Sequence record: MW630116.1
Reading direction: 5' to 3' (one strand)
Length of the DNA: 64,000 nt
DNA from: Escherichia phage vB_EcoM-ZQ3
Shown here: positions 1 through 64,000 of the stretch, in pieces
How the letters are laid out: every line of letters begins with the position of its first letter
How positions within the stretch are numbered: the first letter of the stretch is position 1
Made by a program: the position numbers and the translations under genes
The notes under the pieces: model-generated
Seen by the model: only the letters and a program-made list of their open reading frames with translations
What the model was told of the DNA's origin: nothing
Databases searched by the model: none

Positions 1-1
1 A

Positions 2-643
2 ATTCCTTGGATGTGCGAAGAAAATACTGGTGAAATTCTTGAACATATCAAAACTTCATCTGCTTCTTTTTGTGTTGGGCACTGGGAACTGAATGGTTTT
101 TATTTCTATAAAGGAATGAAGTCTCATGGGCTTGAACCTGATTTCTTAAAGACCTATAAACAAGTCTGGTCTGGCCACTTCCACACAATCTCTGAAGCTG
201 CTAACGTCAAATATATTGGGACACCATGGACCCTTACTGCAGGTGATGAAAACGACCCGCGCGGATTCTGGGTATTTGACACCGATGTTGAACGTATGGA
301 ATTTATTCCTAATGAAACAACATGGCATCGACGAATCACTTATCCGTTTAAAGGCAAAATCAATTATTCTGATTATACTAATCTAGCCGTACGTGTTATA
401 GTATCAGAAATTGATTCAGAGTTGACTAAGTTTGAATCTGAACTTGAAAAAGTAGTTCACTCTCTTCGTATGGTTTCTAAAGTTGATAACAGTGTTGAAT
501 CTGATGACGACCAGGAAATCGAGATTAAATCACTTCAAGATATCATTAAAGAATATATTGACGCGATTCCAGATATCTCAGACGAAGACAGAGAAGCGCT
601 GGTCAAATATTCCAACGAACTTTATATTGAGGCAACACAATGA
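2..643 (+). CDS. 47: recombination endonuclease subunit gp47 (Mre11-like), C-terminal part; 5-prime end lies upstream of the window
   Basis: ORF open to window start; GHFH phosphoesterase motif; sits directly upstream of gene 46 as in T4. Confidence 0.85.
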   Translation: MPWMCEENTGEILEHIKTSSASFCVGHWELNGFYFYKGMKSHGLEPDFLKTYKQVWSGHFHTISEAANVKYIGTPWTLTAGDENDPRGFWVFDTDVERMEFIPNETTWHRRITYPFKGKINYSDYTNLAVRVIVSEIDSELTKFESELEKVVHSLRMVSKVDNSVESDDDQEIEIKSLQDIIKEYIDAIPDISDEDREALVKYSNELYIEATQ

Positions 644-897
644 CTTTAGATGAATTTAACAATGCTGGACTCAGGCTTGAAGTTGAAATGGACGTTAAAG
701 ATGATGATGGATTCGAGAACACTATCAAGTATTGGATTGAGCCATTACGCGTTGAAGGCAATGAAGTTAAAGCAGTTCATGTCTGCACCGACTGGGCTAT
801 TGAATTTAGCTTTAATATAATGGACAACGATACTCCTGGCTCTATTCTTAAAATGGCTGAAGCGTGTATTGAGGACGCGTATAATGACGAAAACTGA
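640..897 (+). CDS. hypothetical small early protein (46.x-like)
   Basis: 85-aa ORF; ATGA overlap with gene 47 stop. Confidence 0.55.
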   Translation: MTLDEFNNAGLRLEVEMDVKDDDGFENTIKYWIEPLRVEGNEVKAVHVCTDWAIEFSFNIMDNDTPGSILKMAEACIEDAYNDEN

Positions 898-1123
898 TTA
901 TGAAATCCATCGTCATGAATTTAGTATTGGTGACGGTTATATTGGTGTCGTTGAATGGACTGAGAATTACGAGGAATCAACTCCTCGTTTCTTTGGAACA
1001 ATGTATGTTACCTGTGAGTACGCACCAGGTGTTGTTATGTATGCAGAACTAGATGAATATTTTGCTGATAGAGATGACATGTTAAAATATGTAGAGGACT
1101 TCATTCGAAGAGAATACATATGA
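884..1123 (+). CDS. hypothetical small protein
   Basis: in-frame ATG at 884 within track ORF 869-1123; ends in ATGA overlap with gene 46. Confidence 0.5.
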   Translation: MTKTDYEIHRHEFSIGDGYIGVVEWTENYEESTPRFFGTMYVTCEYAPGVVMYAELDEYFADRDDMLKYVEDFIRREYI

Positions 1124-2808
1124 AATCATTTAAATTAAATCGTGTTCGTTATCAAAACATCATGTCGGTAGGTGGGAATCCTATTGACATCCAATTAGAT
1201 AAAGTCCAAAAGACATTAATCACTGGTAAAAATGGTGGTGGTAAATCTACGATGTTAGAAGCCATTACTTTCGGACTTTTCGGTAAACCATTTCGTGATG
1301 TTAAGAAAGGGCAAATCATTAATAGCACGAACAAGAAAGAGCTCTTAGTTGAGCTTTGGATGGAATTCGATGGTAAAAAATACTTCATTAAACGTGGCCA
1401 AAAGCCCAATATTTTCGAAATCTCCGTTGACGGTGTTCGTCTTGATGAATCTGCCAGCAGTCGTGACTTCCAAGAAGAATTTGAACGTAGCATCGGAATG
1501 TCATACGCGTCTTTTAAACAAATCGTTGTGCTTGGGACGGCAGGGTATACCCCTTTCATGGCTCTTAGCACCCCTGCTCGCAGAAAACTTGTCGAAGACC
1601 TTTTAGAAGTTGGCACACTCGCTGAAATGGATAAAATCAATAAGTCTCAAGTTCGAGAACTTAATTCACAGGGACAAGTTCTCGATGCCAAGAAAGATGG
1701 TGTTATCCAACAAATTAAGATTTATAACGAGAATATCGAACGTCAAAAGAAATTATCTGGTGATAATGTAGCGCGTCTACAGAATATGTATGACGACCTA
1801 GCCAAAGAAGCTCGTTCATTAAAAGCAGAAATCGAAGAAGCTAATGAGCGACTACTTAATATCGTTCTTGACGAAGACCCTACTGAGGCATTCAACAAGA
1901 TAGGACAAGAAGCATTCTTGATTAAATCTAAAATCGACTCGTATAACAAAGTTATTAAGATGTATCATGATGGTGGTACATGTCCTACTTGTGCATCGCA
2001 GTTGCACCAGGGTGATCCTATTGTCTCTAAGATTACCGATAAGCTTCATGAATGTAATCACTCATTCGAGCAACTTACATGTCACAGAGATAATCTGAGT
2101 GTCCTAGTGGACGAATATAGAGCTAATGTTAAGACTAAACAGGACCTTGCATCTGATATTCGTACCAAGAAACAAGCAATGATTGCCACTATTGATAAAG
2201 CTAAGAAAGTTAAAGCTGCAATAGAACAAGCCTCAGCTGAATTTATCGACCATGCTGATGAGATAGCTTTGCTTCAAAAAGAACTTGATAAAATCATTAA
2301 AACAAAATCTGATATCGTTCTTGAAAAATACCATCGTGGTATTATCACAGATATGTTAAAAGATTCTGGTATTAAAGGTGCTATCATTAAAAAATATGTG
2401 CCTCTGTTCAACAAGCAGATTAACCATTATCTTAAAATCATGGAAGCTGATTACGTGTTTTCTATTGACGAAGAATTCAATGAATCTATAAAATCACGTG
2501 GCCGTGAAGAGTTCAGTTATGCTTCATTTAGTCAAGGTGAAAAGGCACGTATCGATATCGCATTGTTGTTTACATGGCGAGATATTGCTGAAAAGGTCTC
2601 TGGTGTTAGAATCAATACATTAATTATGGACGAAGTCATGGATTCCGCGACTGATTCTGAAGGTATTAAAGCTATTTCAACAATTCTTAACTCTCTAACC
2701 GATGCAAACGTGTTTATAATTAGTCATAGAGACCATGACCCACAAGCTTATGGACAACATCTTCAAATGAGCAAAGTTGGACGATTTACGGTAATGACTG
2801 TTTCATAA
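1120..2808 (+). CDS. 46: recombination endonuclease ATPase subunit gp46 (Rad50/SbcC-like)
   Basis: 562 aa; Walker A GKNGGGKST, CPTC zinc hook, SQGE signature, LIMDEV Walker B; T4 gp46 size and position. Confidence 0.93.
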   Translation: MKSFKLNRVRYQNIMSVGGNPIDIQLDKVQKTLITGKNGGGKSTMLEAITFGLFGKPFRDVKKGQIINSTNKKELLVELWMEFDGKKYFIKRGQKPNIFEISVDGVRLDESASSRDFQEEFERSIGMSYASFKQIVVLGTAGYTPFMALSTPARRKLVEDLLEVGTLAEMDKINKSQVRELNSQGQVLDAKKDGVIQQIKIYNENIERQKKLSGDNVARLQNMYDDLAKEARSLKAEIEEANERLLNIVLDEDPTEAFNKIGQEAFLIKSKIDSYNKVIKMYHDGGTCPTCASQLHQGDPIVSKITDKLHECNHSFEQLTCHRDNLSVLVDEYRANVKTKQDLASDIRTKKQAMIATIDKAKKVKAAIEQASAEFIDHADEIALLQKELDKIIKTKSDIVLEKYHRGIITDMLKDSGIKGAIIKKYVPLFNKQINHYLKIMEADYVFSIDEEFNESIKSRGREEFSYASFSQGEKARIDIALLFTWRDIAEKVSGVRINTLIMDEVMDSATDSEGIKAISTILNSLTDANVFIISHRDHDPQAYGQHLQMSKVGRFTVMTVS

Positions 2809-2834
2809 ACGCTTTAACACGATGTGGTTATAAT
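2808..2834 (+). promoter_or_regulatory. putative MotA-dependent middle promoter; -10 TATAAT sits in the loop of a perfect 8-bp hairpin (2821-2843)
   Basis: Mot-box-like aacGCTTTA 2808-2816, 12-nt gap, TATAAT 2829-2834; inverted repeat gatgtggt/accacatc. Confidence 0.4.
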
Positions 2835-2850
2835 GACCACATCAAATTAA

Positions 2851-3051
2851 ATGGAGAACAACATGGAGTATTCAACTGGCCAACATCTTCTCGTTGTCCC
2901 TGAAATTAAAAAATATGTTTTGACCAATACGTTTTCAGGTGAAGAACATATTGTTACTGAACAAATGCTCAAATCTGCTTTTAAAGATGAGTATAATAAA
3001 ATAATGTCTAATCGCAATTCCGCATGGACAGTTACCGACTTCTACGAATAA
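2851..3051 (+). CDS. hypothetical small protein (alternative start 2863)
   Basis: 66-aa ORF between genes 46 and 45; RBS-like ggaga before the ATG at 2863. Confidence 0.5.
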   Translation: MENNMEYSTGQHLLVVPEIKKYVLTNTFSGEEHIVTEQMLKSAFKDEYNKIMSNRNSAWTVTDFYE

Positions 3052-3063
3052 GAGAGAAATAAT

Positions 3064-3480
3064 ATGTTTACTACTGCTAAAGGTTTCACTGCTGCTGATC
3101 TGAAAGTTACTTCTATCCGTACTGACGCTAACCCACATAACCATAATCGTGTTCGTAAAGCATGGGTCCTGCATTGTGATGACGTAAGTGCTAAAAAACT
3201 CCAATCTTTGCCACAAGAAACTCGTTTTATGATTTATGGTTTTATTGATAACGATGTATCTGATATGTGGATTCATCTGATGCGTAAGCACTATAAAGAT
3301 TCTATTGAAGCCGGCGGAAAAATCGTTCTTGATAAAGATGGTTCTGAGCGTCTGGAAGATTTCTACTGTGTTGATGCCGACGAACAGCTAATTGCAGCTG
3401 GCGAAATTGTTGCTTCTAAAATTCCAGAATATATTGAATCACTGCCTGAAGCTATTAAAAAGCAAATGGTTGCTGCATAA
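3064..3480 (+). CDS. hypothetical early protein at the position occupied by rpbA in T4
   Basis: 138-aa ORF with RBS agagag; highly-expressed-type codon usage; synteny only. Confidence 0.65.
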   Translation: MFTTAKGFTAADLKVTSIRTDANPHNHNRVRKAWVLHCDDVSAKKLQSLPQETRFMIYGFIDNDVSDMWIHLMRKHYKDSIEAGGKIVLDKDGSERLEDFYCVDADEQLIAAGEIVASKIPEYIESLPEAIKKQMVAA

Positions 3481-3522
3481 TAAATTTGTTATAAACTTTG
3501 AATTGTCTTGAAAGGAAATAAA

Positions 3523-4209
3523 ATGAAACTGTCTAAAGATACTATCGCTATTCTGAAAAACTTTGCCTCTATTAACTCCGGCATTCTGCTGAGTCAAGGT
3601 AAATTTATTATGACTCGTGCAGTTAATGGCACCACTTATGCGGAAGCAAATATCTCTGATGAAATTGATTTTGACGTAGCACTTTATGATTTGAATAGCT
3701 TCTTAAGCATTTTGAGTCTAGTGTCTGATGATGCCGAAATTTCAATGCACACCGATGGCAATATTAAAATTGCAGATACACGTTCCACGGTTTATTGGCC
3801 TGCCGCTGACAAGAGCACCATTGTTTTTCCTAATAAGCCAATTCAATTCCCAGTGGCTTCTGTGATTACTGAAATTAAAGCCGAAGACCTTCAACAATTG
3901 CTTCGAGTTTCACGTGGTCTTCAGATTGATACAATTGCTATTACAAATAAAGATGGTAAAATTGTTATCAATGGCTATAATAAAGTTGAAGATTCTGGAC
4001 TAACCCGTCCTAAGTATTCTTTGACTCTTACCGATTATGACGGTTCTAACAATTTTAACTTCGTAATCAATATGGCTAATATGAAAATCCAGCCAGGTAA
4101 CTATAAAGTAATGTTGTGGGGAGCTGGTGATAAAGTTGCAGCCAAGTTTGAAAGCCCTCAAGTAAGTTATGTTATTGCGATGGAAGCCGATTCTACTCAC
4201 GACTTCTAA
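3523..4209 (+). CDS. 45: sliding clamp gp45
   Basis: 228 aa from ATG 3523 (RBS aaaggaa); N-terminus MKLSKDT... matches recalled T4 gp45. Confidence 0.93.
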   Translation: MKLSKDTIAILKNFASINSGILLSQGKFIMTRAVNGTTYAEANISDEIDFDVALYDLNSFLSILSLVSDDAEISMHTDGNIKIADTRSTVYWPAADKSTIVFPNKPIQFPVASVITEIKAEDLQQLLRVSRGLQIDTIAITNKDGKIVINGYNKVEDSGLTRPKYSLTLTDYDGSNNFNFVINMANMKIQPGNYKVMLWGAGDKVAAKFESPQVSYVIAMEADSTHDF

Positions 4210-4212
4210 GTC

Positions 4213-4239
4213 AAAGCTTTACGTTTAATGTAGTACTAT
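4213..4239 (+). promoter_or_regulatory. putative MotA-dependent middle promoter upstream of gene 44, followed by a GGAGGA-gaaa-TCCTCC hairpin (4243-4258)
   Basis: aaaGCTTTA box, 12-nt gap, tactat -10. Confidence 0.4.
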
Positions 4240-4284
4240 TATGGAGGAGAAATCCTCCAGTTTAATGATAATGAGGAAAATTAC

Positions 4285-5247
4285 ATGATTACTATCAATT
4301 CCAAAGAACACATTCTAGAACAGAAATATCGTCCTTCTTCCATTGACGAATGTATTCTGCCTGCGTATGACCATGAAACATTCAAGTCTTTAGTATCTAA
4401 AGGAAAACTTCCTCATATTATTTTGCACTCTCCTTCTCCTGGCACAGGTAAAACAACAGTAGCAAAAGCATTATGTAATGATATCAATGCCGAAATGATG
4501 TTTGTCAACGGTTCTGATTGTAAGATTGATTTTGTGCGTGGTCCGTTAACCGCATTCGCTCGTTCAGTCTCAATGGAAGGCAAGCCTAAAGTTATTGTTA
4601 TTGATGAATTTGACCGTAGTGGCCTCGCCGAATCACAACGTCACCTTCGTACGTTTATGGAAGAATTCTCTAGTAACTGCTCTATTGTTATTACTGCTAA
4701 CAACATCGATGGAATTATTGAACCATTACGTAGTCGTTGTCGAGTTATCGAATTCGGACGTCCAACCGAAGAAGATAAAATCTCGATGATGAAGAAAATG
4801 ATTCATCGTATGGTTGAAATCTGTAAGAACGAAAATATCGAAATCGCTGATATGAAAGTTGTTGCAGCTCTTGTTAAAAAGAACTTCCCGGACTTTCGTC
4901 GCACAATCGGTCAATTAGACCAGTACTCGTCTAAAGGTGTTCTTGATGCGGGTATTTTGTCTATCGTAACTAATGACCGTGGCACAGTCTCTGATGTTAT
5001 CGAAGCAATGAAGAACAAAGATATCAAACAGCTTCGTGCATTAGCTCCAAAATATGCCGCAGATTATTCATGGTTCATCGATAAATTAGTTTCAGAATGT
5101 TATGACCAAGTTGCACCTGGTAAAAGTATTATTTCGCTTTATGAAATTGCAGGCGAAAACAATAAGTTTCATGGATTAGCAAGTAATATTGAATTACATG
5201 TTATGTATATGCTTCTTCAACTGACCTGCGAACTGACTTGGAAATAA
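4285..5247 (+). CDS. 44: clamp loader large subunit gp44 (AAA+)
   Basis: 320 aa; Walker A GTGKTT, Walker [12 protein letters not shown] motif. Confidence 0.95.
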
Positions 5248-5248
5248 T

Positions 5249-5812
5249 ATGAACTTATTCGATGATGACGTCCAGCTTAACGAGCACCAAATTGCATGGA
5301 AGTCTAATGACGCTGATGCGATTCAAAAATGTGCTGATATGTTTAAAGAAAAACCTGAGAATGAATTCTTTAAAATCATTAATGCTATTAATGAAAAGAA
5401 ATCTATGTCAATTGCTCAGGTTGACTACTCAAAATTTATGGTTGAGAACTCATTATCCCAGTTCCCAGAATGTATGCCAGCTGTTTACATGATGAACTTA
5501 GTCGGTTCTGAATTAAGTGATGAAGCGCACTTCAACTATATGATGGCGGCAATTCCGCGTGGTCGTCGATTCTCTAAATGGGCTAAACTAGTCGAAGACA
5601 CTTCAGAGTTACTAGTTATCAAACTGTTGATGAAACATTACACAATCAACATGAATGATGCTACCGAGTATAAGCGGCTCCTTGAAAAAAATAACAAGTT
5701 GCCAATAGTCCTTAAAGAACTGAAGGCCATGGTCACTGATGAGTTTCTCAAAGAAGTTACAAAAAATGTGAAAGAACAAAAACAATTTAAAAAATTAGCA
5801 TTGGAATGGTAA
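5249..5812 (+). CDS. 62: clamp loader small subunit gp62
   Basis: 187 aa, same size as T4 gp62, directly after gene 44. Confidence 0.88.
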
Positions 5813-5814
5813 AA

Positions 5815-6183
5815 ATGATTGAAATTAAATTGAAGAACCCTGAAGATTTTCTAAAAGTCAAAGAGACTTTGACCCGTATGGGCATCGCTAATAACAAGGA
5901 TAAAGTCCTTTACCAGTCTTGTCATATCCTCCAAAAGCAAGGTAAGTACTATATCGTCCACTTTAAAGAAATGCTGCGTATGGACGGACGTCAGGTTGAT
6001 ATTGATGGTGAAGACTATCAGCGACGTGATTCGATTGCTCAGTTGCTTGAAGACTGGGGATTGATTGTTATTGAAGACTCTGCTCGTGAAGATCTGTTTG
6101 GCCTGACTAATAACTTCCGTGTTATCTCTTTTAAACAGAAAGATGACTGGACTTTGAAAGCAAAATATACAATTGGTAATTAA
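5815..6183 (+). CDS. regA: translational repressor RegA
   Basis: 122 aa from ATG 5815 (MIEIKLK...), matches recalled T4 RegA; TAA/ATG adjacency with gene 62. Confidence 0.88.
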   Translation: MIEIKLKNPEDFLKVKETLTRMGIANNKDKVLYQSCHILQKQGKYYIVHFKEMLRMDGRQVDIDGEDYQRRDSIAQLLEDWGLIVIEDSAREDLFGLTNNFRVISFKQKDDWTLKAKYTIGN

Positions 6184-6235
6184 AGCAATGGGACTTCGGT
6201 CCCATTTGGAGTATAATAAGTTCATCAACAAACAA

Positions 6236-6264
6236 AAGACAATAACTCGTCTAAAGGAAATTAA
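6236..6264 (+). promoter_or_regulatory. putative gp43 translational operator (small hairpin with AAUAACUC loop plus SD)
   Basis: gac-aataactc-gtc then aagga SD before the gene 43 ATG; resembles the recalled T4/RB69 gene 43 operator. Confidence 0.4.
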
Positions 6265-8976
6265 ATGAAAGAATTTTACTTAACGGTTGAACAGATTGGT
6301 GATTCAATTTTTGAACGTTACATCGATTCTAACGGCCGTGAACGTACTCGTGAAGTAGAATATAAACCATCACTGTTTGCTCATTGTCCAGAAAGTCAGG
6401 CTACGAAATATTTCGATATCTACGGTAAGCCGTGTACTCGTAAGTTGTTCGCCAATATGCGTGATGCCTCACAATGGATTAAACGCATGGAAGATATCGG
6501 ACTTGAAGCACTTGGCATGGACGATTTCAAATTGGCGTATTTGTCTGACACTTATAACTATGAAATCAAATACGACCATACAAAAATTCGTGTGGCTAAC
6601 TTCGACATCGAAGTAACATCTCCAGATGGGTTCCCTGAGCCGTCACAAGCAAAACATCCGATTGATGCTATCACCCATTATGACTCAATTGATGACAGGT
6701 TTTATGTATTTGACCTTTTGAATTCTCCATATGGTAATGTAGAAGAATGGTCTATTGAAATCGCTGCTAAGCTTCAAGAACAAGGCGGTGATGAAGTTCC
6801 ATCCGAAATTATCGACAAAATCATTTATATGCCGTTCGATAACGAAAAAGAATTGTTGATGGAATATCTCAACTTCTGGCAACAGAAAACTCCTGTCATT
6901 TTGACTGGATGGAACGTTGAGTCATTTGATATTCCATATGTGTATAACCGAATCAAGAATATTTTTGGCGAATCTACTGCGAAACGTTTATCACCACATC
7001 GCAAAACTCGTGTTAAAGTTATCGAAAACATGTATGGTTCTCGTGAAATCATTACATTGTTCGGTATCTCTGTTCTTGATTACATTGATCTTTACAAAAA
7101 ATTCTCTTTTACCAATCAACCGTCGTATTCTCTGGATTACATTTCAGAATTTGAATTGAACGTTGGTAAACTGAAATATGACGGCCCTATTTCTAAGCTT
7201 CGTGAAAGCAATCACCAACGATATATTTCTTATAACATTATCGACGTATATCGTGTATTGCAAATTGATGCTAAGCGTCAGTTCATCAACTTGAGTTTGG
7301 ACATGGGTTATTATGCTAAAATTCAGATTCAATCTGTGTTTAGCCCAATTAAAACATGGGATGCTATTATTTTTAATAGCCTTAAAGAGCAGAACAAGGT
7401 GATTCCACAAGGTCGTTCTCACCCGGTTCAACCTTATCCAGGCGCTTTTGTTAAGGAACCTATTCCAAATCGATACAAATATGTAATGAGTTTCGACCTT
7501 ACATCCCTGTATCCAAGTATTATTCGCCAAGTGAATATTAGCCCAGAAACAATAGCAGGAACGTTTAAAGTAGCTCCATTGCATGATTATATTAACGCTG
7601 TTGCTGAACGTCCTTCTGATGTGTACAGTTGTTCTCCTAACGGCATGATGTATTATAAAGACCGTGATGGTGTAGTTCCAACTGAAATCACTAAGGTCTT
7701 TAATCAACGTAAAGAACATAAAGGTTACATGCTTGCAGCTCAACGTAATGGTGAAATAATTAAAGAGGCATTGCATAATCCTAATCTTTCTGTTGACGAA
7801 CCATTAGATGTTGATTATCGTTTCGACTTCAGTGATGAGATTAAAGAAAAGATTAAAAAGTTGTCTGCTAAATCTCTTAATGAAATGTTGTTTAGAGCTC
7901 AACGTACTGAAGTTGCAGGTATGACTGCCCAAATTAACCGTAAATTGCTTATCAACTCACTTTATGGTGCACTTGGCAACGTTTGGTTCCGTTATTATGA
8001 TTTGCGTAATGCTACTGCAATCACAACATTTGGTCAAATGGCTTTACAGTGGATTGAACGTAAAGTTAATGAATATCTGAATGAAGTTTGTGGCACAGAA
8101 GGTGAAGCTTTCGTTCTTTATGGTGATACAGACTCTATTTACGTATCTGCTGATAAAATTATCGATAAGGTTGGTGAATCTAAATTCCGTGATACCAACC
8201 ATTGGGTAGACTTCTTAGATAAGTTTGCACGTGAACGTATGGAACCAGCTATTGATAGAGGTTTCCGTGAAATGTGTGAATACATGAACAATAAACAACA
8301 CTTAATGTTCATGGACCGAGAAGCTATCGCTGGGCCTCCACTCGGTTCTAAAGGTATTGGTGGATTCTGGACTGGTAAGAAACGTTATGCATTAAACGTG
8401 TGGGATATGGAAGGTACTCGTTACGCTGAGCCTAAACTCAAAATCATGGGTCTAGAGACTCAGAAATCTTCGACTCCTAAAGCAGTACAGAAAGCTCTTA
8501 AAGAATGTATTCGTCGTATGCTTCAAGAAGGTGAAGAATCATTACAAGAATATTTTAAAGAGTTTGAAAAAGAATTCCGTCAATTGAATTATATTAGCAT
8601 CGCGTCGGTATCTTCTGCGAATAACATTGCTAAATATGATGTAGGTGGATTCCCTGGTCCCAAATGCCCGTTCCATATTCGTGGAATTCTGACGTATAAC
8701 CGTGCTATCAAAGGTAATATCGATGCACCGCAAGTTGTAGAAGGTGAAAAAGTATATGTTCTGCCTTTACGTGAAGGAAACCCATTCGGTGATAAATGTA
8801 TCGCATGGCCTTCTGGTACTGAAATCACAGATTTAATTAAAGACGATGTACTTCACTGGATGGACTACACTGTTCTCCTTGAGAAGACATTTATTAAACC
8901 ACTTGAAGGATTCACATCAGCAGCGAAACTCGATTATGAGAAGAAAGCATCTCTGTTCGATATGTTCGATTTTTGA
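6265..8976 (+). CDS. 43: DNA polymerase gp43 (family B, with 3-prime to 5-prime exonuclease)
   Basis: 903 aa; exo motifs FDIE/YNIIDVY, pol motifs SLYPS, KILLNSLYG-like, YGDTDS; sequence matches my recollection of RB69 gp43. Confidence 0.97.
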   Translation: MKEFYLTVEQIGDSIFERYIDSNGRERTREVEYKPSLFAHCPESQATKYFDIYGKPCTRKLFANMRDASQWIKRMEDIGLEALGMDDFKLAYLSDTYNYEIKYDHTKIRVANFDIEVTSPDGFPEPSQAKHPIDAITHYDSIDDRFYVFDLLNSPYGNVEEWSIEIAAKLQEQGGDEVPSEIIDKIIYMPFDNEKELLMEYLNFWQQKTPVILTGWNVESFDIPYVYNRIKNIFGESTAKRLSPHRKTRVKVIENMYGSREIITLFGISVLDYIDLYKKFSFTNQPSYSLDYISEFELNVGKLKYDGPISKLRESNHQRYISYNIIDVYRVLQIDAKRQFINLSLDMGYYAKIQIQSVFSPIKTWDAIIFNSLKEQNKVIPQGRSHPVQPYPGAFVKEPIPNRYKYVMSFDLTSLYPSIIRQVNISPETIAGTFKVAPLHDYINAVAERPSDVYSCSPNGMMYYKDRDGVVPTEITKVFNQRKEHKGYMLAAQRNGEIIKEALHNPNLSVDEPLDVDYRFDFSDEIKEKIKKLSAKSLNEMLFRAQRTEVAGMTAQINRKLLINSLYGALGNVWFRYYDLRNATAITTFGQMALQWIERKVNEYLNEVCGTEGEAFVLYGDTDSIYVSADKIIDKVGESKFRDTNHWVDFLDKFARERMEPAIDRGFREMCEYMNNKQHLMFMDREAIAGPPLGSKGIGGFWTGKKRYALNVWDMEGTRYAEPKLKIMGLETQKSSTPKAVQKALKECIRRMLQEGEESLQEYFKEFEKEFRQLNYISIASVSSANNIAKYDVGGFPGPKCPFHIRGILTYNRAIKGNIDAPQVVEGEKVYVLPLREGNPFGDKCIAWPSGTEITDLIKDDVLHWMDYTVLLEKTFIKPLEGFTSAAKLDYEKKASLFDMFDF

Positions 8977-9016
8977 TATAATGTCATGGACGGTAAACTA
9001 ATTAAATGAGAGAAAT

Positions 9017-9652
9017 ATGAAAACTACTCCTATTACTATCGCTATTGACGCAATCATAAAACAAGCTTCTTCTTTGGCCGCTATGGCCAAAGTAATTAGT
9101 CAAAACCCTGCTCGTTATAATGCTATTCTAGAAACTCTTCGACGCCCAGGACTTAGTAATTATGAAAGCCGAGTAATTATTACAGGTGTTGGTAAGAATG
9201 CTAATATTGCAACTAAAGCTTCTGAGACATTTGCTTCACTCGGTATCCCGAGTATGTACTTGAACACTGGGCATTATTCTCACGGTGATGCAGGATTCAT
9301 TGCGCCTAATGATGTGTTGATTCATATTAGTCGTTCTGGTAAAACTGAAGAAATGATAGGCGTGGCTAAGCATCTTAAAATGATTCGTCCGAACGTCAAA
9401 CAGATTCTGTTGCATTGTAACCCGGACATTCCACAAGAATACGAAGCTCTTTTTGATTATACGTTCTGTACAGGCATCGCAGTAGAGGTTGATGAGAATT
9501 CTCTGGCTCCGACCATGTCCACTACATTGTTGTTAGCGCTTATCGATACGTTTGCTATCAACCTTTCGTCTGAACGTGGATTTACCTCTAATGACTTCCT
9601 TAAGTTCCACCCTGGCGGTGCACTAGGTGCCATGTTACGAGGCGAACAATGA
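9017..9652 (+). CDS. SIS-domain sugar-phosphate isomerase, KdsD/GutQ-like D-arabinose-5-phosphate isomerase (no CBS domains)
   Basis: VGKNANIATKASETFASLGIPS...HGD...ISRSGKT and LAPTMSTT...FHPGGALG closely parallel the KdsD SIS core, including conserved Lys and His. Confidence 0.8.
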   Translation: MKTTPITIAIDAIIKQASSLAAMAKVISQNPARYNAILETLRRPGLSNYESRVIITGVGKNANIATKASETFASLGIPSMYLNTGHYSHGDAGFIAPNDVLIHISRSGKTEEMIGVAKHLKMIRPNVKQILLHCNPDIPQEYEALFDYTFCTGIAVEVDENSLAPTMSTTLLLALIDTFAINLSSERGFTSNDFLKFHPGGALGAMLRGEQ

Positions 9653-9792
9653 AAGCAATAACAATAGGACTTTTACTATTGATGCTTGTCATGACTATCT
9701 ACTGGAGCTTAACGGCTCCAGTAATGATTCCGACTCTTATAATCGGATGGATTATGATTGGACTACAAGCAAAGTATGAATGCTTTAACTAG
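9649..9792 (+). CDS. possible 47-aa small membrane protein
   Basis: ATGA overlap with upstream stop; hydrophobic sequence; below the track size cutoff. Confidence 0.35.
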   Translation: MKAITIGLLLLMLVMTIYWSLTAPVMIPTLIIGWIMIGLQAKYECFN

Positions 9793-9833
9793 AATAGTGT
9801 ACAATACTCCTACTTACCAATGAGGACCACAAC

Positions 9834-11522
9834 ATGAAAAAAGCTGTTATTCTTGGTGCTGGACTGGCAACTCGTTTGTATCCAATAACGCATCATATTC
9901 CTAAGGTGCTTGTTAACTATAAACAAGACACTATTCTGAGCAATTTGTATACAATTTATTCTGACCTTGGCGCAGACGAAATTATTGTAGTAGTTCATTC
10001 AAAATTTGCTGAAACTGTTCGAGCTTATTGTGAGCAAGAAGGGTTCAATGTGACTATTCGTACAGTTGATGAAGCGTATGGTTCTGCTTATGCTCTTGCT
10101 AAATTACACAAAGATTTAAACGGCCATAATGTAATTGTTAACTGGTGTGATATTATTCCTGATTTTGGTTCGTGGTCTTGGAATGTTAACGCAATCTATG
10201 TTAAGGGTGACGAATGTCGATATAATTTCGACGGTGAAAATATCACTAATGTAGGTTCAACAGGTGGTAATGTTGTAGGAATTTATCAGTTCAAAGACTG
10301 GGAATTCTATATGGGTTCTACTGATGAGGAAATTCATGAATACTGCAAAGGACGTGATTTCGTAGAATTCCTTTACGGCAGCGCATTCAATAAATCAGAG
10401 CTTATGAATATCATCGACCTTGGTGATATGCCTAAACTTGAAAAAGCTCATGAAGTTCGTGAACTTAATCGTAGTTTTAATGCAGTTGAAATTGGCGAAG
10501 AAACGGTAACAAAGATTGCTTTAACAGAACAGGGCGTTGCACTTCAAAAAGATGAAGTCAATTGGTATAAGAAAGTTAAATCAGATTCAGTTCCACGGAT
10601 TGTAAGTTATCATCCTGGCGGCCACTTTATTATGGAACGTATTAAAGGTAAGCCGGCATTTGAATATATTAAATCCAAATCAAGTCTTGCTCGTCCACAA
10701 ATTGTTGATGCAATTTTAGATGCACTGAAATTCAGCACAGACACTTATTTTGTAAGTCCTGAAACTGTTCGTCGTGATTTCACTAAAGAGTTCTATACGA
10801 AAGTTATTGATCGTTGTGAAAGTATTCAACCATTGATTGATTCATTTGGTAAAATCACACATGTGAACTACACTAAGATTGGGCGTCTGAAGCCAATGCT
10901 GAAACAAGCTTTAGAACACCTTATTCGTTATCATAACCGTTCTCAGGGACAGTACTCTGTTATTCATGGTGACCCGAACTTCAGTAATACTATGATTACT
11001 GATAATGGTGAAGTCAAGTTTATCGACCCTCGTGGATATTTTGGTGAAACCAAGATTTATGGGCCAAAATTGTATGATGAAGCTAAAGTGCTTTATGCTG
11101 TTTCAGGTTATGATGAATTCAACGCTAATCCGACTTGGGGACAGTTTACTATTGATGAAACAACTTGTAATGTGACTATTAACATCAATCCGTTAGTTTA
11201 CAAATATGGAAAGATGAGTTCGTTTAACGAGTATCATCATTTGGCAGTGGCAATTATCTGGATTGCATTGGGTGGTTATTTCAAGAATAATCCACTTAAA
11301 GCGGTAGCCGCATATTATAAAGGTATGGAACTTCTGACTAAGCAATTACGTAACATGGGCCGTGTACTTCAGGACGGCTCTATTAGTTATGACGTAGCAG
11401 AACCTGTAACGGCTACTCTGATTACAAAAAATCCTGGTAAATGGGTACTAACTGATAAAGAAACTGGTGTTTCTTATCGTCCAATCGGTGGCGATATCAC
11501 TCATCAATGGGAACGAATCTAA
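9834..11522 (+). CDS. bifunctional sugar kinase / sugar-1-phosphate nucleotidyltransferase
   Basis: N-terminus AVILGAGLATRLYPIT (RmlA/GlmU-type NTase motif); C-terminal HGDPNFSNTMIT and KFIDPRG (APH/choline-kinase-like Brenner motif). Confidence 0.8.
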   Translation: MKKAVILGAGLATRLYPITHHIPKVLVNYKQDTILSNLYTIYSDLGADEIIVVVHSKFAETVRAYCEQEGFNVTIRTVDEAYGSAYALAKLHKDLNGHNVIVNWCDIIPDFGSWSWNVNAIYVKGDECRYNFDGENITNVGSTGGNVVGIYQFKDWEFYMGSTDEEIHEYCKGRDFVEFLYGSAFNKSELMNIIDLGDMPKLEKAHEVRELNRSFNAVEIGEETVTKIALTEQGVALQKDEVNWYKKVKSDSVPRIVSYHPGGHFIMERIKGKPAFEYIKSKSSLARPQIVDAILDALKFSTDTYFVSPETVRRDFTKEFYTKVIDRCESIQPLIDSFGKITHVNYTKIGRLKPMLKQALEHLIRYHNRSQGQYSVIHGDPNFSNTMITDNGEVKFIDPRGYFGETKIYGPKLYDEAKVLYAVSGYDEFNANPTWGQFTIDETTCNVTININPLVYKYGKMSSFNEYHHLAVAIIWIALGGYFKNNPLKAVAAYYKGMELLTKQLRNMGRVLQDGSISYDVAEPVTATLITKNPGKWVLTDKETGVSYRPIGGDITHQWERI

Positions 11523-11908
11523 TGCACCGTGTAGAAAACATGCTTAATCTTTGTTTTGATGTCGATGATTGTATAACAGAGTGGAATAACAATCGTGATT
11601 ACGTGAACTTCAAACCAGACGTCGAAATGGTGTCTGCCATTAATGCCCTGTATGATGCAGGGCATACCATAACGCTTTACACTGCTCGCGGTATGAAGTC
11701 AGTCGGTCCTGGTCGTATAGCAATTGACATTCTCCCAAGTCTGATTCAGAACTTGGCAAACATTGGATTGAAGTACCATAATTTGCTAACACATAAACCA
11801 GTATATGATTGGATTATCGACGATAAAGCTATGCGTCCTGACGAATTCAAAGCTCTTATGAATAAAGGCGAATTCGAAACATTTAAATCATATAAACCGA
11901 ATCTATAA
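11522..11908 (+). CDS. small HAD-superfamily phosphatase
   Basis: TAATG overlap; candidate HAD motifs FDVDD (I), LYTARG (II), K in THKPVYD (III), IIDDK (IV). Confidence 0.65.
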   Translation: MHRVENMLNLCFDVDDCITEWNNNRDYVNFKPDVEMVSAINALYDAGHTITLYTARGMKSVGPGRIAIDILPSLIQNLANIGLKYHNLLTHKPVYDWIIDDKAMRPDEFKALMNKGEFETFKSYKPNL

Positions 11909-11964
11909 TAATTTAAGTAAGACCTGCAAAAACCATCGCGTCAATTAACGTGAGATGCAAAAAA

Positions 11965-13125
11965 ATGAATACCTTTAAAATCGGAACGAATTTTGATTTA
12001 GCTCTTCTTGATAAAATCGTAGAGCTCAATAAAACTTATCCTAATAGCTTGATAAATGAAGTATACGGCTCTACAAGAGAAATGGCTTTTGTAGCAGCCA
12101 GACCTGATTTTAGGCTTCCTGACGTTGACAAAAAGATGTTAGAAGATTATGTTAAACGTTGTAACGAATTAGGTATTTGCTTTAACTATACACTCAACAC
12201 GATAAATCCTGGTTCAAAAAGAGAACTAGTTGAGTGGAAGAAGAAAGCTATTCAGGATTATGTTCAGTATCTTTGGTCAATAGGCGTATGGCGTATTACT
12301 ATCGCTAACCCTGTTGTTATGGAAATTGTTCGTGAAGTCAATAAAGACATTGAGATTGAAGTTTCAACAATTCTACATGTTGATGCTGTAACTCAAATCA
12401 AATACTTGCATGACCAGTATAATATCAAAAAGGTCTGCTGTGGAATTCATAAGAACCGTTCAGTTTCTTTCCTGAAGCGTGCAGCAGAGTTTTGCAATAA
12501 GAACAATATAATATTTGAAGTTCTCGTAAATGAATTCTGTTCTAATGCCGGTAAAGGGTATACAACACATTGTAGCTATCGTGACTCTTGCTATATTTTC
12601 CATAGCACAGATGTTACAGTAGATGATGCTAAATCCTTAAATGGATATCCAATGCAACACTGCATTAAAGCTCGTGATACAGACCCATTTAACTGGTTGA
12701 GAACTCGTTTTGTTCGTCCTCAAGATTTGAAACTTTATAATGATATTGGTATCACTCAATTCAAAGTTTCAGGACGTACAGGTAGCACAGACTACATTTT
12801 GAAAGTTCTTGAAGCTTATGCTTCTGAAAAATTTGAAGGTAATTTGTTGGAATTGTGGAAGCCTTTAGAGACCATTTTCACTCTTGAAAATGAGACCGAG
12901 TTTTCACATACGGTAAATATTGAAACCTCTTTGTTAGATGGCTTTTTAGAAAAAAGGTGGTTCAAACATCCAGATTTCGATTGTGCTAATGAAATCTGCG
13001 GGACGACGTGTACATATTGTGAAAGATATTATAAACGTCAGTTATCTAAAAATGGGTTATCAGAAAACTCTATATCTATTATTGATATAACTAACTCTGA
13101 CGACGCTTTGAGGTACCCAGAATGA
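11965..13125 (+). CDS. Cys-rich enzyme of uncertain family (possibly peptidase-U32-like Fe-S TIM-barrel protein)
   Basis: 386 aa from ATG 11965; cysteine clusters EFCSNAGKGYTTHCSYRDSC and C-terminal CANEICGTTCTYC; QFKVSGR resembles the U32 KIEGR-type motif; assignment tentative. Confidence 0.75.
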   Translation: MNTFKIGTNFDLALLDKIVELNKTYPNSLINEVYGSTREMAFVAARPDFRLPDVDKKMLEDYVKRCNELGICFNYTLNTINPGSKRELVEWKKKAIQDYVQYLWSIGVWRITIANPVVMEIVREVNKDIEIEVSTILHVDAVTQIKYLHDQYNIKKVCCGIHKNRSVSFLKRAAEFCNKNNIIFEVLVNEFCSNAGKGYTTHCSYRDSCYIFHSTDVTVDDAKSLNGYPMQHCIKARDTDPFNWLRTRFVRPQDLKLYNDIGITQFKVSGRTGSTDYILKVLEAYASEKFEGNLLELWKPLETIFTLENETEFSHTVNIETSLLDGFLEKRWFKHPDFDCANEICGTTCTYCERYYKRQLSKNGLSENSISIIDITNSDDALRYPE

Positions 13126-13283
13126 TTTCTAGAAAAACTTTTAACCACCAACTTAATGAAGAGATTTTGACTACGAAAATTAACAGCAACGAACAAATTC
13201 TTAAAAAGGCCCTGATGGGCCTGTTTGAAACTAAAGCGGCTAAAGTGATTAAAGAAACCTGTTCAACTAGAATACTATGCTGA
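13122..13283 (+). CDS. possible 53-aa small protein
   Basis: ATGA overlap with upstream stop; no homology recognised. Confidence 0.3.
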   Translation: MISRKTFNHQLNEEILTTKINSNEQILKKALMGLFETKAAKVIKETCSTRILC

Positions 13284-13359
13284 TGCATTTCTTCATAGTG
13301 TTCTTGGAAGTATCGATGCTGAAGCTTTACGTTATATCAACATTGTCAAGAAATTCAAA

Positions 13360-13385
13360 TAAGCTTTACGAATTGAGTATATAAT
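13360..13385 (+). promoter_or_regulatory. putative MotA-dependent middle promoter
   Basis: taaGCTTTA box, 11-nt gap, TATAAT 13380-13385; aagctttacg also at 13322. Confidence 0.45.
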
Positions 13386-13404
13386 AAATTGTATTGAGGT
13401 AAAC

Positions 13405-14121
13405 ATGGGAAAACATAACACAATGAAATATATCAAAGCCGCAGATTTTCAAACCGCATTTAAAGCAGTCAATCGTGAAATTTTAGAAAACCCGGAATTC
13501 GTAACTGATTCTCGTATTGGACGTTGTAATGAAATTGGGTCTATGACAGTAGTTGTTGATACCCCTTCATCATTCAAAATGACCGACCCACGTATTAATC
13601 GCATCTCTTATGAATATGCTGAAGATTTCTGGAAGTTTATGATTTCTGGTGGTACCAACGCAGAAGAAGCGTTTAAGGCATATCCTAATGTCGCTAAATT
13701 TATTTCTAAACCAAAATCAGATGTTTTGCCTGCAAACTTCAACACTTTCTATGGTCCACGAATTGCGGCCCAGTTACCAGCTCTTCTAAAAGAACTTAAA
13801 GAGAAGCCTAACTCTCGAAGAGTTGTGTTCCAAATTCTAGAAAGTTCTGATCAGGCTTTGCTTGATTCAGACGAAACGCTTGAATATCCATGTACTGACT
13901 CAGTGACTTATTATATTCGTGATGGTAAGCTTTATACCCACTGTCATATGCGTTCTCAGAACTGTGCTGTTGTTATGCAGTTGGATTTTTATCTCCAAGG
14001 AAAATTACTTCATTATATCGCTAACGAATGCGGTGTAGAAGTTGGTGATTATACTCATACCATGGTAAGTGCCCATGTGTTTGAACGTGATTTTGATTAT
14101 GTTAAAGGATTCCTTGACTAA
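13405..14121 (+). CDS. thymidylate-synthase-fold pyrimidine-modifying enzyme, divergent dCMP hydroxymethylase (gene 42)-like
   Basis: 238 aa; NSRRVVFQI, YPCTDSVTYYIRDGKL and SAHVFERDF parallel the T4 gp42/TS motifs SRRGIMIY, FMCTNTVQYLIRDKKI, SLHVYSRHF. Confidence 0.8.
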   Translation: MGKHNTMKYIKAADFQTAFKAVNREILENPEFVTDSRIGRCNEIGSMTVVVDTPSSFKMTDPRINRISYEYAEDFWKFMISGGTNAEEAFKAYPNVAKFISKPKSDVLPANFNTFYGPRIAAQLPALLKELKEKPNSRRVVFQILESSDQALLDSDETLEYPCTDSVTYYIRDGKLYTHCHMRSQNCAVVMQLDFYLQGKLLHYIANECGVEVGDYTHTMVSAHVFERDFDYVKGFLD

Positions 14122-15020
14122 TGGCTATTTTCCGCGTACCTATCTTGAGTATGCGGTCTTATGAAACTGGACAGTATGCTATCCTTAAGGATGGCAACTT
14201 CCAACTTCATTTGCACCGTGCTAATCCGGGTGATGTGATTACATATCCACGTAATGCATCTGATATTAAAGAATGCGAACGTCTTTTTCCAGAATTTAAG
14301 TTTGTTCCATTATGGTATAAAGATAACGCGTATAACACTCGTAAATATTTCTGGTCTGAAAATGAATTTGTGGTTGATTCATTAATTGCTTATTATGATT
14401 GTGATTTTCTAATCACAGATATCACTGGATATGACGGTGCTTTTGATGTGGAATTCAATTTCAATATCACTGCAGACCCTAATAAACCACGTTTTTATAT
14501 TGACGAATTCTTAAAAACCGATATGTTGTCGGTTAATCGTTCACTTCAAACTACTGTGTTGAATAAACGTCAAAAGGAAGTGCTGGTTAACGCTGGTGCC
14601 GATGGTAATAAGATTATCGTAACCCAGAAAGTTATACGTCCTTCCATCATGCAGCGTCTTGTAGGTGATTTGGCTCCTATTCATCTAGATGGTATTTTTC
14701 ATCCATTTCGAATTAGTGACCCGTGCTATCGTTTTGAACAAGTGGTTGAATGTGCAATTCAATTAGGCCAACCGCTTTATATAACCGATCCAAATAATAG
14801 CTTCGACAGAAATAAGTATCCTGAAGAAGCGCTGATTCGAATTTTTAAACCAACTAAAACCGAGTACTATCAAATTCTTAAAGGACGTCCAAAGATTCAA
14901 TATTTCGAAAATCCTGAAGAAGTATTCCATCCAGGTCTTGGTGAGTTCATCTACTTTAATGCTTTAATTTCTTCGCCGTATAATATACCTAAATACGAAG
15001 ATGTCGTAATCGAGGAATAA
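14121..15020 (+). CDS. hypothetical protein (299 aa), function unknown
   Basis: TAATG overlap with the TS-like gene; no recognised motifs. Confidence 0.75.
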   Translation: MAIFRVPILSMRSYETGQYAILKDGNFQLHLHRANPGDVITYPRNASDIKECERLFPEFKFVPLWYKDNAYNTRKYFWSENEFVVDSLIAYYDCDFLITDITGYDGAFDVEFNFNITADPNKPRFYIDEFLKTDMLSVNRSLQTTVLNKRQKEVLVNAGADGNKIIVTQKVIRPSIMQRLVGDLAPIHLDGIFHPFRISDPCYRFEQVVECAIQLGQPLYITDPNNSFDRNKYPEEALIRIFKPTKTEYYQILKGRPKIQYFENPEEVFHPGLGEFIYFNALISSPYNIPKYEDVVIEE

Positions 15021-15021
15021 A

Positions 15022-15570
15022 ATGGCTAAAATTATTTTAGTAGATGGCCCGGATAATGCCGGTAAAACAACTTTCATTAATGACATAATGGAAATTAGTG
15101 AAAGATATGTAAAGATTGATTTCCCTAAACGAACAGTTGACGGACGTTTCGATGTTAAGTCTCGAAATGAAGTTGGCTGTTTCGAAACGATGTTGAATTA
15201 TTTAGACCCTACTAAGATTTATCTGTTAGATCGTGGATATATTAGTAACTGGGTTTACGGACGTATTCGACAAGATGCGGACTCGGTTCTTGACGTTTAT
15301 GAACAGGATTATGTTCGTCTTTGCCAAAACCATGATGTGTTCACAATTATTTTAACACGTAACGAAATGACTGAAAGTTTTGAAGACGACCTTATTACTT
15401 TGTCTTCATTCGGTTTTAATACAGTAATTTCATATTTTGAAGAGTTTGCAATCCATAACGAAATCCAAACGTATCAATTACTTAATCATGATGGTGCTAA
15501 CAAAGTTATAGGATTTAATGCAAGCGAACGTAATAATTTGATTACAGAAATTATCAAATGGGCTCGTTAA
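15022..15570 (+). CDS. P-loop kinase (nucleotide/nucleoside kinase-like)
   Basis: Walker A GPDNAGKTT near N-terminus; LDRGYISNWVYG resembles dNK/TMK-type motif. Confidence 0.8.
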   Translation: MAKIILVDGPDNAGKTTFINDIMEISERYVKIDFPKRTVDGRFDVKSRNEVGCFETMLNYLDPTKIYLLDRGYISNWVYGRIRQDADSVLDVYEQDYVRLCQNHDVFTIILTRNEMTESFEDDLITLSSFGFNTVISYFEEFAIHNEIQTYQLLNHDGANKVIGFNASERNNLITEIIKWAR

Positions 15571-15590
15571 GAGCCTGTTTAAAGTTTTAA
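15561..15590 (+). terminator. possible weak terminator hairpin spanning the kinase stop codon
   Basis: ggctc-gttaa-gagcc followed by T-rich tract. Confidence 0.35.
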
Positions 15591-15616
15591 ATGCTGTATA
15601 ACCCTTAGTATATAAT
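15589..15616 (+). promoter_or_regulatory. possible middle promoter upstream of uvsX
   Basis: aaaTGCTgtA box-like, TATAAT at 15611-15616. Confidence 0.35.
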
Positions 15617-15669
15617 CGTCTTATCTTTTAAACATGAGTAAAATATAATGATGCCTATGGAAAAATACA

Positions 15670-16842
15670 ATGTCTGATTTAAAATCTCGTCTGATTAAAG
15701 CTTCTACTTCTAAAATGACTGCAGACTTGACTAAGTCTAAGTTGTTTAATAATCGCGATGAAGTCCCTACTCGTATTCCGATGTTGAATATTGCATTAGG
15801 TGGTGCACTGAATGCTGGGTTGCAATCAGGCTTAACTATTTTTGCTGCTCCTTCTAAACACTTTAAAACGTTGTTTGGACTGACCATGGTTGCAGCATAT
15901 ATGAAGAAATATAAAGATGCAATTTGTTTGTTCTATGATTCAGAATTTGGTGCTTCAGAATCTTATTTTCGTTCGATGGGTGTTGATTTAGACCGTGTAG
16001 TTCATACTCCGATTCAATCTGTCGAACAACTTAAAGTTGATATGACTAATCAGCTTGACGCGATTGAACGCGGTGATAAAGTTATTATCTTTATCGATTC
16101 AATTGGTAATACTGCATCTAAGAAAGAAACCGAAGATGCGTTGAACGAGAAAGTTGTAGGTGATATGTCTCGTGCTAAGGCACTTAAATCTCTGTTCCGC
16201 ATTGTGACTCCTTATCTGACTATTAAAGATATTCCGTGTGTTGCAATCAACCATACAGCAATGGAAATTGGCGGACTATATCCTAAAGAGATTATGGGTG
16301 GTGGTACAGGTATTCTTTACTCTGCTAACACTGTATTCTTTATCTCTAAACGTCAGGTTAAAGAAGGTACAGAATTGACCGGTTATGACTTCACGTTGAA
16401 AGCAGAAAAATCTCGTACAGTTAAAGAGAAATCTACTTTCCCAATCACAGTCAATTTCGATGGCGGTATCGACCCATTCAGTGGCTTGTTAGAAATGGCA
16501 ACTGAAATTGGTTTTGTAGTTAAGCCTAAAGCCGGGTGGTATGCTCGAGAATTCCTTGACGAAGAAACAGGCGAAATGATTCGTGAAGAGAAATCATGGC
16601 GTGCTAAAGCTACTGATTGTGTAGAATTCTGGGGACCGTTGTTTAAACACAAACCTTTCCGAGATGCAATTGAAACTAAATATAAACTAGGTGCTATCTC
16701 TTCTATTAAAGAAGTCGATGACGCTGTTAACGACCTTATTAATTGCAAAGCAACAACTAAAGTTCCGGTTAAAACTTCTGATGCTCCGTCTGCAGCAGAT
16801 ATAGAAAACGACCTTGACGAAATGGAAGATTTCGATGAATAA
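15670..16842 (+). CDS. uvsX: RecA-like recombinase UvsX
   Basis: 390 aa; RecA-fold ATPase; T4 UvsX size and position. Confidence 0.93.
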   Translation: MSDLKSRLIKASTSKMTADLTKSKLFNNRDEVPTRIPMLNIALGGALNAGLQSGLTIFAAPSKHFKTLFGLTMVAAYMKKYKDAICLFYDSEFGASESYFRSMGVDLDRVVHTPIQSVEQLKVDMTNQLDAIERGDKVIIFIDSIGNTASKKETEDALNEKVVGDMSRAKALKSLFRIVTPYLTIKDIPCVAINHTAMEIGGLYPKEIMGGGTGILYSANTVFFISKRQVKEGTELTGYDFTLKAEKSRTVKEKSTFPITVNFDGGIDPFSGLLEMATEIGFVVKPKAGWYAREFLDEETGEMIREEKSWRAKATDCVEFWGPLFKHKPFRDAIETKYKLGAISSIKEVDDAVNDLINCKATTKVPVKTSDAPSAADIENDLDEMEDFDE

Positions 16843-17176
16843 TCTCGATGATTTAAATCTAGAAATCGTTGATGAATCCCCTTCTTCGGAAGGGGAAGAC
16901 ATTCGCAAAGAACGAGTGTTTAATGAATCTCTTAAAATTGTCCGTTCAGCAATGGAAAATGTCATTCAAGAGATTCTGATTACGCTTGAAGATGGTTCTC
17001 ATCATATAGTCTATATTACAAAACTAGACTGGGTTGATGGTAAAATCGTAATGGACTTTGCAGTTCTTGACCAGGACAGAAAAGCAGAACTTGCACCACA
17101 TGTTGAAAAATGTGTTACAATGCAAGTACAACAAGCTTTTAATGAACGGGCCAAGAAAAAATTTAGATTCTTTTAA
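16814..17176 (+). CDS. 40: gp40-like protein
   Basis: 120 aa between uvsX and 41 (synteny and size). Confidence 0.7.
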   Translation: MTKWKISMNNLDDLNLEIVDESPSSEGEDIRKERVFNESLKIVRSAMENVIQEILITLEDGSHHIVYITKLDWVDGKIVMDFAVLDQDRKAELAPHVEKCVTMQVQQAFNERAKKKFRFF

Positions 17177-17185
17177 GGAGTTATC

Positions 17186-18628
17186 GTGGTAGAAATTATT
17201 TTGTCTCATCTAGTATACGACCAGGCTTATTTTTCTAAGGTCTGGCCTTATATGGATTCTGAGTATTTTGAGCGTGGACCGGCAAAAAATGTCTTTAAAA
17301 TTATAAAGAGCCACGTTAACGAATATAATGCAATGCCGTCTATCAATGCATTAAAGGTGGCTTTAGATAACAGTTCTTTAACTGAAGCCGAATATAAAGG
17401 AACTTCAGACCTAATTGAAAAATTGGCTGATACTCCTGAAGACCACGAATGGTTGGTTAAAGAAACTGAGAAATATGTCCAGCAAAAAGCGATGTATAAT
17501 GCTACATCCAAAATCATTGAGATTCAGTCTAATGCTGAACTACCTCCAGAACAACGTAACAAGAAAATGCCTGATGTAGGAGCTATTCCTGATATTATGC
17601 GTCAAGCACTTTCAATTTCGTTTGATAGTTATGTTGGACACGACTGGATGGAAGACTACGAAGCACGCTGGCTTTCTTATCTGAACAAAGCACGTAAGGT
17701 CCCGTTCAAATTAAACATTCTGAATAAAATCACTAAAGGTGGTGCTGAAACCGGTACACTGAATGTTTTAATGGCTGGTGTTAACGTTGGTAAATCTTTA
17801 GGCCTTTGTTCACTTGCTGCAGATTATCTTCAAACAGGTCATAATGTTCTTTATATTTCTATGGAAATGGCTGAAGAAGTTTGTGCTAAGCGTATAGATG
17901 CAAACATGCTTGACGTATCACTTGATGATATCGATGATGGTAACGTATCTTATGCTGAATATAAAGCCAAGATGGAAAAATGGCGTTCAAAATCCACATT
18001 AGGACGTTTAGTAGTTAAACAGTATCCTACTGGCGGAGCTAATGCTAATACATTCCGTGCATTGCTTAATGAATTGAAACTCAAGAAGAACTTTGTGCCA
18101 TCTGTAATCATGGTTGATTACTTAGGTATTTGTGGGTCTTGTCGTATCAGAGTTTACACTGAAAATAGTTACACATTAGTTAAAGCTATCGCAGAAGAAC
18201 TTCGTGCATTAGCAGTAGAATCTGAAACAGTTCTATGGACTGCAGCTCAAGTAGGACGTGCAGCATGGGATGCTTCGGATATGAACATGAGCGATATTGC
18301 AGAATCAGCAGGTTTACCAGCAACGGCAGATTTCATGTTGGCCGTAATTGAAACCGAAGAACTTGCACAAGCTGAACAACAACTTATCAAACAAATCAAA
18401 TCACGATACGGTGATAAGAATAAGTGGAATAAATTCCTGATGGGTGTACGTAAAGGCAACCAGAAATGGATTGAGATTGAGCAAGAAGGCATGAACACAC
18501 CTAACACAGTAAATGAAAACGCAGGTGCTCAGATGCGTCAGGCAGAGGTGAATCGTACGGAACGCGTAGGTAGAGCCAAAGCAACACGGGCTGACCTAGA
18601 TAGCTTAGCTAATGAGTTAAAATTTTAA
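17186..18628 (+). CDS. 41: replicative DNA helicase gp41 (DnaB-like)
   Basis: GTG start; 480 aa; Walker A GVNVGKS; N-terminus VEIILSHLVYDQAYFSKVWPYMDSEYFE matches recalled T4 gp41. Confidence 0.95.
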   Translation: MVEIILSHLVYDQAYFSKVWPYMDSEYFERGPAKNVFKIIKSHVNEYNAMPSINALKVALDNSSLTEAEYKGTSDLIEKLADTPEDHEWLVKETEKYVQQKAMYNATSKIIEIQSNAELPPEQRNKKMPDVGAIPDIMRQALSISFDSYVGHDWMEDYEARWLSYLNKARKVPFKLNILNKITKGGAETGTLNVLMAGVNVGKSLGLCSLAADYLQTGHNVLYISMEMAEEVCAKRIDANMLDVSLDDIDDGNVSYAEYKAKMEKWRSKSTLGRLVVKQYPTGGANANTFRALLNELKLKKNFVPSVIMVDYLGICGSCRIRVYTENSYTLVKAIAEELRALAVESETVLWTAAQVGRAAWDASDMNMSDIAESAGLPATADFMLAVIETEELAQAEQQLIKQIKSRYGDKNKWNKFLMGVRKGNQKWIEIEQEGMNTPNTVNENAGAQMRQAEVNRTERVGRAKATRADLDSLANELKF

Positions 18629-18634
18629 TAAAAA

Positions 18635-18655
18635 GGAGACTTCGGTCTCCTTTCG
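18635..18655 (+). terminator. hairpin terminator after gene 41
   Basis: ggagac-ttcg-gtctcc then T-containing tract. Confidence 0.5.
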
Positions 18656-18716
18656 GGGTTTACATCTTCCTCTAGGCATGATATGATGTACTTACACCGA
18701 CCAAGAGGAGAACAAA

Positions 18717-19034
18717 ATGAAAACCATCGATTGTAAAGCAGAATTTAAGATTTTTTATCACGGTTCAAGTAGTTCAGCTAACATCGAAAACATGCTTTGT
18801 CCTCCTGAAGAAACAGGAGTTCTGTCTGAAACTGGACGTAAGAAAAACTTGGATCGTGTATTCTTTACTGAAGATATCGGTTTAGCAAAGATTTATGCAG
18901 GACGAGCAGCACGCTCTTATGGAGGTGAACCACGTCTCTATCGAGTAATTTCTCCGGTAGACGTAGTTCAAATGAATGATACTAAAGGTGCTACAGTTTA
19001 TCACGCTGAATGGGCATTTTGCGAGGAAATATGA
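18717..19034 (+). CDS. hypothetical protein
   Basis: 105-aa ORF with RBS agaggag. Confidence 0.6.
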   Translation: MKTIDCKAEFKIFYHGSSSSANIENMLCPPEETGVLSETGRKKNLDRVFFTEDIGLAKIYAGRAARSYGGEPRLYRVISPVDVVQMNDTKGATVYHAEWAFCEEI

Positions 19035-19219
19035 ACAAATTAACTAAAGTTACTTTTATCGGTTGGTTTAAAAGCGGTGAGATGTTCACTAAAGATATCA
19101 TGTTATCAGGTGATCGCGAAGAAATCGAGTGGGTTACGGTACAACTTGCTGAAGTGAACAACGCATTAGTTAAAGCATTTGTTAATGACGAGAAAGTTTT
19201 CGAGGCAGATTTTCAATAA
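19031..19219 (+). CDS. dmd: Dmd antitoxin-like protein (inhibitor of RnlA/LsoA toxins)
   Basis: 62 aa; FIGWFKSGEMFTKDIM...AEVNNALVKAF resembles recalled T4 Dmd. Confidence 0.8.
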   Translation: MNKLTKVTFIGWFKSGEMFTKDIMLSGDREEIEWVTVQLAEVNNALVKAFVNDEKVFEADFQ

Positions 19220-19232
19220 TTTTAAAATAACT

Positions 19233-19262
19233 GTTTACAAGCCCCACATACTGTGTTACTAT
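19233..19262 (+). promoter_or_regulatory. T4-type early promoter
   Basis: GTTTAC 19233-19238, 18-nt spacer, TACTAT. Confidence 0.45.
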
Positions 19263-19290
19263 CTTTCTATCAACTACAGAGGAAATTGAA

Positions 19291-19659
19291 ATGAAAAAAT
19301 TAATCGCTTTAGCAATGGTATTTGGATTAACCGGATGTGGTGCCCACGGCTTTATCCCTAATAACGTTGGCCAACTGATTTACAATCCGAATGTTAAACA
19401 ATATGAACAACCTAAAGTTGAAGTGGAAGACCCGGTTACTGTAGGTAATCGAATGATTCAAGCTGATGCTCATGCTCAACGTTATCGTGATTCTGATACC
19501 GTAGCTATGTCAAAAGAACAGCGCGTTAAAGAACATTGCTTACAGGCTACTGAAATCGCATTCATTCGCTATGTTGAAACAACCGGTAAAGAGCCTACCC
19601 AGAAACAAATCGCGAATAACTACGTCCGGTGTATTGAACGTTTAAACAAATTTAATTAA
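19291..19659 (+). CDS. lipoprotein
   Basis: signal peptide with lipobox LTGC (MKKLIALAMVFGLTGC). Confidence 0.75.
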   Translation: MKKLIALAMVFGLTGCGAHGFIPNNVGQLIYNPNVKQYEQPKVEVEDPVTVGNRMIQADAHAQRYRDSDTVAMSKEQRVKEHCLQATEIAFIRYVETTGKEPTQKQIANNYVRCIERLNKFN

Positions 19660-19720
19660 TTGGTTTACGCCAAAGTTAAAACAAGATATTATAAACATAA
19701 CAAATCAAGAGGAAATTAAC

Positions 19721-19969
19721 ATGGAATTATTCGTAGCTAGTTCAGTAGCTGTTTTAATCGCAGGTATTGGTTCAATCATCATTTACATGTTGCCTTGGGT
19801 AATCGCACTTATTCGTGGCACAAAAAACACAACAGCAATCTTCTTTGTATCTTTACTCTTTAACTGGACGATGATTGGTTGGATTGGAACTTTAATTTGG
19901 TCTATCGTTGCCGAAAAGAAATCTGCTCAGCAGCCTCAACAAGTAATTATTATTCGCGAAAAAGAATAA
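19721..19969 (+). CDS. small inner-membrane protein, superinfection-immunity (Imm)-like
   Basis: 82 aa, two hydrophobic segments; LPWVIALIRG...WTMIGWIGTLIWSI resembles the Imm superinfection-immunity family pattern as I recall it. Confidence 0.6.
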   Translation: MELFVASSVAVLIAGIGSIIIYMLPWVIALIRGTKNTTAIFFVSLLFNWTMIGWIGTLIWSIVAEKKSAQQPQQVIIIREKE

Positions 19970-19973
19970 ACTT

Positions 19974-20003
19974 GTTTACATTATAGATGGACTATAGTAT
20001 AGT
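19974..20003 (+). promoter_or_regulatory. T4-type early promoter
   Basis: GTTTAC, 18-nt spacer, TATAGT, then conserved cctatcaa leader. Confidence 0.45.
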
Positions 20004-20034
20004 AGTCTCCTATCAAATCAACTAAGGAGTTAAA

Positions 20035-20328
20035 ATGAAAAAGTTATCATTGGCAGCAATCTTACTTGCAGTATCATGTGCACCGGCTCCAGTTACAGCA
20101 GGTTATGATAAAGACCTATGTGAGTGGTCAATGACTGCAAATCAAGAAGATGTTGAACAACAAATCTTCTCTGATATCATGAACATCACTAAACGAGACC
20201 GTCCTAATATGGTTAATAAAGTTGTTGAACAACTTAAGTCTGGTGGTATCATGCAGTACAATTATGTTTTGTATTGTGACCCTAATTTCGATAACAAAGA
20301 TATCGTAACCGAAATCACAGGTGAATAA
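20035..20328 (+). CDS. sp: Spackle (periplasmic superinfection-exclusion protein, lysozyme inhibitor)
   Basis: 97 aa with signal peptide; GYDKDLCEWSMTA...QYNYVLYCD matches recalled T4 Sp. Confidence 0.88.
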   Translation: MKKLSLAAILLAVSCAPAPVTAGYDKDLCEWSMTANQEDVEQQIFSDIMNITKRDRPNMVNKVVEQLKSGGIMQYNYVLYCDPNFDNKDIVTEITGE

Positions 20329-20329
20329 T

Positions 20330-20980
20330 ATGATTTATTATATGCACAAAAATGCGCCATTTAAATATGGTAAATTTCCTAATGCACAATGTTATAATAT
20401 AACGCCGAATGAAAATAATAACGGATACCATATTGGTGTAATTTTTGTAATTGTTAAAGATAACGAAATCGTTGCCTGGGCAGATTTTAAAGGTACAACA
20501 TATGATGTTAATCCGGTGCCTTTCACATATTACAATATAATGGATTTGGCATATGATTATAATTGGTTTAATCATGACGCGTTGGCTCATATTGAAGGTG
20601 TAGGATTTGACATCTCATATTCTAGCTATTCATTATGCCCTATGAGCCGAGCTCACGGTAAAGATGCATCATATCTTTCATTTCGGAAACGTGTAAACTT
20701 CAAACGTAGTACAGAGTATGTCGGTGGACTCTTTGTTAAAGATAATAAAATAACCCGTATTAGTTATCCTTTAAGTGTAGGTCAAAAAGATGTTGTTGTT
20801 GATTTAGACTTAACCGAAAATAACATTAATCATATTGCTTCTGTATATTTTGATATTGATGAAAAAATTGTAGTGTGTGGATACGAATTACCGCCTGAAG
20901 AAAAGGCTGAAACAATTGAAGTCGAATTAGAAATTTCTGTTGATGACCAAATATTTAATGCATTTATGAATCGAGGTTAA
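20330..20980 (+). CDS. hypothetical protein in a low-GC segment
   Basis: 216 aa from ATG 20330; AT-rich coding sequence. Confidence 0.6.
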   Translation: MIYYMHKNAPFKYGKFPNAQCYNITPNENNNGYHIGVIFVIVKDNEIVAWADFKGTTYDVNPVPFTYYNIMDLAYDYNWFNHDALAHIEGVGFDISYSSYSLCPMSRAHGKDASYLSFRKRVNFKRSTEYVGGLFVKDNKITRISYPLSVGQKDVVVDLDLTENNINHIASVYFDIDEKIVVCGYELPPEEKAETIEVELEISVDDQIFNAFMNRG

Positions 20981-20981
20981 A

Positions 20982-21179
20982 ATGAATACTGCAATTTGCA
21001 CTGGTTCTAAAATTAGTGTTTTTACAAGTTTTGAAGATTATGAAGTTGTTTCAAAACACCAATACCATATTAGCGTAAAAGCTAATGATGGTGTAATTTG
21101 GAATATTCCACAGTATGAAGGCACTACATATGAAGTCACAGATATAAATGGTGACAAAGCAATCTTTGTAATTGATTAA
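20982..21179 (+). CDS. hypothetical small protein
   Basis: 65 aa; RBS gagg. Confidence 0.5.
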   Translation: MNTAICTGSKISVFTSFEDYEVVSKHQYHISVKANDGVIWNIPQYEGTTYEVTDINGDKAIFVID

Positions 21180-21198
21180 ATATACTCAGGAGGTACCT

Positions 21199-21666
21199 AT
21201 GGGTATTATTAACACTGCAATAGATTCTGTTTATGCATATAAGTTTATTCGACTAATGCAAAAACCTTTTACCGAATGGAAAGCATACGAAGCCAAAATC
21301 ATCGATGACCGTGGAAGTGTTCTTAAACGTCCTTCTACTCCAGAAGAGAAAGCTGCGTATACACCTTTTCATGCTTCAGTTCGTTCAATGAAGCGAATGA
21401 TGAGCACTGTTCCAGGTCTTAATGGAATGGCCTCAATGATGTCTGCCTGGAGTGCTGTAGCTTCACGCTATAACATTACGGAAGAACAACAGAAAGAAAT
21501 ATTTAAAGAACTCCCTTTATTTGAGGATATGGTTGCTGGTGATTCAGGTGGCAGCCCTCAAGCTATTGCATCAGGAACAACTACAGGTGCAGTAGTAAAT
21601 AAAGGTCCAGAACAAATTCCTTCCAAGAAAAGAAAGCGAATTAAAGTAAATATTAATAAGTTGTGA
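21199..21666 (+). CDS. hypothetical protein
   Basis: ATG 21199 preceded by aggagg; basic C-terminal tail. Confidence 0.6.
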   Translation: MGIINTAIDSVYAYKFIRLMQKPFTEWKAYEAKIIDDRGSVLKRPSTPEEKAAYTPFHASVRSMKRMMSTVPGLNGMASMMSAWSAVASRYNITEEQQKEIFKELPLFEDMVAGDSGGSPQAIASGTTTGAVVNKGPEQIPSKKRKRIKVNINKL

Positions 21667-21707
21667 TAAGATGGCCCCTTATTAATTTAAGGCCTCTGGA
21701 GAATACT

Positions 21708-22730
21708 ATGGCTGAATGGATAGATAATGAATTTGCTTATCGCGCGTTTTCTCACCTACCTCGTTTTAGACAAATCAATAATTCAAGCACATTTAAATTA
21801 ACATTTCGATGTCCAGTTTGTGGCGACTCCCAGACAGATGCAATGAAAGCTCGCGGATGGTATTATGGCGGTACTCCTGGTAATGTACATTGTTATAATT
21901 GCCAATACCACAATACAATTTCCGGATACTTAAAAGAGTATGATGAAGAGCTTTATCGCGAATATCTAATGGAAGTTCGTAAAGAAAAAGCTAGAATGGA
22001 ACCAAAGATTGAAAAGGTTCCTGAAGCTAAGCCGGAGCCAGAGAAAAAGACTATAAATTCTTTGCCGTCTTGTTCTCGCCTGGACAAGCTGCCTGAAGAG
22101 CATCCTATTGTGAAATATGTTAAGTCTAGATGCATTCCTAAAGAATCATGGAATAGACTATGGTTCACATTAGAATGGCCTAAATTGGTCAACAAGATTC
22201 AACCTGGTACGTATAAGAAAGAGATTCCAGAACCACGTTTGGTGATTCCTATTTTTAATAAAGACGGGAAGGCTGAGTCATTCCAAGGACGTGCACTTCG
22301 TAAAGATGCTCCTCAGAAATATATCACTATTAAAGCGTTTGAGTCTGCAACAAAAATTTATGGTGTTGAACGTGTTAAGGAAGGAGACGTCTGGGTAATG
22401 GAAGGCCCTATTGATAGTTTATTCATACCCAATGCAATCGCTATTACAGGCGGCTCAATAGATTTAGATGTGGTACCATTTAAAGAACGTCGGGTATGGG
22501 TAATGGATAATGAACCTAGGCACCCGGATACTATAGCTCGCATGAAGCGATTAGTTGACGCAGGCGAACGTGTCATGTTCTGGGACCGAGCTCCATGGAG
22601 ATCAAAGGATGTGAATGATATGGTAATGAAAGAAAATGCAACACCACAAGAAATTTTAGAATATATGAAACAGAATATTTCAAGTGGGTTGCATGCTAAA
22701 ATGAGATTATCTCGTTATTCTAAGATTTAA
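21708..22730 (+). CDS. 61: DNA primase gp61
   Basis: zinc ribbon CPVCGDS...HCYNC; toprim MEGPIDS and VMDNE; ATG 21708 with ggag RBS. Confidence 0.9.
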   Translation: MAEWIDNEFAYRAFSHLPRFRQINNSSTFKLTFRCPVCGDSQTDAMKARGWYYGGTPGNVHCYNCQYHNTISGYLKEYDEELYREYLMEVRKEKARMEPKIEKVPEAKPEPEKKTINSLPSCSRLDKLPEEHPIVKYVKSRCIPKESWNRLWFTLEWPKLVNKIQPGTYKKEIPEPRLVIPIFNKDGKAESFQGRALRKDAPQKYITIKAFESATKIYGVERVKEGDVWVMEGPIDSLFIPNAIAITGGSIDLDVVPFKERRVWVMDNEPRHPDTIARMKRLVDAGERVMFWDRAPWRSKDVNDMVMKENATPQEILEYMKQNISSGLHAKMRLSRYSKI

Positions 22731-22924
22731 ACAAGCCCTATAATAGCAAAGGCCAAATCAACTACAGTATCCAATGGAACAGAAGGAACAATAACACCAT
22801 GGGCAACTAACAATGGCGCAATCACGAAGTTCCACGAAATAATGCCACCTACAACTATTGCAGCGATAGCAGTTTTCTTTTTATTGCCTTTAATAGCGTT
22901 GATTAACGATGGAAGTTTAAACAT
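22727..22924 (-). CDS. small membrane protein (65 aa) encoded antisense to the flanking early genes
   Basis: strong RBS aaggag 5 nt upstream of ATG on the - strand; hydrophobic two-segment sequence. Confidence 0.55.
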   Translation of the reverse strand: MFKLPSLINAIKGNKKKTAIAAIVVGGIISWNFVIAPLLVAHGVIVPSVPLDTVVDLAFAIIGLV

Positions 22925-23014
22925 AATATCTCCTTAGTTACCTTATTATTTATTACGCTTTATAAAATTAATGTTAGAATTAACTTCTCTTATACTGAAT
23001 TGAAAGGAAAAATA

Positions 23015-23536
23015 ATGGCACACTTTAACGAATGTTCACAACTTATTTCTGGTGTTGATAAAGCAGAAGAAGCTTATTTTAATGCTCTGATTCACGAAGA
23101 TAAAGACCCACTGCAGGTAATGCTTGATATGCAGAAATCTTTACAGGTTCGTCTGGCAAATGACAAGCCTGAACATAACAAACATCCTGATGAATTGGCT
23201 ACTGCTGGTGATGTTGTTGATTGGCTGCGTAATCAGAAAGATTATATTGATGATGAATTCCGTGAACTGCTGACTTCACTTGGTGGTATGAGCAATGGTG
23301 AAAAGGCCGCTAGCTCTGTATGGAAGCCGTGGAAGGCCCAGCATGCTGAATATCGAAATCGTCGTATCGATGAACTGTCTCCTGAAGACCAGCTTGAAAT
23401 TAAATTCGAGATGATTGATATTCTGCATTTCGTTCTAAATATGTTCCAAGGTCTAGGACTTTCTGCTGAAGAAATCTTCAAACTGTATTACCTGAAAAAC
23501 CAACACAACTTTGAACGCCAGGATAATGGTTACTAA
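23015..23536 (+). CDS. 56: dCTP pyrophosphatase gp56 (MazG-like)
   Basis: starts MAHFNEC; DPLQVMLDMQ, ETAGDVV, EIKFE and FKLYYLKN match recalled T4 gp56. Confidence 0.9.
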   Translation: MAHFNECSQLISGVDKAEEAYFNALIHEDKDPLQVMLDMQKSLQVRLANDKPEHNKHPDELATAGDVVDWLRNQKDYIDDEFRELLTSLGGMSNGEKAASSVWKPWKAQHAEYRNRRIDELSPEDQLEIKFEMIDILHFVLNMFQGLGLSAEEIFKLYYLKNQHNFERQDNGY

Positions 23537-23542
23537 TTAAGT

Positions 23543-23550
23543 TATAAATA
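23543..23550 (+). promoter_or_regulatory. late promoter TATAAATA upstream of soc
   Basis: exact TATAAATA about 32 nt before the soc ATG. Confidence 0.6.
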
Positions 23551-23581
23551 CACCTGTAATTAAACAACAAAGGAGTTAATT

Positions 23582-23818
23582 ATGGGTGGTTATGTAAACA
23601 TCAAAACCTTTACGCATCCTGCAGGTGAAGGCAAAGAAGTTAAAGGTATGGAAGTTTCTGTACCGTTTGAGATTTATTCAAACGAACATCGGATTGCAGA
23701 TTCTCATTATCAGACTTTCCCGTCTGAAAAAGCTGCTTATACAACGGTAGTAACTGATGCTGCTGACTGGAAGACCAAGAACGCAGCAATGTTCACGCCT
23801 ACACCAGTAAGCGGTTAA
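23582..23818 (+). CDS. soc: small outer capsid protein Soc
   Basis: 78 aa; GYVNIKTF...HYQTFPSEKAAY matches recalled T4 Soc. Confidence 0.9.
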   Translation: MGGYVNIKTFTHPAGEGKEVKGMEVSVPFEIYSNEHRIADSHYQTFPSEKAAYTTVVTDAADWKTKNAAMFTPTPVSG

Positions 23819-23826
23819 ATAATTTA

Positions 23827-23855
23827 AGGAATCCTTCGGGATTCCTTTTTTTTTG
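23827..23855 (+). terminator. rho-independent terminator
   Basis: aggaatcc-ttcg-ggattcct followed by T9. Confidence 0.8.
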
Positions 23856-23863
23856 TTTCTACA

Positions 23864-23893
23864 GTTTACAACCACTAAAAACTGTGTTAAGAT
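23864..23893 (+). promoter_or_regulatory. T4-type early promoter
   Basis: GTTTAC, 18-nt spacer, TAAGAT. Confidence 0.45.
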
Positions 23894-23921
23894 ATTCTTA
23901 CTTACTCAAGAGGAGAACAAT

Positions 23922-24149
23922 ATGTTAAATCGTTGGATTAAACCTAATAACACATTAGGTGCTTTGATTGCTCAAGAAGTTTCGTTGAAATACGGTCTTG
24001 GATATTACGATGATGTAGTCGTACACTCATTCATGATGGATGGCGAAGACGTCAAATTTAATGCCGAAATCCGCTGGGATGACGGCGGTGTTCGTTTTGT
24101 TCGAGGAACAATTAATGCTTACGATGCTGAAGAAGTTGTTTGCTGTTAA
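23922..24149 (+). CDS. hypothetical small protein
   Basis: 75 aa from ATG 23922 with RBS gaggag. Confidence 0.5.
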   Translation: MLNRWIKPNNTLGALIAQEVSLKYGLGYYDDVVVHSFMMDGEDVKFNAEIRWDDGGVRFVRGTINAYDAEEVVCC

Positions 24150-24162
24150 ACCAGGCGAAGGT

Positions 24163-24363
24163 ATGATGCCTATTCCTGATACACACGAAAAAAGTTGGGA
24201 ATACATCGGCGACGGAATGATGGAAGAAGTTGTTCGTCCAAAAACAAAACAGGTTAATGCTTCAAGCTCTTCCGATTATAATCATTCATACGTATCGTCT
24301 TGGCCTGGTGATTCTGGGTCAAGTTATTCTGATTGTGGTTCAAGCTCATGGAGCTGTGAATGA
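24163..24363 (+). CDS. hypothetical small Ser-rich protein
   Basis: ATG 24163; start choice uncertain. Confidence 0.4.
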   Translation: MMPIPDTHEKSWEYIGDGMMEEVVRPKTKQVNASSSSDYNHSYVSSWPGDSGSSYSDCGSSSWSCE

Positions 24364-24539
24364 GCAAAATAGTAAAATGGTTTAAAAGCTGGAATGATGG
24401 AGTCGAACCAGAAGATTGGCTGGATGTTCTTGAAGAGAATATGGCTAAAGAATTCCAGAAACACGAAGAGAAGCTCATCGAAGATGAAGGCGAACGTATC
24501 GTAAAACTTTATATGGGTGAACCATCGAGGAAATTATAA
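24360..24539 (+). CDS. possible 59-aa protein
   Basis: ATGA overlap upstream and TAATG overlap downstream; below track size cutoff. Confidence 0.4.
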   Translation: MSKIVKWFKSWNDGVEPEDWLDVLEENMAKEFQKHEEKLIEDEGERIVKLYMGEPSRKL

Positions 24540-25003
24540 TGGATGCTATGTTATTTAAAATGTATTTGCTTGAAGCCAAATCGTTTAAACATATACCAGT
24601 AGAAGATAAGACTCCACTAGAAATAGCTATTCTCATTAACAAAAGTCTAAATAATCCGCAATATATCGTAGAAGAATTCTGTAAATTGCAGATTCCTAAA
24701 GGTTACAAAATTCGTGTAGAGCGAGTTGGAGCTATTACTCATTCTAAAAATTCTCCGTTTAGTCTTGAAGAAGGCATAAAGGACTTAGGTTATGAATCTA
24801 CGGAAAATGCAGTTTATGTGAATCCTGAAAAGCGTTTAGACTTGTTTGAAAAGCGAGACCATAAGTATTTTGCTAAAAAATACTTTATTACGTCATTAGC
24901 AGATTTAACACATTTGCAACGAGCTATTTGGAAATTTTTTAAGACAAAAGGTGTAGCGCTAGAAACATTCTCTGAACCTGCTAGTTTTTATCTCGGTGAA
25001 TAA
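24539..25003 (+). CDS. hypothetical protein
   Basis: 154-aa ORF. Confidence 0.6.
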   Translation: MDAMLFKMYLLEAKSFKHIPVEDKTPLEIAILINKSLNNPQYIVEEFCKLQIPKGYKIRVERVGAITHSKNSPFSLEEGIKDLGYESTENAVYVNPEKRLDLFEKRDHKYFAKKYFITSLADLTHLQRAIWKFFKTKGVALETFSEPASFYLGE

Positions 25004-25004
25004 T

Positions 25005-25184
25005 ATGGACTTGATGAGTATGTTTGATGAGCCCGAAGTTGAGGCTCCTAAAGTGCATCGTAGTGAACTTGTTGATGAACTAGATAGTATTATACAACGA
25101 CATGGCTTTAGTTTACCTGTTGAAGCCCTGAAAGACCTTGCCTCTTATTATGACGACCCTCCACCATGGAGTCCTTGGAAATGA
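25005..25184 (+). CDS. hypothetical small acidic protein
   Basis: ATG 25005 adjacent to upstream TAA. Confidence 0.45.
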   Translation: MDLMSMFDEPEVEAPKVHRSELVDELDSIIQRHGFSLPVEALKDLASYYDDPPPWSPWK

Positions 25185-25345
25185 AAGAGAAATTTAAAGA
25201 GAAATTCTTACTAGAAATCAAGGAAAAAGACTTTGAGACATGGTATCGAATGGTGAAAGGGTTGACATTGCTTTTTAAAGCATCCTTATTCATGTTAGAA
25301 CAACCTGGTCCTGATGGACCTTTAGTAGGAAAACTTAAAAAGTAG
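25181..25345 (+). CDS. possible 54-aa protein
   Basis: ATGA overlap; below track size cutoff. Confidence 0.35.
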   Translation: MKEKFKEKFLLEIKEKDFETWYRMVKGLTLLFKASLFMLEQPGPDGPLVGKLKK

Positions 25346-25373
25346 TTTACATTCCCTCCTCTCGTGTTATGAT
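25345..25373 (+). promoter_or_regulatory. T4-type early promoter
   Basis: GTTTAC, 17-nt spacer, TATGAT. Confidence 0.45.
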
Positions 25374-25474
25374 AGGCTTATCTTTAAATGGAGGTCTATC
25401 ATGACATGTCAATCTGAACTTCAAGAACGCGAATACCTAACAAAATCATTCATTTGAAAATGTTGAATTTTTAG

Positions 25475-25506
25475 TGTACAAACTCTACTGACGATGATAC
25501 TATACT
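25475..25506 (+). promoter_or_regulatory. T4-type early promoter
   Basis: GTGTAC then TACTAT/TATACT region. Confidence 0.4.
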
Positions 25507-25531
25507 TTTATCAACCACAGGAGAAACCTAA

Positions 25532-26089
25532 ATGTTTATGCCGTATAATGAATGTGAAATTGAAGAAATGGTTCGTCGTGCTCAAAACCCCGAATATCAA
25601 GATGTATTGCAGTACGAAATTGATAGTCAATTCAGCGACATTGAACAAAGTGTACTGTGGCAGTGTATGGAAAACAAGCCTGATAGCATCCAACAAGATT
25701 TAAGTGCAATTGTTCGTAGAAATTGGACGTCTTCTGTTCCTGAGACAATGTATCGTGGAATCTCTAAGAAAACTATGGCCACACTCGATGATAAAGGCAT
25801 TGGTAGTATTATTAAATTTGACAGAGTAATGAGCTTCAGTCCGGTGTTTGGTGTAGCACGTAACTTCGCTTCATATAATTTTTATGGAACATTTAATATG
25901 TTCTGCATCAAAGATGCACCATCTTGCGAGTTCAATGGAGCTTTCCCTGAAGCGACAAGACGGTCTAATGCTAGACTTATATCTGACGAATGTGAATTTA
26001 TGCTCCCTATAGGGACTACACTGCGTGTAGATTCTATTATTCAGGATGGACGTTATACAATCTGGAATCTGTCTATTGTCAGTTACTGA
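25532..26089 (+). CDS. ADP-ribosyltransferase (ModA/ModB family)
   Basis: R-S-E triad: MYRGIS, MSFSPV (S-x-S), DECEFMLP (E-x-E); position between soc and srd. Confidence 0.8.
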   Translation: MFMPYNECEIEEMVRRAQNPEYQDVLQYEIDSQFSDIEQSVLWQCMENKPDSIQQDLSAIVRRNWTSSVPETMYRGISKKTMATLDDKGIGSIIKFDRVMSFSPVFGVARNFASYNFYGTFNMFCIKDAPSCEFNGAFPEATRRSNARLISDECEFMLPIGTTLRVDSIIQDGRYTIWNLSIVSY

Positions 26090-26163
26090 CTGAATTGGAA
26101 TAACCGGATGGAACTCAGAACCATTATAACACATAAAAAATTAAAGCATTTTATGAAAAAAGA

Positions 26164-26192
26164 GTGTACACTACCTGAGGGCATGATATTAT
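26164..26192 (+). promoter_or_regulatory. T4-type early promoter
   Basis: GTGTAC, 17-nt spacer, TATTAT. Confidence 0.45.
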
Positions 26193-26242
26193 AAGCTTAT
26201 CAGCTAAATGACCTTAACGTCCGTAAGACAGAGGAAAATATT

Positions 26243-26989
26243 ATGTTATCAAATAATAAAATTAACAAAATCAATCGTCGTCTTGACCACACCAGAGCTT
26301 CTGCGAAGAGACGCTCTAAGGATTTTAACTTAGACTTTAATTACCTTAAAAACATTCTTGATCAAAAGGTCTGCGCTTACTCAGGTGAATCTTTCAATAA
26401 CTCTGTTGAAGGTGAGAAATTATCCTTAGAACGTTTTAATAACGATATCGGCTACATTAAAGGTAATGTTATCCCGGTTAAGAAAAAATATAACACGGCT
26501 CGTTCTGATTTAACATTAGAAGAACTTATTGAAAAACGTGATGCCATTGCAAGACGTATCGCTAATCCTTCTGCCCGTAAAGTAGAGAAACTTAATCTCG
26601 ACGAGAAGAAATGGGCCCAAATTAAAAAGGTTTATGGTACTATTTTAAAAATCCGAGCAAAACGTGAAAACCGTGTTAAGCATATGGCGAACATGATGAA
26701 AAATCAACCTTTATCTAACGAATCTAAACTTAGAATTGTTGCTTTGAAAGCACGCATTAATGGCTCACATCAAGCAGAAGGCCATGAACTTACTAAACTC
26801 AACGTTCTTCTTAAAGGCTCTGACTGGAAAACTAAAACTAAATTAACTGACGCTGAATCGCTTTTCGATACATATGATAAAGTTATCCAAGGTCTGCAAC
26901 GTTTTGAAAAGATTGGTTTCATTGGTAAATTAAAATTGAAACGTGGCTTACCACTTAGCGCATCATTATTCCAACTGATTAAAGGTTAA
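26243..26989 (+). CDS. srd: Srd-like protein
   Basis: 248 aa directly upstream of dda (size and synteny). Confidence 0.7.
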   Translation: MLSNNKINKINRRLDHTRASAKRRSKDFNLDFNYLKNILDQKVCAYSGESFNNSVEGEKLSLERFNNDIGYIKGNVIPVKKKYNTARSDLTLEELIEKRDAIARRIANPSARKVEKLNLDEKKWAQIKKVYGTILKIRAKRENRVKHMANMMKNQPLSNESKLRIVALKARINGSHQAEGHELTKLNVLLKGSDWKTKTKLTDAESLFDTYDKVIQGLQRFEKIGFIGKLKLKRGLPLSASLFQLIKG

Positions 26990-26991
26990 TT

Positions 26992-27303
26992 ATGGTTTAT
27001 GTATATGCAATAGTTTATCGAGATATGGAAGGATTTACTGTCCCGGTTCCACTTGATGAGCATCGTCCTGCAGTATTTTTTAGAAAAGATATTGCAGATA
27101 AAGTTTTCGATACTTTGAAAACACAGTATAAAACAGATTTAAAAATGGGAGTTCTAAGAATGGTCGAAACTCCGCGTAAGTTCTGGTTTAATAAGCTTGA
27201 AATGAAACGCATTAAACTAGATGCGGAGACGCAAAAATTGTATCAACGAATCCTGGACACAGGCCGTATTGTTAGTATTCCAATTGCAGGGACTTTACGA
27301 TGA
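26992..27303 (+). CDS. hypothetical protein (dda.1 position)
   Basis: 103 aa; ATGA overlap with dda. Confidence 0.65.
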   Translation: MVYVYAIVYRDMEGFTVPVPLDEHRPAVFFRKDIADKVFDTLKTQYKTDLKMGVLRMVETPRKFWFNKLEMKRIKLDAETQKLYQRILDTGRIVSIPIAGTLR

Positions 27304-28613
27304 CATTTGATGATTTGACTGAAGGCCAGAAAAACGCCTTCAACGTTGTTATGAACGCTATTAAAGAAAAGAAACATCACGTAACTATTAATGGGCCTGC
27401 TGGTACAGGTAAAACAACCCTTACTAGATTCATCGTTGAAGCCCTTATTTCTTCTGGAGAATCAGGTATTATTTTAGCAGCCCCTACACACGCCGCTAAA
27501 AAGGTTCTAAGCAAACTTGCAGGTCAAGAAGCATCGACTATTCATAGCATTCTTAAAATCAACCCAACTACATACGAAGAAAACGTATTGTTTGAACAGA
27601 AAAAGGTTCCCGACTTAGCCTTGTGTCGTGTACTGTTATTTGATGAAGCGTCAATGTGCGACCGTTCTCTGTTTAAAATAATGTTAGCTAGTATCCCTAA
27701 ATGGTGCACAGTAATTGGAATCGGCGACCGATGTCAAATTCGACCGGTAGACCCAGGCGAATCAACTGCGTATCTAAGTCCTTTCTTCACTCACAAAGAC
27801 TTCGTGCAATGCAACCTTACAGAAGTTAAACGTAGTAATGCACCAATTATTGATGTTGCGACTGATATTCGTAATGGCAAATGGATTTACGATAAAGTAG
27901 TTGATGGACACGGTGTTCATGGATATACAGACCTTAAATCGTATATGATGAACTATTTTAACGTCGTTAAAACTCCTGAAGACCTTTTCGAAAATCGAAT
28001 GATGGCATTCACAAATAAGTCGGTGGACAAGTTAAATTCAATTATTCGCCGAAAACTTCTTGAAACAGAAAAACCATTTATTAAAGACGAAGTCATTGTT
28101 CTACAAGAGCCGTTTACTAAGACATATAAGCTAGATGGTAAAAATATGACCGAAATGCTTTTCAATAACGGCCAATTCGTTCGTATTCGAGATGCTGTAG
28201 AAACGTCTACATTCGTTAAAGCACATGGTGTTTCAGGCGAATATATGATACGATACTGGAATCTTACAGTAGAAACATATGGGGATGATGAAGAATACAT
28301 CCGCGAAGATATAAAGGTTATTTCTTCTGAAGAAGAGCTTTATAAATTCAATTTGTTTTTGGCTAAGACCGCAGAAACATACAAATTTTGGAATAAAGGT
28401 GGTAAAGCTCCATGGAGCGAATTCTGGGATGCTAAACGTATGTTCACTAAGGTGAAGGCACTACCAGTATCGACCTTCCATAAGGCCCAGGGTATGTCTG
28501 TTGACACGGCCTTTGTTTATACACCGTGTATCCATTACGCCGATTCAGAATTAGCTAAACAGTTATTGTATGTCGGCACAACTCGTGGTCGGTTTGACGT
28601 CCATTTTATTTGA
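27300..28613 (+). CDS. dda: SF1 DNA helicase Dda
   Basis: 437 aa; Walker A GPAGTGKTT; N-terminus matches recalled T4 Dda. Confidence 0.95.
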   Translation: MTFDDLTEGQKNAFNVVMNAIKEKKHHVTINGPAGTGKTTLTRFIVEALISSGESGIILAAPTHAAKKVLSKLAGQEASTIHSILKINPTTYEENVLFEQKKVPDLALCRVLLFDEASMCDRSLFKIMLASIPKWCTVIGIGDRCQIRPVDPGESTAYLSPFFTHKDFVQCNLTEVKRSNAPIIDVATDIRNGKWIYDKVVDGHGVHGYTDLKSYMMNYFNVVKTPEDLFENRMMAFTNKSVDKLNSIIRRKLLETEKPFIKDEVIVLQEPFTKTYKLDGKNMTEMLFNNGQFVRIRDAVETSTFVKAHGVSGEYMIRYWNLTVETYGDDEEYIREDIKVISSEEELYKFNLFLAKTAETYKFWNKGGKAPWSEFWDAKRMFTKVKALPVSTFHKAQGMSVDTAFVYTPCIHYADSELAKQLLYVGTTRGRFDVHFI

Positions 28614-28622
28614 GAGAAAATT

Positions 28623-29300
28623 ATGAGCACTGATGTTATTATAGATTTTGAAACATTCGGCAATACATCAAAAGCGGCTGTTATTGACCTTGCGGTTATT
28701 GCATATAATTCCGACCCTGAAGTTGTTGAATCATTTGAAGAACTTGTTCAACGAGGTAAGCGAATTAAATTTAATTTAGCTTCTCAGAAAGGGAAGCGAG
28801 TTTTCGCTAAATCCACTATGAAATGGTGGAAAGAACAATCGGCTGAAGCACGTAAAAACTTGGCTCCGTCTGAAGACGATGTCACTACGCTTGAAGGCAT
28901 TAAAATCTTTTTAGATTATTGCCGAGCTAATAAAGTTGACCAATGGAAATCACAGATGTGGTGCCGTGGTATGAGCTTTGACTTCCCGATATTGGTCGAT
29001 TTGATTCGTGACCTCTATCGTGATGAAGGTGTTCCTGAACCAGAGATTGATACTGATAAATTAGAACCGGTTAAATTCTGGGCTCAACGTGATATTCGTA
29101 CGGCAATCGAAGCTTACTCGTTGACACGAGGATTAAGTATGTGTCCATTACCGATGGGTACGCTAAAAGGATTCGTTGCCCATGATAGTATTCATGATTG
29201 TGCTAAAGATATTTTGATGTTAAAATATGCTCAGCGTTATGCGCTTGGCCTTGAAGATGTCCCTGAGAATCCTGACCCGTTAAGTGTAAAACAGCGATAA
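28623..29300 (+). CDS. dexA: exonuclease A (DEDD family)
   Basis: 225 aa; DFETFG exonuclease motif; position after dda. Confidence 0.85.
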   Translation: MSTDVIIDFETFGNTSKAAVIDLAVIAYNSDPEVVESFEELVQRGKRIKFNLASQKGKRVFAKSTMKWWKEQSAEARKNLAPSEDDVTTLEGIKIFLDYCRANKVDQWKSQMWCRGMSFDFPILVDLIRDLYRDEGVPEPEIDTDKLEPVKFWAQRDIRTAIEAYSLTRGLSMCPLPMGTLKGFVAHDSIHDCAKDILMLKYAQRYALGLEDVPENPDPLSVKQR

Positions 29301-29305
29301 AATCA

Positions 29306-29335
29306 GTTTACAACCAAGGATGGTTGGAGTATAAT
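29306..29335 (+). promoter_or_regulatory. T4-type early promoter
   Basis: GTTTAC, 18-nt spacer, TATAAT. Confidence 0.5.
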
Positions 29336-29366
29336 CTTTCTATCTTAACCAAACAGGAAAAACATT

Positions 29367-29861
29367 ATGAATATCAATACTATGGCTACTTACATCCTGA
29401 AAGACGAAAAACAAATCAACTGGTACGGTGCTTCAGTGCGAGCTTATGAAAAGTTTTGTGAAATTTTAGGTGCCACTCAAGGTAATAGTTTCACTATTGT
29501 TAACTTCATCAAACAAGTTGAAGGCCCTTGGTTATTCTTAGAAATTAAAAATTCATATGGTACAATTTCTACTACCGCCCTTCCAAGCACCGACTTTGAA
29601 CTGTTGATTGAAGAAGCACCTGTTAAAGATGGTCTCCACTTTGATATGGATATCGCTTGTATGTACGGTACTCTGATTAAGCCTATTGAGCCTACTGATT
29701 TGTTGTGTAAAGCTGTTTCAATTCGACGACCATTCGCTGGACCGGTAAGTGGCTGGGTAACTGACCAGTGGATTGAAGATGGGGTTGAACTTCTGAACGT
29801 TGTTCATGCCGGTGATTTTAGTGTGGTTCCACGTAGTGCAGTAGTTAATATTCTAAATTAA
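29367..29861 (+). CDS. early protein, paralog family member 1
   Basis: C-terminus SGWVTDQWIEDGVELLNVVHAGDFSVVP shared with the next two ORFs. Confidence 0.75.
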   Translation: MNINTMATYILKDEKQINWYGASVRAYEKFCEILGATQGNSFTIVNFIKQVEGPWLFLEIKNSYGTISTTALPSTDFELLIEEAPVKDGLHFDMDIACMYGTLIKPIEPTDLLCKAVSIRRPFAGPVSGWVTDQWIEDGVELLNVVHAGDFSVVPRSAVVNILN

Positions 29862-29864
29862 TGT

Positions 29865-29893
29865 TTTACATCCAAGGATGGATGGAGTATAAT
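29865..29893 (+). promoter_or_regulatory. T4-type early promoter (near-duplicate of 29306-29335)
   Basis: TTTTAC, 17-nt spacer, TATAAT; spacer ccaaggatggatggag nearly identical to the upstream copy. Confidence 0.5.
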
Positions 29894-29922
29894 GAATTCA
29901 ATTTAACAAAGAGAGAAAAATT

Positions 29923-30378
29923 ATGATTACTATTGGTGAAATTAAGCGTGTATCAACTGCATCCCGGTCTAAAGCCACAGGTCGTCTGGTTGAAGTGGTA
30001 GGACTTCGCACAAATGGCATGGGACGCATTAAAGAAGTTAAAGTTCGAATCATTCCTAGTTTTGGACGTCAGGATACTCAGCACGCTTACGTAAGTCCTA
30101 AATTCTTGGAAACTCCTGTGAGCGCTCATTTTGCTTCTACTGAACCTAATGCACAGTTCAAATGGGCCTTGTGTAAAGGTGTTGAATTCCAGACTGATAA
30201 AGAATTTGACTTCATCGATGAATACGGTTATCCAAGCAAAACTGATACTATGTGTGGCTTCATTAGTGACCAATGGGTTGAAGATGGTGAAAAGTTATAC
30301 AATATCGTATTCTTAGGTGACTTCCGAGTTGTTAAAGAATCTGAAATCACTCGTTATGTGTCTCCTCGTAAAGCTTAA
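29923..30378 (+). CDS. early protein, paralog family member 2
   Basis: ASRSK..G.LVEV, FKW.L and FISDQWVEDG.KLYNIVF motifs shared with member 3. Confidence 0.75.
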   Translation: MITIGEIKRVSTASRSKATGRLVEVVGLRTNGMGRIKEVKVRIIPSFGRQDTQHAYVSPKFLETPVSAHFASTEPNAQFKWALCKGVEFQTDKEFDFIDEYGYPSKTDTMCGFISDQWVEDGEKLYNIVFLGDFRVVKESEITRYVSPRKA

Positions 30379-30387
30379 GGAATTATT

Positions 30388-30807
30388 ATGAATATTGTAA
30401 ATCTCTCTACAGGTGATTACGTATATGTATCTGTTGCTTCTCGCTCTAAAGTTGCCGGGAAGTTGGTTGAAGTTCTTTCTGTGAGTGATCCGGTTTTTGG
30501 TCGTAACCAAGTTAAAGTTCGTGACGCCGATGGTAACATTGGTTACGTTAAAAGCCAGTTCATCGAGCCAGAAGAACGCGCGTTCAAATGGAAACTGGGC
30601 AGATCAGTTTTAGTTGTAAAAGACTACGAGTTCACCATTGCCGCTGCGACAGATGGAACACCGTGGACAACGAATCAAGTTGCTGGTTTTATTTCGGACC
30701 AATGGGTAGAAGATGGTGTTAAGCTTTATAACATTGTTTTCGCTGGGCAGTTCATGGTAGTTCCTGAGTTCCAAATCAAAAAATATTGTCCAGCATCTTT
30801 TGCATAA
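30388..30807 (+). CDS. early protein, paralog family member 3
   Basis: same motifs as member 2. Confidence 0.75.
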   Translation: MNIVNLSTGDYVYVSVASRSKVAGKLVEVLSVSDPVFGRNQVKVRDADGNIGYVKSQFIEPEERAFKWKLGRSVLVVKDYEFTIAAATDGTPWTTNQVAGFISDQWVEDGVKLYNIVFAGQFMVVPEFQIKKYCPASFA

Positions 30808-30811
30808 AGTT

Positions 30812-30840
30812 GTTTACTTCTCCTCCGGTTTTGATATTAT
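30812..30840 (+). promoter_or_regulatory. T4-type early promoter
   Basis: GTTTAC, 17-nt spacer, TATTAT. Confidence 0.45.
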
Positions 30841-30866
30841 AACCATATCAACCAGAGGAGAATAAT

Positions 30867-31391
30867 ATGTTAGTTTACCGCGTAGAACGTAGTTTTTGTA
30901 CTCAACGTGAATCATTACCAGGAATTGCTATCGAAGATGGTAAAGCCGTCAGAATTTGGGAAACCTCTTGGAATAAAGAACCTCGTTCGCCGTATGGTTG
31001 GTCGGGCACCGACAACTCTGAAGAAACATGGGAGTTCCTTGATAAGCATGGAATACTCTCAGGTAACTTCTACCATCACGGCGACAACTATAATGTCCCT
31101 AATCGTCCTACAGTAAATGAAGACAAACTCCTTGAACAAAATATCTTAAGATACTATAGAATTGAGCACACATTTGAATTGAGTGAAGATTGGGCCCAAG
31201 GGTTCTATTTTGGATTTGAAAGTGTTGACGCGGTTTATGCATGGTTTGATGACCAGGTGGATGTTGAACTCTTGAAAGCTAAAGGATACTACATCGCGGT
31301 CTATGAAGCACCTGATTTCATCCTCGGAAGTTGTCAATTAATGTTTAGACGTTCATTGGCAGAACAAGTTGATTTTATTTTGCTAAAATGA
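30867..31391 (+). CDS. hypothetical protein
   Basis: 174 aa with RBS gaggag. Confidence 0.65.
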   Translation: MLVYRVERSFCTQRESLPGIAIEDGKAVRIWETSWNKEPRSPYGWSGTDNSEETWEFLDKHGILSGNFYHHGDNYNVPNRPTVNEDKLLEQNILRYYRIEHTFELSEDWAQGFYFGFESVDAVYAWFDDQVDVELLKAKGYYIAVYEAPDFILGSCQLMFRRSLAEQVDFILLK

Positions 31392-31392
31392 T

Positions 31393-31422
31393 GTACAACA
31401 ACTATGGTCTATGATACTATAG
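31393..31422 (+). promoter_or_regulatory. T4-type early promoter
   Basis: TGTACA then gatactatagacctatcaaaac leader. Confidence 0.4.
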
Positions 31423-31448
31423 ACCTATCAAAACAAGAGGAGAATATT

Positions 31449-31676
31449 ATGAAACGTCAAATCATTAAAAACGTAACTACTGATTCAAACATCGATGAGT
31501 TTGAAGATGTTCTGTTTAATCCTGATTTAGTTGTTGTACAGAAAAACTGGACCGAATTTTTATGCTACACTGAAGTGGTTTACGTTTACGAAAAACTCGG
31601 CGATGAAATGCCTATCTATGGTATCTTCCGTGAAATCACTGAAAACGGTACAACTTATTGGAAGGAAACTTACTAA
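31449..31676 (+). CDS. hypothetical small protein
   Basis: 75 aa from ATG 31449 after RBS gaggag. Confidence 0.55.
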
Positions 31677-32089
31677 TGGCTAATAAATTCCGCGTTAACT
31701 CATGGTACCAATTTATAGATAAACGTGCCCAAGAAGAGTTTATTAAAGACCACACTGATAATGGGATTTATGCACGACGTCTTGGCATGGAACCATTTAA
31801 AGTATTAGATGTTGACCATCTTGGTCGTCCTACTAAAATTGTGACATCTACTGGCACGGTTGGATACGCAACAGGTGGTGATATCCTTGATGAAAACTTT
31901 ATCTGGCTCTCCACGAATGAAGCAGAGTTCTTTGACGAAGTTGAAAATCCATATCAAGCGTCCGAAGAGCAAGATTCTGGTGAACTTGAAGAATTGTCTG
32001 AATTTCCGGTGATGACGATTACTATCGAAAATAACGACCAGGCATGGTCTTTGTATCAAATGTTGAAAGCTCACTTTAAGGAACAATAA
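31676..32089 (+). CDS. hypothetical acidic protein
   Basis: TAATG overlap; 137 aa. Confidence 0.6.
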
Positions 32090-32268
32090 TGCCGTTATAC
32101 GACTATAAATGTCAATCTGAAGATTGTGGTCATGAATATGAAAAAATTAAAAGGATTTCTGAACGAGAAAACGATGTTTGCCCTGAATGTCATCGTCTGT
32201 CTACTCGTCGGGTTTCTGCTCCTAAACATGTGAACGGTGGTTTTTACGACTTACTTAAGAAGGGTTAA
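32089..32268 (+). CDS. small zinc-ribbon protein (FmdB-like, CxxC...CxxC)
   Basis: 59 aa, [15 protein letters not shown]...CPECH; TAATG overlap; below track size cutoff. Confidence 0.55.
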   Translation: MPLYDYKCQSEDCGHEYEKIKRISERENDVCPECHRLSTRRVSAPKHVNGGFYDLLKKG

Positions 32269-32270
32269 TT

Positions 32271-32696
32271 ATGGCTTTTAAAGGTTTTGAAGTTGGTAAG
32301 AAATATCGTATTATCAAAGGACAGGAAGATAATTTCTTGAGAATTCTTAATACGACTGGTAAACGTCTTAATACTAATCTGCATACTACTTTATTGTCCA
32401 AAGATTTTATTGTGGAAGAGATGATTGGTTACGGCGTTTCTGTGATTGCTGTAGAAGCCGTAGGCGATTATGGCCGAACTATTCATAGTATGCAAGGTGA
32501 TATTCTGCTTTATGGTGCAGAATTTAAATTCTTTGAAGAAGTTCCGGAACCAGATACAGCTGTCGATTTCAAAAAAGGCTCTATAGAATTTGTTGATGGT
32601 TCGGTGATCGTATCAGGCGATGTGGTCATTACAGTTAAAAGTGAACAAGGGCGTTTGGCTGCAATTGATGCACTTCAGAAAATTAAATTTAAATAA
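32271..32696 (+). CDS. hypothetical early protein (141 aa, same size and position as T4 goF)
   Basis: synteny immediately upstream of gene 39. Confidence 0.65.
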   Translation: MAFKGFEVGKKYRIIKGQEDNFLRILNTTGKRLNTNLHTTLLSKDFIVEEMIGYGVSVIAVEAVGDYGRTIHSMQGDILLYGAEFKFFEEVPEPDTAVDFKKGSIEFVDGSVIVSGDVVITVKSEQGRLAAIDALQKIKFK

Positions 32697-32714
32697 GGGC
32701 TTCGGCCCTTTTTG
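32697..32714 (+). terminator. rho-independent terminator
   Basis: gggc-ttcg-gccc followed by T5. Confidence 0.75.
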
Positions 32715-32737
32715 CTTTAGATTTCGGATGATAGAAT
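32711..32737 (+). promoter_or_regulatory. MotA-dependent middle promoter upstream of gene 39
   Basis: perfect Mot box TTTGCTTTA 32711-32719, 12-nt gap, TAGAAT -10. Confidence 0.55.
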
Positions 32738-32759
32738 ACCTTCATAACGAGGAGACAAC

Positions 32760-34577
32760 ATGATTAAAAATGAAATTAAGGTATTGTCAGATGTAGAACA
32801 TATTAAGAAACGCAGTGGCATGTATATTGGTTCTTCGGCCAAAGAAGCCCACGAGCGTTTTTTGTTTGGTAAATATCAACAAGTTGAATATGTTCCTGGT
32901 CTGGTTAAATTAATCGATGAGATTATTGACAACTCGGTTGATGAAGCTATTCGTACATCATTTAAGTTTGCAAATAAAATTGATGTGCAAATTAAAAATA
33001 ATCAAGTTTCGGTGGAAGATAACGGACGTGGTATTCCTCAAGGTTTAGTTACCGACCAAACAGGTGAACAAATTCCTGGGCCTGTAGCAGCCTGGACTAT
33101 TCCAAAGGCTGGTGGTAACTTTGGCGATGACTCTGAACGCAAGACTGGTGGTATGAACGGCGTCGGGAGTAGTTTAACTAATATCTTCTCTACGTTGTTT
33201 ACAGGCATCACGTCAGATGGCGAAAATGAAATCACTGTTAACTGTTCAAACGGAATGGAAAACAAATCATGGTCTTCTAAGAAATCTAAAGGTAAAGGCA
33301 CTAAAGTAATCTTCACTCCTGATTTCACTTCATTTGAAGAGCATAATTTATCTCAAATTTATTTAGATATTACTTTAGACCGACTTCAAACATTGGCAGT
33401 CGTTTATCCTGATATCAAGTTCACATTTAATGGTAAAAAGGTTGATGGTAATTTTAAACGATTTGCTAAACAATTTGGTGAAGATAACATCATTCAAGAA
33501 AATGATAAAGTCTCTATAGCATTCACAACATCACCAGATGGCTTCCGTCATTTAACTTATGTGAATAACATCCATACTAAAAATGGTGGTCATCATGTTG
33601 AATGTGTAATGGATGATATCTGCGAACATCTTTTGCCCGGCATTAAAAAGAAATATAAGGGTATTGAAGTCACTAAAGCTCGTGTTAAAGAATGCCTCAC
33701 AATGTTGATGTTTATTAGAGACATGAGCAACATGCGTTTTGATTCTCAGACTAAAGAACGTTTAACGTCAACGTATGGTGATATTCGTAATCATATCCAA
33801 TTAGATGCTAAGAAAATTGCTCAGGCACTTCTTAAAAACGAAGCCTTGATTATGCCTATTGTTGAAGCAGCATTAGCTCGTAAATTGGCGGCAGAAAAGG
33901 CTGCAGAAACTAAAGCAGCTAAAAAGGCAACTAAAGCTAAGGTTCATAAGCATATTAAAGCTAACCAATGTGGTAAAGATGCAGATACGACATTGTTTTT
34001 AACAGAAGGTGATTCGGCAATTGGTTATCTCATTGATGTTCGTGACCGTGAACTACACGGCGGATTCCCATTACGTGGTAAGGTGATGAATAGCTGGGGT
34101 ATGTCATATGCTGATATGATGAAGAACAAAGAGCTCTTTGATATCTGTGCTATCACAGGTCTTATTCTTGGTGAAAAGGCAGAGAATACAAACTATCGTA
34201 ATATTGCAATTATGACCGATGCCGATCATGACGGTCTTGGAAGTATTTATCCGGCTTTGCTTGCTTTCTTTAGTAATTGGCCTGAATTGTTTGAACAAGG
34301 ACGTATTCGCTTTGTTAAAACGCCTGTAATTATTGCACAAATTGGCAAAACTCAAAAATGGTTTTATACTGTAGCTGAGTATGAAGAAGCTAAAGATACA
34401 CTGCCTAAGCATAGTATTCGATACATCAAGGGATTAGGCTCCCTTGAAAAGTCAGAATATCGTGAAATGATTCAGAACCCTGTGTACGACGTAGTTAAAC
34501 TTCCTGAAAATTGGAAAGAACTCTTTGAAATGTTGATGGGTGATGATTCAGAACTTCGTAAAGAATGGATGTCCTAA
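32760..34577 (+). CDS. 39: DNA topoisomerase II large subunit, GyrB-like ATPase; uninterrupted (covers both T4 gp39 and gp60 segments)
   Basis: 605 aa; GHKL ATPase N-terminus; toprim region; single continuous ORF. Confidence 0.92.
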   Translation: MIKNEIKVLSDVEHIKKRSGMYIGSSAKEAHERFLFGKYQQVEYVPGLVKLIDEIIDNSVDEAIRTSFKFANKIDVQIKNNQVSVEDNGRGIPQGLVTDQTGEQIPGPVAAWTIPKAGGNFGDDSERKTGGMNGVGSSLTNIFSTLFTGITSDGENEITVNCSNGMENKSWSSKKSKGKGTKVIFTPDFTSFEEHNLSQIYLDITLDRLQTLAVVYPDIKFTFNGKKVDGNFKRFAKQFGEDNIIQENDKVSIAFTTSPDGFRHLTYVNNIHTKNGGHHVECVMDDICEHLLPGIKKKYKGIEVTKARVKECLTMLMFIRDMSNMRFDSQTKERLTSTYGDIRNHIQLDAKKIAQALLKNEALIMPIVEAALARKLAAEKAAETKAAKKATKAKVHKHIKANQCGKDADTTLFLTEGDSAIGYLIDVRDRELHGGFPLRGKVMNSWGMSYADMMKNKELFDICAITGLILGEKAENTNYRNIAIMTDADHDGLGSIYPALLAFFSNWPELFEQGRIRFVKTPVIIAQIGKTQKWFYTVAEYEEAKDTLPKHSIRYIKGLGSLEKSEYREMIQNPVYDVVKLPENWKELFEMLMGDDSELRKEWMS

Positions 34578-34604
34578 GCTCCTTCGGGAGCTTCATTTTA
34601 ATTT
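34577..34604 (+). terminator. terminator hairpin after gene 39
   Basis: agctcc-ttcg-ggagct then T-rich tract. Confidence 0.55.
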
Positions 34605-34619
34605 TAATAAGGCTTAATT

Positions 34620-35720
34620 ATGAAAGTTATGTTTATCCCATCTCGTGCAGTCCCATTTAATCCTGACCGTGTACAAGGTGGTCTTGAAGCAGTACATTTA
34701 AATGTGTTGAAATATCTTGTGTCCATCGGTGCTGATATTGATTATATCGGTTTTGATAATGACACATTTGGTGATTGGAAGGTTAATCATCATCCTGTTG
34801 GTCATCTGACTAAATTCAGTCTAGGTATGAGTTATACTATGGCTCGTAAGATTGTTGAACTAGCCGGCATCCATGAATACGATTTTGTTGTTACTATGGA
34901 AACGACTAAACTAACCGTTCAGGCAATTAAAGACGCAGGTCTCTCTAAAGTTCATAAGAATTTTATGGCAACACCATTTGAACCGGTATCTCGTGGCATT
35001 GTTCAAATTTGGGACCAGACTATTCAAATTCATAAGAATGGTGGTAAGAGTTATGCTCCTACTAAAGCCTTCCGTGAATTTGAACGCAAATATTGTTATA
35101 TGACTTCAGGTCTGACTGACAAAATTGATTACGATTATTGGCGAGCAAATCCGTTGTTTGAAGCCGAAGATTATCCGGTTATTTGTTTGAATGAGAAACC
35201 TGAAGTTCTTCCGGCGACTGATCTGATTATTAGTGCACAACGTTATGACACTAAAATGCGTCGTACTGATGTTGCTCTTGAAGCGATTAAAGCACTAGGC
35301 GAAAATGGTGTAGGATACTGTCCTAGTAAATGGGCACCACCGGCTAAGTATCCTGTTATTATTGATGCTCCACACAGTGAAATCATGGAACGTCTTAAAA
35401 CAGCTAAAGCACTTATCAATACGTGTCCTGACACGGGTACGGTAGAGAATAGTTCTATTGAAGCCATCTCTAAAGGTGTCCCTGTGATTCAGTTAGTTTT
35501 TAAGGATTATCCGCACGCGACATTCGAATATGACCCAGATACTGTGCGTGTAGAAATTGATTCCTCTACTCCTAAGAAAGAAGTAGTTGCGCTTTACACA
35601 AAAGCGGTATTAGAATTCACTGACACATACGAAGCTCGAGTTAAACGTGCTGAAGCAGTATGGAAGAAGTATAACCGAGATGCGGTTGTTGCGATGTGGG
35701 ATAAAATCTTCACAGCGTAA
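34620..35720 (+). CDS. putative GT-B-fold glycosyltransferase (candidate DNA sugar transferase)
   Basis: N-terminal GGLEAVHLNVLKYL; C-terminal GTVENSSIEAISKGVPVI resembles the GT4-type EX7E/donor-binding segment. Confidence 0.7.
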   Translation: MKVMFIPSRAVPFNPDRVQGGLEAVHLNVLKYLVSIGADIDYIGFDNDTFGDWKVNHHPVGHLTKFSLGMSYTMARKIVELAGIHEYDFVVTMETTKLTVQAIKDAGLSKVHKNFMATPFEPVSRGIVQIWDQTIQIHKNGGKSYAPTKAFREFERKYCYMTSGLTDKIDYDYWRANPLFEAEDYPVICLNEKPEVLPATDLIISAQRYDTKMRRTDVALEAIKALGENGVGYCPSKWAPPAKYPVIIDAPHSEIMERLKTAKALINTCPDTGTVENSSIEAISKGVPVIQLVFKDYPHATFEYDPDTVRVEIDSSTPKKEVVALYTKAVLEFTDTYEARVKRAEAVWKKYNRDAVVAMWDKIFTA

Positions 35721-35812
35721 ATCCTGAATCGCCTGAGGCACTATTACACATAAGATGATAGATTATATGGTCTTTAGTAATAGTGCCCTAGGAATCTACT
35801 GAAGAGAATATT

Positions 35813-36013
35813 ATGAGAACATATAACGTGGACTTGGAACTTTTTGATAAAGCAGTGCTCCGGGAATTCCGGCTTATCCAAAGATTTTTTGATATCGAGT
35901 CAGCAGAGTCCTTTAAAGAACGCTTTAAAGAAATTCGATATAAAATACAAACCGATACAGCTACTAAAGAAGAACTTCTTGAAGTAGCAGAAATTTTTAA
36001 ACGTAACTTGTGA
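35813..36013 (+). CDS. hypothetical small protein (rIIA.1 position)
   Basis: 66 aa upstream of rIIA. Confidence 0.55.
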   Translation: MRTYNVDLELFDKAVLREFRLIQRFFDIESAESFKERFKEIRYKIQTDTATKEELLEVAEIFKRNL

Positions 36014-36025
36014 TGAGAGAAAAAT

Positions 36026-38239
36026 ATGATTATTGAAACGGCTAAAGAAACGATTATTGGTTCAGGCGGTAAGAGCACAGCATTCACTATTCAAGGCAAT
36101 AGCAAAGTTTATAAGATTTTGTCTAATGACCTTTATACAAACAAAGAATTGGCTTGTGTACGTGAATTAATCACAAACTGTATTGATGGACAAATTCTTA
36201 ATGGTTGCACTGATAAGTTTATTGTTCAGGCTCCAGGTCGTTTAGACCCACGTTTTGTAGTTCGAGACTTTGGTCCTGGTATGAGTGATTTCACCATTAG
36301 AGGTAATGACGAAGAGCCAGGAATCTATAACTCATATTTTGCTTCAACTAAAACATCGAGTAACGATTTCATTGGTGGATTCGGACTCGGCTCTAAAGCT
36401 CCGCTAGCATATACCGATACATTTAACCTTACGTCTTATCACAACGGTGAAGTTCGTGGTTACGTAATCTACCAAGATGACACAGGTCCACAAATTAAGC
36501 CGACCTTTGTAGATAAGATGGGTCCTGATGACCGTACGGGTGTAGAAGTAGTTGTACCGGTTAACCCGGAAGATTTTGAAAAGTTCGCATCCGAAATTGC
36601 ATATGTTATGCGTCCTCTAGGTGATATTGCAGAAGTTCGTGGTGTTAAAGATATTAAATACTTCCCTGAATTTGACGATGTATATTTGGCCAAGGAAGCT
36701 CCATGGGGTGAACGCGGTAATATCATGGCTGTTTACGGTGGTATTGTATATCCAATCGGAAGTGTTATTAAAGAACAAACATGGATGATGACTCGATGCA
36801 CCACAGCTTATATTAAATTCCCTATGGGTGAACTAGACGTAGCTCCGTCTCGTGAAGCATTGTCATTTGATAAACGTACAGTAGCAAATATCCATAAACG
36901 CGTTGCAGAAATTGATGCAAAATTATTTGCTGAAGATTCTAAGAAATGGATTGATTGTAAATACCCGCGTCATGTATTCCGTGAAATTGATTCTCTTGGT
37001 TATACCGCTCGTAAATACATGGAAAAGGCTGGGTCTAATATTGAATCACTGAAATACTCTAAAGAACAACTAACTTATTCTGAGTTGTACAAACGTTTTA
37101 AAATGGGGCCTGAGTGGTGTAATCTTGGCGTCGTATATGATATCGTTGAATCCCCTCGTCTTCGTCGTATTCGTGAAAGTGGTAGCTCATCATCGACCAT
37201 TTCAATTAACAGCCTGATTGGCATTAACATTAAAAATGTTGAAATCGTTATTGACGACGTTAAGGGACGCGTTCCATTAATGCGAGCTCTTAATTCAATT
37301 GAAATGTCTAAAGACGAGGTTAAATTAACTGGTAAAGTTCCACGCGGTTTTGGTAAAAGTGTACTATTCGTTGACCCTACAGACGAAGATGCAATGAAAC
37401 TTCTGGAACGCCTTAAAGTTATCTTTGATGGCGACAACATTAACATGTACAAGACTTCAGAGCTTTTACAAATCGTTAAGCCATGGATTGAAGTCAGGAA
37501 ACGGACTAATGAGCCTCGTCCTAAATCGCCAAGTGCTCATCGATTCTTTAAGAATGAAAACGACGTTTGGGTATCAGAAGATCTCTTTATTCCAGCGAGT
37601 GAAGCAGATGAAATCCAAGGTTATGCTATAGTTCGTAATCGTTCTAATGCTGAATGTCTTGACGCAGATAAAGGTTGGTTGAACTATGACTCCAATTTCT
37701 TGACCCGTATTGCTGATTTGTCAGGTATTAAAGAGTTCACTGTAGTTCGTCCACAGATTGCTAAGAAAGTTCGTAAACTTGGTGAAGTAGAATGCTTGTT
37801 CGAAAAATCAATTAATGACTATATTACGCTAATCGATAAAGTGGATTATGATGAGTATGTATCACCAAGTCGTAGAGCACAGCCTTATTTGAATCATATT
37901 ACTCGTAATGAAGAGCTTAACTTCCTTAGTAAGTATTTTAGCTCTAAAAACAAAGAAATCAGTAAAGATTTTGCAAAACTCTCAACAGTAAATAATCGTT
38001 GGGGATGGAATCGATTCGCAGGTGCTGAAAACAGAGATCTGAACAGGAAGTTAGAATTGTGTGCTAAAATTTTCGATAAGCTTAAAGATAATGCTTACGA
38101 TAATGATGATAAAATGGTTATTGAATTCGAAACCAATTATCATATTGTGTCAGAATACATGGGACGACGTGGTACTCTTTCTAAAGAACAGGTCGCTCAA
38201 ATCGTTAAATTCATGAAGGCCGTGGAAGCGGCCAAATAA
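36026..38239 (+). CDS. rIIA: rIIA protein (GHKL ATPase-like N-terminal domain)
   Basis: 737 aa; ELITNCIDGQ and GGFGLGSK motifs; followed by rIIB. Confidence 0.9.
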   Translation: MIIETAKETIIGSGGKSTAFTIQGNSKVYKILSNDLYTNKELACVRELITNCIDGQILNGCTDKFIVQAPGRLDPRFVVRDFGPGMSDFTIRGNDEEPGIYNSYFASTKTSSNDFIGGFGLGSKAPLAYTDTFNLTSYHNGEVRGYVIYQDDTGPQIKPTFVDKMGPDDRTGVEVVVPVNPEDFEKFASEIAYVMRPLGDIAEVRGVKDIKYFPEFDDVYLAKEAPWGERGNIMAVYGGIVYPIGSVIKEQTWMMTRCTTAYIKFPMGELDVAPSREALSFDKRTVANIHKRVAEIDAKLFAEDSKKWIDCKYPRHVFREIDSLGYTARKYMEKAGSNIESLKYSKEQLTYSELYKRFKMGPEWCNLGVVYDIVESPRLRRIRESGSSSSTISINSLIGINIKNVEIVIDDVKGRVPLMRALNSIEMSKDEVKLTGKVPRGFGKSVLFVDPTDEDAMKLLERLKVIFDGDNINMYKTSELLQIVKPWIEVRKRTNEPRPKSPSAHRFFKNENDVWVSEDLFIPASEADEIQGYAIVRNRSNAECLDADKGWLNYDSNFLTRIADLSGIKEFTVVRPQIAKKVRKLGEVECLFEKSINDYITLIDKVDYDEYVSPSRRAQPYLNHITRNEELNFLSKYFSSKNKEISKDFAKLSTVNNRWGWNRFAGAENRDLNRKLELCAKIFDKLKDNAYDNDDKMVIEFETNYHIVSEYMGRRGTLSKEQVAQIVKFMKAVEAAK

Positions 38240-38248
38240 GGAAACATT

Positions 38249-39196
38249 ATGTACAATATCAAATGCTTGTCCCAAGAAGAACAGTTAGAAGCTTACGGCC
38301 TGGTTGAATCAGGCAAATGGACTCGTAAAGAAATTGCCGATTACTTCGACATTTCAACAGATACTCTTCGTAAGATTGTTAAGAATTTTAAAGCAGAAGG
38401 CGTTGTCCCTGAAGCAAACGATGCCTCTTATGTAATCGAAGAAGTTCCAGAAAATGATGAACCTATTATCGGCGGACATCGTCCTGAAATCGTATGGAAC
38501 GCGTCATCTAAATTTATTTCAATTATTGAAGGACGCGTAGCATACAATGCGACCCCATCAAGTCATGCAAATTTTGAAGAAATTAAAGCTAATCTGGTCG
38601 CAGGAAACCTTAGTAAAGCTGTCGAACTTATTAACATCAAGAAAGCTATTAGTAAGTTTGTTGATGGTAATGTTACTATTGAAGGTGGTAGTTTATTTTA
38701 TCAAGGTATAGAAATTCGTTCAGGACTGGTTAATCGTATTATTGATTCCATGGAAAAAGGCGAAGACTTTAAATTCTATCTGCCGTTCCTTGAAAACCTG
38801 TTAGAAAACCCGAGCGAAAAAGCTGTACAACGTTTATTCGACTTCTTGGTTGCAAATGATATTGAAATCACTGAAGATGGGTATTTCTATGCGTGGAAAG
38901 TAGTTCGTAAGGACTATTTAGACTGCTATAGTGGCACATTTGATAACTCCCCAGGTAAAGTTGTTTCAATGCCTCGTACTCGAGTTAACGACGATGATAC
39001 TCAAACCTGTTCTCGCGGTCTCCACGTTTGTGCTAAATCTTATATTCGCCACTTTGGTTCAAGCTCAGATAAAGTTGTTAAGGTTAAAGTTCATCCACGT
39101 GATGTTGTATCCATCCCGGTTGACTATGGTGATGCTAAGATGCGTACTTGTCGTTATGAAGTAATTTCAGACGTTACTGAATTATTTGCAGAATAA
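38249..39196 (+). CDS. rIIB: rIIB protein
   Basis: 315 aa directly after rIIA. Confidence 0.88.
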   Translation: MYNIKCLSQEEQLEAYGLVESGKWTRKEIADYFDISTDTLRKIVKNFKAEGVVPEANDASYVIEEVPENDEPIIGGHRPEIVWNASSKFISIIEGRVAYNATPSSHANFEEIKANLVAGNLSKAVELINIKKAISKFVDGNVTIEGGSLFYQGIEIRSGLVNRIIDSMEKGEDFKFYLPFLENLLENPSEKAVQRLFDFLVANDIEITEDGYFYAWKVVRKDYLDCYSGTFDNSPGKVVSMPRTRVNDDDTQTCSRGLHVCAKSYIRHFGSSSDKVVKVKVHPRDVVSIPVDYGDAKMRTCRYEVISDVTELFAE

Positions 39197-39201
39197 TAAT
39201 T

Positions 39202-39226
39202 GGGGACTTCGGTCCCCTTTTTTTCT
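39202..39226 (+). terminator. rho-independent terminator
   Basis: ggggac-ttcg-gtcccc followed by T9. Confidence 0.8.
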
Positions 39227-39238
39227 TTAGGGGTAATT

Positions 39239-39526
39239 ATGATTCATCCATTTGACGTATCAGAATCCAAAATTGCTAATCTTCGTGGTCATCATAAGTG
39301 TAAATCGGTTTATTGTGCTAAATTGGTAAAACACCCAGGTGATGCACACTATGGCTGGTTAGAATGCGACGAAGTTGTTAATGAAATTCCACCTGTAGAT
39401 GCTGAATATCTTGAAGAAGGTGACCGCATTTATTTTGGCGAACTACACATCAGAGGTATCTATGGTAAAGACGAACTTGGGATTGTTGAGACTGAAGAGT
39501 CTTCCGACATTTATCCTGTCGAATGA
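39239..39526 (+). CDS. hypothetical small protein
   Basis: 95 aa from ATG 39239 just after the terminator. Confidence 0.55.
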   Translation: MIHPFDVSESKIANLRGHHKCKSVYCAKLVKHPGDAHYGWLECDEVVNEIPPVDAEYLEEGDRIYFGELHIRGIYGKDELGIVETEESSDIYPVE

Positions 39527-39542
39527 GTTTTTGACTAGTGAA

Positions 39543-40019
39543 ATGAAGGTGAAGATTGCTGACACTGCTCGATATTCGTTGAGCCAAAATCCAGACCAAA
39601 ACAAAGAAGATGTAGTTCGACGTTGTAAGGTTGCAGTCTTTGCAGAGTATGTAGTAGCAAATTGGCTAGACGGATATGTTAATAAAGGTATTGAAGACGT
39701 AGAAGACCCGTACACGTATGCATGGGACGTGTTAGCCCATCCCAAGTATTGTGGAATTCGTGTAGAAGTCAAGACACACCAGATAGATTCTAAATGGATT
39801 TCTGTTACCACAGGATACAGTGGTGATTATCCAGGTGGCAACGGAATCAACATAGGGCCCTTCTTGAACCATCGAGTCGCAGATTGCATTATTATATTAG
39901 ATGTCAAAGAAACCTCACCTGACGTCTTCTCTTATTCTATAAAGTTCGTGGGAGACCATGAAGACCTAAAGAAAATCGTCCGCAAGAGCAACTACAACGG
40001 GTGGTATCTTCATCTTTAA
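39543..40019 (+). CDS. putative PD-(D/E)xK-type nuclease (possibly the denB/endonuclease IV equivalent)
   Basis: 158 aa; candidate D...EVK triad (AWDV ... RVEVK); sits near ndd and rIIB. Confidence 0.5.
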   Translation: MKVKIADTARYSLSQNPDQNKEDVVRRCKVAVFAEYVVANWLDGYVNKGIEDVEDPYTYAWDVLAHPKYCGIRVEVKTHQIDSKWISVTTGYSGDYPGGNGINIGPFLNHRVADCIIILDVKETSPDVFSYSIKFVGDHEDLKKIVRKSNYNGWYLHL

Positions 40020-40031
40020 TTTCATAAAAGT

Positions 40032-40062
40032 GTTTACAACTAAGTAGGTCTATGATATAGTA
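40032..40062 (+). promoter_or_regulatory. T4-type early promoter
   Basis: GTTTAC then tatgatatagtagtcctatc. Confidence 0.4.
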
Positions 40063-40087
40063 GTCCTATCTAAAAGAGGATAACATC

Positions 40088-40279
40088 ATGAAATTTAAAT
40101 TTTTCTACGCAAAACATAAAGTGACCGGTGAGTTTGTTTCAATGTACAACACCGCAGATGACGAAGGGATGATTTATACTCATTTAGGTCTATCTCATTG
40201 GGACTCAGACGTGCCTTATATGTCATCTGAAGCCGAAATAACTCGTTTAGTTAATGGACATATGAACGACCCATTTTAG
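40088..40279 (+). CDS. hypothetical small protein
   Basis: 63 aa with RBS agagga. Confidence 0.5.
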   Translation: MKFKFFYAKHKVTGEFVSMYNTADDEGMIYTHLGLSHWDSDVPYMSSEAEITRLVNGHMNDPF

Positions 40280-40544
40280 TGTTATTCTTTCTAAAGACCT
40301 TAAAGAGGTTATCAACAAAGGATATATGGAACTCGCGGAAGTTGAGATATGAGCTCTAAAATGTGGATAGGAATATGGTTGCTTAGTATCCCTATGATTT
40401 GTATAGTATTTTCAATTGTATTGAGGTACTTATGAAAAATGCACTTATTATTGTACTAAGAACAATTTGTGATACGGGTTTTTACATCGCATGTTCGTTC
40501 ACTGGAACATGGTTGGCTTTAACATATTTTAATGTAATTTAATT

Positions 40545-40574
40545 GTTTACAACAAGGTAGGATTATGGTATAGT
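40545..40574 (+). promoter_or_regulatory. T4-type early promoter
   Basis: GTTTAC, 18-nt spacer, TATAGT. Confidence 0.45.
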
Positions 40575-40602
40575 AGTCCTACTGAAACATGAGGAACACA
40601 AA

Positions 40603-40803
40603 ATGGCTAAGCTTTTTAAAGATGTTGAAATTGGTGAAAAATTTGTTCTGAATAATGGTCAGCAGCTTATTCGTGTAGCTTCTATCGCCGGACAAACTCA
40701 TAACTGTATCGCCCCAACGTGTTGGACTCGATTCTTTATTGAAGATGACACTGAATGTTTAACTGTTGAAGAGCTTTTTGAACGTTCTGATATAGCCGAA
40801 TAA
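40603..40803 (+). CDS. hypothetical small protein
   Basis: 66 aa with RBS gagga. Confidence 0.5.
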   Translation: MAKLFKDVEIGEKFVLNNGQQLIRVASIAGQTHNCIAPTCWTRFFIEDDTECLTVEELFERSDIAE

Positions 40804-40805
40804 AA

Positions 40806-40835
40806 TTGTACAAACTCTTGAGAGCAGAGTATAAT
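40806..40835 (+). promoter_or_regulatory. T4-type early promoter with palindrome around the -10
   Basis: TTGTAC, 18-nt spacer, TATAAT; gagagca...tgctctc inverted repeat. Confidence 0.45.
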
Positions 40836-40879
40836 GCTCTCATGGATTACAAAAACATTAATCAATTGAGGAAATTAGC

Positions 40880-41326
40880 ATGTCCAAATATTTAACTCGT
40901 AAAGACCTTCTGGCAGTTGGCGGTGAAGTTGTTGCAGTAGTTCGTAATGGTGAATACGGTTCTGAAGTTTCTAAAGAGTTTCGTTCTCGTGAAGGTTTTT
41001 ACTTCTTTGTTAAAGGTTCATCTGACTGGCGTCAAGTAGCAGCACGATTCTTTGTAGGACGTCAACGTTCTAAACAAGGGTTGGATGCAATTCTTTCTCA
41101 CATTCGTCAAGGCCGTTCGCAACTAGCCCGTACTATGGGCACTAACAATATTGAATATGATGTAATCTTTGTCGCAGCTAAGAACATGAAACCCCTGACT
41201 ACTGGTTATGGTAAAGGACAATTGGCTCTGGCATTCACTCGCAATCATACATCAGAATATCAAACACTCACTGAAATGAACCGTCTTCTGGCAGATAATT
41301 TCAAATTCGTTCTGCAGAGTTACTAA
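40880..41326 (+). CDS. ndd: nucleoid disruption protein Ndd
   Basis: 148 aa; [38 protein letters not shown] matches recalled T4 Ndd. Confidence 0.85.
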
Positions 41327-41378
41327 TTTATACGGGCCTATTAAGTTAGGCCTTTAATTTATTTTTGAGGTAATTAAA

Positions 41379-41528
41379 ATGGTAGCATGGATTATTGCAT
41401 TGCTGTGTTGGTCGTTTTTATTCGTTAACACTTTAGTTACAGGCGAAACAACAGTATTTCAACAGGCTGTGTCACAAGGTACCTTAGCGGTCTTAGCTCT
41501 TCTTAACGTATTAAAAGGCGAGCAATGA
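41379..41528 (+). CDS. possible 49-aa hydrophobic peptide
   Basis: RBS gagg; ATGA overlap with the next small ORF. Confidence 0.4.
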   Translation: MVAWIIALLCWSFLFVNTLVTGETTVFQQAVSQGTLAVLALLNVLKGEQ

Positions 41529-41665
41529 TTAAGAAAATCTTAGCAGGAGCCTTCGGGCTCTTGTTTTTGCTTACGGTTCTGTACTACGGTGTGATGTTTG
41601 GGCTAATCCAAGTAGTGCTTTTCATTTCAGATGTTATAATGGTTATTCGTTCATTAATATGGTGA
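41525..41665 (+). CDS. possible 46-aa membrane peptide
   Basis: hydrophobic; ends 5 nt before the gene 52 ATG. Confidence 0.4.
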   Translation: MIKKILAGAFGLLFLLTVLYYGVMFGLIQVVLFISDVIMVIRSLIW

Positions 41666-41669
41666 AAAT

Positions 41670-42995
41670 ATGCAATTGAATTCTCGTAATCTAAAAAGTA
41701 TTATTGATAACGAAGCCTTAGCATATGCGATGTACACCGTTGAAAACCGTGCAATCCCAAACATGATTGATGGATTTAAGCCGGTTCAACGTTTTGTGGT
41801 TCATCGTGCGTTAGATTTGGCTCGTGGTAATAAAGAAAAATTTCATAAACTTGCGTCAATTGCAGGAGGTGTTGCAGATTTAGGTTATCACCATGGTGAA
41901 TCTTCTGCACAAGATGCAGGTGCATTGATGGCTAACACATGGAACAACAACTATCCACTGTTAGATGGCCAAGGCAACTTTGGTTCTCGAACAGTCCAAA
42001 AAGCTGCAGCATCTCGTTATATTTTTGCTCGTGTAAGTAAAAATTTCTATAACGTATATAAAGATACTGAATATGCTCCAGCTCATGAAGATAAAGAACA
42101 CATTCCACCAAAATTCTATCTTCCTATTATTCCGACAGTTCTTTTGAATGGCGTCTCTGGTATTGCAACCGGTTACGCAACAAATATTCTGCCTCATAGT
42201 TTTAAATCAGTCAAAAAGGCTGTATTACAAGCTCTTCAAGGTAAAAATGTCACTAAGCCAAAAGTTGAATTCCCGGAATTCCGTGGTGAAGTACATGAAG
42301 TTGATGGGCGTTATGAGATTCACGGAACATATAAGTTCACATCTCGCACTCAAATGCAGATAACTGAAATCCCATATAAATTCGACCGTGAAACGTATGT
42401 GAGTAAGGTTCTTGACCCGTTGGAAGACAAAGGTCTAATCTCATGGGAAGATGATTGTGGTGAACACGGCTTTGGGTTTAAGGTGAAGTTCCGTAAAGAG
42501 TACTCGCTTCCTGATGATGAAGAGCTACGTCATGAAAAAATCATGAAAGATTTTAGTCTCATCGAACGTCGTTCACAAAACATCACAGTGATTAATGAAA
42601 AGGGTAAATTAGCAGTCTACGATAACGTAGTGGACTTAATCAAAGATTTTGTTGAAGTCCGTAAGACTTACGTTCAGAAACGTATTGACAACAAAATCCT
42701 TGAATCTGAAAAAGCATTTAAACTGGCTTTTGCTAAGGCACACTTCATCAAAAAAGTTATCAGTGGTGAAATTGTGATTCAGGGCAAGACTCGTAAAGCT
42801 TTGACTGAAGAGCTAGCACAAATCGAAATGTATAAAGAACATGTCGATAAACTGGTAGGTCTTAACATCTTCCATATCACTTCCGACGAAGCACGTAAAC
42901 TAGCAGAAGAAGCTAAAGCTAAGAAAGAAGAAAATGAGTATTGGAAGTCTACTGATGTTGTGACAGAGTACACTAAAGACTTGGAGGCACTTTGA
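41670..42995 (+). CDS. 52: DNA topoisomerase II medium subunit gp52 (GyrA/ParC-like)
   Basis: 441 aa; AYAMYTVENRAIPNMIDGFKPVQR N-terminal motif. Confidence 0.93.
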   Translation: MQLNSRNLKSIIDNEALAYAMYTVENRAIPNMIDGFKPVQRFVVHRALDLARGNKEKFHKLASIAGGVADLGYHHGESSAQDAGALMANTWNNNYPLLDGQGNFGSRTVQKAAASRYIFARVSKNFYNVYKDTEYAPAHEDKEHIPPKFYLPIIPTVLLNGVSGIATGYATNILPHSFKSVKKAVLQALQGKNVTKPKVEFPEFRGEVHEVDGRYEIHGTYKFTSRTQMQITEIPYKFDRETYVSKVLDPLEDKGLISWEDDCGEHGFGFKVKFRKEYSLPDDEELRHEKIMKDFSLIERRSQNITVINEKGKLAVYDNVVDLIKDFVEVRKTYVQKRIDNKILESEKAFKLAFAKAHFIKKVISGEIVIQGKTRKALTEELAQIEMYKEHVDKLVGLNIFHITSDEARKLAEEAKAKKEENEYWKSTDVVTEYTKDLEAL

Positions 42996-43071
42996 GTGCC
43001 ATAGCCTTAGGATTTCTCGGTGCAATAGCTGCACTAGTGATTTGGCTGTATTGGTTGGACAAACATGATTA

Positions 43072-43092
43072 GGGAGCTTCGGCTCCCTTTTG
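43072..43092 (+). terminator. rho-independent terminator
   Basis: gggagc-ttcg-gctccc followed by TTTTG. Confidence 0.7.
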
Positions 43093-43113
43093 TGCATTTT
43101 TCTCACAAAACAG

Positions 43114-43141
43114 TTTACACGTGCTTCAAACATGATATTAT
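43114..43141 (+). promoter_or_regulatory. T4-type early promoter
   Basis: GTTTAC ... TATTAT; leader nearly identical to 43435-43500. Confidence 0.5.
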
Positions 43142-43180
43142 AGACCTATCAAAACAAAACAACCAAATTGGAGAAATAAA

Positions 43181-43396
43181 ATGTCTAAAATGAAATTAAC
43201 CCAAAACACAACTACTCGTTTTGGTAAAGTTAAACCTGGTATGAATGCTCCCCGTAAAGCACTTGTTGAAGAATTAAATTTCTTAGAAGTTGAAATCAAT
43301 TCTTTAGTGGTTCGCGGTTCAAATGGACATCATTTAGAAAAGCTTCGTTCTAAAAAGGCAAAACTTATTGGCCTTATTAAAGAAATGAGTTTGTAA
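43181..43396 (+). CDS. hypothetical small basic protein
   Basis: 71 aa; shares promoter, leader and MSK start with motA. Confidence 0.6.
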   Translation: MSKMKLTQNTTTRFGKVKPGMNAPRKALVEELNFLEVEINSLVVRGSNGHHLEKLRSKKAKLIGLIKEMSL

Positions 43397-43434
43397 ATTT
43401 TACCAGGGCTTTTGGAAAAAGAGCCCAAAATAAA

Positions 43435-43463
43435 GTTTACTTTTGCTTCAAACATGATATTAT
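43435..43463 (+). promoter_or_regulatory. T4-type early promoter of motA
   Basis: GTTTAC ... TATTAT then tagacctatcaaaac leader. Confidence 0.5.
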
Positions 43464-43500
43464 AGACCTATCAAAACAAATACTAATTTGGAGAAATAAA

Positions 43501-44133
43501 ATGTCTAAAGTTACTTACATCATCAAAGCTTCTGAAAACGTTCTGAATGAAAAAACTGCTGCAATAATGGTTTATATCATTAAGAACAACTTCACCACTG
43601 CTGCCAATGTCCGTGAAGCTCTGGAAGCTGAATACAATGCATCAGTTGTTAACTCTAACATTGGTGTATTGATTAAGAAAGGTTTAGTCGAAAAATCTGG
43701 TGATGGACTTATAGCAACAGGCGAAGCAATGGATATTATCCAAAAAGCTGCAGACCTCTTTGCCCAAGAAAATGCTCCAGAACTTCTTCAGAAACGTAAC
43801 ACTAGAAAAGCACGTGGAGTTACTCCCGAAATGCATGAATTAGCAAACTTTGTTTTTGAAAATATTAAAGATAAAGTTGAAGTTAAAGAAATTGGTGAAA
43901 ACCGTAGTAACTTGGAAGTTCGATTTGCAAAACGAGTTCTAGGTATTCGTCAGATCGAAATTCGTCGAGATGGTTGTCTTAGAATATTTGCATACAACAT
44001 GTCAGAAACTGAATCAAAGCTGTTTACTTCTCTTGAAAATGATGTTAAGATTAAGATCGGTGGTAAATATACTTACATTGACTTCCCTAATGTGTCCAAA
44101 GAAATCATTACCCTTGTAACTAACGTACTGTGA
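43501..44133 (+). CDS. motA: middle-transcription activator MotA
   Basis: 210 aa; MSKVTYIIKAS...NSNIGVLIKKGLVEKSGDGL matches recalled T4 MotA. Confidence 0.9.
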   Translation: MSKVTYIIKASENVLNEKTAAIMVYIIKNNFTTAANVREALEAEYNASVVNSNIGVLIKKGLVEKSGDGLIATGEAMDIIQKAADLFAQENAPELLQKRNTRKARGVTPEMHELANFVFENIKDKVEVKEIGENRSNLEVRFAKRVLGIRQIEIRRDGCLRIFAYNMSETESKLFTSLENDVKIKIGGKYTYIDFPNVSKEIITLVTNVL

Positions 44134-44143
44134 GGAATACATA

Positions 44144-44488
44144 ATGAATAAGCTGAATATTATTAACGAACTTCGTAAATGTGCAGAACCTACTCAGGAA
44201 GGATGGGATATTTGGTACCACGGGGCTTATCTTGGAACTATAGTTAAAGTTAAAGCTGGGTTATATTTAATTATTCGCGAAAATTCTGAATTCCCTAATG
44301 GAGTAGCTCCTGGCGGTATACGTAAAAACTTTATGGCAGCTATCAGTTCATTTGTTGATGCAGCTTACGAAATCTATAAAGAAGATTATAAAGAATATCA
44401 GCAGTCACAACCGGTTATTCGTTCGATTGGTGTAAATAAACAAGCACAAAAATCTATTTGGCAACGTATTAAGGAATGGTTTAAATGA
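44144..44488 (+). CDS. hypothetical protein
   Basis: 114-aa ORF with RBS gagga. Confidence 0.6.
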
Positions 44489-44946
44489 AATCATTTAAAG
44501 AACGTTTAGAGCTATTAGATTTGGCCTTGTCTCGTGAGACCCCTGAAAGTCTAGCAGAAAAATTCCAGTCCTACGGTTATAATTATTCTGCTGATGATAT
44601 AATGAATGAAGTTCCTGAAATCTGTTGGCAAACGTGCTATTGGAATAATGACCAAAAAGTTCAACGTGTTATAGTATGTGCAGCTAATAGGTTTAAATTG
44701 AAGAGTGGTGGAACTCTGGTTATTCCTGGAGTTCGTCATTACTCTAAAGATATGGCTGAAGTACTTGATATAGTTGGTCCTCAATTAGTCTCGCAACAAG
44801 TTTGTGGTGACGACCAAGGCTTTATCGACCAATACTCTAATTACTGGACTCGTGAAGAAGCAATGATTATTGCAACGTATGCTGGACAGGTACGTATTGA
44901 ACGTGGCGGAAGTGAGAAAGAACTTTATTCAGAGGACCTTTATTAA
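44485..44946 (+). CDS. hypothetical protein
   Basis: 153 aa; ATGA overlap. Confidence 0.6.
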
Positions 44947-45227
44947 TGAATATTAAACAACTCCAGAAAGATGCTATTGAATCACGCATCCAAGATATCA
45001 AACGTCTTAATCATATGATGGAAGAAAACTATGGTATGTATGCTAATCAGCCTGGTTGGGACGCTTTAGACCATCCTTATTTGGTTAATTTATGTAAAGG
45101 TGATACGTTAGCAATTATTCGTGATGGGTTAAAACCTTTCTTACGCGACATGTATATTAAAATGAACGAAGAAATTATTAGCTCGTTGCAATATCAATTA
45201 AGGAAATTAGATGATGAGAATAATTGA
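44946..45227 (+). CDS. hypothetical small protein
   Basis: 93 aa; TAATG overlap. Confidence 0.55.
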   Translation: MNIKQLQKDAIESRIQDIKRLNHMMEENYGMYANQPGWDALDHPYLVNLCKGDTLAIIRDGLKPFLRDMYIKMNEEIISSLQYQLRKLDDENN

Positions 45228-45429
45228 TTCTAAAGCAGATTATTTTAATTCTGTTAATGATAAGAATAAAGCTTTAATTCGCCACTTTATTACTGAGATG
45301 GGATACACTGACTCTAAAGATTTGAAAGAGCACATTATCGAATGTTCTGTGGCTAAAAAGTTTTCTTTTACCGATAAATGTTTAAACGAGGTTATAAAGC
45401 ATTATGAACAATCTTGTAGCAAAACATAA
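45211..45429 (+). CDS. hypothetical small protein
   Basis: 72-aa ORF. Confidence 0.5.
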   Translation: MMRIIDSKADYFNSVNDKNKALIRHFITEMGYTDSKDLKEHIIECSVAKKFSFTDKCLNEVIKHYEQSCSKT

Positions 45430-45512
45430 TTTCAATAAGGCTTCTGTTCATAAGGACAAGAAGAAATCAGAACTTCAATCTAAACGTAAACAAAAACATA
45501 AGGGTAAAGACT

Positions 45513-45812
45513 ATGCTTATTAAAATCAAAGAAAATCCTGCAACTGAACTTGTTATTCGATGCGAAGAACTTGCAGAGCTTTATCAGGTTAACCGAGAAG
45601 TATATCGTAGTGTTGTTGCAGATATGGCAGACGAAGTATGTTCTCGTATTCCTTTTAGTGTTGATTTCAATCACATGAAGCCTGGTGAAATCACTATCGT
45701 CTTTGGTTCTGACTATACTGAAGAACGGGCTCTTAATGCCCTAGAATATGAAATGTCGTTCTTCGACATACAGGACTATATTGATAGTTATAAGGAACGT
45801 TATGAGTCATAA
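45513..45812 (+). CDS. hypothetical small acidic protein
   Basis: 99-aa ORF. Confidence 0.55.
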   Translation: MLIKIKENPATELVIRCEELAELYQVNREVYRSVVADMADEVCSRIPFSVDFNHMKPGEITIVFGSDYTEERALNALEYEMSFFDIQDYIDSYKERYES

Positions 45813-45963
45813 TCTTCAGAACGTAGTAGAGGCCGAACGTGAGCGTGAGGCTTTAGTCTATAATGAACTATTAGTTCCGTTCTTGGCCTTACACTCGTAC
45901 GAACAGGAAGACTACACCAATTACGTTAAAAGCGTAGAAAAAGCCATTTACAATCAACACTGA
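45802..45963 (+). CDS. possible 53-aa protein
   Basis: ATGA overlap with the previous ORF. Confidence 0.4.
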   Translation: MSHNLQNVVEAEREREALVYNELLVPFLALHSYEQEDYTNYVKSVEKAIYNQH

Positions 45964-46009
45964 TAATGGTACTATATCCATATCAACTAAGTGGAATGAA
46001 TAAAACGTT

Positions 46010-46282
46010 ATGAATAAAGACATTGAAATCGTACGTGAAATTATTACTATTGCTTCTATTTTGATTAAATTCTCTAGGGAAGATATTGTTGAAGACCGAG
46101 CAAGTTTCATCGGATTCTTGAATGAGATTGGAATTAAAAAAGATGGTCGGCAGCTAAATCAGAATTCGTTCAGAAAACTAATTACAAATTTAACTGCCGA
46201 AGAAAAGAAAACACTGATTAGTGAATTCAATGAAGGTTTTGAAAATATTTATCGTCATTTAGCGATGTATTCTAACAACTAA
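46010..46282 (+). CDS. asiA: anti-sigma-70 factor AsiA
   Basis: 90 aa; VREIITIASILIKFSREDIVE...LNQNSFRK matches recalled T4 AsiA. Confidence 0.9.
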   Translation: MNKDIEIVREIITIASILIKFSREDIVEDRASFIGFLNEIGIKKDGRQLNQNSFRKLITNLTAEEKKTLISEFNEGFENIYRHLAMYSNN

Positions 46283-46942
46283 TTATTTGGCCCTTCCTAG
46301 TATTCGGATTGCTTGGTTGCATATAGCCGCTAAGCGATCTTCCTCAAGTATATTACTCCCCTTATACCAATACATCGTCACAGTTCCAGCATAGATGTTA
46401 TCCAAATTAAAGTATGGGCAACTATACATATAAGAAAGTTCGGCGGTCTTAGATTTTGTAGGCAAAAATGCAAATTCTGATTTAGATGAGAAATGACGGC
46501 CACTTAAATGAATTATATATTCATTGGCCGTTTTATCCACAGGGAATCCGCCAAGGGACTTTTCAGAAATTGTGCTAGGTAGTTTGCCTTCGTAAGCTAT
46601 AAGGTCGACGAAATAATTTAAGTTTTTAGGTCTGAAAGAATACACAGCACTAAAATCTGCACCAGATGAGATATGAACTATTTGCAGTTGTTCTAGAGCC
46701 GCAGATTCAAAACGTAAAGCTCGTTCTTTTTGGATTATTTCAGTATAAGTATCATACTTAGCTCTTACATAATAATCCAGCAAAATACTTCCTTTGTACC
46801 ATATTAGTGCCATTAGGAACAAAAGAATAATTACCGCTACTCGAGACATTAAAACCTTTCCAGTAGCGTTATCTTTGAAAATACGATCTAGCAACCCAAA
46901 TAGAATATCACTAGGCGAAGATGATACTTTTGGTGTTGCCAT
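46283..46942 (-). CDS. t: holin t
   Basis: 219 aa; SPSDILFGLLDRIFKDNATGKVL... matches recalled T4 holin. Confidence 0.93.
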   Translation of the reverse strand: MATPKVSSSPSDILFGLLDRIFKDNATGKVLMSRVAVIILLFLMALIWYKGSILLDYYVRAKYDTYTEIIQKERALRFESAALEQLQIVHISSGADFSAVYSFRPKNLNYFVDLIAYEGKLPSTISEKSLGGFPVDKTANEYIIHLSGRHFSSKSEFAFLPTKSKTAELSYMYSCPYFNLDNIYAGTVTMYWYKGSNILEEDRLAAICNQAIRILGRAK

Positions 46943-46951
46943 AATACCTCC

Positions 46952-47503
46952 TTACTTAAAGATATTTATAATCGCTTTGACAATAGATTTGTTTTCAAGG
47001 TCAGGGAATTTAGGGAATTCACCGCCGAGATGTTCATGTTTTTCTAAAAGGGCAAAGAATTTTTTGAGCTCTTTAAATTTTCGTTTTTCTTCTCTATTAG
47101 CAACCTCTGCGTCAATAAGAGAACTTAAAACACTGAATAATTTATAGAGTTCATGAATTTTCTTATCACGTTGAACTACGCATTTATACGCTTCATCTTC
47201 CTTCCACCCGGCGTCGGTCCAAATGTCAAATTCACCAGGTTCTTCTGTAGTAACATTTTGAAGAGCGCCCGGAGTGTCAATAACAATTTTTTGCTTATCA
47301 TAAGTCCATACTGTTTTTCCACGATGGTCTTCAACATATACCCATTCTTGTTCGCGTTCATCAAATACAACAGCATAGCCTTCTTTAGGGTCTAAAGGTT
47401 TTTTAACTGTTGAATGAGCAGGAAGACCAAGACCTTTAATCAGTTTGTAATTTTCTTCTTTGTAAAATTCTTTTGTGTCAAAATAATAATGATAGATTTT
47501 CAT
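46952..47503 (-). CDS. 38: gp38 (long tail fiber assembly protein)
   Basis: 183 aa; MKIYHYYFDTKEFYKEENYK...EKHEHLGGEFP matches recalled T4 gp38. Confidence 0.9.
   Translation of the reverse strand: MKIYHYYFDTKEFYKEENYKLIKGLGLPAHSTVKKPLDPKEGYAVVFDEREQEWVYVEDHRGKTVWTYDKQKIVIDTPGALQNVTTEEPGEFDIWTDAGWKEDEAYKCVVQRDKKIHELYKLFSVLSSLIDAEVANREEKRKFKELKKFFALLEKHEHLGGEFPKFPDLENKSIVKAIINIFK
46963..46970 (-). promoter_or_regulatory. late promoter TATAAATA for t (inside the 3-prime end of gene 38)
   Basis: + strand tatttata, 21 nt upstream of the t start. Confidence 0.55.
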
Positions 47504-47510
47504 ATTTAGA

Positions 47511-47526
47511 AGGGGCCGAAGCCCCT
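47511..47526 (-). other. hairpin between gene 37 stop and gene 38 start
   Basis: aggggc-cgaa-gcccct; no strong U-tract. Confidence 0.35.
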
Positions 47527-47530
47527 CTCC

Positions 47531-50500
47531 TTATGCTAAACGAACGATATAGTTAAAAGCAATGTTTTTAACCGTGTTTTCTGTATTACCTGTACTATTT
47601 ACAGTGATAGTATGACCATGCGAACCAATAGCTACCGTGTGAGTATGAGCACCTATACCAACCGAATGGCTATGAGCACCAATACCAACGGTGTGGGCAT
47701 GGTTACCGGTCGTGTTGGTTACACCAGACCAGTTTCTTGAAGCGTTGAAGTTGACAGGGATACCATTAACAAAGTTATTACCAGTATACCCTCTAGAGCC
47801 TGCCTGACCACCGAGGTAGAATGCACCACTTGCTGTGTAGAAGCTACTGTTGTCACTTCTAAAGTAACCAAATGAACCAGAGATTTCCATATTACCTCTG
47901 TTGTGGTTATGGTTGCCAGTAGTGTTGGTTGTCTTAGTACCATAGTCGAAGCTACTTGTTGTCTTAGTACCATAATCAAAACTTGACGTGGTTTTAGTAC
48001 CCAAGTCAGTACTCGAAGCAGATGCGCTATGGTTATGAGCCTTAACACCGTCTGCTTCTGTACTTAATACAGCACGCCCGGATGGTTTACCTTTAATAGT
48101 TTGACCACGCATATCCGGAATAGTACCGGTAGGATATGCTATAGCGAGCTTAGGATAAGCTGAAGTATCAAAAGTCTGACCTTCCATTATGGCATAACCT
48201 TCAGGAGGTGTATCAGTAGGCCAAGGAATCGGAGCTCCAATAGGATAACTTGAAACAATATCAGTTTTAAGTGATTCAATCGTACTGTTTAAGTTAGCAA
48301 AATTACCAGAACCACCCGTAATATTGCCGTCAGTTCCTAAAGTTGTGTTGCCTACAATAATTTTACCAGGTAAGCGGAAGTCACCGGTGCGACGGAATTC
48401 CCAACTTATATCGGTGCCACCCGTACTAGTGCCTTGGTGGTAATGAACACGGAAATCTCCTTGATTAATTAATGTCCCAATAGAATAAGTGCTATCACCT
48501 TGCACATAACGCTGTTTAACAATAGGAATATATTCAGAAGTAGCAGTACGCTCTATATTCATATAAATCGGAGCTCTGACGTTTACGTCGTTCTGAGATG
48601 CAAATGAACCGCACCCTGCTGGACGAACGCCGTCAGAAGCCTGAATATCTATATAAGCGTTTTGCCCTAATTGCATATTATAATTAGGACTTATGCGAGA
48701 ATTAGAAGTCAAAACAACAAGTTTACTATCATTATCAACAGTAACCATATTGCCGCCTAACCCATCATCACCTAATGTAACAGAATGACGCATTTGCACC
48801 ATACCATTATGAAGAGCAATACTTAACGGGCGAAGATTACCTATTTCGCCATTTTCTCCTTGGTCTTTAAGAGTAGGAATAATGTGCAATGCTGTTTCTG
48901 AACGACGGAAAATAGCACCATATTCAGCGTTCCAAATTCTTAGTGCGTTTGCTGTTCCGCCAAATTTAGCTTGTCCATTTACAGTCAATCCATTATTTGC
49001 AACTAAGCTTGATTCGGTTGTAATAGAACCAGAAGCAACAATACTACCTGAAGTTAATAAACCGCCATTAACTCGAAATTGAATAGGTCCGACAGTAGAA
49101 CCCGATCCAGGAGCAACTCGCTGAGAATAAAAATGGTAACCTTGCCCATCTGATACTTCAAAAACTGTTTCACGACTACGATCACCAGATGCGTTAAATG
49201 AATTACCCCACGCTTTAACAGTTACATAGCTTTTATTCTGCCCAGCACGAGTACCGCCTTCCCACAAAATTTGCTTAGTGCCATCAACTGTAGTAGTTGG
49301 AGCGAATGTTAGCCCAGCAGTAGAATTATTAGCTGCTAAATATACACCATTATATATTGAAAGCTGCTTAACAGATGTAATACCGCCATCAGCATAAAAC
49401 ATCACATTATTTGCACCGGTTACCAATTTCAAAATACCCGGGTTAATTTCCATACCTTGTTGGGTATTGATATTCATCTGACCTGTACCGCGGAAATAGT
49501 GGTTCATTTTACCGCCAGCATTGTACCCGATATGGGTTTGACCGTCTCCAGCATTGTTATTATCAGCTTGTGTTTGAACTGATAAAAGAGCGGCGTTGGT
49601 TCCAGGCATAATCCAAGTTGTGCCTTGGTCCTCGGAACGACCAAATATACCTTTACGAGTACTACGGAAACTGTCAGGAGTAATAGAAGCGACAGATTTA
49701 CCTGAACCAACTAAATCATAAACACCGGTTTTTTTGTATGATAAACCCGTCCCGTTATCGCCTAGAGCTAAATAAGCACCGAATCCTAAAGCGCCACCGT
49801 TACCGTAATCGCTTGACGGATATCCTTCAGTCACGGTCCCAATGGCTACACTATTGCGGACGATCATTCGGCCGTCATTACGAATACCATATAGTTTAAA
49901 TAATGGTGTATTACCAGTCCACCAAGAAACTTCATCAGCCAGGCCAGTTTGAGCTGTACAAATTTCATGGTAAATAGTTCCGCCCGATTTAGCACGAACT
50001 TTACGAAGATAGTTTACACCATTTGTTTCTCCGGTTCCAGGATAAACATAGTTAACCAAAGATTGAGAATCATATTGCCCAAAGGCTTTAGAATCATGAT
50101 TAATTAAATTAACACTAATAGATGGTGTACTAATAGAAGTTAAAGCAGTTAATTTGCGTGCCTGGAAAATACCGCCATCAGTAGAAATGAAATGAAATTC
50201 TGAATTTTGAGCCCCTGCTGCGGTTCCTTGGCGAACACGCATTGTAATTACGCCTTCATTTTCAGACTGCGGTTTTGAATATAAAACACCTCTCTCTGAT
50301 CCATCTGTATTTTCAAACCAAAGATGGGCATTGGAAGTATCATTTGTTGCTCTTGTGTAAAATGACCCTCGCATAGATCTAAAAACTAAGGCGGATACGC
50401 CTTCAGTAGAACCAATAGGTCCATTTACGGTCATTCCGCCGGTTTGTACATAATCGCCGTTTAATTTCAAAAGACCATTGATAGTTACATTTCCATCAAC

Positions 50501-50671
50501 TTGGCCGCCTTTAGCAAAACCCAGATCAATGATATTTCCTGAATCGTCTTTAGTAAAAATTGTTCTATCTTTTAAGTTTATAGCCAATTCACCTTCGGCT
50601 AATACTGAAGCAGCAGGACGTGCACCTGCAGTTTTGCTTCTTTTAAATTGTATTTGTTTTAAAGTAGCCAT
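47531..50671 (-). CDS. 37: long tail fiber distal subunit gp37
   Basis: 1046 aa; C-terminal HxH repeats ([25 protein letters not shown]) typical of the T4 gp37 tip. Confidence 0.93.
47928..48017 (-). repeat. three in-frame tandem repeats of about 30 bp inside gene 37
   Basis: encodes (F)DYGTKTTSS three times; + strand gtcttagtacca... repeated. Confidence 0.7.
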
Positions 50672-50679
50672 AAGTCCTC

Positions 50680-51345
50680 TTAATAATAGCCGAAATCTTG
50701 AACAGAATCTTTAATTACAATCTGGTCGAAACGAGGAACATGATTAGCCTCAGACGCCGGATTCTGTGAGAAAAAGTTTGGTGCTGTTAAAGTACCAGCC
50801 ATGGTATCGCCAGAACGCAATACACGGGAATTTGCGTTATCTGTAACAATATTTATTCGTCCATCAACGTAATCTTTTCTTGTGAGATCATTCGCTGCTA
50901 TAGGAGCAGTAGCGTTAGAACGGACAGGTCCAGTTGCATAAACCCCGCCCTTAGTGCTGATATCACCGGTACGAGTGTTAATAACCACAGTACGTAATGC
51001 AGAACCTTGAGAAGATTTAAATCCAATGCCATACCATGAAACAATATCAATGTTTGTCATATCATATGTTGCAGCATCACCGTTGCCCGGGAAAATACCA
51101 CTTTGATTTGTGTTATTTACGGCATAAGGTATTTGCACACCATTATTAAATGTTACTCGAGAGGCATACGTACCACCATTAGCTTTAGAAACGAAATCGT
51201 TATCAGCAGCTTGTGGTTTATTATATTCTGAATAGAGTTTAAACGTTTTATACAGGACGTCATCACCTGCTGGCATTAAAGGGAAATTACCTTGATGCCA
51301 TATAACGGCACCACCAGTTGTACTACCAGCTTTTAAATCGGCCAT
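50680..51345 (-). CDS. 36: long tail fiber subunit gp36
   Basis: 221 aa, same size and position as T4 gp36. Confidence 0.9.
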
Positions 51346-51369
51346 AGTTGTCTCCTTATATGTATACCA

Positions 51370-51377
51370 TATTTATA
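51370..51377 (-). promoter_or_regulatory. late promoter TATAAATA for gene 36
   Basis: + strand tatttata, 25 nt upstream of the gene 36 start. Confidence 0.55.
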
Positions 51378-51402
51378 CAAAAATGGGAGACCGAAGTCTC
51401 CC
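51378..51402 (-). terminator. terminator hairpin after gene 35
   Basis: gggagac-ttcg-gtctccc on the - strand followed by ATTTTT. Confidence 0.55.
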
Positions 51403-51407
51403 TAAAT

Positions 51408-52535
51408 TTATTCTGATGCTTCTTTAAATTCTTGTCCAAATACCTTACCAGTATCAGTTGAAGATTGAGTAGGTAATGTCATTATGTCTGGAGCACTTAA
51501 AGATTCTGAAACATAATTTACACGAATACCATTTATACCAAACTCAGCAGGTTTTGAAACGCTTCCATTACATGACACTTCAGTGAATATAACGTTTCTT
51601 AATCCACCTTGCCCGACTGGAGCTGTACGATAACAATAAATCGTGAACCCGTCAGCACCAGCAGGAATTTCTATGTAGTCTTCATATATCTTCCATTCAC
51701 CTGCAGCCCCATCAAAGTTTATATCCTTAAATGAAATAGGTGAAGTAGAAGGAGATTTAAAGAAACGAATAGAAAGTCGTGTCGTCCCTTGTGCTAACAA
51801 ATCAGCATCGGCCATTAGTTGGAATTTCATATAAAGGAAATCTCCAGGCTTCAATTTATACCCAGCGAGAGGTGTAATAAGGGACGTTGTAGGCATCCTT
51901 TTAATTTCATTATTAGTACCTCCAACAGCAGATAAAAATGTGTCTGTCGATTCGTACGTACGACTAGGGAAGCCGGTAGCACCAATATCATCGATCGTGT
52001 CGTACACAACATCAAGTGGTGTACTATAGTCGGTTGAAGTTTTCTTATTACTATACTTAATATGTTCTAGTGCTATAGCATTCTTACCAGAAATATAAAA
52101 TGCTGAATAAGAAATGTCCACTATATTTAAAACTTGTTGAGCTAATGGAATAACAGAACTCCCAGCTTTAGTAAACCATGCGAGAACTTCGGGTGGAAAG
52201 TTTGTTTTAGCATTAGTAACAAGAGCAAATATAAAATTTGAAGCGTATGTGTCCATGTAAGTAACGAATGCGCTTGACGTGGCGTCGTTTTCAGTAGAGA
52301 AATTATATGTCTTAGATTCAACTACTGCACCTGTTGTAGGATTTATTACACGAACGTTTAATCCAACGGAAAAAACCTGGGACCCAAGTGGATTATCTTG
52401 GAACTTAATATAAGCAGGAGATGTTGATAGCGGGCAAGAGCCCGCTATGCTTAATTTAAATCGTACTGAATTGCTTTCCGATAAAAATGGCGTTTGGACG
52501 TATCCTTGTCCGAACTTAGCCATAAATTTTTCCAT
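51408..52535 (-). CDS. 35: long tail fiber hinge protein gp35
   Basis: 375 aa, size and synteny. Confidence 0.9.
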   Translation of the reverse strand: MEKFMAKFGQGYVQTPFLSESNSVRFKLSIAGSCPLSTSPAYIKFQDNPLGSQVFSVGLNVRVINPTTGAVVESKTYNFSTENDATSSAFVTYMDTYASNFIFALVTNAKTNFPPEVLAWFTKAGSSVIPLAQQVLNIVDISYSAFYISGKNAIALEHIKYSNKKTSTDYSTPLDVVYDTIDDIGATGFPSRTYESTDTFLSAVGGTNNEIKRMPTTSLITPLAGYKLKPGDFLYMKFQLMADADLLAQGTTRLSIRFFKSPSTSPISFKDINFDGAAGEWKIYEDYIEIPAGADGFTIYCYRTAPVGQGGLRNVIFTEVSCNGSVSKPAEFGINGIRVNYVSESLSAPDIMTLPTQSSTDTGKVFGQEFKEASE

Positions 52536-52543
52536 AATACCTC

Positions 52544-55500
52544 TTATTCAATCCACTCGAATTTAACAGATTTATTCACAGGATCTGGAATAATGCGGAC
52601 ATTACCAATCCTTAAGAAATCCCTTATTGTCAAGTTTCCGATTGTTGCATTATCAGAAGGTAAAGCGCCAATATCAGAAGGTTGAGGAGGGTTTCCACCA
52701 TCAAATACCTGAACAAAACTCGACCAAGAATTTTTAGTTTTCTGCCATGTACGTGTCCAACGGGTTGTACGTGCTTCTGGAGTTGTTGGATAAGTAATCC
52801 AATCTTGGTAAAGCGAATCAAGTGTGTTACCAAACTGAGTCAGTGTACCAGGAGATTTAACTTCTTCGCCACGTTCTAAGTATGGAAGTCCAGTCACTTC
52901 ATTAGTTTTTTCAACCATTTTAAAATAACCCGGGAACTGGTTATAAGTGGCTGAATCGTTAATATCTATTGACCAGAATCCGACTGTATCAGCAGTAGGA
53001 GCACGAGTGTATAAATCAGCAGTTTTAGAACCATGAGAACGAATTCTCGAGTTAACAGTTAAACCACCTGAATTTATAGTAGCACCTTTGGCAATGATTA
53101 AGCCTTCACCAATCGTTACTTGGCCGGATGCATTATTAATAGCTAAAGGACGTAATCCATTAAATCCGCCAGTCTGATCACCTGATGCAGTAAGCATAAA
53201 ATAGGTATTAACAGCATCATTACGAATAAAGAATCCGTAATTACCACTAATTGCTCTGAATGCGTTTGCACTATAGGTTATAAATTCACCCTGTGCTGTC
53301 ACCGAACGTCCAAATGTTGCCGCACCATTAGCATTCAATGTTCCGGATGCATTAACATTAATCGGCCGAACTGTACCGTTGATGCTGAAAGTAATATTAC
53401 CAAGGTTATCCCGTTGTGAATAAAAGTGGTTAGATGTTTCATCACCAACTTCAAATATCGTAGCACGAGATGTATCAGAACCGCCGGCGAATTGGTTACC
53501 CCATACACGGATATTCATCGCCTGAGCAGGGTTGTTTCCAGTTTGTGGACCTTTTTCAAATATTAAGCGAGTTGAAGCACCTGTATTAGAAATAGTTAAT
53601 GTACTATTAGCAGATACCGAACCACCAAACGTAGCCGTACTAGATGATACAAGAGGGGCACTCAGATTCGTTTGTTGGGTTAAGGTTAGTGAACCATTAA
53701 CCGTCTGTGCAATGTCCCTACGAATGAACTGAGATGAATCTAGGCCATCTAATAAATTTGCGTCAGCAGCTTTTGCTTTTAATGGCAAGTAATTTGCCAA
53801 TACACGGTTTAATTCATACGGTGATACTGCATAGCTATTTTTCTCGTATAGCTCTAAGTTTTGTGTAGAACCGACTGTATCATTACCAACGAATGTAATA
53901 GAACCGGATGAAGTTTTAACGAATCCGCGAATTGCTGTAGTAGCAGCCCATGTTGGTTCACTCTGCACAATCCATTTTAAATTCTTAGGAGATACAGCAG
54001 TGTTCGCTGACGTTCCAGTCACAGTTTCAGACTGGGTTGCAACCTTGATTACACCTTCAGACGTTTCAGTGGACTTAGTCCCTAAAAGCTTTTTAGGAGT
54101 AATAAGAACATCATCTAAAGTTCCTGCATTAGATTCTGCCTGGGTCGCTACGCGAAGTGTACCACGTTGTGTTTCATTTGCTTTAGAAATATCAAGAGTA
54201 TAATGGTTCCACAAGGTTCCTTCTTCAATAAGTCCGGAATCAGAATTAACACTGGTACGGTCAGAAGAATCAAAATGAGTTTTAATTTTCAGTGGAGTTG
54301 AGATACGAGTATCATCAGTTCCAGTATCAAATTCAACTTGCGTAGCAATTTCGGCTATGCCGGATAATCCTTCCGTAGCTTTCCTATCATTTAACGTCTT
54401 AGGCGTTACTGCACGTGTATAATCAGTCCCAGCATTAGTTTCTGTTTGCGTAGCAATTTCAATTAAACCAATACGTCCATCAGTAGAAGTTTTCTTATGT
54501 AGTGTTTCAGGAGTTACTACAGCGTGAGAATAACCTGCTTGTGATTGACCAGCAATTACTTCACTATCAACAGCTAAAATTACTGCACCTTGTTGAGCAT
54601 ACGTTGCTTTATATTGGTCAAGGGCTTTAGGAGAAATAGTTAAATTATTTACGGTTTTATTATAAACGTTAGTGCCTGCGGCCCCACGAGTTTCGGCAGG
54701 AGTAGCAGAAGTAGTTGATACATATTTAACTATACCAGATAGTGTTTCAGAACCCTGACGTGCCTGCAATTTCTTAGGTGTAATAATCGTTGTGTCATCA
54801 AGACCAGCATCGGTTTCAGTCTGAGTAGCAATTTCGGCAAGACCGCGACGAGTTTCAGTTGCTGTACGCTCATTTAGTTTTTTAGGCGTAACAATAGTAT
54901 CGTCCACAAATGATGCTGTGGAATTCTGGTTAACTTGTGCTGTTGTAGCAATTTTAGCGATACCACGTCGAGCTTCAGTTGCTGTACGATTTGCCAACGT
55001 TTCAGGAGTAATAGCAACTTCTTTAGCTGGAGTATTCTCTAAATCAACATTTGCTTGCGCTTGAGTAGCAAGAGCAATAACACCTAAACGAGCTCGTGTA
55101 GCATCAGTTCCAGCATCAACACGTTCTACCGTAGGGACGTTTTGTTGAACAACCCAATAACGTGTACCAGCAACGGTGTCTTCGATATACGATAATTCTA
55201 ATACAGGAACATATGAAGTAGTGCCATTGAATTCTAGTTCAGTAACAGAGACCCATTGAGCATCAGGTGGATATTCAGAACGTTTAGGGAACTGAAGCAA
55301 CGCAACAGAAGAAGCAATTGTATCACCTTCGGCAGCTTTAATTTTTACTGTTTGGCCTTTACGCATGTAGTTCATTGAAATTTTAACAGTGTCACCACTC
55401 AAAATTCCAGTAGGCAGCGTAAGATTAATAGTTCCGGTTGTAGCGTTATTTGTGCCAAAAATAAGAACTTCTTCATTTGGACGAATATTTGAATCAGCAC

Positions 55501-56419
55501 GGATAATACGAAGACGCGATTTCTGGCCGCCTTCCCATATACGCCATAAACTATTTGAAGCATCAAAAACAAAAAACGCGTCAGAGTCATTTCTGCCTTC
55601 GGCAATATGAGTCCCGACTTCACCAATAGACGTTGTATCATCAAATGTTTTAACAATTGTATGATACAGCGGGTTTAATTTATCTAAATCGACTAGGCTG
55701 ATTATATCACCATTGTTAGCATTACGTGGAAGTGTAATGTTGATTGGTGCTGCACTAGTAAAACGACGAATGATAAAATCATTTGCTTGTGCTTGATATG
55801 GCGCCGCAGGTGTAACAGTGATTGATTCTTTACCATAATCAATGATATACATCTGCCACAAACGATTACTAAACACAAACAATAGTTGTGAACGTGGGCG
55901 CGTCATTAAAACTGTACGAACTTGTTCACCTCTAAAGTTTAAAATACTCTGCACAGACGCGTTAATCTGTACTTTAACTGTCCCGGTTCTTCCACCAATA
56001 TCAGCCAAAACAACAGTATCACCATCAACCGGTGCACTTGGCAACGTGAAAACCATATCATTGCCGGCACCAGTGTTAACCGAAATCGATTCACCTGAAG
56101 AAAGTTGATAAGTCCCAGAAGCGACAGTTATCCATTGTGCATCAGTACGAACTGCACGCCATTGTAAAAGGTTAAATGCCCCGGAAGGAGACACGATATC
56201 ATTTATTGCTTGATATAATCGGTTGTCATAAAGAACAACAAATCCTTTGTTATATCCACGCGTAGAATCATATACTTGAACGGTGTTTTCTTGTACCAGG
56301 AAGTCAACGTTTACGCCATCAGTACCTACTGTACGGTCGGCTAATGCTACGTTAACAATCTTGTCGCCACCGGCGTCCAGACCGTCTTCGGCTCTGAACT
56401 TACGTTTGATGTCGGCCAT
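52544..56419 (-). CDS. 34: long tail fiber proximal subunit gp34
   Basis: 1291 aa; internal repeats of the R.ATE.RRG.A.IAT..E type. Confidence 0.93.
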   Translation of the reverse strand: MADIKRKFRAEDGLDAGGDKIVNVALADRTVGTDGVNVDFLVQENTVQVYDSTRGYNKGFVVLYDNRLYQAINDIVSPSGAFNLLQWRAVRTDAQWITVASGTYQLSSGESISVNTGAGNDMVFTLPSAPVDGDTVVLADIGGRTGTVKVQINASVQSILNFRGEQVRTVLMTRPRSQLLFVFSNRLWQMYIIDYGKESITVTPAAPYQAQANDFIIRRFTSAAPINITLPRNANNGDIISLVDLDKLNPLYHTIVKTFDDTTSIGEVGTHIAEGRNDSDAFFVFDASNSLWRIWEGGQKSRLRIIRADSNIRPNEEVLIFGTNNATTGTINLTLPTGILSGDTVKISMNYMRKGQTVKIKAAEGDTIASSVALLQFPKRSEYPPDAQWVSVTELEFNGTTSYVPVLELSYIEDTVAGTRYWVVQQNVPTVERVDAGTDATRARLGVIALATQAQANVDLENTPAKEVAITPETLANRTATEARRGIAKIATTAQVNQNSTASFVDDTIVTPKKLNERTATETRRGLAEIATQTETDAGLDDTTIITPKKLQARQGSETLSGIVKYVSTTSATPAETRGAAGTNVYNKTVNNLTISPKALDQYKATYAQQGAVILAVDSEVIAGQSQAGYSHAVVTPETLHKKTSTDGRIGLIEIATQTETNAGTDYTRAVTPKTLNDRKATEGLSGIAEIATQVEFDTGTDDTRISTPLKIKTHFDSSDRTSVNSDSGLIEEGTLWNHYTLDISKANETQRGTLRVATQAESNAGTLDDVLITPKKLLGTKSTETSEGVIKVATQSETVTGTSANTAVSPKNLKWIVQSEPTWAATTAIRGFVKTSSGSITFVGNDTVGSTQNLELYEKNSYAVSPYELNRVLANYLPLKAKAADANLLDGLDSSQFIRRDIAQTVNGSLTLTQQTNLSAPLVSSSTATFGGSVSANSTLTISNTGASTRLIFEKGPQTGNNPAQAMNIRVWGNQFAGGSDTSRATIFEVGDETSNHFYSQRDNLGNITFSINGTVRPINVNASGTLNANGAATFGRSVTAQGEFITYSANAFRAISGNYGFFIRNDAVNTYFMLTASGDQTGGFNGLRPLAINNASGQVTIGEGLIIAKGATINSGGLTVNSRIRSHGSKTADLYTRAPTADTVGFWSIDINDSATYNQFPGYFKMVEKTNEVTGLPYLERGEEVKSPGTLTQFGNTLDSLYQDWITYPTTPEARTTRWTRTWQKTKNSWSSFVQVFDGGNPPQPSDIGALPSDNATIGNLTIRDFLRIGNVRIIPDPVNKSVKFEWIE

Positions 56420-56449
56420 TCGTTTTTCCTTTATTGTTTCAATAATACT

Positions 56450-56457
56450 TATTTATA
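56450..56457 (-). promoter_or_regulatory. late promoter TATAAATA for gene 34
   Basis: + strand tatttata, 31 nt upstream of the gene 34 start. Confidence 0.55.
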
Positions 56458-56460
56458 CCA

Positions 56461-56490
56461 GTTTACGCTTTCAAATGAGTGTGTTACTAT
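56461..56490 (+). promoter_or_regulatory. T4-type early promoter for rnh
   Basis: GTTTAC, 18-nt spacer, TACTAT. Confidence 0.45.
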
Positions 56491-56522
56491 AGACAAGTTG
56501 ACTAACTGAACAAGAGGTTCAT

Positions 56523-57440
56523 ATGGATTTAGAAATGATGTTGGATGAAGATTACAAAGAAGGTATTGCACTTGCCGACTTTAGTAACATTGCATTGGCC
56601 GCCGCATTAAACAACTTTGAAGACGGCGATAAAATTACTGTTCCGATGGTTCGCCATGTAATCTTGAATTCAATTCGTAAAAACGTGGTGATGTTCCGTA
56701 AGCAAGGCTATACAAAATTTGTATTGTGTATGGATAATGCTACTTCAGGTTATTGGCGTCGTGACTTTGCTTACTATTACAAGAAAAATCGTAAAACCGA
56801 TCGTGAAGCTTCAAAGTGGGATTGGGAAGGATATTTTACTGCACTCCATCAAGTTGTTGATGAGATTAAGAAATACATGCCATACGTTGTAATGGATATT
56901 GACAAGTATGAAGCGGATGACCATATCGGTGTATTAACTAAATATTTGTCATTAGCTGGTCATAAGGTATGTATTGTTGCATCAGATGGTGACTTTACAC
57001 AATTACACAAATATCCTAACGTTAAACAGTGGTCGCCACCACAGAAAAAATGGGTTAAAATTAAGAACGGTTCTGCTGAAATTGATTGCATGACTAAAAT
57101 TCTTAAAGGTGACCGTAAAGATGGCGTTGCATCTGTTCGAGTTCGTGGTGACTTCTGGTTTACTCGAGTTGATGGTGAACGAACTCCGAGCATGAAAACA
57201 ACGATTATTGAAGCAATTGCCAATGACCGTTCTCAAGCCGAAGTATTATTAAGTGCAGAAGAATATAAACGGTATCAAGAAAATTTGGTTCTCATTGATT
57301 TTGATTATATCCCTGATAATATTGCTTCAACCATTATAGAGTATTATAACTCATATAAACCACAACCTAAAGGCAAGATTTATTCATACTTTGTAAAATC
57401 TGGTCTTTCTAAATTAACAAGTGTAATTAATGAATTCTGA
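56523..57440 (+). CDS. rnh: RNase H (5-prime to 3-prime exonuclease, FEN-1 family)
   Basis: 305 aa, same size as T4 RNase H; position between 34 and dsbA/33. Confidence 0.9.
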   Translation: MDLEMMLDEDYKEGIALADFSNIALAAALNNFEDGDKITVPMVRHVILNSIRKNVVMFRKQGYTKFVLCMDNATSGYWRRDFAYYYKKNRKTDREASKWDWEGYFTALHQVVDEIKKYMPYVVMDIDKYEADDHIGVLTKYLSLAGHKVCIVASDGDFTQLHKYPNVKQWSPPQKKWVKIKNGSAEIDCMTKILKGDRKDGVASVRVRGDFWFTRVDGERTPSMKTTIIEAIANDRSQAEVLLSAEEYKRYQENLVLIDFDYIPDNIASTIIEYYNSYKPQPKGKIYSYFVKSGLSKLTSVINEF

Positions 57441-57447
57441 GGTAAAC

Positions 57448-57717
57448 ATGGCTAAGAAAGAAGCAGTTGAATTTAATCAAGATGTGCATGGTGAAGAACT
57501 GGCTAAACTAGTCAAGGAAGCTTCCGATAACAAACTTAAAATTTCTGGTTATAATGAACTGATTAAAGACATTCGTACTCGTGCTAAAGAAGAGCTTGGT
57601 GTCGATGGAAAAATGTTTAATCGTTTGTTAGCTCTTTATCATAAAGACGCTCGTGACCAATTTGAAGCTGAAAACGAAGAGGTAGTCGAGCTTTATGACA
57701 CAGTTTTCACTAAGTGA
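57448..57717 (+). CDS. dsbA: dsDNA-binding protein DsbA
   Basis: 89 aa from ATG 57448 (RBS gagg), size matches T4 DsbA. Confidence 0.7.
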   Translation: MAKKEAVEFNQDVHGEELAKLVKEASDNKLKISGYNELIKDIRTRAKEELGVDGKMFNRLLALYHKDARDQFEAENEEVVELYDTVFTK

Positions 57718-58033
57718 TATTAAACCGGTTGATGAGGCCGGTTTATCTGAACAAGAATTAGCAGTAAAACACGATAAAGATGATATCGCTAAATTGCTTG
57801 ACCGACAAGAAAACGGATTCATTATCGAATCCATGGTTGAACAATTTGGTATGTCTTATTTAGAAGCAACAACTGCTTTCTTGGAAGAAAATTCTATTCC
57901 AGAAACACAATTTGCTAAATTTATTCCTACAGGAATTGTTGAAAAAATTACAAGCGAAGCAATTGACGAAAACATGCTTCGCCCATCAGTTGCTCGTGGT
58001 GAAAAAACTAATACGTTAGATTTCTTATTATGA
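57695..58033 (+). CDS. 33: late transcription co-activator gp33
   Basis: 112 aa, size and synteny. Confidence 0.8.
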   Translation: MTQFSLSDIKPVDEAGLSEQELAVKHDKDDIAKLLDRQENGFIIESMVEQFGMSYLEATTAFLEENSIPETQFAKFIPTGIVEKITSEAIDENMLRPSVARGEKTNTLDFLL

Positions 58034-58683
58034 TTAAAATACGCATGCCTCCTGATGGAGAACGTTATATTAACGGAAAATCGGTATACAAACTATACTT
58101 GATGTGCAAACAACATTTTAATGGTCGGTATGACGTAATCAAATATAACTGGTGCATGCGTGTTTCGGATAATGCGTATCAAAAACGCCGAGATAAATAT
58201 TTCTTTGAAAAGCTAGCAGAGAAATATAAATTGAAGGAACTCACCTTGATATTCATCAGTAACTTAGTTGCTAACCAAGATGCATGGATTGGTGAGATAT
58301 CAGACGCTGATGCATTAGTTTTCTATAGGGAATATATTGGACGTCTCAAACAAGCCAAGGAGACGTTTGCTGAAGATGTACGTAACATCTACTATTTCAG
58401 TAAGAAAGTTGAAGTTAGCGCGCTTCAAGAGATATTTGATTATAATAACAACGTTCAGTCGAGCTACATATTCAAATTGCTACAAAGCAATATAATTTCA
58501 TTTGAGACTTTCTTATTGTTGGACTCATTTTTGAATATTATAGATAAGCACGACGAACTTACTGACAATTTAGTCTGGCAAAATTATTCTACCAAATTAA
58601 AGGCATATCGAAAAATACTCCAAATCGATGGAAATGCTGCTAAGAAATTGTTCATAGAAACAATCAAATCATGTAAGTATTAA
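58030..58683 (+). CDS. 59: helicase loader gp59
   Basis: 217 aa, size and synteny. Confidence 0.88.
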   Translation: MIKIRMPPDGERYINGKSVYKLYLMCKQHFNGRYDVIKYNWCMRVSDNAYQKRRDKYFFEKLAEKYKLKELTLIFISNLVANQDAWIGEISDADALVFYREYIGRLKQAKETFAEDVRNIYYFSKKVEVSALQEIFDYNNNVQSSYIFKLLQSNIISFETFLLLDSFLNIIDKHDELTDNLVWQNYSTKLKAYRKILQIDGNAAKKLFIETIKSCKY

Positions 58684-58707
58684 GCTTTATTTCTTGTGTG
58701 TTAAAAT
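58681..58707 (+). promoter_or_regulatory. putative MotA-dependent middle promoter for gene 32
   Basis: taaGCTTTA, 12-nt gap, TAAAAT; a TATAAATA at 58713-58720 may be an additional late promoter. Confidence 0.4.
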
Positions 58708-58730
58708 TACTTTATAAATAAATCATACCA

Positions 58731-58797
58731 GCTACGAGGTATAAGTGTCGTAGCAACCAACTGTAAAATTTAATTAATCTAAATAAAGGCAAATAAA
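58731..58797 (+). promoter_or_regulatory. gene 32 autoregulatory leader (structured element plus A/U-rich unstructured tract)
   Basis: gctacga...tcgtagc stem followed by aatttaattaatctaaataaaggcaaataaa before the ATG. Confidence 0.5.
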
Positions 58798-59700
58798 ATG
58801 TTTAAACGTAAAAGTACCGCAGACCTCGCAGCTCAGATGGCTAAACTGAATGGTAACAAAGGTTTCTCTTCAGAAGATAAAGGTGAATGGAAGCTGAAAC
58901 TCGATGCGTCCGGTAATGGTCAAGCGGTAATTCGTTTCCTGCCGGCAAAAACAGATGACGCACTTCCGTTTGCAATTCTTGTTAACCACGGGTTCAAGAA
59001 AAATGGTAAATGGTATATTGAAACCTGTTCATCTACACACGGCGATTACGACTCTTGTCCGGTATGTCAGTACATTAGTAAAAATGACCTGTACAATACA
59101 AACAAAACAGAATATTCTCAACTGAAACGTAAAACTTCTTATTGGGCTAATATCCTGGTTGTTAAAGACCCACAAGCTCCAGATAATGAAGGTAAAGTAT
59201 TCAAATACCGTTTCGGTAAAAAGATTTGGGACAAAATCAATGCAATGATTGCAGTCGATACTGAAATGGGTGAAACTCCTGTTGATGTAACTTGCCCATG
59301 GGAAGGTGCTAACTTTGTGCTGAAAGTTAAACAGGTTTCTGGTTTCAGTAACTATGACGAATCTAAATTCCTGAATCAATCTGCGATTCCAAACATTGAT
59401 GATGAATCTTTCCAGAAAGAATTGTTCGAACAAATGGTTGACCTTTCTGAAATGACTTCTAAAGATAAGTTCAAATCGTTTGAAGAATTGAATACTAAAT
59501 TTACTCAAGTTCTTGGTACTGCCGTTCTTGGTGGTGCAGCAGCTGCCGCAGCTTCTGTTGCAGATAAAGTTGCTTCTGACCTCGACGATTTTGATAAAGA
59601 CATGGAAGCCTTTAGTTCTGCAAAAACTGAAGATGACTTCATGAGCTCTACCTCATCCTCTGATGATGGCGACCTCGATGACCTGTTAGCTGGTCTATAA
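58798..59700 (+). CDS. 32: ssDNA-binding protein gp32
   Basis: 300 aa; [36 protein letters not shown] matches recalled T4 gp32; acidic C-terminus. Confidence 0.95.
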
Positions 59701-59706
59701 TAAATT

Positions 59707-59729
59707 GGGAGACTTCGGTCTCCCTTTTG
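59707..59729 (+). terminator. rho-independent terminator
   Basis: gggagac-ttcg-gtctccc followed by TTTT. Confidence 0.8.
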
Positions 59730-59756
59730 AGTATCTGTAAATTGCCAAAAAAGATG

Positions 59757-59784
59757 TTTACTTCTTCCCTAGATGTGATATTAT
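59757..59784 (+). promoter_or_regulatory. T4-type early promoter
   Basis: GTTTAC ... TATTAT then tagttctatcaac leader. Confidence 0.45.
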
Positions 59785-59813
59785 AGTTCTATCAACAACA
59801 TGAGGAAATCAAA

Positions 59814-60218
59814 ATGGAAATCGGAAAATCTTATATCATTAACCCTTTGTTTAAAGACGACTTTGTTCAAGAAGCACCACACAATAACGCTAAGATGTTA
59901 AAATTGATTGAACTCCACGGGCCTAGTTTTGTTGTAAACGGAATGGAACCTGATTATGATGGCGATACGCCAAACGTAGTAAGTGTAACTATGGAAGATG
60001 GTACTGTATGTTCTGCCGGTGGTGAAATTGAAACTTATTTTGAGATTTATCCTGACGAGTTCAAATACTTTATTGAGTACTTTACTGAGGTAACTTTAGA
60101 AAAGCCTCAACCTACTAACGAAGGTATAACTTTAGGTGTAACAAAAATCCATTGTATCGTAGATGAAACCAACGTCGACGAAATCATCAAACTTTTGCAA
60201 AAAACTTTTAAAAAGTAG
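59814..60218 (+). CDS. hypothetical protein
   Basis: 134 aa with RBS gagga. Confidence 0.6.
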   Translation: MEIGKSYIINPLFKDDFVQEAPHNNAKMLKLIELHGPSFVVNGMEPDYDGDTPNVVSVTMEDGTVCSAGGEIETYFEIYPDEFKYFIEYFTEVTLEKPQPTNEGITLGVTKIHCIVDETNVDEIIKLLQKTFKK

Positions 60219-60247
60219 TGTACAATCAGATAGGGTTATGTTATAGT
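60218..60247 (+). promoter_or_regulatory. T4-type early promoter
   Basis: GTGTAC, 18-nt spacer, TATAGT. Confidence 0.45.
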
Positions 60248-60279
60248 AGTCCTATCAAATAAAAGTGAAGGAGAATAAA

Positions 60280-60528
60280 ATGAGATTGCAACGCCAGAGC
60301 ATCAAAGATTCGGAAGTTAGAGGTAAATGGTACTTCAACATTGTCGGTAAAGACGCTGAACTCCTTGAACAAGCCGAAGAAGCTTTACGTGAAATGGGTT
60401 GGAACGAAGAATGCGATGGATGTCCACTCTACGAAGATGGTGAAAGTGCAGGATTCTGGATTTATCATTCTGACGTCGATCAGTTTAAAGCTGATTGGAA
60501 AGTTGTTAAGAAAAATCTGAGGAAATAA
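60280..60528 (+). CDS. hypothetical small protein
   Basis: 82 aa from ATG 60280 (RBS gaaggaga). Confidence 0.55.
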   Translation: MRLQRQSIKDSEVRGKWYFNIVGKDAELLEQAEEALREMGWNEECDGCPLYEDGESAGFWIYHSDVDQFKADWKVVKKNLRK

Positions 60529-60530
60529 TT

Positions 60531-60779
60531 ATGAATGTTGTTGTTGAATACTCTCAAGGCGCTGATGTCGGATATGAAGTTTATACTTCAGTTAATTTAG
60601 ACCATCCGGATTTGGCCGAATTCATTGGCGACGCATTTGATTTGTCTGGGCGATACACAACAAAACCTCGCGTTTGTGTTATAACATTTGACCCGACCGA
60701 CGGCTGTCAAATCCAGACTGATTTGGTTTCTTCTAAATCACAAATCCAAAAAGTTATTAAAGGACTTAAAAATGCTTAA
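60531..60779 (+). CDS. hypothetical small protein
   Basis: 82 aa; overlaps the frd start by 8 nt. Confidence 0.55.
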   Translation: MNVVVEYSQGADVGYEVYTSVNLDHPDLAEFIGDAFDLSGRYTTKPRVCVITFDPTDGCQIQTDLVSSKSQIQKVIKGLKNA

Positions 60780-61359
60780 ATTAGTATTCGCATGTGCTCC
60801 GACTAAAACAGTTGATGATAAGCTGGAATATGCTTTTGGATTAGGTGATGGACTTCCATGGAAGCATATCAAACAAGATATGAGTAACTTTGTTGCTCGC
60901 ACTAAAAACACTGTAATGGTTATGGGTGCTAAGACTTTTGCATCATTACCTCGTCTACTACCAGATCGCACTCATGTGGTTGTCACTGATATGGCCAGAA
61001 AACTGCCTAGGACTAAAACCAACGAACTTGCACGGTTCTATATCACCCAATCTGAATTTATTACCTTGGTAACAGGTGGTGAAATTAACCTGTTTAGACC
61101 TGCAACTGACGTACCGTTTAAACTTTCTACTGAACATGTTAATGTCTCGGTTATTGGTGGTCCTGCTTTATTAAAACAAGCACTGCCTTATGCCGATGAA
61201 ATCGTGATGACTAAAATCATTAAGAAATGTCGTGTTAATTCCGATGTTCAACTTGATAAAGATTTCGTCCAAGATATTATGCTTCAACGTTCTATGGTAG
61301 AATCTCATTACTACAGAATCGATGAACTCACCGAAATTACTGAGAGCGTTTATAAATGA
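60772..61359 (+). CDS. frd: dihydrofolate reductase
   Basis: 195 aa from ATG 60772; FGLGDGLPW and VMGAKTF motifs match recalled T4 Frd. Confidence 0.88.
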   Translation: MLKLVFACAPTKTVDDKLEYAFGLGDGLPWKHIKQDMSNFVARTKNTVMVMGAKTFASLPRLLPDRTHVVVTDMARKLPRTKTNELARFYITQSEFITLVTGGEINLFRPATDVPFKLSTEHVNVSVIGGPALLKQALPYADEIVMTKIIKKCRVNSDVQLDKDFVQDIMLQRSMVESHYYRIDELTEITESVYK

Positions 61360-62216
61360 AACAATACCAATACCTAATTAAAGATATCTTAGAAAATGGC
61401 TACGAAACAGACGACCGTACAGGTACCGGCACTATTGCCCTGTTCGGAACTAAATTACGTTGGGATCTGACTAAAGGATTCCCTGCGGTAACAACTAAGA
61501 AATTAGCATGGAAAGCTTGTATTGCCGAGTTACTGTGGTTCATGTCCGGTTCTACTAATGTTAACGAATTACGTCTTCGTACCCATGGTAGTCTAATTGA
61601 AGGTAAAACTATTTGGGACGATAATTACGAAAATCAGGCAAAAGACCTTGGGTACCATAGCGGTGAACTTGGTCCTATATATGGTAAACAATGGCGTGAT
61701 TTCGGCGGTGTAGACCAATTAGTTGAAACAATCGACCGTATTAAAAAATTACCAACTGATCGTCGTCAAATTGTTTCTGCCTGGAATCCAGCTGAAATAA
61801 ATCAAATGGCACTTCCTCCTTGCCATATGTTCTACCAGTTCAATGTGCGTAATGGTCATCTTGATTTACAATGGTATCAACGCAGTGTAGATGTTTTCTT
61901 GGGCCTGCCGTTCAACATTGCCTCGTACGCTGCCTTGACGCATATTGTAGCGAAGATGTGTAACCTTATCCCAGGTGATTTAGTGTTCTCAGGCGGCAAC
62001 ACGCATATCTACAGCAATCATGTAGAACAATGCAAAGAAGTTCTTCGTCGTGAACCTAAAGAGTTGTGTGAATTAGTTATTAACGGATTACCATACAAAT
62101 TTAGACATCTATCAACCGAAGAACAAATCGAATATGTATTAAAACTTCGTCCTAAAGACTTTATTCTTAAAAATTACGAATCACATCCAGCTATCAAAGC
62201 TAAAATGGCGGTATAA
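61356..62216 (+). CDS. td: thymidylate synthase, uninterrupted
   Basis: 286 aa continuous ORF; PPCHMFYQF active-site motif; ATGA overlap with frd. Confidence 0.93.
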   Translation: MKQYQYLIKDILENGYETDDRTGTGTIALFGTKLRWDLTKGFPAVTTKKLAWKACIAELLWFMSGSTNVNELRLRTHGSLIEGKTIWDDNYENQAKDLGYHSGELGPIYGKQWRDFGGVDQLVETIDRIKKLPTDRRQIVSAWNPAEINQMALPPCHMFYQFNVRNGHLDLQWYQRSVDVFLGLPFNIASYAALTHIVAKMCNLIPGDLVFSGGNTHIYSNHVEQCKEVLRREPKELCELVINGLPYKFRHLSTEEQIEYVLKLRPKDFILKNYESHPAIKAKMAV

Positions 62217-62217
62217 A

Positions 62218-62472
62218 ATGATTTTACGTTTTATTAATTCATATGGCACCACAATTTTTGAAATGAAAAATCCTACAGAACTAGATATCCCTTCGCCAAA
62301 TAGTGAAATCACAGTTAAAGGTGAACGATTCATTTGCTATTCACATGAACGAATTTATGACTATCGTGAATTTTGTGGTGGTTACGGTATAGAAAAAGAA
62401 CCGTTGGTTTATTTCGATATCACAGTCTTGACACCTAAAGAATACGAAGAAATTATTGCTGAGGATAATTAA
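62218..62472 (+). CDS. hypothetical small protein
   Basis: 84-aa ORF between td and nrdA. Confidence 0.55.
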   Translation: MILRFINSYGTTIFEMKNPTELDIPSPNSEITVKGERFICYSHERIYDYREFCGGYGIEKEPLVYFDITVLTPKEYEEIIAEDN

Positions 62473-62496
62473 CGCTTCAGTTTAAAAGTGTATAAT
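62471..62496 (+). promoter_or_regulatory. putative MotA-dependent middle promoter for nrdA, followed by a leader hairpin (62502-62523)
   Basis: aacGCTTCA box, 11-nt gap, TATAAT 62491-62496. Confidence 0.4.
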
Positions 62497-62559
62497 AAAT
62501 TAACGGGATAAATACTATCCCGTTTGGAGTAATGTCTATCAACCTATACTGAGGACTAT

Positions 62560-63984
62560 ATGCAAGTAACTAAGAGCAGTGGTGTATCCCAAAATTTTGA
62601 TGCACAGAAAATTATTCAAGTCTTAACTTGGCAATGTGAAGGAACACAAATTGACCCATATGAATTGTACGAAGAAATTAAGACCCATCTTGTTGACGGG
62701 ATGAGCACCAAAGATATCCAGAAGATTTGTATTAAAGTTGCAGCTAACTCGATTTCTGTCGAAGAACCTGATTATCAGTATGTCGCCGCCAAAGGGCTAA
62801 TGTTTGCACTCCGTAAAGATGTATACGGACAGTTTGAACCGCCTGCTTTTATCGACCATATTTCTTATTGTGTTAATGAAGGCAAATACGACCCTGAGCT
62901 GTTGTCTCAATATTCAGCAGAAGAAATCATTTATCTCGATTCACAGATTAAACATGAACGAGACTTTGACCTGACTTATGCTGGTGCTATGCAGCTTAAA
63001 GAAAAATATCTAGTTAAAGATAAAACAACTGGGAAGATTTATGAAACTCCACAGTTTGCTATCATGGCTATTGGTATGGCCTTACATCAAGACGAAACTC
63101 ATGACCGTTTGAAACATATTATTCGTTTTTATGATGCCGTTTCTACTCATCAAGTTTCATTGCCTACCCCAATTATGGCAGGTGCTCGTACTCCGACTCG
63201 CCAGTTCTCTAGTTGTGTAGTTATTGAAGCAGGTGATTCGTTAAAATCTATTAACAAAACTTCAGCATCAATTATTGAATATATTTCTAAACGAGCTGGT
63301 ATCGGTATCAACGTTGGTATGCTTCGTGCAGAAGGTTCTAAGATTGGTATGGGTGAAGTTCGACATACAGGTGTTATTCCATTCTGGAAACATTTCCAAA
63401 CTGCAGTAAAATCTTGTTCTCAAGGTGGTATTCGCGGTGGTGCTGCTACAGCGTATTATCCGATGTGGCACTTAGAAGTAGAGAACCTATTAGTTCTGAA
63501 AAATAACAAAGGTGTGGATGAAAACCGTATTCGACATATGGACTACGGAATTCAGATTAATGACCTTATGATGGAACGCCTTGGTAAAAATGATTATATT
63601 ACTTTATTTAGCCCTCACGAAATGTCAGGCGAACTATACTACTCGTTCTTTGAAGATCAAGATAAATTCCGTGAGCTTTATGAGAAAGCTGAAAAAGACC
63701 CGGCAATCAGAAAGAAAAGAATCAAAGCACTAGAACTCTTTGAATTGTTCATGACTGAACGTTCTGGCACTGCTCGAATTTATCCACAGTTTGTTGATAA
63801 CACGAATAACTACACTCCATTTATTCGTGAAAAAGCTCCAATTCGTCAGAGTAACTTATGTTGTGAAATCGCTATTCCAACTAATGATGTGAATAGCCAA
63901 CAAACCCGTTTAATCAAAATTAAGAAGTCGGATGTAGCTAAGTTTTATGAAGCTAATCCTGGCGGTATAATTCAAAGCAAATAA
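62560..63984 (+). CDS. nrdA: ribonucleotide reductase large subunit NrdA, N-terminal 474 codons; frame stops shortly after the catalytic NLCCEI motif
   Basis: ATP-cone N-terminus; NLCCEI active-site motif about 34 codons before the stop; a full class Ia alpha subunit is about 750 aa. Confidence 0.8.
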   Translation: MQVTKSSGVSQNFDAQKIIQVLTWQCEGTQIDPYELYEEIKTHLVDGMSTKDIQKICIKVAANSISVEEPDYQYVAAKGLMFALRKDVYGQFEPPAFIDHISYCVNEGKYDPELLSQYSAEEIIYLDSQIKHERDFDLTYAGAMQLKEKYLVKDKTTGKIYETPQFAIMAIGMALHQDETHDRLKHIIRFYDAVSTHQVSLPTPIMAGARTPTRQFSSCVVIEAGDSLKSINKTSASIIEYISKRAGIGINVGMLRAEGSKIGMGEVRHTGVIPFWKHFQTAVKSCSQGGIRGGAATAYYPMWHLEVENLLVLKNNKGVDENRIRHMDYGIQINDLMMERLGKNDYITLFSPHEMSGELYYSFFEDQDKFRELYEKAEKDPAIRKKRIKALELFELFMTERSGTARIYPQFVDNTNNYTPFIREKAPIRQSNLCCEIAIPTNDVNSQQTRLIKIKKSDVAKFYEANPGGIIQSK

Positions 63985-64000
63985 AGTACACAGACCGTTA

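Follow-up and report, generated by a model that had tools for sequence, protein, structure and literature searches.

Described dCMP-modifying enzymes of T4-like phages

The gp48 protein of phage RB69 is a 5hodCMP synthase (Lee et al., NAR 2026, PMC13326640). Its expression gave rise to 5hodC, not 5hmdC, in E. coli DNA, whereas T4 gp42 produced 5hmdC in the same assay; 18O from 18O2 is incorporated, and FMN co-purifies with gp48 (PMC13326640). For the AfhB protein of phage HY126, the structures 9IQC, 9IQU and 9IR2 are available (He et al., Nat Chem Biol 2026), and the titles of the PDB entries read 'Monooxygenase dependent on riboflavin with dCMP and FAD' (9IQC) and 'phage HY126 dCMP hydroxylase-AfhB' (9IQU). 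The flavin differs by source, being FAD/riboflavin in the PDB title and FMN in Lee et al. (PMC13326640). The chemistry also sets these proteins apart from T4 gp42, which uses methylene-THF and adds CH2OH, whereas AfhB/gp48 uses flavin and O2 and adds OH (PMC13326640). The diagnostic mark of the 5hodCMP synthase family is a D169N change, numbered as in E. coli ThyA (PMC13326640).

Identification of a dCMP 5-hydroxylase gene

The window analyzed here, a stretch of 64,000 nt from Escherichia phage vB_EcoM-ZQ3 (MW630116.1), belongs to a Mosigvirus and is 98.0% identical to phage HY126 across 25 kb. A plus-strand ORF spans positions 13405 to 14121 exactly, starts with ATG and encodes 238 aa. This ORF and the signals before it are as follows.

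13405–14121, plus strand: dCMP 5-hydroxylase (AfhB / 5hodCMP synthase), from the ORF, PF00303, identity to RB69 gp48 / HY126 AfhB and structure match
13396–13399, plus strand: Shine-Dalgarno GAGG, read in the sequence 5 nt before the ATG of this ORF
13363–13385, plus strand: possible T4-type middle promoter, GCTTTA (MotA-box-like), 11 nt, TATAAT

The possible promoter was read by its resemblance to the T4 middle-promoter consensus. A scan for sigma-70 promoters on the plus strand upstream of the ORF found none.

The product differs from RB69 gp48 at N85D and V107A (236/238 identical, 99%), neither of which is a signature position, and from HY126 AfhB (XAN60475.1) at T17S, E31Q, N85D, E87K and V107A (233/238, 98%). 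The same five differences were seen against PDB 9IQC, and a sequence search matched the ORF to both 9IQC and 9IQU. Its TS fold was recognized by Pfam (PF00303, E 2.3e-15). An AF2 model, for which the input was a 76-sequence alignment, had a pLDDT of 91.8, and its top Foldseek matches were again 9IQC and 9IQU (TM 0.95-0.97, rmsd 1.2 Å), followed by MilA (TM 0.82-0.84) and then ThyA. RB69 gp48 and HY126 AfhB share with this ORF its length, signature residues, cassette position and predicted structure; with two to five conservative substitutions, all off the signature, they are effectively one enzyme.

We are highly confident that ORF 13405-14121 encodes the dCMP 5-hydroxylase of Mosigvirus, the enzyme described under the name AfhB for HY126 and as 5hodCMP synthase gp48 for RB69. 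Its identity as a flavin/O2-dependent dCMP 5-hydroxylase is that of an already known enzyme, published in 2025-26. Flavin use, O2 use and formation of 5-hydroxy-dCMP by the ORF product itself are predicted, being carried over from proteins that are 98-99% identical.

Divergence from T4 gp42

We compared 11 genes of the window, pair by pair, with their T4 counterparts. According to a preliminary description of this DNA, core proteins stay close to T4 while the TS-fold ORF is far more diverged than its neighbours, and the comparison agrees on both points. Ten proteins were 60-90% identical to their T4 counterparts: gp43 (62%), UvsX (68%), gp41 (86%), gp40 (82%), RegA (79%), gp32 (90%), Ndd (60%), Dda (78%), dCTPase gp56 (72%) and Td, encoded by the other TS-fold gene (61356-62216; 89% across T4 td exon 1). 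High identity was not found for the ORF at 13405, which aligned with T4 gp42 at 25% (54/218 identities, E 3e-13, BLASTP) and is therefore a clear outlier from the 60-90% range. The short motifs shared by the two are SRRVVFQI (aa 137-144) and CTDSVTYYIRD (aa 163-173) in the window protein, and SRRGIMIY and CTNTVQYLIRD in T4 gp42; the preliminary description had given each pair with T4 first and the window second.

In phmmer, T4 gp42 scored 29.9 bits with the ORF, lower than E. coli ThyA at 41.8 bits. T4 dCMP hydroxymethylase (PDB 1B5D/1B5E) did not appear among the best 60 PDB sequence matches of the ORF or the best 50 Foldseek matches of its model.

Signature residues

The signature of the ORF comprises E160, C163 (the nucleophile), N186 and D194, together with the phosphate-binding R138/R139. 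Across the family alignment of 76 sequences, E160, C163 and D194 do not vary, and N186 shows at least 90% conservation. At the positions of ThyA 143/146/169/177, the ORF reads E-C-N-D, T4 gp42 D-C-D-D, and both Td and ThyA L-C-D-N. The D169N change is thus present as Asn186 (in RSQN), whereas T4 gp42 (Asp171), Td and ThyA keep Asp, as do the folate-dependent TS-family members examined. Asp at the N177-equivalent was found in all of the 150 best cluster representatives aligning there, save two anomalous entries.

T4 gp42 resembles the ORF product in its TS fold, dCMP substrate, catalytic Cys, Asp at the N177-equivalent and acidic residue at the L143-equivalent, and its gene likewise occupies a slot adjoining a DNA glycosyltransferase gene. 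Its Cys148 and cytosine-specifying Asp179 align with C163 and D194. The catalytic Cys and the cytosine-specifying Asp are common to the gp42 and AfhB families and do not discriminate between them; what differs is the overall sequence, at 25% identity, and T4 Asp171 versus Asn186. It had been suggested that the ORF might act on a different substrate or carbon donor. The substrate is still dCMP, with the cytosine-specifying Asp kept as D194, and a different carbon donor does not come into question, as RB69 gp48 / HY126 AfhB add OH and no carbon (PMC13326640; PDB titles). The view that the enzyme differs in function from T4 gp42 is upheld: its nearly identical relatives in RB69 and HY126 hydroxylate C5 by means of O2 and flavin.

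MilA (PDB 5JNH/5B6D), the CMP 5-hydroxymethylase of mildiomycin biosynthesis, was the best structural match outside AfhB. It matches the ORF over its full length and is cytosine-specific, but is 23-24% identical, about 80 aa longer, and carries out folate-dependent hydroxymethylation of a ribonucleotide. ThyA and T4 Td share with the ORF the fold, the Cys nucleophile and the Arg-Arg phosphate clamp. They differ in substrate, cofactor and product, in a C-terminal 40-50 residues that the ORF lacks, and at Asn177 (Asp in the ORF), Leu143 (Glu) and Asp169 (Asn).

Most database records name this protein a thymidylate synthase, and it does match PF00303 and PHROG 160 'thymidylate synthase'. That it acts as one is, in our view, next to impossible: the uracil-specifying Asn177 is replaced by Asp194 and Leu143 by Glu160, and all NCBIfam thymidylate synthase models score far under their cut-offs (best 68 bits vs 174.55). 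A genuine Td, the 89% match to T4 Td, is already encoded, and the ORF aligns with this window Td at just 22% over 115 aa.

Distribution and age of the hydroxylase family

AfhB-type proteins are at least 97% identical within Mosigvirus and 68-80% identical in phages of Klebsiella, Serratia, Providencia, Pseudomonas and Acinetobacter. Identity then falls to about 32% for Rhizobium phages and to about 26% for those of the T4 type. T4-type gp42 is 93-100% identical in Tequatrovirus and 55-78% in phages of Citrobacter, Klebsiella, Enterobacter, Cronobacter and Aeromonas; Mosigviruses match it at just 24.8%, at one place per genome. Across genera, identity is 55-80% within each family and about 25% between them, ranges that do not overlap, and no intermediates between the two families were found in the phage genomes compared.

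These data bear on whether the ORF could be a fast-evolving true orthologue of T4 gene 42, folate-dependent, in a phage with arabosyl-hydroxymethylcytosine in its DNA, a reading put forward in 2018. Such an orthologue was assumed by Thomas et al. 2018, and dCMP hydroxymethylase is the name in many GenBank records; the slot between gene 43 and uvsX is the same, and fold, catalytic Cys and cytosine-specifying Asp are all in common. Against this, the AfhB family is 61-87% identical across named phage genera; it is itself well conserved and therefore not fast-evolving. The 25% identity versus 60-90% for neighbours, the lack of intermediates joining the families and the replacement of ThyA Asp169 (T4 Asp171) by Asn186 also speak against orthology. 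Moreover, the 99%-identical RB69 gp48 gives 5hodC and T4 gp42 gives 5hmdC in one assay (PMC13326640), and the 2018 assignment has been called erroneous. We rejected the fast-evolving orthologue as very improbable, given a family that is 53-87% identical across its 120 closest sequence clusters and has no intermediates; it is already refuted for RB69 and HY126. The low identity to gp42 reflects two old alternative TS-superfamily subfamilies that fill one and the same slot of the genome, each in different lineages of T4-like phages, rather than a single orthologue diverging rapidly.

In Mosigvirus, Kanagawavirus, Winklervirus, Dhakavirus and Lazarusvirus, the dCMP 5-hydroxylase gene is always part of the arabinosylation cassette, with gene 43 on one side and uvsX or gene 40 on the other, and its neighbours there are the same: genes for a glycosyltransferase, a kinase, a HAD phosphatase and a nucleotidyltransferase/kinase. 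Between the window and Acinetobacter phage Lazarus, identity is 69% for AfhB, 57% for the nucleotidyltransferase/kinase, 46% for the glycosyltransferase and 46% for the kinase, versus 59% for core gp41. The cassette proteins are about as diverged as this core protein, which makes the cassette an old one within Straboviridae. The proposal that the gene arrived with the cassette is right in that it is a fixed cassette member in the five genera, but a recent import does not fit a cassette as diverged as core gp41.

Cassette genes and a proposed pathway

Window genes from 9017 to 15570 correspond gene for gene to RB69 gp55-gp45. They are listed here together with the dCTPase gene.

9017–9652, plus strand: arabinose-5-phosphate isomerase, RB69 gp55 homologue (NCBIfam KpsF/GutQ E 2e-32, KdsD E 1e-30; relatives' annotation)
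9834–11522, plus strand: bifunctional sugar kinase / nucleotidyltransferase, AfhE; RB69 gp52:53, intact here (Pfam NTP_transferase, weak APH kinase match)
11507–11908, plus strand: HAD-type sugar phosphatase, AfhF; RB69 gp51 (TIGR01689 capsule-biosynthesis phosphatase E 4e-13; HY126 annotation)
11965–13125, plus strand: U32-family Fe-S protein, RB69 gp50 (Pfam Peptidase_U32 E 6.6e-11; the ORF listing starts at GTG 11950)
13122–13362, plus strand: frameshifted remnant of RB69 gp49, phrog_8601, 79 aa when intact (DNA alignments with NRG-P0074, HY126 and RB69; PHROG match)
14121–15020, plus strand: first DNA arabinosyltransferase, RB69 gp46:47, intact here (ORF, phrog_3891, 46% to the Lazarus homologue)
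15022–15570, plus strand: thymidylate-kinase-like nucleotide kinase, RB69 gp45 (phrog_761; Lee et al. Table 1, PMC13326640)
23015–23536, plus strand: dCTPase gp56, T4-like (72% identical to T4 gp56), which by analogy with T4 would supply dCMP

According to Lee et al. (PMC13326640), who cite He et al. for both functions, AfhE makes UDP-arabinose and AfhF is a sugar phosphatase. The true start of AfhF is probably the ATG at 11522. In the gp49 remnant, an extra A in the run 13255-13257 leaves 53 aa, with a stop at 13281-13283; the remnant sits where other genera have a chorismate mutase. We tried this small ORF at 13122 as a diverged chorismate mutase and rejected it: there was no Pfam match at E<=1, and MAFFT gave 22-23% identity with no common motif. 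RB69 gp46:47 is the first DNA arabinosyltransferase (PMC13326640), and the start of its counterpart here overlaps the AfhB stop by 1 nt.

From these genes we propose the following pathway. The dCTPase gp56, whose gene is present in the window, would supply dCMP, as in T4. AfhB retains the TS fold and nucleophile, and Cys163 may attack C6 of dCMP, while Asp194 would read the N3/N4 edge of cytosine and Arg138/Arg139 would hold the phosphate. The activated C5 would then be hydroxylated by a loosely bound reduced flavin and O2, in place of the folate methylene. Flavin and O2-derived oxygen have been shown for the 98-99% identical proteins, not for this sequence (PMC13326640; PDB titles); a flavin-hydroperoxide step and a source of reductant are presumed. 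Fused relatives of AfhB were checked for a flavin reductase, and their extra domains were a histidine phosphatase (His_Phos_1) and MazG instead. The resulting 5-hydroxy-dCMP would be phosphorylated, a step shown for the RB69 dNMP kinase, and gp43 would put the 5-hydroxycytosine nucleotide into DNA. The transferase encoded directly downstream would then arabinosylate the 5-OH, with UDP-arabinose coming from the upstream cassette genes. The C5 hydroxyl on dCMP would be the anchor for the arabinose coat of the phage DNA.

A U32 Fe-S protein beside the hydroxylase

AfhB may be one of two routes, the U32 Fe-S protein encoded two genes upstream giving 5-hydroxycytosine in an O2-independent, prephenate-dependent manner that would serve in anaerobic hosts. 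We regard this as a tentative and rather doubtful addition to the AfhB reading, not a replacement for it. Where present, a phage chorismate mutase encoded between the two genes would feed the U32 route in many related genera.

In 221 phage records the U32 gene is conserved beside the cassette, with identities of 80% or more throughout, and in 48 records, whose hosts span at least 11 Enterobacterales genera, a chorismate mutase gene lies between the U32 and hydroxylase genes; the chorismate mutase genes of related genera match Pfam CM_2 (E 1e-9 to 2e-11). U32 is missing from Acinetobacter phage Lazarus, and Acinetobacter, a strict aerobe, is not among the listed U32-bearing host genera. AfhB, for its part, needs O2 (PMC13326640). 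Coliphage JS98 (Dhakavirus), however, has the cassette without U32, and the Mosigviruses have no recognisable chorismate mutase, the ORF in that position being frameshifted here.

A precedent for C5-hydroxylated cytosine from a prephenate-dependent U32 protein is E. coli RlhA, the ho5C2501 synthase of 23S rRNA, which makes 5-hydroxycytidine in rRNA and requires Fe-S clusters and prephenate (PMC5727448). The phage U32 family aligned with RlhA by hhalign (probability 83%, E 9e-6), with Cys208/Cys214 on the cysteines of the RlhA U32 motif, and cysteines are conserved in both the motif and the C-terminus. By analogy, the chorismate mutase gene would provide the link to prephenate, and the outcome proposed for U32, a C5-hydroxylated cytosine, would be the same. 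The similarity is remote, however: Pfam did not detect the DUF3656 domain in the phage protein, and the substrate of RlhA is rRNA, whereas that of the phage U32 protein would be a deoxynucleotide or DNA. Nine cysteines of the phage protein are invariant among 121 homologues (Cys163/197/208/214/238 and C345-x4-C-x3-C-x2-C357). Their spacing here, C197-x10-C208-x5-C214-x23-C238, differs from the canonical U32 spacing CX6CX15CX3-4C.

Dual O2-dependent and prephenate-dependent routes exist in tRNA hydroxylation (TrhO and TrhP; PMC6599085), a precedent for such a pair. Matches of phage U32 to TrhP and UbiU are weak, though, and Lee et al. label the protein a 'sugar or heterocycle reductase' (PMC13326640). 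A PDB sequence search with the U32 protein gave no matches, and no paper linking U32, chorismate mutase and phage was found in the accessible literature (He et al. 2026 and Mahler et al. 2025 excepted). More distant homologues of U32, about 50-55% identical, are surrounded by phage genes of nucleotide metabolism, with no TS-like gene within 6 kb, a context that is neither for nor against a link between U32 and the hydroxylase.

Implications for modified-DNA phages

AfhB is a striking, though published, case in which the scaffold of a folate enzyme has been turned to flavin/O2 chemistry. GenBank names are mostly 'thymidylate synthase' or 'dCMP hydroxymethylase', and PHROGs puts the AfhB and gp42 families in one group; as a result, predictions of modification chemistry are routinely wrong for hundreds of coliphages that are candidates for therapy. 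A four-residue test at ThyA positions 143/146/169/177 tells three activities apart from sequence alone: E-C-N-D for dCMP 5-hydroxylase, D-C-D-D for gp42 dCMP hydroxymethylase and L-C-D-N for thymidylate synthase.

The U32 and chorismate mutase neighbours make the O2-requiring step in anaerobic hosts a directly testable question. If two routes do exist, the phage could make its DNA with full modification in the anoxic gut, and the two would parallel the paired aerobic/anaerobic ribonucleotide reductases of T-even phages as well as TrhO/TrhP.

Divergence of the ORF at 13405-14121 from T4 gp42

The ORF runs on the + strand from the ATG at 13405 to a stop codon ending at 14121 (238 codons). The sequence GAGG precedes the ATG by 5 nt, and from GCTTTA-N11-TATAAT at 13363-13385 we infer a putative MotA-dependent middle promoter. 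The Pfam thymidylate synthase (TS) match is restricted to the C-terminal half (aa 122-235, E 2.3e-15). The best NCBIfam match, the methanogen-type short thymidylate synthase TIGR03283, covers the full length (aa 9-233, E 7e-19, well under the cut-off); this hints that archaeal short TS-like proteins may be closer relatives than bacterial ThyA.

The preliminary description took the product for a Gene-42-like enzyme far more diverged from T4 than its neighbours, and paired two motifs with those of gp42. Both sequences were checked and the pairs are correct: SRRVVFQI and CTDSVTYYIRD are present in the window protein, where T4 gp42 has SRRGIMIY and CTNTVQYLIRD. The divergence was confirmed, with 25% identity to gp42 over 218 aligned residues (E 3e-13) versus 60-90% for ten other window proteins. 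Td makes the most informative control: as a paralogue it shares the fold, and it is the true thymidylate synthase of the phage. In phmmer, the ORF product scored 29.9 bits against T4 gp42, below the 41.8 bits against E. coli ThyA.

Identity of window proteins to their T4 counterparts
gp43: 62%
UvsX: 68%
gp41: 86%
gp40: 82%
RegA: 79%
gp32: 90%
Ndd: 60%
Dda: 78%
dCTPase gp56: 72%
Td (61356-62216): 89%, T4 exon 1

Identification as a dCMP 5-hydroxylase

The window belongs to Mosigvirus, the RB69-like T-even genus, and its first 25 kb are 98.0% identical to Escherichia phage HY126. Megablast with the gene returned 153 phage records at 95-99% identity. The protein is identical to RB69 gp48 at 236 of 238 residues and to HY126 XAN60475.1 at 233 of 238, and the same five differences separate it from the HY126 protein and from PDB chain 9IQC_A. 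Its AlphaFold model (76 homologues in the alignment, pLDDT 91.8) superposes on 9IQC ("Monooxygenase dependent on riboflavin with dCMP and FAD") and 9IQU ("phage HY126 dCMP hydroxylase-AfhB with substrate dCMP"), both released on 2025-07-16, with TM-scores of 0.95-0.97 and an rmsd of 1.2 A. The next matches were the CMP hydroxymethylase MilA (TM 0.82-0.84) and then thymidylate synthases; T4 dCMP hydroxymethylase was not found among the best 50. Judged by sequence and modelled structure, the product is the dCMP 5-hydroxylase AfhB, or 5hodCMP synthase.

The explanation for the divergence, itself real, is already published. In RB69 DNA, arabinose is joined through oxygen straight to cytosine C5 (Lee et al., NAR 2026, PMC13326640); arabinosyl-hydroxymethylcytosine, the earlier assignment (Thomas et al. 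2018), has since been described as erroneous. RB69 gp48 expressed in E. coli with the phage dNMP kinase yields 5-hydroxy-dC in host DNA, with 18O2 as the source of the hydroxyl oxygen and FMN co-purifying; when T4 gp42 was assayed in the same way, the product was 5-hydroxymethyl-dC (PMC13326640). As cited by Lee et al., He et al. (Nat Chem Biol 2026) reported the HY126 crystal structure with flavin and in vitro reconstitution. For proteins 98-99% identical to ours, then, the substrate is dCMP, the product 5-hydroxy-dCMP, the oxygen comes from O2 and flavin is bound; in these systems the product is phosphorylated by the dNMP kinase and arabosyl groups are attached on DNA. A different substrate or carbon donor had been suggested for the window enzyme: the chemistry does differ, but the substrate is still dCMP and the reaction uses no carbon donor.

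The family definition of Lee et al. uses four positions, numbered as in E. coli ThyA: Asp169 to Asn (diagnostic), Asn177 to Asp, Leu143 to Glu/Asp and a kept Cys146 (PMC13326640). The numbering of the ThyA sequence that we aligned matched the published residues.

Residues at ThyA positions 143/146/169/177
Window hydroxylase: E160 / C163 / N186 / D194
T4 gp42: D / C / D / D
Window Td and E. coli ThyA: L / C / D / N

The hydroxylase thus has Asn186 where T4 gp42, Td and ThyA keep the Asp169-equivalent. All 76 aligned family sequences share E160, C163, D194 and R138/R139, and conservation of N186 is 90% or higher. HMMER was run exhaustively over 1.84 billion cluster representatives and found 2724 matches at E<=1e-3; about half of the best 150 are E-C-N-D and the remainder mostly D-C-D-D, and none of these 150 has the thymidylate-synthase Asn177.

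The enzyme has kept its nucleophile, its phosphate clamp and the Asp that reads cytosine, and has lost the Asp169-equivalent. A T4-like dCTPase encoded in the window would supply dCMP. We propose that Cys163 would add to C6 of dCMP and that the resulting C5 carbanion would then attack a flavin hydroperoxide, with a host reductase as the probable source of reduced flavin.

Several metagenomic relatives, P0124, P0126, P0127 and P0131 (427-463 aa) and P0159 (341 aa), carry a C-terminal His_Phos_1 or MazG fusion. Fusion to MazG, a nucleotide pyrophosphohydrolase, would fit a channel from dCTP through dCMP to 5hodCMP.

Two enzyme families in one slot

Fast evolution was ruled out as the reason for the distance from gp42, since the hydroxylase family is well conserved: the protein is 61-87% identical to homologues in Klebsiella, Yersinia, Pectobacterium, Serratia, Pseudomonas, Proteus, Acinetobacter and Shewanella phages. 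We mapped both families by tblastn across 50,697 phage records. The window-type enzyme is at least 97% identical in Mosigvirus and 68-80% in other Straboviridae genera, falling to about 32% in Rhizobium phages and about 26% in T4-type phages. Rhizobium phages likewise make 5hoC (PMC13326640). The T4-type enzyme is 93-100% identical in Tequatrovirus and 55-78% in Citrobacter, Klebsiella, Enterobacter, Cronobacter and Aeromonas phages, and the two identity ranges do not overlap. In Mosigviruses the gp42 query matched one place per genome, the hydroxylase gene, at only 24.8%; therefore they have no gene 42 orthologue, and a different subfamily fills the slot.

In T4 the superinfection immunity gene imm separates genes 42 and 43; it adjoins gene 43 in JS98 and is annotated downstream of gene 41 in Mosigviruses (window ~19900-20600, by homology to related loci L004 19921-20599 and L001 15746-15994). 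The interval between genes 42 and 43 has thus undergone remodelling.

Cassette genes often carry incorrect names in the databases (window 9834-15570 and records of relatives). The hydroxylase is recorded as 'thymidylate synthase' or 'dCMP hydroxymethylase', and one PHROGs group, phrog_160, contains both it and T4 gp42. The NRG-P0074 and RB69 records name the nucleotidyltransferase/kinase 'dCMP deaminase' and give the HAD phosphatase as 'phosphoheptose isomerase'.

An old arabinosylation cassette

9017-9652, arabinose-5-phosphate isomerase
9834-11522, sugar kinase / nucleotidyltransferase
11507-11908, HAD phosphatase
11965-13125, U32 protein
13122-13362, small frameshifted ORF
13405-14121, hydroxylase
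14121-15020, arabinosyltransferase
15022-15570, kinase

From gene 43 to uvsX, this order equals RB69 gp55 to gp45 gene for gene, and the hydroxylase gene's partners are unchanged in Kanagawavirus, Winklervirus, Dhakavirus and Acinetobacter Lazarusvirus. Identity to the phage Lazarus homologues is 46-69% for cassette proteins and 59% for gp41; cassette and core have diverged in step, so the cassette is old and not a recent import. The suggestion that the gene came with the cassette is right as to membership, and nothing points to a recent arrival. The hydroxylase and transferase genes overlap by 1 nt, and their translation may be coupled.

The ORFs at 9834-11522 and 14121-15020 are intact in the window. 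The RB69 reference splits each in two (gp52/53 and gp46/47); Lee et al. put this down to sequencing errors (PMC13326640). The ORF at 13122-13362 is the homologue of RB69 gp49 (phrog_8601), whose product is 79 aa long in RB69 and NRG-P0074; here a single additional A in the A-run at 13255-13257 shifts the frame and shortens it to 53 aa. HY126 carries the same insertion and nearby substitutions, so this allele belongs to the lineage and is not a read error; the gene appears dispensable. In relatives, homing-endonuclease genes are inserted at differing points of the cassette, the nucleotidyltransferase/HAD junction in NRG-P0074 (L001 6403-7164) and between the HAD and U32 genes in Virsaitis27 (L006 4352-4990); neither insertion is present in window 11500-11960. 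The thymidylate-kinase-like gene at 15022-15570 is conserved in every cassette version and 46% identical to its Lazarus homologue. According to Lee et al., 5hodCMP is already phosphorylated by a separate gene-1-type dNMP kinase (PMC13326640).

A possible O2-independent route through the U32 protein

The U32-family gene (11965-13125), which encodes a putative Fe-S protein, lies two ORFs upstream of the hydroxylase gene and occurs in 221 phage records at >=80% identity, with hosts all Enterobacterales or Shewanella. A chorismate mutase gene (Pfam CM_2, E 1e-9 to 2e-11) stands between the two in 48 records, which span at least 11 host genera and comprise Kanagawavirus and Winklervirus (L005 4983-7089; L006 4992-7197) plus 46 more. 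Chorismate mutase produces prephenate. Lee et al. label the U32 protein 'sugar or heterocycle reductase' (PMC13326640). RlhA, an E. coli U32 protein, makes 5-hydroxycytidine in 23S rRNA and needs Fe-S clusters and prephenate (PMC5727448), and in tRNA hydroxylation TrhP is the prephenate-dependent counterpart of O2-dependent TrhO (PMC6599085).

Nine cysteines are invariant in the phage U32 family. Its profile matched RlhA over 203 columns (probability 83%, E 9e-6), with C208 and C214 aligned on RlhA's U32-motif cysteines. Acinetobacter phage Lazarus lacks the U32 gene, and Acinetobacter is absent among the listed U32-bearing host genera; the hydroxylase is carried by 65 Acinetobacter phage records. 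Acinetobacter is a strict aerobe.

More distant U32 homologues, with about 50-55% identity, are present in other phage-like contigs (L007 6001-7891; L008 5504-7826; L010 6001-8888), beside nucleotide-metabolism genes for dCMP deaminase, UDG, Pol III alpha, NT5C, deoxynucleoside kinase and a DAHP/KDO8P-synthase-family protein; no TS-like gene was found within 6 kb of them.

Against a U32 route stand the weak matches to TrhP and UbiU, coliphage JS98, which is without the U32 gene, and the lack of a recognisable chorismate mutase in Mosigviruses. Because AfhB needs O2, we nevertheless put forward, tentatively and by analogy with RlhA and TrhP, that the U32 protein might provide a prephenate-dependent, O2-independent route to the same base under anaerobic conditions.

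Follow-up and report, generated by a model that had tools for sequence, protein, structure and literature searches.

A predicted arabinosyltransferase and nucleotide kinase encoded beside a dCMP 5-hydroxylase gene in a Mosigvirus

Arabinosyl-5-hydroxycytosine in phage DNA gives protection against restriction enzymes, DNA glycosylases and some CRISPR systems. Its biosynthetic enzymes are therefore of interest to phage therapy and to the enzymatic synthesis of glycosylated DNA. A 2026 study by He et al. in Nat Chem Biol reportedly covers phage HY126, which has the same genes as the locus described here. The pathway was established in RB69 and HY126, and RB69 DNA carries arabinosyl-5-hydroxycytosine, not glucosylated 5-hydroxymethylcytosine (hmC) (Lee et al., NAR 2026, PMC13326640). 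In RB69, the thymidylate synthase (TS)-like enzyme gp48 converts dCMP to 5-hydroxy-dCMP (5hodCMP) with flavin and O2, and gp159, a dNMP kinase of the T4 gp1 type, converts 5hodCMP to 5hodCDP in vitro. The isomerase gp55 has the role of the first step of UDP-arabinose supply, and the HAD-type phosphatase gp51 is also assigned to the pathway. The same paper relays second-hand a sugar kinase/UDP-arabinose pyrophosphorylase activity for HY126 AfhE. The transferase gp3 (ORF003c) is proposed to add a second arabinose. RB69 gp46:47 and gp45, together with gp79 and gp78 of phage DLP3, are named 'arabinosyltransferase 1' and 'nucleotide kinase', and genes 214–216 of Rhizobium phage RL38J1 comprise the TS-like, transferase and kinase genes in a row (PMC13326640).

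The window analyzed here, a 64,000-nucleotide stretch of Escherichia phage vB_EcoM-ZQ3 (sequence record MW630116.1), derives from a Mosigvirus and shares 98% nucleotide identity with many Mosigvirus genomes. The region of interest is 97.8% identical at the nucleotide level to RB69 p045–p048, and its 299-aa and 182-aa products are approximately 98% identical to RB69 gp46:47 and gp45. Comparison with HY126 gave 296/299, 182/182 and 233/238 identical residues for the 299-aa, 182-aa and TS-like proteins, respectively. The gene order matches that of the RB69/DLP3/HY126 pathway, as do the structural matches (6kih; thymidylate kinases), and the window genes show no difference of substance from those of RB69 and HY126. 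In the RB69 reference record, a 1-nt indel interrupts the transferase gene, whereas the window transferase is intact (97.8% nucleotide identity to RB69p046+047, one indel). The locus probably forms the core of the pathway by which Mosigviruses exchange DNA cytosine for arabinosylated 5-hydroxycytosine, with the transferase and kinase in the roles set out below. The identification of the two genes is a re-discovery, as the pathway was published in 2025–2026 for RB69-like phages. It corrects a natural T4-based misreading, in which the locus would specify hmC and glucose instead of 5-hydroxycytosine (5hoC) and arabinose.

Table 1. Features of the arabinosyl-5-hydroxycytosine locus in the window, with assigned or predicted functions.
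Feature	Coordinates	Strand	Basis or remark
SIS-domain arabinose-5-phosphate isomerase (RB69 gp55 homologue)	9017..9652	+	Pfam SIS
Bifunctional sugar kinase / UDP-arabinose pyrophosphorylase (HY126 AfhE, RB69 gp52:53)	9834..11522	+	Pfam NTP_transferase + APH
HAD-type phosphatase (HY126 AfhF, RB69 gp51)	11522..11908	+	128/128 identical to HY126 protein
Peptidase-U32-family protein (RB69 gp50)	11965..13125	+	Pfam Peptidase_U32, 42.4 bits
MotA-box + -10 motif (T4 middle-promoter-like)	13359..13385	+	Pattern ATAAGCTTTAC-N-TATAAT; 20 nt upstream of TS-like start codon
TS-like gene, dCMP 5-hydroxylase (5hodCMP synthase; RB69 gp48 homologue)	13405..14121	+	Pfam Thymidylat_synt, E 2e-15
GT-B glycosyltransferase, predicted first arabinosyltransferase on 5-hydroxycytosine (RB69 gp46:47, DLP3 gp79, Thanatos TH1_063; PHROG 3891)	14121..15020	+	
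MotA-box + -10 motif	14957..14984	+	Pattern TAATGCTTTAA-N-TATAAT; consensus match only
Thymidylate-kinase-clade dNMP kinase (RB69 gp45 homologue), inferred substrate 5-hydroxy-dCMP	15022..15570	+	
Second glycosyltransferase, 366 aa (RB69 gp3 / ORF003c homologue)	34620..35720	+	PDB match

The initial annotation had described the 299-aa and 182-aa ORFs as translationally coupled to the TS-like gene, and both were recovered at the positions given, each with an ATG start. The TAA stop of the TS-like ORF (14119–14121) contributes its final A to the start codon of the 299-aa ORF (TAATG). The TAA of the latter (15018–15020) is separated by 1 nt from the kinase ATG, and GAGGA lies 6 nt upstream of this ATG. 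Comparison of gene orders (43-imm-42-beta-gt-segA-uvsX-40-41 in T4; 43-(sugar genes)-TS-like-299aa-182aa-uvsX-40-41 in the window) supported the earlier remark that the 299-aa gene occupies the T4 beta-gt slot, since it falls after the homologue of gene 42 and before uvsX, as beta-gt does. The MotA-box/-10 pattern is enriched on the plus strand, with 13 sites where shuffled sequence predicts 1.8 per strand, and the T4 consensus suggests that these motifs function as middle promoters. One of them falls inside the 299-aa gene, in its 3' end and 38 nt before the kinase start codon, and so the kinase may also be transcribed separately. A generic scan for sigma-70 promoters and terminators performed no better on the window than on shuffled sequence.

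The TS-like protein is identical to RB69 gp48 (RB69p048) at 236 of 238 positions and matches a crystallized TS homologue (PDB 9iqc/9ir2/9iqu) with an E-value of 8e-161 (phmmer). It carries the D169N + N177D signature MRSQNCAVVMQLD, reading MRSQN...D where T4 gp42 has MRSND. The N-for-D169 signature and the identity to gp48 mark this protein as a dCMP 5-hydroxylase, and not as the hmC-type dCMP hydroxymethylase that the initial annotation had assumed. Nor is glucose the sugar: the upstream genes make arabinose. The homologues of the isomerase gene in HY126 and NRG-P0074 are annotated as D-arabinose-5-phosphate isomerase, and the bifunctional kinase/pyrophosphorylase is identical to HY126 AfhE at 559 of 562 residues. 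The 366-aa glycosyltransferase encoded farther downstream matches PDB 9iqz/9ir0, 'phage HY126 glycosyltransferase', with an E-value of 3e-249.

The 299-aa protein matches PHROG 3891 (E 3e-156) and shares 45.6% amino acid identity with the protein of the DLP3 locus. By full-length homology, this putative transferase belongs to the phage 5hoC 'arabinosyltransferase 1' family, which is present in 348 phage records and comprises no fewer than 137 homologous clusters, across which 28 residues are invariant. As the initial annotation had noted, the protein contains no recognizable motif: no Pfam or NCBIfam entry matched at E ≤ 0.1. PDB sequence searches with the single sequence and the family profile returned no match, and neither did an hhalign comparison with the second glycosyltransferase of this phage. 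The protein shares the slot of T4 beta-GT, but the hhalign probability of 0.25% indicates no homology to that enzyme. With the sequence-family searches empty, structure prediction, proposed earlier as a check, was the only informative approach, and it revealed two Rossmann-like domains in a GT-B arrangement. The best structural matches, over 240–270 residues, are retaining GT4 enzymes with UDP- or GDP-sugar donors (sucrose-phosphate synthase, 6kih; BshA, 6n1x; PimA, 2gej; MshA, 3c4q), while the lowest Foldseek E-values belong to UDP-GlcNAc 2-epimerases of the same fold. From this predicted model, we infer a compact GT-B glycosyltransferase with a fold closest to the retaining GT4 enzymes, whose chemistry would fit an alpha-linked first arabinose. 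In contrast to the GT4 enzymes, with which it shares 7–12% identity, the protein lacks a Pfam GT4 domain and is approximately 60–100 residues shorter. The family does not conserve the GT4 EX7E motif and instead retains an invariant H270-P271-G272 together with E/D275. The window protein itself has E267-x7-E275, but this seeming EX7E motif was rejected, as 46 of 55 members have K or T at position 267. The isoelectric point was also discarded as a hint of DNA binding, since the transferase (pI 5.3) and T4 alpha-GT (6.1) are both acidic. The T4 alpha- and beta-glucosyltransferases (GT72 and GT63) show no sequence homology to the 299-aa protein. These enzymes, of 400 and 351 aa, add glucose to a hydroxymethyl group, whereas the window transferase is predicted to add arabinofuranose to the ring hydroxyl of 5hoC, with DNA as the putative acceptor.

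The 182-aa protein contains a Walker A motif, as the initial annotation had reported (GPDNAGKT, residues 9–16), and structure prediction, proposed for this protein as well, yielded the fold of a thymidylate kinase (Tmk), that is, a nucleotide kinase. It has the P-loop NMP-kinase features of thymidylate kinases (PF02223; GxDxxGKT loop, DR motif and conserved Tyr), with the Tmk-type Asp in its P-loop (G9-P-D11-N-A-G14-K15-T16). By hhalign, E. coli Tmk aligns with the FPK(R) segment, with D70-R71 and with Y79. Among remote relatives, K15 and R71 are invariant, and G9, D11, G14, D70 and Y79 are at least 90% conserved. PF02223 is matched by 45 of 61 remote relatives, and the L054 kinase scores 34.7 bits against its cut-off of 27. 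The window kinase itself falls below every Pfam threshold, including that of PF02223, and scores 15.6 bits against TIGR00041 (cut-off 83). The family consists of 27 close clusters and 291 representatives among 1.8 billion sequences. Given the many homologous clusters, both ORFs are real conserved genes and not chance occurrences. No sequence or structural similarity to the T4 gp1-type dNMP kinase (Pfam DNMK, PF21448) was detected in the 182-aa protein. Like gp1, the window kinase would supply the dNTP pool with a modified dCMP. The fold and motifs support the earlier assignment as a nucleotide kinase, with 5hodCMP, made by the neighboring enzyme, as the predicted substrate in place of hm-dCMP. 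Whether the kinase fills a missing step, as had also been proposed, is less clear. RB69 gp159 already phosphorylates 5hodCMP, and the role of the additional kinase is therefore putative.

These observations are consistent with the following pathway. The TS-like enzyme generates 5hodCMP, as shown for RB69 gp48 (PMC13326640), and the upstream genes produce UDP-arabinofuranose. The 182-aa protein, as a divergent dNMP kinase of the thymidylate-kinase type, would convert 5hodCMP to the diphosphate, after which host NDP kinase and the phage polymerase would place 5-hydroxycytosine in DNA. Acting most probably on replicated DNA, the 299-aa transferase would then use UDP-Araf to decorate the 5-OH of 5-hydroxycytosine with the first arabinofuranose, alpha-linked and proximal to the base, and the 366-aa transferase would add the second arabinose. 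Several observations count against this pathway. The literature covered contains no report of transfer activity for the arabinosyltransferase 1 family, in which DLP3 gp79 was inactive and Thanatos TH1_063 was assigned another activity (both below). The epimerases that lead the Foldseek E-value ranking, the unconserved EX7E motif, the sub-threshold Pfam score of the kinase, its unaligned thymine-contact segment and the activity of RB69 gp159 on 5hodCMP also count against it.

The strongest competing explanation, to which we give roughly one chance in nine, is that glycosylation precedes replication. The 299-aa enzyme would arabinosylate 5hodCMP, and the polymerase would take up glycosylated dCTP. 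The 182-aa kinase would be specialized for arabinosyl-5hodCMP, which is bulky and would not be accepted by a gp1-type kinase. The published experiments do not distinguish arabinosylation of the mononucleotide from that after replication, and DLP3 gp79 on its own, given UDP-Araf or UDP-Arap, showed no activity towards 5hoC-DNA (PMC13326640). This order of events would also fit the retention of a dedicated second kinase beside the transferase although RB69 gp159 handles 5hodCMP (PMC13326640), the adjacency or overlap of the two genes in nearly all loci, and the abundance of invariant polar positions in the transferase's N-terminal (acceptor) domain, which would suit a small specific acceptor. 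However, the known phage DNA glycosylations, by T4 alpha- and beta-GT, and the later arabinose additions in DLP3 all take place on DNA (PMC13326640). Co-expressing the TS homologue and a gp1-type kinase suffices for 5hodC in DNA, and 5hodCTP is therefore a polymerase substrate, whereas there is no evidence of a polymerase accepting glycosylated dCTP. The gene linkage is explained by the need for a Tmk-like kinase acting simply on 5hodCMP in non-T4 phages without a gp1-type kinase. If true, this would be the first phage DNA hypermodification pathway in which glycosylation comes ahead of replication.

A second possibility, about one in ten in our estimate, concerns the kinase, which could be an ordinary dTMP kinase or a DNA-directed 5-OH kinase. 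The latter would resemble the 5-hydroxymethyluracil DNA kinases, which act on 5hmU in thymidine-hypermodifying phages. GenBank and PHROG label the protein 'thymidylate kinase', in line with its closest fold, and MBD4-like glycosylase fusions in some relatives provide a link to DNA-acting enzymes. However, the gene is strictly linked to N169-type hydroxylases and the transferase, not to thymidylate synthesis, T4-type phages already possess gp1 for dTMP, and the family is small. Furthermore, hhalign places an 8-residue gap opposite the thymine-contact helix segment of E. coli Tmk ('LMFYAARV'), so that this segment does not align. The P-loop Asp and the DR/Tyr motifs suggest, from Tmk structures, a dNMP acceptor instead of DNA, and phosphorylation of the 5-OH would block glycosylation.

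It is improbable that the 299-aa protein instead acts on a UDP-pentose, either as a pyrophosphorylase or as a UDP-sugar epimerase-like enzyme of the GT-B-type fold. The 300-aa family member TH1_063 of phage Thanatos was reported as a UDP-xylose pyrophosphorylase, which in vitro formed UDP-xylose from UTP and xylose-1-phosphate and left plain DNA, dCMP and dCTP unmodified (PMC12838424). The 2-epimerases at the top of the Foldseek ranking also fit this reading. The original proposal of a T4 beta-glucosyltransferase analogue acting on hmC-DNA, with an hm-dCMP kinase, drew on the beta-gt slot and is compatible with the GT-B and NMP-kinase folds, but it is effectively refuted by the N169-type 5hodCMP synthase next door, the arabinosyl-5-hydroxycytosine in RB69 DNA (PMC13326640), the UDP-arabinose synthesis genes of the cluster and the lack of beta-GT homology.

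The association of hydroxylase, transferase and kinase extends to distant phages. A scan of 54 loci (52 IMG/VR loci found with the transferase and the GenBank loci L001–L002) detected the TS profile and the kinase profile in 49 loci each, and nearly every locus with sufficient flanking sequence carries an N169-type TS homologue together with the transferase and the kinase. These include loci at 37–40% identity without arabinose genes nearby, and the same association is seen in L060–L064. In distant loci, the TS-like gene and the transferase are closely spaced, overlapping or at most 10 nt apart, as in the window, where the codons of the two genes overlap. The three genes form a conserved, tightly packed set, which looks like a module moving between phages as a unit. 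The conservation of this set across distant phages is new here.

The peptidase-U32 gene upstream of the TS-like gene belongs to a family with ten invariant Cys. A U32 homologue replaces the TS-like gene beside kinase and GT1-like genes in three contigs (L049, L050 and L054). This replacement, together with the Pfam membership, suggests that the U32 protein is a candidate O2-independent cytosine C5 hydroxylase. An hhalign comparison of the U32 family with E. coli RlhA gave a probability of 3.9%, which is not significant, and a PDB sequence search gave no match. The window contains no MBD4-like domain. In some relatives of its kinase, the protein is joined to an MBD4-like glycosylase domain that binds DNA. 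Both these fusions and the U32-for-TS replacement are new here.

The window comes from a Mosigvirus, a genus of T4-like phages, and many RB69-like phages are 98–98.6% identical to the 2.3 kb around the 299-aa and kinase genes. Both ORFs noted in the initial annotation, encoding 299 and 182 amino acids, are present. The TS-like stop codon shares bases with the start codon of the 299-aa gene (TAATG), and the kinase gene starts one base past the 299-aa stop, with GAGGA as its ribosome-binding site. In the window, gene 43 is followed by sugar genes and then by the TS-like, 299-aa, 182-aa, uvsX, 40 and 41 genes; the T4 order is 43, imm, 42, beta-gt, segA, uvsX, 40 and 41. Comparison of these orders bears out the remark that the 299-aa gene occupies the beta-gt slot; the 299-aa protein and T4 beta-GT share this slot but no detectable homology. 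A small ORF between the U32 and TS-like genes, for which no family match was found, corresponds to RB69p049 and is annotated as 40–79 aa in relatives.

Both genes have already been described in the 2025–2026 literature. RB69 DNA carries mono- and di-arabinosylated 5-hydroxycytosine (5hoC), in which the arabinose is joined directly to C5 through an ether bond, rather than glucosyl- or arabinosyl-hydroxymethylcytosine (Lee et al., NAR 2026, PMC13326640). The TS homologue gp48, whose diagnostic change is D169N (E. coli ThyA numbering), produces 5-hydroxy-dCMP (5hodCMP) with flavin and O2, and the T4-gp1-type kinase gp159 converts it to 5hodCDP (PMC13326640). UDP-arabinofuranose is supplied by upstream genes for an arabinose-5-phosphate isomerase, an AfhE-type kinase/pyrophosphorylase and an AfhF-type phosphatase (PMC13326640). 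The initial interpretation was right about the enzyme classes, a transferase and a kinase, and wrong about the chemistry: arabinosyl-5hoC and a 5hodCMP-producing TS homologue (PMC13326640) replace hydroxymethylcytosine and glucose.

The window proteins are nearly identical to those of phage HY126 (PP658200): 296/299 residues for the 299-aa protein, 182/182 for the kinase, 233/238 for the TS-like protein and 559/562 for the large bifunctional upstream protein. Over the three-gene stretch, identity to RB69 (NC_004928) is 97.8%; there, RB69p045 corresponds to the kinase (180/182 residues identical) and RB69p048 to the TS-like protein (236/238). In the RB69 record, a single additional T, outside any homopolymer run, divides the 299-aa gene in two, RB69p047 and RB69p046 (ORF047/ORF046). 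The intact window copy supports the published view that this split is a sequencing error. PDB 9iqc, from the HY126 study, matches the TS-like protein (E 8e-161); searches of the PDB with the 299-aa protein and with the kinase gave no match. For a second glycosyltransferase of 366 aa, homologous to RB69 ORF003c/gp3, phmmer gave a full-length match (E 3e-249) to the crystallised "phage HY126 glycosyltransferase" (PDB 9iqz/9ir0) of the same study; neither Pfam nor an hhalign comparison with the 299-aa family gave a match.

The initial annotation saw no recognizable motif in the 299-aa protein, and Pfam, NCBIfam and PDB sequence searches were likewise empty, even with a 55-sequence family profile. 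The protein falls in PHROGs family 3891, labelled "unknown function". Its family is large and confined to phages (at least 137 clusters, 348 phage records), with hosts including Escherichia, Acinetobacter, Klebsiella, Serratia and Yersinia, and has 28 invariant residues. The family does not conserve the GT4 EX7E motif; in that region, H270-P-G is invariant and is followed by E/D275. A 300-aa homologue from the Shewanella phage Thanatos, TH1_063, is reported to have formed UDP-xylose from UTP and xylose-1-phosphate (PMC12838424).

The window kinase fell below every Pfam threshold, and a family profile recovered only 291 relatives from 1.84 billion representatives; Pfam Thymidylate_kin was matched by 45 of 61 sampled relatives. 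Lys15 and Arg71 are invariant across the relatives, and Gly9, Asp11, Gly14, Asp70 and Tyr79 are at least 90% conserved. The hhalign probability for a match to E. coli Tmk is 88.5%. Aligned parts are the P-loop, the FPK(R)/TREP segment and the DR...S...Y motif, and a gap lies opposite the thymine-contact part of Tmk. We conclude that the 182-aa protein is a predicted active dNMP kinase, of Tmk lineage and altered base specificity, and infer 5-hydroxy-dCMP as its substrate.

The best-supported pathway runs from hydroxylation through phosphorylation and polymerization to two arabinose transfers. Hydroxylation of dCMP, demonstrated in the published work, would come first, and the product would be phosphorylated by the gp1-type kinase and/or, putatively, the 182-aa kinase. 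After polymerization, the 299-aa enzyme would add the first α-arabinofuranose, probably onto DNA, and the 366-aa enzyme the second arabinose. In the main rival scheme, less probable but compatible with the published data and with ours, the first sugar would go onto the nucleotide and the 182-aa kinase would then handle the glycosylated product. The DLP3 transferase homologue alone was inactive on 5hoC-DNA, and by the authors' own account their experiments do not tell addition of the first arabinose to the mononucleotide from addition to DNA (PMC13326640).

Starting from the transferase family, we gathered 52 IMG/VR loci and ran profiles over their translations. Where the flank is long enough, nearly every locus has an N169-type TS homologue ("MRS[QN]N...D") together with the transferase and kinase genes. 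The commonest order is TS, transferase, kinase, with genes that overlap or nearly touch; the kinase lies a few genes further upstream in some T4-like genera. Metagenomic contigs without nearby arabinose genes keep all three genes at 37–40% identity. The three genes together resemble a mobile module, and T4-like phages would have a second kinase because the module brings its own.

In some remote kinase relatives (P0179, P0180, P0185, P0187 and P0195), an MBD4-like DNA glycosylase domain of the HhH-GPD type (E 5e-9 to PDB 4ew4) is fused at the C-terminus; its hairpin and catalytic Asp are conserved, and the window lacks it. These fusions adjoin N169-type TS and transferase-like genes, and the domain possibly repairs 5-hydroxyuracil:G mispairs that form when 5hoC is deaminated. 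In one distant cluster, L060, a flavin reductase gene (Pfam FMN_red) directly follows the fusion, ahead of the arabinose genes, in keeping with a TS-like hydroxylase that needs flavin.

The peptidase-U32 homologue is a candidate oxygen-independent hydroxylase. Its RB69 counterpart, gp50, is listed solely as a "sugar or heterocycle reductase" (PMC13326640). Three loci that are not T4-like (L049, L050 and L054) share the order NTP pyrophosphohydrolase, Tmk-like kinase, transferase-like gene and U32 homologue, the last of which shares 47–50% identity with its window counterpart; the flanks of these loci contain no TS homologue. The U32 homologue there stands in place of the TS-like hydroxylase. 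Phage U32 proteins have ten invariant cysteines, including a C-terminal CX4CX3CX2C. The family members RlhA, annotated as 23S rRNA 5-hydroxycytidine synthase, TrhP and UbiU/V are oxygen-independent hydroxylases; direct similarity between the phage proteins and RlhA is not significant. Because the TS-like gene is replaced and these relatives act without O2, the U32 homologue may hydroxylate cytosine at C5 without oxygen, offering an anaerobic route to 5hoC. U32-less loci in the set come from Acinetobacter and Pseudomonas phages, JS10/Bp7-like E. coli phages (L011–L015, L020) and environmental sequences (L029–L048).

A homing endonuclease gene lies between the AfhE-like and HAD genes of the closely related phage NRG-P0074 and is absent from the window and HY126. 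The T4 MotA-box plus −10 pattern, which resembles a T4 middle promoter, is enriched on the plus strand: the window has 13 plus-strand and 5 minus-strand sites, where shuffled sequences gave an expectation of 1.8 per strand. The match inside the transferase gene may serve the kinase as a middle promoter of its own.

Coordinates of features in the window and in related loci
Feature	Source	Position	Strand	Remark
MotA-box plus −10 match	window	9779-9805	+	upstream of AfhE-like gene
Peptidase-U32 homologue	window	11965-13125	+	RB69 gp50
Small ORF	window	13122-13283	+	
MotA-box plus −10 match	window	13359-13385	+	upstream of TS-like gene
299-aa ORF	window	14121-15020	+	299 aa
Equivalent of extra T in RB69	window	~14664		cf. 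locus L059 4598-5498
MotA-box plus −10 match	window	14957-14984	+	upstream of kinase, inside transferase gene
Kinase ORF	window	15022-15570	+	182 aa
MotA-box plus −10 match	window	15589-15616	+	upstream of uvsX
Second glycosyltransferase	window	34620-35720	+	366 aa
Homing endonuclease gene	L001 (NRG-P0074)	3408-4169		
U32 gene group	L049	6466-9051		
U32 gene group	L050	4268-6862		
U32 gene group	L054	6119-8973		
Kinase-glycosylase fusion	L060	6001-7074		
Flavin reductase gene	L060	7068-7613		
Kinase-glycosylase fusion	L061	1446-2390		
Kinase-glycosylase fusion	L062	127-1092

Follow-up and report, generated by a model that had tools for sequence, protein, structure and literature searches.

The 64,000-nucleotide stretch of the Escherichia phage vB_EcoM-ZQ3 genome analysed here (MW630116.1; hereafter the window) carries, between the gp41 helicase and gp61 primase genes, three consecutive ORFs on the + strand, imm.1, imm and sp, whose products are 122, 82 and 97 amino acids long (Table 1). 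The segment as first described, positions 19233–20328, runs from the first base of the GTTTAC -35 hexamer preceding imm.1 to the final base of the stop codon of sp. A Shine–Dalgarno sequence (GAGG or AGGAG) stands 7–10 nt 5' of the ATG of all three genes (for imm.1 it is GAGG, 9 nt upstream). A sequence-only reading of this DNA had proposed that three adjacent envelope-targeted genes lie here, each behind an early promoter, and both the genes and the T4-type consensus matches before them were found at the places it had given.

Table 1. Features in and around the imm.1-imm-sp segment of vB_EcoM-ZQ3, with positions in the 64-kb window.
Feature	Position	Strand	Description
43-42 slot	8977-13404	+	SIS-domain, nucleotidyl-transferase, unknown and U32-like ORFs; no imm.1-imm
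gp41 helicase	17186-18628		Upstream of the trio
105-aa ORF			Between gp41 helicase and dmd
dmd	19031-19219	+	Left flank; PF17587, 69.9 bits
Early-promoter match, imm.1	19233-19262	+	T4-type; GTTTAC-N18-TACTAT, TG before -10
imm.1	19291-19659	+	122-aa predicted lipoprotein, Pfam DUF5481
Early-promoter match, imm	19663-19692	+	T4-type; GTTTAC-N18-TATTAT
imm	19721-19969	+	82-aa superinfection immunity protein, two predicted transmembrane segments
Early-promoter match, sp	19974-20003	+	T4-type; GTTTAC-N18-TATAGT
sp (gene 61.3)	20035-20328	+	97-aa Spackle precursor
adfA / 61.2	20330-20980	+	Right flank; PF23813 AdfA, 398 bits
Two small ORFs			Between adfA/61.2 and gp61 primase
gp61 primase	21663-22730		Downstream of the trio

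A 3.1-kb stretch around the three genes is 97–98% identical at the nucleotide level to many complete phage genomes, and the taxonomy lines of the matching records, where read, give Straboviridae, Tevenvirinae and Mosigvirus, the genus of RB69. By sequence, the window is the genome of a Mosigvirus, an RB69-like T-even phage. The neighbourhood of the trio has a conserved left anchor, dmd, which is followed by 61.4 in RB69, T4 and JS10 and stands without it here; a search for a 61.4 homologue across the 64-kb window found none. On the right, alignment puts adfA/61.2 in its T4 position. The window contains no second copy of Imm, Imm.1 or Sp that our searches could find, and a search of NCBIfam with all three proteins returned no matches. 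We also considered the 82-aa protein as a candidate for T4 gp61.4, the occupant of the dmd-sp interval in T4, and rejected it; gp61.4 is an unrelated soluble protein.

The 82-aa protein had been described as Imm-like, with two membrane segments and a position directly upstream of sp, and a profile search against the Imm family had been suggested. That search gave a match to PF14373 (Imm_superinfect) at 58.3 bits (cut-off 27.9), with residues 21–62 spanning model positions 1–42 of 42, and phrog_1039 ('immunity to superinfection') was matched at E 1e-30. The protein aligns with T4 Imm (83 aa) end to end with a single gap and 53/83 identical residues (64%; E 8e-37), among them the C-terminal QVIIIREKE. 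Its two hydrophobic segments lie at approximately residues 3–31 and 40–59 (19-residue Kyte–Doolittle windows scoring at least 1.6 cover residues 1–34 and 40–59), and T4 Imm has the same pattern. The two family matches, the full-length identity and the shared segments thus identify the 82-aa protein as a true orthologue of T4 Imm, beyond mere likeness. A sequence search of the PDB with Imm returned no matches.

The product of the third gene matches Pfam PF25676 (T4_Spackle) at 145 bits (cut-off 27), as well as PDB chains 6x6o ('Protein spackle', E 1.4e-39) and 7cn6 (E 1.1e-33), and is 66% identical to T4 Sp. In T4, the exported Sp is trimmed of its signal sequence and folds into a disulfide-bonded bundle of helices; by binding to the gp5 lysozyme domain, this bundle inhibits the enzyme, so that the tail tubes of secondary phages do not penetrate (PMC7677548). 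Features of T4 Sp can be followed in the protein examined here: its N-terminus is hydrophobic over residues 4–24 (a predicted export signal), its disulfide pair, Cys29/Cys81, is identical to that of T4, and so are the gp5-lysozyme contact residues named by Shi et al. 2020 (PMC7677548), Ser32, Met33, Thr34, Ala35, Gln37 and Asn76.

The first gene of the trio encodes the lipoprotein that the sequence-only reading had placed ahead of Imm. Its N-terminus, MKKLIALAMVFGLTGC, contains a canonical lipobox (LTG/C, residues 13–16) with Gly at +2, and T4 Imm.1 also has one (LAG/C, residues 12–15). The protein matches PF17578 (DUF5481) at 38 bits (cut-off 27) and phrog_1754 at E 2.5e-28, and aligns with T4 Imm.1 along its whole length at 33% identity (125 aa; E 3e-19), the two having in common the motifs YNPNVK.Y and AQ.YR.SD and two C-terminal cysteines, which are Cys83 and Cys114 in the phage examined here. 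These matches identify it as the orthologue of T4 Imm.1 and not a new partner, and imm.1 lies directly upstream of imm in RB69 and T4 as it does in the window. In E. coli, a glycine at +2 of a lipoprotein predicts sorting to the outer membrane; since residue +2 is Gly here, the predicted lipoprotein Imm.1 is probably sorted to that membrane.

Structural comparison of Imm.1 gave little further. A PDB sequence search returned no matches, and a word-index search of a large protein database recovered only three, missing T4 Imm.1 itself, so that the alignment supplied to AlphaFold2 was shallow (three sequences). The resulting model has a mean pLDDT of 61; its confident part is only a helical hairpin at approximately residues 75–120, within which both Cys83 and Cys114 fall, while residues 1–47 are unstructured. 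The periplasmic domain is predicted to be helical. A Foldseek search of the model against the PDB gave a best E of 2.3 and no fold-based lead, and our literature search on imm.1 found no paper that addresses its function. Labels such as 'immunity', which some records attach to imm.1, look like guilt by association.

Early promoters were assigned by consensus. Across the 64-kb window, GTTTAC-N16-18-TANNNT is found 19 times against 2.84 expected (an approximately sevenfold excess that none of 100 shuffles reached), and 17 of these matches are on the + strand. Four of them follow one another at 18658, 19233, 19663 and 19974, just 5' of the 105-aa ORF, imm.1, imm and sp, respectively; for each gene of the trio, 28–32 nt separate the last base of the -10 element from the ATG. 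Against the PST/T4 promoter consensus TTTACW-N17-TAYWAT, elements of which kind have been linked to modular shuffling (PMC4122927), the imm.1 promoter is a full match, while those of imm and sp each deviate at a single base, imm in its -35 (TTTACG) and sp in its -10 (TATAGT). We therefore predict, from these consensus matches, that imm.1, imm and sp are each preceded by an early promoter of their own. Alignment shows the GTTTAC and -10 elements of the sp promoter kept in place in RB69, T4 and JS10. The imm match is kept in RB69, where its -10 reads TACTAT, and the spacer between imm.1 and imm, which is 11 bp long and has no promoter in T4, is 61 bp long and carries a promoter match both here and in RB69; imm thus carries its own promoter match in Mosigvirus, beyond that of imm.1. 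No terminator-like site was found between 19200 and 20050, and a search for stem-loops in the three intergenic regions revealed only trivial AT palindromes.

The order of these genes differs among related phages. In T4 (Tequatrovirus) it is 43 - imm.1 - imm - 42 in one place and dmd - 61.4 - sp - 61.2 in another; this T4 annotation agrees with the sequence-only reading, which had placed imm between 43 and 42 and sp near 61. RB69 (Mosigvirus) has dmd - 61.4 - imm.1 - imm - sp - 61.2. In JS10 (Dhakavirus), imm comes right after 43, without an annotated imm.1, and the other region reads dmd - 61.4 - sp; in the Citrobacter phage Merlin, imm, again alone, adjoins the gene 42 homologue, the features that its match runs across being named imm and thymidylate synthase (the family of gene 42). 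In the window, imm.1-imm sits between dmd and sp, and the 43-42 slot is, as had been claimed, taken up by other genes (Table 1). Sugar-nucleotide genes of such a kind have been proposed to serve ara-hmC synthesis in RB69, with ORF53_52c and ORF055c as candidates (PMC6024577).

Although the genes upstream of the imm.1 promoter differ (43 in T4, dmd or 61.4 in Mosigvirus), the 80 nt 5' of imm.1 are homologous between T4 and the phage examined here, the alignment running through AACTGTTTACAAG, TACTAT and the leader CTATCAACTAC. Because promoter and leader are homologous to those of T4, imm.1 and imm appear to have moved as a unit with their own promoter, and what relocated is, on this alignment, a two-gene cassette, imm.1-imm, plus that promoter. 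Across the four lineages compared, it is most economical to regard the position of imm near 43/42 as the older and the dmd-sp position of Mosigvirus as derived. On such an account the Mosigvirus lineage would have placed the imm.1-imm pair in the variable region between 41 and 61 and given the 43-42 slot over to sugar-nucleotide genes, and the clustering of imm.1, imm and sp would be an outcome of the modular shuffling of promoter-bearing cassettes, with no need to invoke a selected, operon-like consolidation.

To see how widespread the arrangement is, we compared the three proteins, concatenated, with phage records by tblastn, counting the trio as contiguous where a single place covered at least 80% of the query. 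Matches were found in 970 records and the trio was contiguous in 154 of them; all of the contiguous records whose taxonomy line was read are Mosigvirus. Among the records sampled, those of Tequatrovirus have imm.1-imm as one place and sp as another, and those of Klebsiella and Serratia phages have sp only or imm only at the tblastn sensitivity used. Imm.1 alone is present in 656 records, with at least 90% identity in 154 and about 33% in the other 502 (33–37% among those listed), so the number of Mosigvirus-type Imm.1 alleles (154) equals that of contiguous trios (154). It follows with high probability that imm.1-imm-sp is the standard gene order of the genus Mosigvirus, as judged from these sequence matches.

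The arrangement is also already known. In many of these records the genes already bear the labels 'immunity to superinfection' and 'spackle periplasmic protein', and the RB69 record (AY303349), annotated since 2003, gives the same order under the names imm.1, imm and sp. Being normal for the whole RB69 genus and so long annotated, the layout of the trio is ordinary, and its value as a discovery is small: annotated RB69-like genomes normally show it, and what Imm and Sp do is standard knowledge from T4. Its modest interest lies elsewhere, in offering a clear-cut case of a cassette of two genes that, together with its promoter, occupies different variable regions in sister genera, and in drawing attention to Imm.1 (DUF5481), an envelope lipoprotein that is conserved, evolves fast and is linked to imm.

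If the proteins behave as their sequences suggest, then once a cell is infected, the small products of the three early genes would each be exported to their own layer of its envelope. Imm, by way of its two transmembrane segments, would enter the inner membrane and block the transfer of DNA from later-arriving phages. In T4, plasmid-borne imm alone reportedly confers immunity, Imm is said to be an inner-membrane protein, and excluded phages reportedly eject part of their DNA. Spackle would reach the periplasm and there bind and inhibit the lysozyme domain that gp5 presents at the tail tip of phages arriving later. Acting jointly, T4 Imm and Sp stop a secondarily adsorbing phage from translocating its genome and leave adsorption unaffected (PMC6832632). 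Given identities of 64–66% and the conservation of key residues, we infer that Imm and Sp of the phage examined here act as their T4 orthologues do.

The part played by Imm.1 is far less clear-cut. On account of the link to imm and the predicted location in the envelope, our best guess is an accessory role in exclusion or envelope protection, though with a probability well short of even. Against a part in exclusion stand Dhakavirus JS10, which has imm but no annotated imm.1, and the immunity that cloned T4 imm reportedly gives by itself. In its more specific form, that Imm.1 is a third exclusion or envelope-protection component which works with Imm from the outer-membrane side, we hold the idea to be unlikely. 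Were it true, the fast divergence of Imm.1 (33% identity against approximately 65% for Imm and Sp) could be read as adaptation to the incoming phages specific to each genus. Considerably better placed, and only a little short of even in our estimation, is the proposal that Imm.1 has nothing to do with exclusion, but modulates, for example, the envelope, the timing of lysis or host defence, and has hitch-hiked with imm. Consistent with this proposal, the databases label the family DUF5481 and phrog_1754 'unknown function', with no functional annotation; the protein diverges much faster than its neighbours (33% identity with T4, as opposed to 64% for Imm and 66% for Sp); PDB sequence search, AlphaFold2 and Foldseek produced no structural analogue; and the sole pointer to an exclusion role is linkage, from which the 'immunity' labels seem to have been borrowed. 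Set against it are the adjacency of imm.1 to imm, kept in both Tequatrovirus and Mosigvirus despite the relocation, and the arrangement of the pair in T4, where a single promoter precedes both genes and only 11 bp lie between them, suggesting that they are expressed together.

Whether the clustering itself is functional is a separate matter. The idea that AT-rich phage DNA produced these ORFs or promoters by chance merits practically no credence: the generic sigma-70 scan, which does recover the three promoter sites of the trio as consensus matches, yields only a small excess overall (20 sites in 3.3 kb against 12.4 expected), so that many of its single matches are noise, but the T4-type motif is enriched, biased to one strand and regularly spaced before each start codon, and the strong, specific family and orthologue matches of all three ORFs, conserved in hundreds of phages, refute a chance origin for them. 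'Consolidated superinfection-exclusion locus', the phrase of the sequence-only reading, is a fair description of a layout in which imm.1, imm and sp are contiguous. Taken as a claim about selection, it would mean that a lipoprotein of the outer membrane, an inhibitor in the periplasm and a protein of the inner membrane were brought together as one exclusion machine spanning the envelope, tight linkage keeping co-adapted alleles from being parted when co-infecting phages recombine. The predicted locations do cover three envelope layers, imm.1 and imm are adjacent in both genera with a shared, transferred promoter, and none of the 154 Mosigvirus-type records departs from the arrangement; such fixation, however, is expected from common descent alone in a genus this close (95–99% nucleotide identity). 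T4, moreover, works with imm and sp approximately 6 kb apart, and JS10 carries imm without an annotated imm.1. Nor does the trio require co-transcription, as each gene here has its own promoter match, that of imm being missing from the short T4 spacer. In view of the T4 spacing, the separate promoters and common descent, we consider selected consolidation improbable and prefer to see the clustering as a by-product of the relocation of a cassette into the 41-61 variable region.

Two known systems offer partial parallels. For an envelope lipoprotein acting in exclusion there is a precedent in Llp of T5 (PMC9586334), a small, early-expressed phage lipoprotein in the infected cell's envelope that mediates superinfection exclusion. 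Llp is an analogy only, as it blocks the FhuA receptor and we found no relationship in sequence or fold between it and Imm.1. For the relocation, the parallel is with the mobile PeSL (promoter-early stem-loop) cassettes described in T4-type phages (Arbiol 2010, PMC2839356; Comeau 2014, PMC4122927), in which early promoters flank small variable genes in a hyperplastic region, as they do here, and in which, again as here, a promoter-bearing gene cassette is met at different genome positions in related phages. The three promoters of the trio differ in having no stem-loop or terminator element beside them. With the stem-loop half thus absent, we do not file these sites as PeSLs, and cassette shuffling of the kind seen in T4-type hyperplastic regions is offered as a plausible analogy for the mechanism.

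Among the T-even phages themselves, the region resembles that of T4 in its orthologues (64% identity for Imm, 66% for Sp and 33% for Imm.1), in having imm.1 directly upstream of imm, and in the slot of sp beside 61.2/adfA; it differs in the placement of imm.1-imm, which in T4 is the 43-42 slot, some 6 kb from sp. RB69 (AY303349) retains 61.4 (213 bp, between dmd and imm.1) and, after gene 41, RB69ORF041c, both of which are absent from the window, and otherwise has the same genes as the phage examined here in the same order, with the same spacing and the same three promoter matches, the concatenated Imm.1-Imm-Sp sequences of the two being approximately 91% identical.

Position 164 of AdfA has been linked to function: histidine there enables neutralization of the DarT1 toxin, while the R164 form found in RB69, Bas46 and Bas47 is inactive against it (PMC11257639). 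When the window AdfA was aligned to that of RB69, the residue matching Arg164 proved to be a histidine (NINHIASVY). Given the reported activities, the window phage, a Mosigvirus, may carry the anti-DarT1 adfA allele that is active.

Features of the window and of the RB69 and T4 reference loci
Feature	Location	Strand	Remarks
RB69ORF041c	RB69 locus L004, 1292-1666		375 bp; between gene 41 and the 105-aa ORF
105-aa ORF	window, 18717-19034		phrog_2110; upstream of dmd, overlapping it
adfA / 61.2	window, 20330-20980		aligned to RB69 AdfA
164-aa ORF	window, 21172-21666		phrog_2086
short hydrophobic ORF (MKSKIIAALLLILMIIISIYY...)	T4 locus L003, ~9225-9376	minus	just downstream of T4 imm

The 164-aa ORF is a single reading frame in the window, as opposed to two neighbouring ORFs, RB69ORF032c and 61.1, in the RB69 record, which suggests that the split in that old record reflects a frameshift or sequencing error; a comparable case there is ORF053c/ORF052c (PMC6024577).

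The Mosigvirus and Tequatrovirus forms of Imm.1 share just 33% identity (window 19291-19659 against T4 locus positions 9637-10014); for its neighbours Imm and Sp the values are 64% and 66%. By identity, the 656 phage homologues of Imm.1 form two separate groups, with none intermediate. The short hydrophobic ORF in T4 overlaps the stop codon of imm (ATGA); it has no entry in the NC_000866 feature table, and the RB14 annotation places gene 42.1 in the region just downstream of imm.

The 105-aa ORF, which had no Pfam match, lies among a series of host-interaction genes (dmd, imm, sp, adfA), and a related record, OR062947, gives it the name 'putative ADP-ribosyl transferase'.

RB69, AV109 and many relatives carry RB69ORF041c, but the window does not (18629-18716), and this absence accounts for the ~430-bp gap in most megablast matches. 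Also absent is the 213-bp gene 61.4 (RB69 locus 2228-2440), whose corresponding site is window 19195-19235; ahead of the imm.1 promoter, TTTTAAAATAACTGTTTAC resembles GTTTAAAATAGCTGTTTAC at the 3' end of RB69 61.4. In RB69, 61.4 sits between dmd and imm.1, and in T4 and JS10 between dmd and sp, whereas the window lacks it.
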